A DNA stretch of 24,551 nt from Bacteroidaceae bacterium (GTDB lineage: Bacteria > Bacillota_I > Bacilli_A > RFN20 > CAG-826). Below are positions 1-24,551 of the stretch, one piece after another. The stretch is from contig CAVKAB010000001.1 of NCBI GenBank assembly GCA_963653985.1, positions 10,010-34,560 of the forward strand, in the 5' to 3' direction. The notes below the pieces were generated by a model, which saw nothing but the letters and a program-made list of their open reading frames with translations, was not told the DNA's origin and did not search any database. Position numbers and translations under genes: made by a program. Every line of letters begins with the position of its first letter. The stretch's first letter is position 1.

Positions 1-1
1 A

Positions 2-379
2 GGAAAAGGCGATAAAGAAAGAGAAGTTCCGATTAATTATGATTGCTTATTTTTATTAGATACATATATGAAGACAATTCGTAATAAAAATAAAGTTATC
101 GATAAACAATACGTTTTTTTAAACAATCAAGGCAAAAAAATATCAAGACAATATATTTTTATGATTATAAAAGAAGCAGTTTCTGCCTTAGGAATAAATA
201 AAAACATATCACCTCACTCTTTAAGGCATTCGCTTGCAACACATTTACTTGCTAATGGTGCCGATTTAAGAGTAGTTCAAGAACTATTAGGTCATACAAA
301 TATCGAAACAACTGAAATTTATACGCATATAGAAGAAGAACAAAAAAGAAAGGTTTATGATTTGTATTGGGATAAATAA
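2..379 (+). CDS. xerD: Tyrosine recombinase XerD/RipX, C-terminal part (5'-truncated by window edge)
   Basis: Frame is open from base 2 ([10 protein letters not shown]). Catalytic motifs [18 protein letters not shown] and TTEIYTH. Lies directly upstream of deoB, as in B. subtilis ripX-drm. XerD versus XerC assignment rests mainly on this synteny. Confidence 0.85.
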
Positions 380-411
380 TTATTTATAATTTAGAATAGG
401 AGAAAAAATAA

Positions 412-1629
412 ATGAAAAAATTTAAAAGAATTTTTACTATTGTAATGGATAGTGCTGGAATTGGACATGCTGAAGATGCTTCAAGATTCCATCAAAATGG
501 TGATATTAGTGATGAAGGCGCTAATACTTGGAGACATATTAGTGAACATTTTGAAAAAGGTTTAAATGTACCAACTTTAAATATGATGGGTATTGGTGAT
601 TTAGATGAAATTAAAGGTACCACTATAGTTTCTCATCCTAATTCATATTCAATCAAATTAAATGAGATTAGCGAAGGAAAAGATACAATGACCGGACATT
701 GGGAAATGATGGGCATTTATACAACAAAGCCTTTCCAAACTTTCACCGAAACCGGTTTTCCTAAAGAATTAATTGATGCTTTAGAAAAAGAAACTGGATA
801 TAAGTTCATTGGTAATTATGCAGCAAGTGGTACAGAAATTTTAAAAGATTTAGGTGAAGAATCAATTAAAACTGGCGCTTTAATTATTTACACTTCAAGT
901 GATAGCGTTTTACAAATTTGCGCAAGCGAAGAAACAGTTGGATTAGATGAACTTTATAGAGTTTGCCATATCGCTCGTGAATTATGCATGAAAGATGAAT
1001 GGTTTGTTGGCAGAGTTATTGCAAGACCATTTATTGGAAAAACCAAAGATACATTTAAAAGAACATCAAATAGACACGATTATGCAGTTTCACCATCTGG
1101 AATCACAGCTATGAATATATTAAAAGAAAACGGTGTTCCTGTTCATTGTGTTGGAAAAATTAATGATATTTTTAATGGAAGTGGAGTTTCTACAACAGTT
1201 TCTATCAAATCAAATAATGATGGTATGGACAAAACAATCAATTTAATTGATGATGATACTTTTAAAGAAGGATTCTGTTTTGTTAATTTAGTTGAATTTG
1301 ATAGTGAGTTTGGACATAGACGTAATGTTATTGGCTATGGTAAATGTATTGAAGAATTTGATGAACGTTTAAGTGAATTAATTAAGCACTTACATAAAGA
1401 TGACTTATTAATGATTACAGCTGATCATGGTAATGATCCTACTTGGGGTGGAAGTGACCATACAAGAGAAAAAGTTCCACTTATTTGTTATTCAAAATCA
1501 ATTGAAAACGGTAGATATTTAGGTAATTATAAATCATTTGCTTGTTTAGGTGACTCAGTTTTAACTAATTTTGGTCTTAAAAAAGATAAAACAATGGTTG
1601 GAGAAACCATTTTGGATTTATTTAAATAA
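412..1629 (+). CDS. deoB: Phosphopentomutase
   Basis: Motifs VMDSAGIG, GKDTMTGHWEMMG, YTSSDSV, GRVIARPF, GHRRN, TADHGNDPT, DHTRE. SD AGGAG at 398-402. Confidence 0.97.
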   Translation: MKKFKRIFTIVMDSAGIGHAEDASRFHQNGDISDEGANTWRHISEHFEKGLNVPTLNMMGIGDLDEIKGTTIVSHPNSYSIKLNEISEGKDTMTGHWEMMGIYTTKPFQTFTETGFPKELIDALEKETGYKFIGNYAASGTEILKDLGEESIKTGALIIYTSSDSVLQICASEETVGLDELYRVCHIARELCMKDEWFVGRVIARPFIGKTKDTFKRTSNRHDYAVSPSGITAMNILKENGVPVHCVGKINDIFNGSGVSTTVSIKSNNDGMDKTINLIDDDTFKEGFCFVNLVEFDSEFGHRRNVIGYGKCIEEFDERLSELIKHLHKDDLLMITADHGNDPTWGGSDHTREKVPLICYSKSIENGRYLGNYKSFACLGDSVLTNFGLKKDKTMVGETILDLFK

Positions 1630-1697
1630 AATTTTTAGAAATTTTTGGATAATTTTTGAATTTATATACATCTTGATAAGTAAGAGGTGTAATATTT

Positions 1698-2201
1698 ATG
1701 AAAAATTCAAAAATTTATCATTTTAAATCATCATTTTCCAACAATATGATGAAAATTAAAGAAACTATAAAAGAAGAAGTTGGACAAACTAATCTGGAGT
1801 GTGATTTTCAAATCGATTTTGAAAAAACTCAAATCAGAAGATATTATAATTTTCAAACACATCGTTATGATTTTTGTGTGGTTTTATCAGATACACATAA
1901 ATCTCAAAACGATGTTTTAATTTGCCCATTGGAATTAAAGAATGAATATAATAAGAATGGTTGTATTTCATTAGGGTTATTACCTTTAATTGATTATAAT
2001 CATGAAATTGTCGCTAATATATTTAGAATATGTTTTATTGATAAAAAACAATTCAATTATGATGACTTAATTTATACTAAAGATCCATTTGGTAGATTAA
2101 ATATGTTTTCATATAAAAACATTATGCAAATTTATTATAATATCATCAATGAAATCCAATTAAAATCTTACAATCTAATAAAGCCTGAATTTATTTGCTA
2201 A
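1698..2201 (+). CDS. Hypothetical protein, probable degenerate PemK/MazF-like fold
   Basis: SD AAGAGGTG at 1682-1689. Ordered segments IDF..CVVLSD..VLICPL..ISLG..ANIFRICFIDKKQF..GRL resemble the PemK/MazF pattern. The CDS is well supported; the family call is by eye. Confidence 0.5.
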   Translation: MKNSKIYHFKSSFSNNMMKIKETIKEEVGQTNLECDFQIDFEKTQIRRYYNFQTHRYDFCVVLSDTHKSQNDVLICPLELKNEYNKNGCISLGLLPLIDYNHEIVANIFRICFIDKKQFNYDDLIYTKDPFGRLNMFSYKNIMQIYYNIINEIQLKSYNLIKPEFIC

Positions 2202-2217
2202 TTTCTTTTTAAAATTA

Positions 2218-2245
2218 ATTTAACATAATAGATATTATACGAAGT
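2218..2245 (-). other. dif site (XerC/XerD chromosome dimer resolution site)
   Basis: Minus strand reads ACTTCGTATAA-TATCTA-TTATGTTAAAT, an 11-6-11 architecture. Right arm is identical to the E. coli XerD arm TTATGTTAAAT; left arm resembles the Firmicute XerC arm. Intergenic, at the switch in gene orientation. Confidence 0.92.
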
Positions 2246-2256
2246 TAATATATTAT

Positions 2257-2297
2257 AAAAAATGACCACTAATTAATTACTAGTGGTTTTTCTTTTT
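2257..2297. terminator. Probable bidirectional intrinsic terminator
   Basis: Stem ACCACTA (2265-2271)/TAGTGGT (2281-2287), T-rich tail on + and A-run upstream, between convergent genes. Confidence 0.75.
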
Positions 2298-2306
2298 ACA
2301 TAAATA

Positions 2307-2627
2307 TTATTTTTTAGAAGTTAAAAAATTATCTAAATCAAAATGAGTACGTGTAACTTCATCAAAAATATGAATAATAATATCATATGCATCGATTACG
2401 ATCCATTTAGTATTTTTACCTTCAACTGATTTATAATTAATTTTATTTTCTTCTAATTTGTCTAATACGTTCTCTGAAATAGCATTAGCGTTTCTATCAT
2501 TTAATGCTGTTGCAATAATTACCTTATCACATATTGAGCTATTAACATCATAAACTTTAATGTTTTCACCCTTCTTTTCTTCTATTGCTGCAACAATTAT
2601 TTCAGCTTTATTTTCAATTTCCATCAT
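2307..2627 (-). CDS. rsfS: Ribosome silencing factor RsfS (Iojap)
   Basis: EEKKGENI, VEG...WIVID..DIIIHIF...R.HFDL; follows yqeK. Confidence 0.93.
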   Translation of the reverse strand: MMEIENKAEIIVAAIEEKKGENIKVYDVNSSICDKVIIATALNDRNANAISENVLDKLEENKINYKSVEGKNTKWIVIDAYDIIIHIFDEVTRTHFDLDNFLTSKK

Positions 2628-3227
2628 TTACTCCCTTTTTAAATAAAAATTATACATTTCTATAGATAACCTATTATCTTCATCATGCTTTGATTTTAAA
2701 AATTTATCTACTTCTACTAAAACACGATTAAAACCACTTCTATAATCTTTAAACATATCCAAAATTAATTCATAAGAATCATATTTTCGTGTTGGTTCAA
2801 TCTTATCAGCTGCAAATAATACCATTCCAAGAGGCGATAATTTAGCTTTTCCAGTAGTATGAAACATTATTGAATCTAATAAATCGCTATCATTAATATT
2901 AAGTTCATCTTTTATCATCTTTGCACCAATAAATGAATGATATGAATAAGATGGTAAATCTAAATATTCTTTAAAATATTCTTCCATAATTTCTTTTGAT
3001 TTATTATCATCAACATATTTTCCAATATCATGTAATAATCCTGCTAAAAAATAAATTAATGGATTCTCTAAATGATTTTTCAACGCAATTTCATATGATA
3101 ATATTGCAACACTATATGAGTGATTAAATCTTGATTCTTTTAAATTCTTTTTTAAATAAGCAATTAATCGATCATCTACAATGAAATGATCTTCAATTAC
3201 TTCTATTTTATATCCAAAAAAATCCAT
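2628..3227 (-). CDS. yqeK: HD-domain Ap4A hydrolase YqeK
   Basis: RFNHSYSVA, GLLHDIGK, HSFIGA, HTTG, ADKIEPTR. Confidence 0.92.
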   Translation of the reverse strand: MDFFGYKIEVIEDHFIVDDRLIAYLKKNLKESRFNHSYSVAILSYEIALKNHLENPLIYFLAGLLHDIGKYVDDNKSKEIMEEYFKEYLDLPSYSYHSFIGAKMIKDELNINDSDLLDSIMFHTTGKAKLSPLGMVLFAADKIEPTRKYDSYELILDMFKDYRSGFNRVLVEVDKFLKSKHDEDNRLSIEMYNFYLKRE

Positions 3228-3229
3228 AT

Positions 3230-3544
3230 TTATAAATTTTTAGGAATAATAATTCTATTTTTTAGTTCGTGATTTGGTTTATAAACTAACAAAGTATTAC
3301 CAATTTTATCAACGATATCACATTTTAAAGTTTCACTAATTTTAATAAATAATTCATTTTTGTCTTCTTTTGATTCAAAAGAATTATTTAAAAGTGAAAT
3401 TTTAATTAATTCATGTGCTTTTAAAGCATTTTCAATATTTTTGATTTGATTTTCATCTAATTGACCTTTGCCAATATTAATTTTTAAACAATCATTTTCT
3501 AATGAAAATTTCTTTAAAAACTTCTTCTCTTTACTATTTAACAT
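3230..3544 (-). CDS. yhbY: CRM-domain RNA-binding protein YhbY (YqeI)
   Basis: INIGKG, LKAHELIKI, KIGNTLLVY; operon position. Confidence 0.92.
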   Translation of the reverse strand: MLNSKEKKFLKKFSLENDCLKINIGKGQLDENQIKNIENALKAHELIKISLLNNSFESKEDKNELFIKISETLKCDIVDKIGNTLLVYKPNHELKNRIIIPKNL

Positions 3545-4670
3545 TTAAATTTACTTTACTCCTTGTACTATATACATAAATTCCTTTAGGAACAAAAACT
3601 CTAAACTTTTGCTTATTCCCTTCAAAACTAATCCATCCAAGACCTAAAATACCAATATCTCTAGATCCAGTTTCACTAATTTCAAAATCATATGCATCAA
3701 AATCTTTTAAATCCCTATATTTGTAACTTGTATTCTTTTGTGTCCCGTTTTTTAAAACGTTTTTAAAAGCTTTTAAAGCGTCTCCTCTTTTAACTTTAAC
3801 ATCCAATTTATCGCTAAAATAGCATTTTAATGGTACTTTTTCACTACTAAATTGTTGAATTAAGCAAAGTCCTGAGATAATTAATGATGATTTATCAGAA
3901 ATAACTACTTTTTTAGGAGTAATTTCTTTACTAGGAACAATATAATTAACAATTGGTTTTTCTAAAATTCCAAGCATACTATTTTGAATAGAAAGACTTG
4001 GTAATTCATAAATTGCACTCTTGTTAGTTAAAGGAACTCTTAATCCAGAAAGATTTGTGCCTTCAAAATTATAAGAAGAAATAGGTAATTTAGTGTCATT
4101 TTTATAAACTTTTAAAAATTCTCTTAAAAGAGTTGATTTTCCGCTAGTTTTAGGACCTAAAATATAAATATTTCTATCTTTTAAATTTGTTAACACATAA
4201 TTAAAAATCTTAGCATTATTAACTTCATTAATACTTGAAGTTAAAATAACTTCTTTAACTTTAACATTTGAAACATTTAATCGATGTGTAACATATTTTT
4301 TTAATAATTCATCATCAGTATTTTTAGGTAATAAATCTCTTTTAGTACCTAAAACAATTACATCAGTATCACCAATTTCACTATTAAACTCTGAAGGAAA
4401 ACACCCCTCAAAAGAAAATAAATCGATAATATAAAGAATCAATCCTTTTTCTTTTTTAATTTTTGCTAATACTGTTTTAAAATCTTGTGATAAAACTAAA
4501 GAAGAATTATCGCTATTTTTAATTTCATTAAAGCATTTATTGCATAACAAAACACCATCAGGATATTTTTTAAGAATAATCGTATCGATATATCCTTCTT
4601 CATTTGAATTTTTATCCTGTAAAATACTTCCACAATGTGAACATCTTTTAACTTTCTTAGCTAATGACAT
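3534..4670 (-). CDS. yqeH: Circularly permuted ribosome-biogenesis GTPase YqeH (divergent)
   Basis: Zn finger CSHC..CNKC; TKRD precedes GPKTSGKS (permuted order); C-terminal DIGILGLGWI; position after yqeG. Confidence 0.88.
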   Translation of the reverse strand: MSLAKKVKRCSHCGSILQDKNSNEEGYIDTIILKKYPDGVLLCNKCFNEIKNSDNSSLVLSQDFKTVLAKIKKEKGLILYIIDLFSFEGCFPSEFNSEIGDTDVIVLGTKRDLLPKNTDDELLKKYVTHRLNVSNVKVKEVILTSSINEVNNAKIFNYVLTNLKDRNIYILGPKTSGKSTLLREFLKVYKNDTKLPISSYNFEGTNLSGLRVPLTNKSAIYELPSLSIQNSMLGILEKPIVNYIVPSKEITPKKVVISDKSSLIISGLCLIQQFSSEKVPLKCYFSDKLDVKVKRGDALKAFKNVLKNGTQKNTSYKYRDLKDFDAYDFEISETGSRDIGILGLGWISFEGNKQKFRVFVPKGIYVYSTRSKVNLNVK

Positions 4671-5181
4671 ATTTATCCTCCATTTGAATAATTAAATTCT
4701 TTTTATATGCTCTTTTAACTCCAAATTTTTCAAAAAATTTATTAAATTTAGATATAAAAGCATTTTTCTTAACAATTTCTTCACTAAATAAACAATTAAT
4801 ATTTAGTTTTTGTGCACATTTAACATCTGTATTAAATTGATCTCCAATTAATATACATTCTTCTTTATTAATGTTATTTTTTACTAAATAATCATTAATT
4901 TTATTTTTACTTGGTTTAAAACATCTATAAATAAATGGCACTTTTAATTCGTTAGCATATTTGCTTACTCTTTCTTTTGAATTGTTACTACAAATTATTA
5001 ATTTAATCCCATTTTCATTTAATTTGTTTACAATATTTTTAGCGTTTTCACTAGGACTTTTAACATCAAAAGATTCTAATGTATTATCTAAATCACATAA
5101 AATAAACTTAATATTATTATCTAAAAAATAACTTATATTTATTTTATATATGTTTGGAGATCTAACAATTTTCATAACCAT
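4657..5181 (-). CDS. yqeG: HAD IIIA phosphatase YqeG
   Basis: DLDNTL, SNN, KP, IGDQFNTDV. Confidence 0.92.
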   Translation of the reverse strand: MVMKIVRSPNIYKINISYFLDNNIKFILCDLDNTLESFDVKSPSENAKNIVNKLNENGIKLIICSNNSKERVSKYANELKVPFIYRCFKPSKNKINDYLVKNNINKEECILIGDQFNTDVKCAQKLNINCLFSEEIVKKNAFISKFNKFFEKFGVKRAYKKNLIIQMEDKYVIS

Positions 5182-5223
5182 ATATATTATATAACAATTT
5201 CCTTAAAAATATAACTTTATAAA

Positions 5224-5262
5224 TTTACTATTTTATTACTAATTATTTACTATTTAATTACT
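5224..5262. repeat. Four (T/A)TTACT direct repeats at exact 11-bp period; putative regulator binding site
   Basis: TTACT starts at 5225, 5236, 5247 and 5258 in the divergent yqeG / small ORF intergenic region. Confidence 0.6.
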
Positions 5263-5294
5263 TTAATAAATTAATTCTTAATATTTAAACTTTT

Positions 5295-5303
5295 TGATAT
5301 AAT
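5295..5303 (+). promoter_or_regulatory. Extended -10 promoter (TGaTATAAT), leaderless geometry
   Basis: TATAAT at 5298-5303 is followed by 6 nt and then ATG at 5310; no SD. Confidence 0.65.
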
Positions 5304-5309
5304 ATAAGA

Positions 5310-5528
5310 ATGAAATATGAAAAAGAATTAAACAGTTTATCTAGATTAGTTAATTTATTAGGTGCTCTAACATTAATTTTATCTCCAATTATATCTATTG
5401 GATTATTCGTTATAGCATTTTTTATCCCCTTACATATAACTTCTCAAGATTCTTTATATAATAAGATTTTTGCAAGTATATCAATGTTACTTGCAATAAT
5501 CTTTACTATAGTTCAATTAGTTAAATAA
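5310..5528 (+). CDS. Small hydrophobic membrane protein (2-3 predicted TM segments), unknown function
   Basis: 72 aa with long hydrophobic stretches and its own extended -10 promoter; overlaps the parC 3' end by 12 bp. Confidence 0.65.
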   Translation: MKYEKELNSLSRLVNLLGALTLILSPIISIGLFVIAFFIPLHITSQDSLYNKIFASISMLLAIIFTIVQLVK

Positions 5529-8048
5529 TGATAATTGTTCATTTACTTCTTCTTTCTTTTCTTCTTTTACCTTTTTGGGTTCAACTTTAAAGTCTTTAGA
5601 AACAATTAAAGGAATAAAAGTATAAATAAACTTACTTTCAATATCTTCTGGTAATTCATTTAAATTATATTTACATCTTTTATCAATTGGAGTTATTGAA
5701 TAGTCTTCAACAGTTTGCTTAATAACATTGTGATTTTGTAATACAAAATAGAAATCTAGAGGATCTTTTTCTTTTAATTTATATGTGTAAATTAAATCGT
5801 GAGGATCACTTTTAAACGCTTTAAATAATCTTTGTTGTGCCCCAAGTCTTGCAGTTAGTTCTAAATTTTTTGTATCAAAAACCCTATAACATGCATGATT
5901 TGTAAATAAAATAATTTTATTTGTTTCTTCCTTATCAAAAGACAATAAATTTACAACATAATTATCGCTTAATTTAGAAATAGCTTTAACTCCACCTGAT
6001 TTAATACCAGTTTGACTAATTTCATTTTCGTTAAAATAAGTACAAATTCCGTTTGAAGTTAATACTAATAAATTAGAATCATTATTTAATAAAGCTACAT
6101 CTACTACTTCATCATCACCAATTAATTTCATACATTGAATTGGTTTAGAATATCTTTGAACAAAGAATTCTTTTAATGAAGTTTTCTTAATTTGCCCTTT
6201 TTTACTGATAATTCCAATTGAAATATCTTTAGAAAAATCTTCAACAACAACCGCTTTTATTAAATACTCATTTAAAGGTAAGTTAGTAAGATAATTAATA
6301 TGTTTTCCTTCATCTTTCCATTTATTTTCGATAACTTCATGTACTGGAATAAAAACAAAATTACCTAAATTTGTAAATCCTAAAATATAATCTAAAGTTG
6401 AGCATGTTGTTGCTAAAATTAAATTATCTCCTTCTTTAATACCAGGAAGTTTAGAATCACTTGCTTTATAACTCTTTAAAGTAGATCTTTTTAAATATCC
6501 ATCTCTTGTTAAAGATACATAAATAGTTTCTTTTGTGATTAAATCACGTTTAGAAATTTCAATATCATTGATTTCTTTTTCAATTTTACTTTTTCTAATT
6601 GATGGAACTTTTTTAATAATATCTTTTAGATCATTAATAATAACTTTATCAAGTTCCTTAGGATCATGAATTACTTTATCACAGAAATTAAAGAATTCTT
6701 CTAATTCTTTCTTTTCATTTAAATAAATATTAACATCAGTGTGTGATAATTTATATAATCTAATATTTAAAATAGCTTCTGCTTGAACATCACTAAATTT
6801 ATAAATAGACATTAATTTTTCTTTAGAATCTTCTTTATTAACGCTATTTCTAATGATTTTAATAATTTCATCGATAATATCAACCGATTTTAATAATCCA
6901 TCTAAAATATGAAGTCTTGCTTTAGTTTTATCATAATCAAATTTATATTGTTTTAAATTAATTTCTCTTAAAAAATCAATATAAACATCTAAATATCGAG
7001 TTAACGATAAAGTTTCAGGATGCTTATCACAAATTGCAACAATATTAGCATTGTAATTAACTCTTAAATTTGTTTTATTTAGTAAATATTGTAAAACTAC
7101 ATTTGGATTAATTTCTTTTTTTAAATCAATAACAATGTTGATTAAATCACCACTAGAAAGATCATTTACTTCATTAATACCATCAATTTCTTTGTTTTTT
7201 CTAATTTTATCAATAGAAAATACAAGATCCTTTTTATAAATACCATAAGGAATTTCACTTACTATAATTTCATTATGATCATTATATTCTTTTATTTCGT
7301 ATTTACTTGTAATTTGAAATTTTCCTCTACCAGTTTCATACATTTCCTTAATTCCATCTACTCCAGAAACAATTCCACCAGTAGGAAAATCAGGACCTTG
7401 AACTATTTTCATTAAATCTTCAATATCACATTCAGGATTGTTGATTCGATAAATAGTTGAAAGACACATTTCTCCAAGATTATGTGGAGGAATAGCTGTT
7501 GCTATAGCAACAGCAATACCATCACTACCATTAACAAAAAGATTTGGAAATCTTGCAGGTAAAACAACTGGTTCAAATTCATCATCAGAGAAATTTAAAG
7601 TCATATCAACAGTCTTTTTATCTAAATCTTTTACTAAATATTCACTTACTTCTTCAAGTTTAGCTTCTGTATAACGATAAGCAGCTGCTGGATCATCATC
7701 GATTGATCCGTTATTTCCTTGAAAATAAACAAGTGGTTGATTCATTTTCCAATTTTGGGATAAACGAGTTAACGCATCATAAATTGAAGTGTCTCCATGT
7801 GGGTGAAATCTACCCATAACATCACCAACAATTTTTGCACACTTTTTTGTATTTTTATCATATGTATTTCCAGTGTTAAACATAGTATAAATTATTCTTC
7901 TTTGAACTGGCTTTAAACCATCTCTGGCATCTGGAATTGCTCTATCTTGAATAACATATTTTGCATAAACAGCATATCTATCACTCATTAATTCATCCAT
8001 TGGTTGAGAAACAATGTTTTCGACAATTGCTTTTTCTTTTGTTTTCAT
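5517..8048 (-). CDS. parC: DNA topoisomerase IV subunit A
   Basis: DGLKPVQRR, HPHGD, AAAYRYTE (catalytic Tyr). No intact GyrA box (QxRGGxG). plsY-parE-parC context. Confidence 0.9.
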   Translation of the reverse strand: MKTKEKAIVENIVSQPMDELMSDRYAVYAKYVIQDRAIPDARDGLKPVQRRIIYTMFNTGNTYDKNTKKCAKIVGDVMGRFHPHGDTSIYDALTRLSQNWKMNQPLVYFQGNNGSIDDDPAAAYRYTEAKLEEVSEYLVKDLDKKTVDMTLNFSDDEFEPVVLPARFPNLFVNGSDGIAVAIATAIPPHNLGEMCLSTIYRINNPECDIEDLMKIVQGPDFPTGGIVSGVDGIKEMYETGRGKFQITSKYEIKEYNDHNEIIVSEIPYGIYKKDLVFSIDKIRKNKEIDGINEVNDLSSGDLINIVIDLKKEINPNVVLQYLLNKTNLRVNYNANIVAICDKHPETLSLTRYLDVYIDFLREINLKQYKFDYDKTKARLHILDGLLKSVDIIDEIIKIIRNSVNKEDSKEKLMSIYKFSDVQAEAILNIRLYKLSHTDVNIYLNEKKELEEFFNFCDKVIHDPKELDKVIINDLKDIIKKVPSIRKSKIEKEINDIEISKRDLITKETIYVSLTRDGYLKRSTLKSYKASDSKLPGIKEGDNLILATTCSTLDYILGFTNLGNFVFIPVHEVIENKWKDEGKHINYLTNLPLNEYLIKAVVVEDFSKDISIGIISKKGQIKKTSLKEFFVQRYSKPIQCMKLIGDDEVVDVALLNNDSNLLVLTSNGICTYFNENEISQTGIKSGGVKAISKLSDNYVVNLLSFDKEETNKIILFTNHACYRVFDTKNLELTARLGAQQRLFKAFKSDPHDLIYTYKLKEKDPLDFYFVLQNHNVIKQTVEDYSITPIDKRCKYNLNELPEDIESKFIYTFIPLIVSKDFKVEPKKVKEEKKEEVNEQLSLFN

Positions 8049-9979
8049 TATTTCATCTCCTCGATAAATGTATCTTGTTCACTAAAATCAACAGCTTCTT
8101 CAAGCCATTCTTTTCTCTTTTTAGAATCACTACCCATTAAAACATCAATTTTTCTTTCAACAACATTGAAATCATTAATATCAACTTGTAAAAGCATTCT
8201 ATGTTCTTTATCCATAGTTGTATATTTTAATTGCCTATCACTCATTTCACCCAAACCTTTATAACGTGAAACTTCATAATTACTACCAACTTTTTTCTTT
8301 GCATCTTCTAATTCTTTATCATCGTGGCAATAATATTCTTCTACCTTTCCTTTTCCTTTTTTTGCAACTCTATATAAAGGTGGCATTGCAATAAAAACTC
8401 TTCCTTCAGTAATTAAAGGTTTCATAAAATTATAAAAGAAAGTTAAAAGTAATGTTTGAATATGTGCACCATCAGTATCAGCATCAGTCATAATAATAAT
8501 TTTTCCATAATGACTATCACTAATATCAAAATCTTTACCATAACCAGCTCCAACTGTATTAATAATTGTAGCAAATTCTTGATTTGCTAATACTTTATCA
8601 ATTGTTAATTCGTTACAATTTAAAGGTTTACCTCTTAAAGGTAAAATTGCTTGATATTTTGGATCTCTTCCCTTTTTTGCAGTTCCTCCAGCACTATCAC
8701 CTTCAACAATAAACAATTCATTTAAAGCATATTGTTTTGAGGAACAAGGAGTTAATTTATCGCTTAAAATAATAGATTCTTTATTTTTCTTTTTACTTCT
8801 AGCTTCTTCTTTTGCTTTTCTAGTAGCAAGTCTTACTCTTTGAGAATCTAAACATTTTTTAACTAATTCATTGCTAAAAGTTTTATTTTCATTTAAATAA
8901 TAAGTAAATTTGTTATATACCAAATTAGCAACTGAAGTCATCGCTATTTGACTCCCTAATTTTGTTTTTGTTTGGCCCTCAAATTCAGGATCACCAATTT
9001 GAACAGAAATAATTGCAATGATTCCTTCTCTAATATCATTTCCTTCTAATTTAATTTTACTTTTATTTAAATTATTAGCATCGATATATTCATTAACTGC
9101 TCTTGTTAATCCTGCTCTAAAACCAGATTCATGAGTTCCACCATCAATTGTTCTAACATTATTTACATAGCTTTTGATATTTTCATCATAAGTATCGTTA
9201 AAATATTGGAAAACAACTTCTGTTTTAATATCTTCTTCTTCACCACAAAAATAAATAGGCTCTCCAATTGAATTTTTACCTAATCCTAATTCATTAATAT
9301 AGTCTTTGATACCATTTTCATAATGAAATTCATCTTTTTTATTAGTTCTTTCATCAACTAAAATAAAATGGACTCCTTTTAATAAAAATGCGCTATCTTT
9401 TAAATGATTTGCAATTCTATCATAATCAAATTCAACAGTTGAAAAAATTGACTTATCAGGTTTAAAAGTAATAACAGAACCATGTTTTCCACTAGTACCT
9501 AAAACTTCAAGTGGAGTTTTTAATTTTCCACCTTTTTCAAAAGCAATATGATAGATTTTACCATCTCTATAAATGACACAATCAAAAAATTCACTTAATG
9601 CGTTAGTAACACTACTACCAACTCCATGTAATCCACCACTTGATCTATAAACTTTATTATTAAATTTACCACCACTATGTAAAGTTGTTAAAATAACTTG
9701 AATTGCTGGTAAATTATATTGGGATTGAATTCCACACGGAATACCTCTACCTTCATCAGCTACAGTAATACTTCCATCTTTATGAATTGTCACTGATATT
9801 TTGTTACCAAAGCCATTTAAAGCTTCATCAACTGCATTATCAACAATTTCCCATACTAAATGATGTAATCCATAAGTATTTGTACTTCCTATATACATTG
9901 CAGGACGTTTTCTAACGCCTTCAAGACCTTCTAAAACCTTGATGCTGTCAGCATCATAATTTACTAATTCTTTTTCCAT
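8048..9979 (-). CDS. parE: DNA topoisomerase IV subunit B
   Basis: RKRPAMYIG, EIVDN, GLHGVG, EGDSAGG, PLRGK, DADTDG, YKGLGEM. TAATG stop/start overlap with parC; divergent from plsY. Confidence 0.9.
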   Translation of the reverse strand: MEKELVNYDADSIKVLEGLEGVRKRPAMYIGSTNTYGLHHLVWEIVDNAVDEALNGFGNKISVTIHKDGSITVADEGRGIPCGIQSQYNLPAIQVILTTLHSGGKFNNKVYRSSGGLHGVGSSVTNALSEFFDCVIYRDGKIYHIAFEKGGKLKTPLEVLGTSGKHGSVITFKPDKSIFSTVEFDYDRIANHLKDSAFLLKGVHFILVDERTNKKDEFHYENGIKDYINELGLGKNSIGEPIYFCGEEEDIKTEVVFQYFNDTYDENIKSYVNNVRTIDGGTHESGFRAGLTRAVNEYIDANNLNKSKIKLEGNDIREGIIAIISVQIGDPEFEGQTKTKLGSQIAMTSVANLVYNKFTYYLNENKTFSNELVKKCLDSQRVRLATRKAKEEARSKKKNKESIILSDKLTPCSSKQYALNELFIVEGDSAGGTAKKGRDPKYQAILPLRGKPLNCNELTIDKVLANQEFATIINTVGAGYGKDFDISDSHYGKIIIMTDADTDGAHIQTLLLTFFYNFMKPLITEGRVFIAMPPLYRVAKKGKGKVEEYYCHDDKELEDAKKKVGSNYEVSRYKGLGEMSDRQLKYTTMDKEHRMLLQVDINDFNVVERKIDVLMGSDSKKRKEWLEEAVDFSEQDTFIEEMK

Positions 9980-10057
9980 AATCTCTATAATTATACTAAA
10001 AAAATGACTTAAAATTAAGTAGAAATAATATTATATATAAGATAAAATATTATTCGT

Positions 10058-10858
10058 ATGTTAATTAATTTTTATAAATTTTTAGTAATATTATCTTGCT
10101 TTTTAGTAGGATATTTATTTGGATCAATTCCATTTAGTGTAATTTTAGGAAAATATGCATATCATAAAGATCCAAGAAACTATGGAAGTCATAATCCTGG
10201 TGGTACAAATGTTGGTAGAGTAATTGGGCATAAAGCAGCTGTTTTTACAATATTACTCGATATGATTAAAGTTATTATTCCATTCTTTGTAGCTTTCTTC
10301 TTATTTACCAAAAACGAATCAGTTATTTCATTTATGAATGATGGTATTAATAATTTAAATGATATTTATCGGTACGGAAGAGGAAATTCTTTATGTGAAC
10401 TTGCATATTATATGGTACCTCTTGGAGCATATTTCGGACATTCATATAGTTTTATTTTAAAATTTAAAGGTGGAAAAATTGTTTCTACTTATGCTTCTAC
10501 TATCTTATCTACAACATATCTAGGCATTCCATTATTTGGATTAATATTCTTTGGTACATTAAAAGCAAAAAAATATGTATCACTTGCATCAATTATTACA
10601 GCAATATCATTCTGTTTATATACTTGGATAGCATATTTAATCTTTGTATTCACAAAATCTGATGAAATTTCTAAATATTTATTATGGTTTGGATATGGTC
10701 CTCAAGAATCAATCTATCTTGTAGGTTTATCAACAATTGGTACAATTTTACTAATATTTAGACATAGAAGTAATATTAAAAGATTAATAAATCACGAAGA
10801 AAATAAAATTTCTTGGATTGATAAAATCGGAAAGAAAAAAGAAAATCGCTCAAATTAA
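10058..10858 (+). CDS. plsY: Glycerol-3-phosphate acyltransferase PlsY
   Basis: GYLFGSIP, GSHNPGGTN, FKGGK, YVSLAS, HRSNIKRL..EE. Confidence 0.93.
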   Translation: MLINFYKFLVILSCFLVGYLFGSIPFSVILGKYAYHKDPRNYGSHNPGGTNVGRVIGHKAAVFTILLDMIKVIIPFFVAFFLFTKNESVISFMNDGINNLNDIYRYGRGNSLCELAYYMVPLGAYFGHSYSFILKFKGGKIVSTYASTILSTTYLGIPLFGLIFFGTLKAKKYVSLASIITAISFCLYTWIAYLIFVFTKSDEISKYLLWFGYGPQESIYLVGLSTIGTILLIFRHRSNIKRLINHEENKISWIDKIGKKKENRSN

Positions 10859-10872
10859 TTGAGCGATTTTTT
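10842..10872 (+). terminator. Intrinsic terminator of plsY
   Basis: 12-bp perfect stem AAAATCGCTCAA/TTGAGCGATTTT with loop ATTAA containing the plsY stop, followed by T residues. Confidence 0.85.
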
Positions 10873-10889
10873 AAATCTAGCAAATATTC

Positions 10890-10916
10890 AAAATTAAAAG
10901 TGCAATTAATGCACTT
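10890..10916 (-). terminator. Probable terminator of the rpmG-MBL-efp-yneF unit
   Basis: Stem AAGTGCA (10898-10904)/TGCACTT (10910-10916) with a T-rich tail on the minus strand. Confidence 0.65.
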
Positions 10917-10926
10917 AATAATTATT

Positions 10927-11148
10927 TTATCTTTGATCATTCATGCTTTTCATGACAGCTTTAATTTGAGCTTCACTAGGTTTTCTACCCATTTGCATGA
11001 ACATAGCTCTTATCATCTTTTCGTTAACTGGAGGATGATCTTTTAATTGTTTTTTGAATAATGCTCTTGATCCAAAAAAACCAGCAACACCACCAATAAT
11101 TAAAGCAAGAATAAGATATAAGACGAATTGCCAGACTTCAATGTTCAT
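10927..11148 (-). CDS. yneF: YneF family (UPF0154) membrane protein
   Basis: N-terminal TM segment, PPVNEKMIRAMFMQMGRKPSE. Confidence 0.93.
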   Translation of the reverse strand: MNIEVWQFVLYLILALIIGGVAGFFGSRALFKKQLKDHPPVNEKMIRAMFMQMGRKPSEAQIKAVMKSMNDQR

Positions 11149-11708
11149 TAGTTAGCTCTTCCGTCGTATTCACCATTATCTGTTCTGACATAGACTTTTT
11201 CGCCTTGTCCAACAAATAAAGGAACTTTAACCATATGACCTGTTTCTAATTTTGCATCTTTCATTGCTTTGTTAACAGAATCGCCTCTAACAGCTGGTTC
11301 AGTTTCAACAACTTCTAATACAACTTTTGCAGGTAAGATAATATTTAAAATTTCATCGTTATAAGAAACGATATCAACTTCTAAATTTGGTGTTAAGAAA
11401 TTTAATTCCCATTCTAATCTGCTTTCAGCAATTTCAATTTGTTCATATGTTTCTTGATCCATAAAAACTAAGAAATCACCATTTTGATATAAATAAGACA
11501 TTTTTTTCTTATCTAATCTAATTGTGTTAATTTGTGTACCGCTATTTGCTGACATTTCAGTAATTGCACCAGTTCTTAAATTTTTAATTTTAACTTTTGC
11601 AACCATTTTTCTCATAGCAGTTTTATTTAATAAAATATCTAAAACGAGAAAAATATTATTGTCTTGTTCAAAATAGTTTCCAGGTCTTAATTCAGTAACG
11701 TTTACCAT
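11148..11708 (-). CDS. efp: Elongation factor P with atypical tip loop
   Basis: MVNVTELRPG, KNLRTG, FMDQETYEQ, EPAVRGDS, LETG..VKVPLFV. Start placed at 11708 because SD AGGAG lies at 11721-11717. Confidence 0.95.
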   Translation of the reverse strand: MVNVTELRPGNYFEQDNNIFLVLDILLNKTAMRKMVAKVKIKNLRTGAITEMSANSGTQINTIRLDKKKMSYLYQNGDFLVFMDQETYEQIEIAESRLEWELNFLTPNLEVDIVSYNDEILNIILPAKVVLEVVETEPAVRGDSVNKAMKDAKLETGHMVKVPLFVGQGEKVYVRTDNGEYDGRAN

Positions 11709-11722
11709 TTTTGTATCTCCTA

Positions 11723-12370
11723 TCATTTTAAGTAAATATTTGTCTTTAGTTCATGTACAAGTGTTGTTATTGGTCCATGACCTGGATAAATATTTAAATC
11801 TTTATTTAATAATTTAATTTTTTCTAAACTACTTTTTATTTCTTTTTCGTTTCCAGTAGCTAAATCAGTTCTTCCAATACTTCCTTTAAACAAAGTATCT
11901 CCAGTAAATAATGCATTTTCACTTTGAAGTAAAAAGCAAACACTTCCTTCGGTATGAAATGGTGTTTCAATTACTTTAAAGTAGTATTTATTTCCAAAAT
12001 TTATTTCATCTTCATCATCAAGTAGATAAAGATTGTTAAGTTCTAAACTTACTTTATCTCCAAAAGCTAATGATCCATTAAGTCTTGGATTTTCTAATAA
12101 TTCAGCATCTTTCTCATCAATAAATACAGTGCAATTAAATGTTTCAAGGAATTTGTTTATTCCTCTAATATGATCAAAGTGTCCATGCGTCAAAAGTAAT
12201 CCAAGACATGATGTATGATGTTTTTTAATATAATTAATAATTTCTCCATCATTTTCGCCTAAATCTATTAAAACGCAAGGACCATTTTCTTCACCAACAA
12301 CATAAGAGTTGCAAGCAAAATCACTACTTTTACTTAATTTCTTTGAATCAAAATTAAATACTTTAATCAT
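11723..12370 (-). CDS. MBL-fold metallo-hydrolase (YqgX/glyoxalase II-like)
   Basis: THGHFDH, TPFHTEGS, FTGDTLF..SIGRTD, PGHG. Confidence 0.9.
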   Translation of the reverse strand: MIKVFNFDSKKLSKSSDFACNSYVVGEENGPCVLIDLGENDGEIINYIKKHHTSCLGLLLTHGHFDHIRGINKFLETFNCTVFIDEKDAELLENPRLNGSLAFGDKVSLELNNLYLLDDEDEINFGNKYYFKVIETPFHTEGSVCFLLQSENALFTGDTLFKGSIGRTDLATGNEKEIKSSLEKIKLLNKDLNIYPGHGPITTLVHELKTNIYLK

Positions 12371-12381
12371 AACTTTTTAAA

Positions 12382-12531
12382 CTATTTCTTTTCTTTGAAA
12401 ACTTGAACTTTTCTGCAATGTGGGCAATATTTATTTTTTTCAATCCTATCAGGATTATTTTTCTTATTTTTACTTGTGATATATTGTTCTTCGCCACAGA
12501 CAGTGCACTTTAAAATAATGTTATCGCGCAT
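12382..12531 (-). CDS. rpmG: 50S ribosomal protein L33 (Zn-binding C+ form), absent from ORF track
   Basis: Manual translation [49 protein letters not shown] (49 aa); SD GGAGGTGA at 12545-12538. Confidence 0.97.
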
Positions 12532-12557
12532 ATTTAGTCACCTCCAAATGCTTAAAT

Positions 12558-12586
12558 ATTTTATCATAATATCGTGTCTTTATCTA
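12558..12586 (-). promoter_or_regulatory. SigA-type promoter of rpmG operon
   Basis: Minus strand TAGATA-17 bp-TAAAAT with an extended TG. Confidence 0.6.
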
Positions 12587-12607
12587 CAAATTTTCACATA
12601 AAAACTA

Positions 12608-12613
12608 TATAAT
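12608..12613 (+). promoter_or_regulatory. -10 box of ispG, leaderless geometry
   Basis: TATAAT followed by 6 nt and then ATG at 12620; no SD. Confidence 0.55.
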
Positions 12614-12619
12614 ATTTTT

Positions 12620-13684
12620 ATGTTTACACGAAAAGATACTTATAGTTTTAATATTGGAAACGTTAAAATAGGTGGAAATGACCATTGTTTAATCCAATCG
12701 ATGTGCGATATTAAGACCTCAAATGTCAAAGAGGTCATTAAAGAAATTAACGATTGTGCTGCCTTAGGTGCTGAGATGATGCGCGTTAGTATAACTGATT
12801 TTGATGATGTTGACGCTATTAAAATAATCAAAAAAAACATTAAAATTCCATTAATTGGAGATATTCACTACTCTAGTTTATATGCAATAAAAGCTATTGA
12901 AAATGGCATTGATAAAATAAGAATTAACCCAATAAATACACCTAAAAGTGAATTAATTAAAATTATTGATGCTGCAAAAAAATATGATACAGCAATAAGA
13001 ATTGGTTTAAATGAAGGCTCAACTACTCCTGATGGCAAAAATTTAAACAGTGTTGATGATTTAGTTGAAGAATGCAAAAAAACCATAAAGCTTTTTGAAT
13101 CTTATAATTTCAAAAAACTAGTTATTTCTATTAAATCTTCTTCTGCTTTAAAAACAATTGAAATTTATGAAAAATTAGCTGATTTTTGCAAATATCCTTT
13201 ACATATTGGTGTTACTGAAAGTGGTCTTGAAGATGTCGGAATTATAAGGAGTTCTGTTGGTTTAATACCTCTTTTATTAAAAGGAATTGGCGATACAATT
13301 AGAATTTCATTAACTCAAAATCCACGATTAGAAGTTTTAACATGCAAAAGAATGTTACACGAATTAGGATTATATCCAAATTATCCTACAGTAATTTCTT
13401 GTCCAACTTGTGGTAGATGTAGAGTTAATAATATGAAAGAAATTGTTGAAAATATAACTAAATATCTCGAAGATAATAACATTAATATAAAAATCTCAAT
13501 TTTAGGTTGTATTGTTAATGGCATTGGTGAAGGAAAAAATTCAGATATTGGCGTTGCTGGCCAAAATGGAAAATTTGAAATTTTCTCTAACGGAAAAATC
13601 ATTAAGAATTTTATTGATGAAAAAAATCTCTATGATGAATTAATCATAGAGATTCAAAAATTTATTAAAAATAAATCTATTTAG
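12620..13684 (+). CDS. ispG: HMBPP synthase IspG (MEP pathway)
   Basis: IQSM, DIHY, KIRINP, YPLHIGVTE, GIGDTIRISL, CPTCGRC, GCIVNGIGE. Confidence 0.96.
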   Translation: MFTRKDTYSFNIGNVKIGGNDHCLIQSMCDIKTSNVKEVIKEINDCAALGAEMMRVSITDFDDVDAIKIIKKNIKIPLIGDIHYSSLYAIKAIENGIDKIRINPINTPKSELIKIIDAAKKYDTAIRIGLNEGSTTPDGKNLNSVDDLVEECKKTIKLFESYNFKKLVISIKSSSALKTIEIYEKLADFCKYPLHIGVTESGLEDVGIIRSSVGLIPLLLKGIGDTIRISLTQNPRLEVLTCKRMLHELGLYPNYPTVISCPTCGRCRVNNMKEIVENITKYLEDNNINIKISILGCIVNGIGEGKNSDIGVAGQNGKFEIFSNGKIIKNFIDEKNLYDELIIEIQKFIKNKSI

Positions 13685-15029
13685 AAGAGCCTTCTTTTTT
13701 ATATCTTTCGGTCATTTGACGACGGATATCTTGTTGAATAACTTTTCGTTTATATCTTCTTTTTTCTTTTTCAATTTCTTGTTTAACTTTCTTTTTATAA
13801 CCTGGTTTTACTTTTTTAGATGAATTTGTTCTTTTAATTAATTTAATTTTTTCATCTAATTCAGTAACAGGTTTTTTTCTTATAATTTTTTTATTTTCAG
13901 GCTTTTTGTCATTTTCTAGTGTATTATTAGTAATTTTTAAGTATCCAAATTCAATACCTAAATCAGTAACTCTTTTAACATCATCAAGATGATCATTATC
14001 GTAAAATAAATATGAATTGCCATTTTTACCCATTCTACCAGTTCTACCAATTCGGTGTAAAAAATATTCAATATTACTTGGTAAATCAACACTCAAAACA
14101 TCACTAACATCTTCTACATCAATTCCACGAGCAGCAATATCACTACAAACAACAATTTGGAATTCATTATTTTTAACACGTTTAAAAATTGCTTTTCTTT
14201 CTCTTGGAGATAAATCTCCACTAATCATTGCACAATTATATTTAAAACCTTTTAAAAATGAATATATTTCTTTAACTTTTTCTTTCTTACTTGCAAAAAT
14301 AAATAATAGGTAAGGATTAAAATAATCAATAAAAATCTTAGTAGCATCTAAATAATTAATATGTTTTGTGTTAATCAAAAAATTATTAATATTAGAAGGA
14401 ACTAATTCTTCATCTAAGTCTAAATAATAATCTGGTGAAATATATTTTCTTAAAAATACTTCAACTTTTTGATTAATTGTTGCACTAAAAACACCAATGT
14501 TGATATTTTCATTACATTTTTCGATAAATTCTCCAATGTCATCAAAGAAATCATTTTCACTAAGCATATCAACTTCATCTAAAATGATTGTTTGAATATT
14601 TTCAAATGAAAAATTAGAATTTTCACTAATTGCTTTTAATCTTCCTGGAGTACAAACTACAATTTGTGCCAAATTATTATTAGCAGCTTCTAAATTTTTT
14701 GAAAAATCTATTCCATTTGTAAAAACTTTACAATTTAATGCGGGTAAATATTTTTTAAAATCTTTAATAAAATTATAAATTTGTAACGATAATTCTCTTG
14801 TTGGAGCAATAATAACAGCTTGTAATCCTTTAGTAAAATCTAAATTATTAATAATTGGAACAAGATATGCGTGTGTTTTCCCACTACCTGTTTTACTTTT
14901 AACAATACAATTACTATTTTTTAATAATTTAGGAATAACTACATCTTGTACTGGTGTAGCATCAGTAAATCCTATTTTTTTAACAATTTCTATAATTTCT
15001 TTTTTTAAATTAAATGACTCAAATTTCAT
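13677..15029 (-). CDS. cshB: DEAD-box RNA helicase, CshB-like
   Basis: Q motif, TGSGKT, PTREL, TPGR, DEVD, SAT, ARGID, HRIGRTGR; C-terminal KKVKPGYKKK typical of CshB. Confidence 0.9.
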   Translation of the reverse strand: MKFESFNLKKEIIEIVKKIGFTDATPVQDVVIPKLLKNSNCIVKSKTGSGKTHAYLVPIINNLDFTKGLQAVIIAPTRELSLQIYNFIKDFKKYLPALNCKVFTNGIDFSKNLEAANNNLAQIVVCTPGRLKAISENSNFSFENIQTIILDEVDMLSENDFFDDIGEFIEKCNENINIGVFSATINQKVEVFLRKYISPDYYLDLDEELVPSNINNFLINTKHINYLDATKIFIDYFNPYLLFIFASKKEKVKEIYSFLKGFKYNCAMISGDLSPRERKAIFKRVKNNEFQIVVCSDIAARGIDVEDVSDVLSVDLPSNIEYFLHRIGRTGRMGKNGNSYLFYDNDHLDDVKRVTDLGIEFGYLKITNNTLENDKKPENKKIIRKKPVTELDEKIKLIKRTNSSKKVKPGYKKKVKQEIEKEKRRYKRKVIQQDIRRQMTERYKKEGSSK

Positions 15030-15090
15030 ACGCCATATTTTAACGTATTTTTAACTAAAAATCATTTATAATTTGTGATAATATATAAAA

Positions 15091-15984
15091 ATGGAAGCAG
15101 AAATTATTAAACCTTATGGATTTTGTCTTGGTGTTAAAAGAACTATTGAACTAACAAAAAAACTAAAACAATCTAACCCTGATAAAGAAATAATCTTATT
15201 AGGATATCCAATACATAATGAAATAGTTATAAATGATTTATTAGATAATAATATCAAAATTGTTGATTCTGATTATGATAATTTAATCGAATATCTTGGG
15301 TGTTTTCCTAACAAAAACGCAATCTATGTTTTAAGTGCCCATGGTCATGCTGAAGATATAATTAACGTTTTAAAAAAACATGAATTAACTTATTTAGACA
15401 CTACTTGCCCTTATATTAAAATTATCCATGAAAAATTAGAATCTATTAGCCAAGATGATAATGTTTTATATGTTGGTGATCCAAATCATGTTGAATGTAT
15501 TACCTCATTAAGACATATAAAATCTTCAAAAGTTAAAGTTGTTAATACTTTTTCACTTAGAGATTTAATATCTAGTGACGATAATAAAACAATATTAGTA
15601 AATCAATCAACGCATTACATTCAAAATAAATTAGAAGACTTTGGGGACCATCTAAATAATATTAAAAATTTATCAATTATTGATAATTTTTGTCCTAGCG
15701 TTCAAAAAAGAATGGATGAAATCAAAAATAAAATTAATGAATTTTCTTGTTTAGTTGTAATAGGCAGCAAAACAAGCAGTAATGCCAAAGCAATTTACAA
15801 GTATTGTTGTTCATTATATAAAGAAACAATTTTTATAAGCAAAGTTCAAGAAATATTTGATAAATTAGACTATTTAAATCACTTCTATTGTGACTATAAT
15901 AAAAAAATAGGTATCATAACTGCAACAAGCGCTCCATCATATTTAGCTGAAGCAGTCTACGATACCATTGAAAATTATAATTAA
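15091..15984 (+). CDS. ispH: HMBPP reductase IspH (LytB)
   Basis: YGFCLGV, IHN, SAHG, DTTCP, third Cys in NFCPS, IGSKTSSN. Confidence 0.93.
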   Translation: MEAEIIKPYGFCLGVKRTIELTKKLKQSNPDKEIILLGYPIHNEIVINDLLDNNIKIVDSDYDNLIEYLGCFPNKNAIYVLSAHGHAEDIINVLKKHELTYLDTTCPYIKIIHEKLESISQDDNVLYVGDPNHVECITSLRHIKSSKVKVVNTFSLRDLISSDDNKTILVNQSTHYIQNKLEDFGDHLNNIKNLSIIDNFCPSVQKRMDEIKNKINEFSCLVVIGSKTSSNAKAIYKYCCSLYKETIFISKVQEIFDKLDYLNHFYCDYNKKIGIITATSAPSYLAEAVYDTIENYN

Positions 15985-16643
15985 TTTTTAATCATATTTA
16001 TAATTTTGTTATTTTCGTCAATCATCGATTTAAAATTTAAATTTGAATTTTCATCTAATTTATTATTAGTTAAAATATCTATGTATTTTTTATTTAAATT
16101 TTCATATTTATCAACCAATAATTTTTCTTTATTTTTTAATAAAATCGGTCCATATTTTATTTCTTCTTCAGAATAATCAATATGGCCTTTTTTAAATAAT
16201 ATAAGTTCATAAAATATTCCATTTTCGAGTATTATTTTTTCATTTTCAATAAAATAACCTAATTTAATAAAATAACTTCTTATCGAAGGAATAAAATTAT
16301 GTGAATCTATTAAGAAATAGTCGATATTTTTTATATGTTCTATATGAGAATCAACTATACTTACTATATTCGAATATCCCATACCAGCAAGTGTAACAAG
16401 ATTATATTCATTTGTATACGAATCTAACCCACTTGATAAAAATATATTAATATCTTTATTTCTTGTTCCTTTTTTTAAATTTTCAAAAGGTCCTTTTTTA
16501 TTTTCAACACCACAAAGTTTTATATCTTTATTTTTTTCTCTTATAATCGATAATAAATATCCATGATCACTTCCAATATCAAAAACACCCTTACAATTAT
16601 CAGGAATCATACTTGCTAAAATATTTAAACGATTTGAAATCAT
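15981..16643 (-). CDS. trmK: tRNA (adenine22-N1)-methyltransferase TrmK
   Basis: RL..., DIGSDHGYL, GPF, AGMG, FYE, YGP. Confidence 0.92.
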   Translation of the reverse strand: MISNRLNILASMIPDNCKGVFDIGSDHGYLLSIIREKNKDIKLCGVENKKGPFENLKKGTRNKDINIFLSSGLDSYTNEYNLVTLAGMGYSNIVSIVDSHIEHIKNIDYFLIDSHNFIPSIRSYFIKLGYFIENEKIILENGIFYELILFKKGHIDYSEEEIKYGPILLKNKEKLLVDKYENLNKKYIDILTNNKLDENSNLNFKSMIDENNKIINMIKN

Positions 16644-16644
16644 A

Positions 16645-17652
16645 TTAATCCATCTTTCCTATATTTTCTTTAATTTTTTCAATTGCTTCATTAAAAATTT
16701 GCTGAACTCTTTGCTTTGTTAGATTTATTTTTTGGCTGATTTCTACAAAAGTAATTCCATTACAATAATCTAAAACAACCATTTTTTCTCTATCAGATAA
16801 ACAATCAACTTCTTTATAAATAAAATCAAGAAGATCTTTTCGATTAACAGAATCAATTAAACTCTCTTCACTTGGATCAGAAATTAAATCGTTTTGACTT
16901 GTTCCATCTTCAAAATTTTCATCTAAATTCAAAAAAATGAAATTAGTATTTCTTACATTTTCAATTTGTTTTAAAGTGTATTTATTTTTAAATTCCTTTA
17001 AAATCCGCTCATTTGATGGTTCGGTTCCGTTTTCTTCAGCAAACTTTTTAATAAATCGATTTATATCATTTATCTTATTAAATTCTCTTGTTGAAATAGT
17101 TAACTTTTTATTATCTACATTAATAAACTTTAAAATTTCACTTTTAATGTTTAATGAAGCAAAAGTCGAAAATTTAATATTTTTACTTTCTTTAAAATTG
17201 TATGCGGAATAAAGCAATCCTTTATTAGCAACCTGAATCAATTCCTCTAAAGGAGTTTTAGTTAAATTTGAATAAGTTTTTGCAATTTTAAAAGCTAATC
17301 GTAAATTAGATTCTACTAACTTATGCAAAGCTTCCTTGTCTCCGTTTTCTTGAATTCTTTTTGAAAGCTCGATAACTTCATCTTCACTAATAAGAGAATA
17401 TTTAGAAATAGAATTAAGATAAAACTCTATACTATTTAATTCTCTATTTGAATCTTTTATTGAAGAATTAAACAAATCATGAGAAGTTTTTGATAAATTA
17501 TTTTTATCATTGGATGAAGGATCAATTTCATAAAATTCATTTAAAGAAAAATTATCTATAAAAGAGTTATCAAAAGAATTTATTTTATTTTTATCTTTTG
17601 AAATTTTATTCTTATATTTTTTTTCTTTTTCTTTATTTAACTTTTCTTCCAT
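16645..17652 (-). CDS. Divergent RpoD-like sigma-70 factor (regions 1.2, 2, 3, 4)
   Basis: YLNSISKYSL..E..L, LVESNLRL, ELIQ..NKGL, KFSTFA, GTEPS, LSDREK, LTKQRVQQI. Confidence 0.88.
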   Translation of the reverse strand: MEEKLNKEKEKKYKNKISKDKNKINSFDNSFIDNFSLNEFYEIDPSSNDKNNLSKTSHDLFNSSIKDSNRELNSIEFYLNSISKYSLISEDEVIELSKRIQENGDKEALHKLVESNLRLAFKIAKTYSNLTKTPLEELIQVANKGLLYSAYNFKESKNIKFSTFASLNIKSEILKFINVDNKKLTISTREFNKINDINRFIKKFAEENGTEPSNERILKEFKNKYTLKQIENVRNTNFIFLNLDENFEDGTSQNDLISDPSEESLIDSVNRKDLLDFIYKEVDCLSDREKMVVLDYCNGITFVEISQKINLTKQRVQQIFNEAIEKIKENIGKMD

Positions 17653-17663
17653 TTATCAATCCG

Positions 17664-18920
17664 TTATTCTAAAGTATCATCAAGTCTTTTTTGTTTTGTT
17701 GGATGTTTTAATTTTTTAATAGCTTTAGCTTCAATTTGTCTAATTCTTTCTCTTGTAACGCCAAATTGTTTTCCAACTTCTTCTAATGTACGAGGATGAT
17801 TATCTTCAAGACCATAACGTAAAATTAAAACTTGTTTTTCTCTTTCAGTCAAAGTATCTAAAACTTCATAAAGTTTTTCTCTTTGCATATGTCTATTAGT
17901 ATATTCTGTAGGAGATAAAGTTTCTTTATCTTCAACAAAATCTTCAAGATGACTATCTTCTTCTTCACCAATTGGGCTTGCTAAAGAAACTGGTTCTAAT
18001 GCCAATTGTTGACTTTCTAAAATCTTTTCAGGAGTAATTTTTCCATCTAATTGTTTACTAATTTCTTCAGGTGTTGGTTCTCTGCCTAATTCTTGTAGCA
18101 ATTGTCTTTGAGCTCTTGTAATCTTATTAATAGTTTCAACCATATGTACTGGAATTCTAATAGTTCTTGCTTGATCAGCAATTGCTCTTGTAATAGCTTG
18201 TCTAATCCACCAAGTTGCGTAAGTTGAAAATTTAAATCCTTTCTTATAATCATATTTTTCAACAGCTTTCATTAATCCAAGATTACCTTCTTGAATTAAA
18301 TCGAGTAATGGCATTCCTCTACCAATATAATGTTTAGCAATAGAAACAACAAGTCTTAAATTAGCATGTAAAAGTTCTTCTTTTGCATCTTCATCACCTT
18401 GTTCAATTCTTATTGCAACTTGTTTTTCTTGTTCAGAATCTAAAAGACCATATTTACCAATATCTTTTAAATACATTTTAACATTATCGGTAACTTTAAC
18501 GTTTTCTAAATGGTAAGCATCGAATCCATTTTCAATTGCGCTAACATCTTCATCGTTAAATTCCATGTCATCATCTAAAAATTCTGGATCTTCATCTTCC
18601 ATGTTTGCTTCGTTTGGATCAAAATCTAAACTATCGATATCATCATCTTTAGCGAAAGTATATCCCTGAGATGTAAAAAATTCAAAAATATTTTGAATAT
18701 CTTCATCGGATAAATCAAATCTTTCAATTTCATCTGTTAATACTTGTTGATCTATGATTTTAGTATCACTATTTTCATTTAAAAAATTAACCAAAATTGA
18801 ATCAAGAGTTTCAACATCACCTTCATTCTCGTCATCAGAATTTTCGTTTAAATCAGCATCTTTGCTAATTTTTTTAACTAATTTATTTAATTCTTCTTCG
18901 TTATAGTTATTTTTTTTCAT
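17664..18920 (-). CDS. rpoD: Primary sigma factor RpoD/SigA
   Basis: Acidic region 1.1, [43 protein letters not shown]; follows dnaG. Confidence 0.98.
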
Positions 18921-20769
18921 CTTTTAAAACCTCCTTGTTCAATTGATTTTCATTCTTTTTTACATTAATAATAGCATTTAGATAAAATTTATCATTTTCG
19001 CTATTAGCATTTTTAACCAAATTCTTTCTTAATTCAGAATTTTTATGAATTGTCTTTTCAACATTAAGATTATTTATTAAATCTTTTATAATTTCTTCTG
19101 AATAAGAATCATAAATTCTCATTTTATATATATCGTTTGTAGAATCAATAATTCCATTAAGTAATTCTTTATTTTCGAAATCAGAATTTACAAACTTAAT
19201 AAAGTTATCTTTAGAAATATCTTCTTCTTGATTTTTTTCGTAATAAGAACAAATTTCATCATAAATATCACTATAAACTTTATTAGAAAATAAATTCTCA
19301 TCTTCACAATATAAATTAATATCGTCAATAGTTTTTTTATTTATAAGAGCAAATCTAATAAGTGTTTTTTGAATCTTATCAAATTTGGTTTCTCTATTTT
19401 TAATAACTTTTGACTTTTTTAATTCATTAGTTGAATAAACATTTTTTGATGTTTCCTCAAAAGAAAGTTTTACTCTTTTTCTAAAATAATCGTCAATTGC
19501 TTCAAAAGATAAATTGGTTAAATATATCAAAGAACTCAAATAATTTTCGTATTCAACTCTTTCATTACATTTTTTAACAATATTAATAAAAGAATCTAAC
19601 AATTTTATTTTGTTTTCATATATTGATAAGTCAAATTTTTTTGAAAAATAATTTAACATCCATTTTGGTTTATCAATTAAATCTAATAAAAATTTTTCTA
19701 ATCCTTTATTTTTTAAATTAAAAATAATTTCATCAGCATCCTTATAACTAAAATCTACCTTATTATTTACTAATTTATAACTAATATTTTCTTTTTCAAA
19801 TAAATCAGTAATATTTAGCATTGCATTTTGTCCAGGCTCATCTAAATCTAAACACAAATTAACTTGGCAGTTAAGTTTTTTTAAAATTTTTAAATGATCA
19901 GGTGTTAAAGCAGTTCCCATTAAACCTATAGAATTGTTAAACCCAGCTCTTGTAGCAGCAATAACATCCATAAAGCCTTCGAATATATATACAGAGTTTT
20001 TTCTTCTTATTTCATTTAATGCATTATAATAATTATATAAAATCGTAGATTTATTAAAAACTTTTGTGCTATTTGTATTAACATATTTTCTTTCAATCTT
20101 ATCAAAAGTAATAGCTCTACAGCTAAAACCAACAATATTACCTTCTAAATCTTGAATTGGAAAAGAAATTCTACCTGCATTTTTATCGCTAGAATCTGTG
20201 TTTAAATCAATTATTCCAGTCTTACTTATATCTTTTAAGGAATAGCCTTTCTTTTTTAAATATTCAATAATGATTTTCCCATCACTTAAAGAATAACCAA
20301 TTTTAAATTTTTTAATTACGTCGGAATCTAATCCACGTTTTGATAAATAATCTCTAGCTTTTTCAGCTTCTTTTGTCTGGTTTAAACTTCCTTCATAGAA
20401 AAATGAAATATCTTTTAAAATTTTTAAAATCAATTCTCTTTCTTTATCAACATATCTATTTTCATATCTTGATATTTCAGGCAATTCAAATCCACAAATT
20501 TGAGCAATTTTTTTATAAGCATCTAAATTATTAGAATAATGCTCAATTTCTTTTACAAAACTTATAACATTTCCACTTGCTCCACAAGAAAAGCATTTAT
20601 AAACTTGCTTTTCAGGTGAAACGTAAAAATTTCCAAGTGATTTATCATCATGAAAAGGGCATAAACATGTATAGTTTTTGCCTTTCTTTTCTAATTGATA
20701 ATAAGCAGATATAACCTTTACTATATCTGCTTTATTTAAAACAACATTATATAAATCGTTATTTTGCAT
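18907..20769 (-). CDS. dnaG: DNA primase
   Basis: CPFHDD..CFSC zinc finger, KYVN, EGFMDV, MGTA, DLDEPG, KDADE. Confidence 0.97.
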
Positions 20770-22132
20770 TTATTTTTTCTAATAATATATTTTTAAGATC
20801 CTTTAATAATACAGTTTCTTGTTTCATTGAATCTCTTTCACGAATTGTGACTGTTCCATGTTCTTTTGTATCGAAATCAATTGTTACACAGAAAGGAGTT
20901 CCAATTTCATCATTTCTTCTATATCTTTTTCCAATACTGCCACTTTCATCAAACGAAACATTCATGTATGGTAATAATTCTTGAAAAACTTCTCTTGCTT
21001 GATCAGATAATTGCTTGCTTAATGGTAAAATTGCAGCTTTAATTGGTGCAATAAATGGCTTTAAGTGCATGACTTTTCTTGTATCATTTTCATTAATAAC
21101 TTCTTCATCATAAGCATCACAAACTGTCATTAAAAATAATCTATCTAAACCAAGAGATGGTTCAATACAATAAGGTACATATTTATTACCTGTTGTTGCA
21201 TCAAAATAATCTAATGATTCTTTTGAAAATTCTTGATGTCTCTTTAAATCATAATCAGTTCTATCAGCAATACCCCATACTTCACCCCAACCAAATGGGA
21301 ATTTGTATTCAATATCTGTAGTTGCTTTTGAATAGAAAGCAAGTTCAGCAGGTTCATGATCTCTGAATCTTAAGTTTTTCTCGTTAATACCAAGTGTTTT
21401 AACAAAATTAATAGAATAATTTTTCCAATATTTGAACCACTCTAAATCAGTACCAGGTTCACAAAAGAATTCTAATTCCATTTGAGTAAATTCTCTTGTT
21501 CTAAAAGTAAAATTACCTGGAGTAATTTCATTTCTAAATGATTTACCAACATTTGCAATACCAAAAGGAATTTTCTTTCTACATGCTCTTTGAACATTTT
21601 TAAAATTAACGAAAACACCTTGAGCAGTTTCTGGTCTTAAATAAACTTCATTAGATGAATCTTCAGTAACACCCATATGAGTTTTGAACATTAAATTAAA
21701 TTTTTTAATATCAGTAAATTCTTTTTTACCACATCCAGGACATGAAATTTCATGATTTTTTAAAAATTCATTTAAATCGTCAATGCTCATTCCATCAACA
21801 TCGACATCTGGATATTGTTTTTTAATTAAATCATCAGCTCTAAAACGTTGATGACAATGTTTACATTCAATTTGTGGATCATTAAAAGTTTGAACGTGTC
21901 CTGTTGCAACCCAAACTTTTGGATTCATTAAAATTGCTGTATCTAAACCAACATTATATTCTGAATTATGAACAAACATTCTCCACCAATAATCAGTTAA
22001 ATTCTTCTTTAATTCTGAACCAAGTGGACCATAATCCCAAGTATTAGCAAGGCCACCATAAATTTGGCTTCCTTGAAATACATAACCTGTTGTTTGTAAA
22101 TGTGTTATAACTTTTTCAAATTTATTTTCCAT
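20759..22132 (-). CDS. glyS: Glycine-tRNA ligase, homodimeric (alpha2) type
   Basis: YGGL..WDYGPLG, LRPETAQG, FRNEITP, FRTREF, IEPS.G.DR, SIGKRYRR.DEIGTP. Confidence 0.97.
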   Translation of the reverse strand: MENKFEKVITHLQTTGYVFQGSQIYGGLANTWDYGPLGSELKKNLTDYWWRMFVHNSEYNVGLDTAILMNPKVWVATGHVQTFNDPQIECKHCHQRFRADDLIKKQYPDVDVDGMSIDDLNEFLKNHEISCPGCGKKEFTDIKKFNLMFKTHMGVTEDSSNEVYLRPETAQGVFVNFKNVQRACRKKIPFGIANVGKSFRNEITPGNFTFRTREFTQMELEFFCEPGTDLEWFKYWKNYSINFVKTLGINEKNLRFRDHEPAELAFYSKATTDIEYKFPFGWGEVWGIADRTDYDLKRHQEFSKESLDYFDATTGNKYVPYCIEPSLGLDRLFLMTVCDAYDEEVINENDTRKVMHLKPFIAPIKAAILPLSKQLSDQAREVFQELLPYMNVSFDESGSIGKRYRRNDEIGTPFCVTIDFDTKEHGTVTIRERDSMKQETVLLKDLKNILLEKINAK

Positions 22133-22149
22133 AAAAACCTCTATATCTT

Positions 22150-22821
22150 TTATATTATATATATCAATTCACTAGAATTCAATTTTTGATTAAAACCTGT
22201 TTCATAAATCAAAGTTAAAATAAAGAAACAGTTTTTAAAATCTTTAATTAGAATATTTTTATCTTTCATCATTAATATATTTACATTTTTTTCATTAATT
22301 TCATCAATAAAAGTAATTAATTTATTATACTCAAAAAAATCAATTAAATTATTTTTAGTACTATAATAATTACCATTAATATTGATGATTCCATTTTCGT
22401 TCAAAATGTTTCTAAAATATAACAAAACATAAAAATATTTATTTTCATTTAAATAAATTGAATCTAATACGTTTTCAAAATCTTCATATAAATTCAAATT
22501 AAATGAATTATTTTTACAAAATATTGATGTTATTTCCGATAAAAAATTATAAAATGCAGCATTCTCTAAATTTACTTCATTTATATTTGTAGATTTTATC
22601 AACTTTAGATTTTTAATCATGTAATATTTTTGATTACCTTTGTATAATTCGATATCTAAATAGCATAATCTATAAATGTTACAATTTAATTTAGAGTTTT
22701 GTTTTAACGCACCTCGATTAATAAAAGTTATCAATCCACAATCTGTTAAAAATTCACAAATTAAATCAGAATCTCGATATTTTGTACAATTTAATAAATA
22801 ACCCTTATAATTATTCATCAT
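22150..22821 (-). CDS. recO: DNA repair protein RecO (divergent, no Zn finger)
   Basis: N-terminal YRDSDLI..LT..G..RGA.K.SKL; sits in the era-recO position. Confidence 0.8.
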   Translation of the reverse strand: MMNNYKGYLLNCTKYRDSDLICEFLTDCGLITFINRGALKQNSKLNCNIYRLCYLDIELYKGNQKYYMIKNLKLIKSTNINEVNLENAAFYNFLSEITSIFCKNNSFNLNLYEDFENVLDSIYLNENKYFYVLLYFRNILNENGIININGNYYSTKNNLIDFFEYNKLITFIDEINEKNVNILMMKDKNILIKDFKNCFFILTLIYETGFNQKLNSSELIYII

Positions 22822-23686
22822 TTAAGCCAATTTTTGTTAAGAAACTAGCACTATTTCTCCAATCTTTAACCACTTGAACAAATAATTCTAAATTAACATT
22901 ATGTCCAACAAGTTCTTCGATATCTTTTCTAGCCAAAGTACCAATTTTTTTAATCATTTTCCCTTGTTTTCCAATAACAATCCCTTTTTGTCCATCTTTT
23001 TCTACAACTATTTTTGCATAAATATTCTTTTCTTTATAAAAATTAATATCATCACATAAAACAGCACAACTATGTGGAACTTCTTCTTTTAAAAGTAAAA
23101 GCATTTTTTCACGAATTATTTCTTGAACCATGAATTTAAAATCACGATTTGTAATCGTTTTTGTATCATAATATTGAGGCCCTTCTGGTAATAATTCTTT
23201 AATTTCCTTTATTAAAGTATCTAAATTAAAAGATTCTGTTGCAACAATTTCAATAAATTTAGCATTAGGAAATTTTTCCTTATAAATTTCTTTTAATTTA
23301 CCAATTAATTCAATATTAGTTAAATCAATTTTATTAAATACCACAAGCAATGGAGTTTCAATTCTTACACAATTAAAAATAAATTCATCTTCTTCATTTG
23401 GTCTTCTACTTGCATCTACAACAAGAAGAGATAAATCGTTATTTCTTATATTACTATAAGTTTGTTTATCCATTTTTCTATCTAATTCTGAATTAGGTTT
23501 ATGAATTCCTGGAGTATCAACGAAAATAATTTGAGAATCATCATCGTTATAGATTCCTTGAATTGCATCTCTTGTTGTTTGACTTTTATTAGTAATAATA
23601 GAAATCTTTTTACCAATAATAGCATTTAATAATGTTGATTTACCAACATTTGGTTTCCCTAAAATAGTAACAAATCCACTTTTCAT
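22811..23686 (-). CDS. era: GTPase Era
   Basis: GKPNVGKSTL, QTTR, DTPG, NKID, KH domain VIGKQG. Confidence 0.98.
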   Translation of the reverse strand: MKSGFVTILGKPNVGKSTLLNAIIGKKISIITNKSQTTRDAIQGIYNDDDSQIIFVDTPGIHKPNSELDRKMDKQTYSNIRNNDLSLLVVDASRRPNEEDEFIFNCVRIETPLLVVFNKIDLTNIELIGKLKEIYKEKFPNAKFIEIVATESFNLDTLIKEIKELLPEGPQYYDTKTITNRDFKFMVQEIIREKMLLLLKEEVPHSCAVLCDDINFYKEKNIYAKIVVEKDGQKGIVIGKQGKMIKKIGTLARKDIEELVGHNVNLELFVQVVKDWRNSASFLTKIGLNDE

Positions 23687-23688
23687 TT

Positions 23689-24087
23689 TTATAACTCACT
23701 TGAATCAAATGCATAAGGAAGTAATTCTTTAACACTTGTTTCTAAAATATCTAATTTAAGATTTCCTAAATAAATTTTGCAATCAAGTGGAACCATTTCA
23801 GAAATAACTTGTCTACAAGCTCCACATGGAGAACATGGTCTTTCTGTATCTCCAACAACCGCAAGAGCAATAATATCTTCTTTTTTAACACCTCTTGAAT
23901 ATGCACCAAAAATACAATTTCTTTCAGCGCAACATGTTAAACCATAAGAAGCATTTTCCATATTTGCTCCAATATAAATTTCTCCGCTTTTTGTAACTAA
24001 TGCAGCACCTACTTTAAATTTTGAATAAGGTGCATATGCATTATTTCTAGCTTCGATTGCTGTTTTAACTAATTCTATTTTATCCAT
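23689..24087 (-). CDS. cdd: Cytidine deaminase
   Basis: YAPYSKF.VGAA, CAER, PCGACRQ. Confidence 0.97.
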   Translation of the reverse strand: MDKIELVKTAIEARNNAYAPYSKFKVGAALVTKSGEIYIGANMENASYGLTCCAERNCIFGAYSRGVKKEDIIALAVVGDTERPCSPCGACRQVISEMVPLDCKIYLGNLKLDILETSVKELLPYAFDSSEL

Positions 24088-24542
24088 GATTGAAGATCCT
24101 CCCCATCTAAAACTTCATCTTGCAATTTAAACATCTCAATTTCATCTTCTTTTTCCATATGATCATAACCTAATAAATGTAATAAGCCATGTACAAAAAG
24201 AAAACTTAATTCTCTTTCAATTGAGTTGTTATAATTTTTTCTATTTTCATCTGCAACATCATAACAAATATAAATTTCTCCTAAATCTTTAGGAAAATCT
24301 CCAATAATATTTTTTTCATTAATATCATCCATAAAAGCAAAACTAATTACATCAGTTGGACGATCGATATTTCGATATTCTCGATTAATTTCATGAATTC
24401 TTTCAGTGTCAACAAAAGTAACTGACATTATATAATTTTCATCTAATTCTAATGTTTTTAGAGTTTTTAAAAATAAATGCTCATATAACTTTTCATAATT
24501 CTTAAGTTCATGAGTTGTAGTGTTATCAATATATAATTCCAT
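24075..24542 (-). CDS. ybeY: rRNA maturation RNase YbeY
   Basis: NREYR..D.PTDVISF, HGLLHLLGYDH. Confidence 0.97.
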   Translation of the reverse strand: MELYIDNTTTHELKNYEKLYEHLFLKTLKTLELDENYIMSVTFVDTERIHEINREYRNIDRPTDVISFAFMDDINEKNIIGDFPKDLGEIYICYDVADENRKNYNNSIERELSFLFVHGLLHLLGYDHMEKEDEIEMFKLQDEVLDGEDLQSWIK

Positions 24543-24551
24543 ATAAAATAT

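Follow-up and report, generated by a model that had tools for sequence, protein, structure and literature searches.

The subunit A (ParC) of topoisomerase IV (Topo IV) that is encoded in the 24,551-nucleotide stretch of DNA analyzed here (the window) ends in a predicted disordered tail tipped with the pentapeptide QLSLF, and this ParC-specific, selected short motif is most likely a functional binding motif for the sliding clamp, DnaN. We propose that ParC is a DnaN client and that this association brings Topo IV to newly replicated DNA. As a complete mechanism we regard this as probable; that the ParC tail binds the DnaN pocket is likely, and recruitment to replicated DNA would very likely follow if it does. 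Retention of the tip on a tail that otherwise drifts suggests, at the level of sequence, that untangling by Topo IV is tethered to freshly copied DNA.

The parC gene (843 aa) lies on the minus strand at 5517..8048, and its product has a breakage-reunion domain at residues ∼36–475 and a beta-pinwheel C-terminal domain (CTD) extending to residue ∼816. It is directly preceded by parE, encoding Topo IV subunit B (643 aa; 8048..9979, minus strand), in the operon order parE-parC, with base 8048 common to the parE stop codon and the parC start. The best NCBIfam family for ParC is parC_Gpos with a score of 787 bits, 26 bits short of the curated cut-off of 813.25, and several of its relatives likewise score below that cut-off; the gyrA model scores 691, and the best family for ParE is parE_Gpos (827.5 bits; cut-off 899.95). 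The GyrA box, which we take to be QxRGGxG, is absent from the 843 residues in a pattern scan, whereas the true GyrA of the genome, encoded on another contig (G000:C9), does have the box. The catalytic residues R125 and Y126 are invariant in an alignment of 52 sequences, the closest PDB structure is 9a68 (a ParC-ParE integrative model of 806 aa; E-value 6e-85), and a homologue that is 51% identical over residues 500–843 comes from Candidatus Onthovivens sp., which would place the genome in the RFN20 group, Bacilli related to mycoplasmas and Erysipelotrichales. The domain layout, the parE-parC operon and the catalytic R125-Y126 pair are the same as in the Gram-positive Topo IV subunit A (TIGR01061; 9a68; S. 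pneumoniae ParC55 structures), and we assign the 8048-5517 open reading frame (ORF) to the Gram-positive-type ParC proteins, not GyrA, with a predicted decatenase activity.

The ParC tail comprises residues 817–843 and, with the stop codon, occupies 5517..5600 on the minus strand; it consists of a charged linker, the motif, and a final N843. The C-terminus reads ...SKDFKVEPKKVKEEKKEEVNEQLSLFN and the 843-residue translation ends ...KVEPKKVKEEKKEEVNEQLSLFN, with EEVNE-QLSLF-N as the last residues. QLSLF (Q838-F842), the putative pentapeptide clamp-binding motif, is encoded at 5523..5537 (minus strand; codons 5537-5523), followed by N843 (5522-5520) and the stop codon (5519-5517). The 27-residue tail contains 7 D/E and 7 K/R and is thus charge-balanced. 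In an AlphaFold2 model built from the 52-sequence alignment (mean pLDDT 85.4) the last strand is at residues 814–816, there is no secondary structure beyond residue 816, and pLDDT falls below 50 at residues 829–839 and 841–843. The sequence-only reading had described a ParC ending in QLSLF-N after a charged linker, which the ORF translation and the unstructured tail of the model confirm. It had also called the motif perfect; QLSLF is indeed present, but it is a local variant carried by 2 of the 33 family members, the commonest form being QISIF (24 of 33). The strict pattern QL[SD]LF occurs twice in the 1084 ORFs of the genome, at the ParC end and inside a DinB-like protein (so named from a signature), with expectations from residue frequencies of 0.43 anywhere and 0.017 in the last 13 positions of any ORF. 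QLSLF fits the published clamp-motif consensus Q-aliphatic-x-[L/M]-[F/L] (PMC11139829).

All 41 relatives searched have a match, and 40 of the loci were examined, one genome with only a fragment being left out; two of the 40 run off their contigs, leaving 38 complete ends. The pattern [QK][LIVM][SDE][LI]F ends 32 of the 33 complete ParC proteins of the window's family—as QISIF (24), QVSIF (2), QISLF (2), QLSLF (2), QLSIF (1) and QLDLF (1)—and the single exception has PSLFDD. When these 32 are aligned on the motif, the Q and F are conserved at 100% and the S at 97%, compared with only 16–47% at linker positions −44 to −7; tail length (27–140 aa) is unconserved. The contrast between motif and linker that the sequence-only reading had proposed as a check is borne out. 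Position 4 of the motif is Ile in 27 of the 32, and family members also share the residues just after the pentamer (D 84%, D 75%, G 66%, D 72%). The motif lies 0 to ∼10 residues from the ParC end, and the final residues vary. A motif-type end is also present in all 120 homologues listed of the 1080 found (QISIF 60, KVSLF 54, six singletons), many of them near-duplicates. Because the genomes are related the counts are not independent, and we use them as descriptions rather than as p-values. Judged from these alignments, the terminal motif is under selection.

A small convergent ORF on the plus strand (5310..5528), whose 72-aa product has two hydrophobic stretches and no match in Pfam, overlaps the last 12 bp of parC and thereby takes in the L841 and F842 codons. 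The sequence-only reading had recognized that the motif might be conserved only through this overlap. This ORF probably encodes a genuine small membrane protein: it has homologues that are 87.5% identical at locus L002 and 42% identical at L003, and similar-sized convergent ORFs are present at about ten more loci of the genus. However, the motif is intact at seven genus loci with no opposite-strand ORF (L007, L008, L012, L013, L016, L017 and L022), and where the convergent ORF is present it ends at varying distances from the parC stop, between −12 and +13 bp. The overlap thus cannot explain the motif, and we rule it out as the source.

Each ParC tail was compared with the ends of PolC and GyrA proteins. 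The 56 PolC ends from the phylum include pentamer, hexamer and Q-less forms with the same spread as ParC, and they too carry trailing D/F residues; one has QISIF. The PolC of the window's own genome ends DITLFDLSAF, so a protein for which clamp binding is expected can have a Q-less variant. The GyrA proteins of these genomes contribute 40 ends, which vary in sequence, are acidic and, unlike the ParC tails, lack a conserved hydrophobic tip. A five-position profile was trained on the 56 PolC ends alone, with a threshold at the 95th percentile of shuffled ParC tails. Half of the phylum ParC tails (74 of 148) score above it and half (74) below, with 2 of 40 GyrA and 2 of 20 core-Bacilli ParC ends above. 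ParC outscores the GyrA of the same genome in 38 of 40 pairs, and the window's ParC ranks first among the 1084 ORF ends of its genome at 17.5 bits, the next being 10.95. A regular expression covering three motif classes matches 108 of 148 ParC, 52 of 56 PolC, 1 of 40 GyrA and 0 of 20 Bacilli ParC ends (shuffled tails match at 16% for ParC, 26% for PolC and 3.5% for GyrA), but these figures are descriptive only because the expression was written after the tails had been seen; the PolC-trained profile is the fair test. In crude signature scans of the window's genome for further clamp clients, DnaE, LigA and PcrA showed no clamp motif, and PolA had just one weak match, which is not at its end. 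On these sequence comparisons the terminal motif is specific to ParC as against GyrA and resembles the PolC clamp motifs of the same genomes.

The distribution of the tail was examined in a class-wide draw of 150 scored genomes, from which 110 further ParC ends were taken—the 30 best-scoring loci and 80 spread across families, the latter chosen before their tails were viewed—giving 148 ends from 33 families in all; a phylum-level search gave the same group as the class-level search. Motif-tipped tails are present in most of the sampled families of the phylum, and the feature is much wider than the single lineage to which the sequence-only reading had attributed it, one ParC of the Bacteroidota included. 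The other ends in the phylum include QQTLF, QLELF, QMDLF, RFDLF and KISLF, hexamer-like forms (QLILDF, QIALDL, QLEFDL) and the TIDDFL or ISFDDLF type, such that ParC tails use pentamers (QLSLF, QQTLF, QLELF) and hexamer-like classes as the PolC tails of the phylum do. About 22 tails end in a different pattern, [ST]-hydrophobic-DD-F-L (for example TIDDFL), and in families f15, f28 and f32 the tails are long but show no clamp-like motif; some tails may therefore bind something else. Four families (f9, f16, f21 and f24; 20 genomes) have no motif-type end and only 0–13 residues past the CTD, in contrast to the 24–140 residues in the other families. Tail and motif travel together across families.

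An outgroup of 61 genomes around a Halalkalibacter genome yielded 26 with a match at E≤1e-250. The 20 best matches are clear ParC proteins, and all 20 end right after the CTD with no tail, as do those of B. velezensis, S. aureus and E. faecium, unlike the window's ParC; the remaining six were left out of the counts, five having a GyrA box and one (L298) not. The L298 protein ends in QFSLF plus an acidic stretch. Fourteen of 15 named core-Bacilli ParC proteins have no tip, the other, from Lactobacillus iners, ending SDLFD. Absence of the tail from core Bacilli and from four families of the phylum indicates that Topo IV does not generally need it. Elsewhere, Mesomycoplasma hyorhinis ParC has a long tail ending IDSLLKKFDK, Mariniplasma anaerobium ParC ends RFDLFDDNDE, the Parabacteroides distasonis protein (Bacteroidota, n = 1) has an acidic linker and then QMKLFDE, and one Burkholderia plasmid ParC sequence has no motif. 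M. anaerobium (RFDLFDD) and P. distasonis (QMKLFDE) are cultured carriers of the tail, which makes a two-residue mutation test practical. A FastTree phylogeny of 69 sequences (no more than two per family, three for f1, eight Bacilli and three GyrA) has weak backbone support and does not keep the Bacilli together, and because of this poor support we claim no direction of gain versus loss.

Clamp-motif classes, both pentamer and hexamer, are defined in PMC11139829, and the ParC pentapeptide is identical to that of B. subtilis PolC, one of a set of clamp clients with a terminal motif that also includes the C-termini of E. coli Pol II, Pol IV and Pol III alpha (PMC11139829, PMC12309361). As in those clients the motif is on a disordered C-terminus, both classes occur among orthologues, and the same pocket is occupied in a model; here, however, the carrier is a type IIA topoisomerase subunit and clamp binding is putative. 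In the accessible parts of three sources, the clamp-partner review PMC11139829 does not use the words topoisomerase, ParC or gyrase, PMC9690074 does not include ParC and its partner table gives topoisomerases in the replication row for PCNA only, and bioRxiv 2025.08.20.671105 does not include ParC. Titles and the openings of abstracts in the open literature gave no report of a bacterial Topo IV-clamp interaction, and an earlier mention is possible; a literature search likewise gave no paper on a ParC-DnaN link in mycoplasmas or Mollicutes.

The DnaN encoded by the genome (C160; 373 aa) has Gram-positive clamps as its closest PDB entries. The sequence-only reading had suggested modelling the tail with this DnaN, and an ESMFold2 run of DnaN with ParC residues 809–843, without alignments, places the tail in the peptide pocket with a score of 0.63, against 0.02 for the best of three controls; this may reflect memory of solved clamp-peptide complexes, and because such complexes have already been solved the model shows likeness rather than binding. 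The mark used is reached by 51 of 78 solved complexes and by 2 of 108 mismatched pairs. At least 97% of the contacts recur from run to run, and the partner pLDDT is at least 46 (fold uncertain). Modelled ParC residues 834–842 contact T179, G181-L184, P247, I252, N326, M350, P352, L366 and T368-Y373 of DnaN, which by motif position we equate with the E. coli clamp pocket residues T172, G174-L177, P242, V247, N320, V344, V360 and M362-R365 (PMC11139829). DnaN of the genus reads TDGARL, with Ala where E. coli has the pocket residue His175, and most of 31 aligned DnaN proteins have Tyr or Phe at this position. Covariation of the pocket with motif type was also considered and rejected; the pocket is conserved across the 31 proteins and no clear pattern is seen. 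The family-type QISIF departs from the clamp consensus at position 4, where Ile weakened E. coli clamp peptides (PMC11139829). This departure, the Ala in DnaN, the half of the phylum ParC tails below the profile threshold, and the tails that are missing or not clamp-like in many lineages weigh against the clamp reading.

In the mechanism that we propose, which would hold for the window's ParC and for the ParC proteins of most phylum families sampled, the flexible charged linker after the beta-pinwheel CTD would allow the pentapeptide to dock in a free DnaN peptide pocket, as modelled. Clamps accumulate behind the replication fork, as in the clamp zones of B. subtilis, and Topo IV would be enriched on daughter duplexes that carry clamps, both in the wake of the fork and at sites of fork convergence. 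Precatenanes and catenanes arise at those sites, and decatenation may be affected there and, as the sequence-only reading had suggested, coupled to replication. A QLSLF peptide binds B. subtilis DnaN with an affinity of 3.1 µM (bioRxiv 10.64898/2026.05.27.728225), so that the two tails of a ParC2ParE2 tetramer could turn a weak micromolar contact into a more avid one.

Three other explanations of the motif must be weighed against this proposal. The least probable, to which we give very little credence, is that the motif arises by chance, as a by-product of the overlapping plus-strand gene, or as a C-terminal degradation signal. The convergent gene is probably real and does cover the codons for L841 and F842, short hydrophobic ends are common, and, as noted above, 16% of shuffled ParC tails match the loose expression; but family conservation, the ORF-less loci and the 0.017 strict terminal matches expected in the proteome largely refute a chance or by-product origin, and variable last residues with a motif up to ∼10 residues from the end are unlike a fixed terminal tag. 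It is unlikely, but distinctly less so, that the conserved tip docks another partner—ParE, the ParC CTD in the manner of a GyrA-like regulatory tail, FtsK or another segregation protein—and that its likeness to a clamp motif is partly coincidental. The conserved acidic and hydrophobic residues after the pentamer would fit such a partner, as would the many TIDDFL/ISFDDLF-type ends, which are outside any published clamp consensus, and the FtsK encoded in the window's genome. There are precedents in the gyrase C-tail and in E. coli ParC, which binds FtsK, MukB and SeqA, the latter two through its CTD (PMC8216471). Against it, every tail that has the Q is spaced exactly as in the two clamp classes on record, the variants mirror those of PolC, the trailing D/F residues are also found on PolC tails, and the GyrA tails of the same genomes are acidic yet untipped.

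The gyrase comparison bears further on this point. PMC8216471 assigns the unstructured C-tail to gyrase rather than to Topo IV; on GyrA this regulatory tail is acidic, lacks positive charge and probably contacts GyrB. The ParC tail is likewise an unstructured, charged and length-variable extension after the beta-pinwheel, but it is on ParC and in the window has equal numbers of acidic and basic residues, many orthologous ParC tails being acidic. A GyrA-like influence on DNA binding by the CTD could exist alongside clamp binding. The remaining explanation, which we consider improbable, is that the tail does bind DnaN but for another purpose, for instance to keep Topo IV away from the fork, to remove cleavage complexes that have stalled or to link the enzyme to clamp unloading. 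E. coli delays Topo IV behind the fork and so keeps a window of cohesion (PMC7803763), and by analogy contact with the clamp could set the timing of Topo IV or hold it back instead of stimulating it; set against this, known clients are tethered by their clamp motif at the place where they act, and it is on DNA with loaded clamps that precatenanes form. Our best reading remains the proposal that ParC is a clamp client through which Topo IV is brought to replicated DNA.

Tethering of Topo IV by the clamp would serve the same purpose as its recruitment to newly replicated DNA by SeqA, MukB and FtsK in E. coli (PMC8216471, PMC11253446, PMC7803763), except that there adaptor proteins are used and here the adaptor would be the clamp itself. 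No match to SeqA or to SMC was found in the window's genome, which is 90% complete, and FtsK is present. SMC was not found in any of 19 genomes of the window's order and was found in 39 of 80 genomes overall, with no more than seven candidates scored per genome and misses counted as not found. A simple role for the tail in compensating for a missing SMC was considered and rejected: motif-bearing families occur with SMC (f11, f12 and f17) and without it (f1–f8, f19, f22 and f26), as do tail-less families (f9 and f21 with; f16 and f24 without).

The closest parallel is in eukaryotes, where the post-replicative decatenase Topo II alpha is tied to the sliding clamp PCNA by a short motif (a putative PIP box and APIM; PMC2742182, citing Niimi et al. 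2001), as proposed here; the clamp and the motif are different and the tails are not homologous. The evidence for that interaction in PMC2742182 is co-localization and FRET, with a modest mutant effect. What would be new is the enzyme: the logic of a clamp client is familiar and has a precedent in eukaryotes, but the accessible parts of the literature examined do not give Topo IV as a bacterial clamp partner. Whether direct Topo IV-clamp tethering is a widespread and repeatedly used bacterial solution—in most families of the phylum that contains the mycoplasmas and Erysipelotrichales, and in Bacteroidota—we judge to be evenly balanced. If it is, bacteria would have their own equivalent of the Topo II alpha-PCNA link, one overlooked because in the usual model organisms ParC ends at the CTD. 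According to a 2026 review, what the topoisomerases of B. subtilis do in termination is poorly defined (PMC13220808). A clamp-binding ParC tail would add a new enzyme class to the list of beta-clamp partners and would directly answer how Topo IV finds precatenanes without SeqA or MukBEF, in many gut and mycoplasma-related lineages.

The DnaN of the window's genus (C160 of the window's own genome, and that of genome G008) carries the loop TDGARL in its peptide pocket, the proposed docking site of the ParC tail. The position of E. coli His175 is occupied there by Ala; across most of the phylum the residue is Tyr or Phe. In the DnaE of the window's own genome (contig C7, 13954-16809, minus strand), no clamp motif is recognisable within the part of the protein that was scanned.

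Facing parC (8048-5517, minus strand) is a small plus-strand ORF (5310-5528), which encodes two hydrophobic segments and has no match in Pfam. Similar ORFs of 69-87 aa lie at the same site in about half of the loci from the genus.

The ParC tails of family f14 (loci L060, L069 and L072, for example) have two units in tandem: QISL[LE]DID and, about 8 residues on, an [MT]IDDFL-like end, whose spacing may resemble that of a PCNA PIP-box. The tail is absent from families f16 and f24 (genomes G049, G092, G064 and G078); there the PolC C-terminal motifs are also degenerate (GIFRFL, SFGLF, SVSLL and VNYLL), and despite both features the DnaN pocket appears ordinary. In family f15 the ParC tail is not clamp-like, unlike the end of one GyrA (L358, genome G063), which has the tip EQLTLLGE. 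Outside the phylum, clamp-like ends of ParC-type proteins are sporadic: QFSLF with an acidic stretch in L298 (genome G294), and SDLFD in L221 of Lactobacillus iners.

SMC (TIGR02168) was matched in none of the 19 genomes searched from the window's order, nor found in families f10, f16, f19, f22, f24, f25, f26, f31 and f33, with up to seven candidates scored per genome; the window's own genome, with all 16 candidates scored, likewise has no match. It is possible that condensin has been lost across the whole clade.
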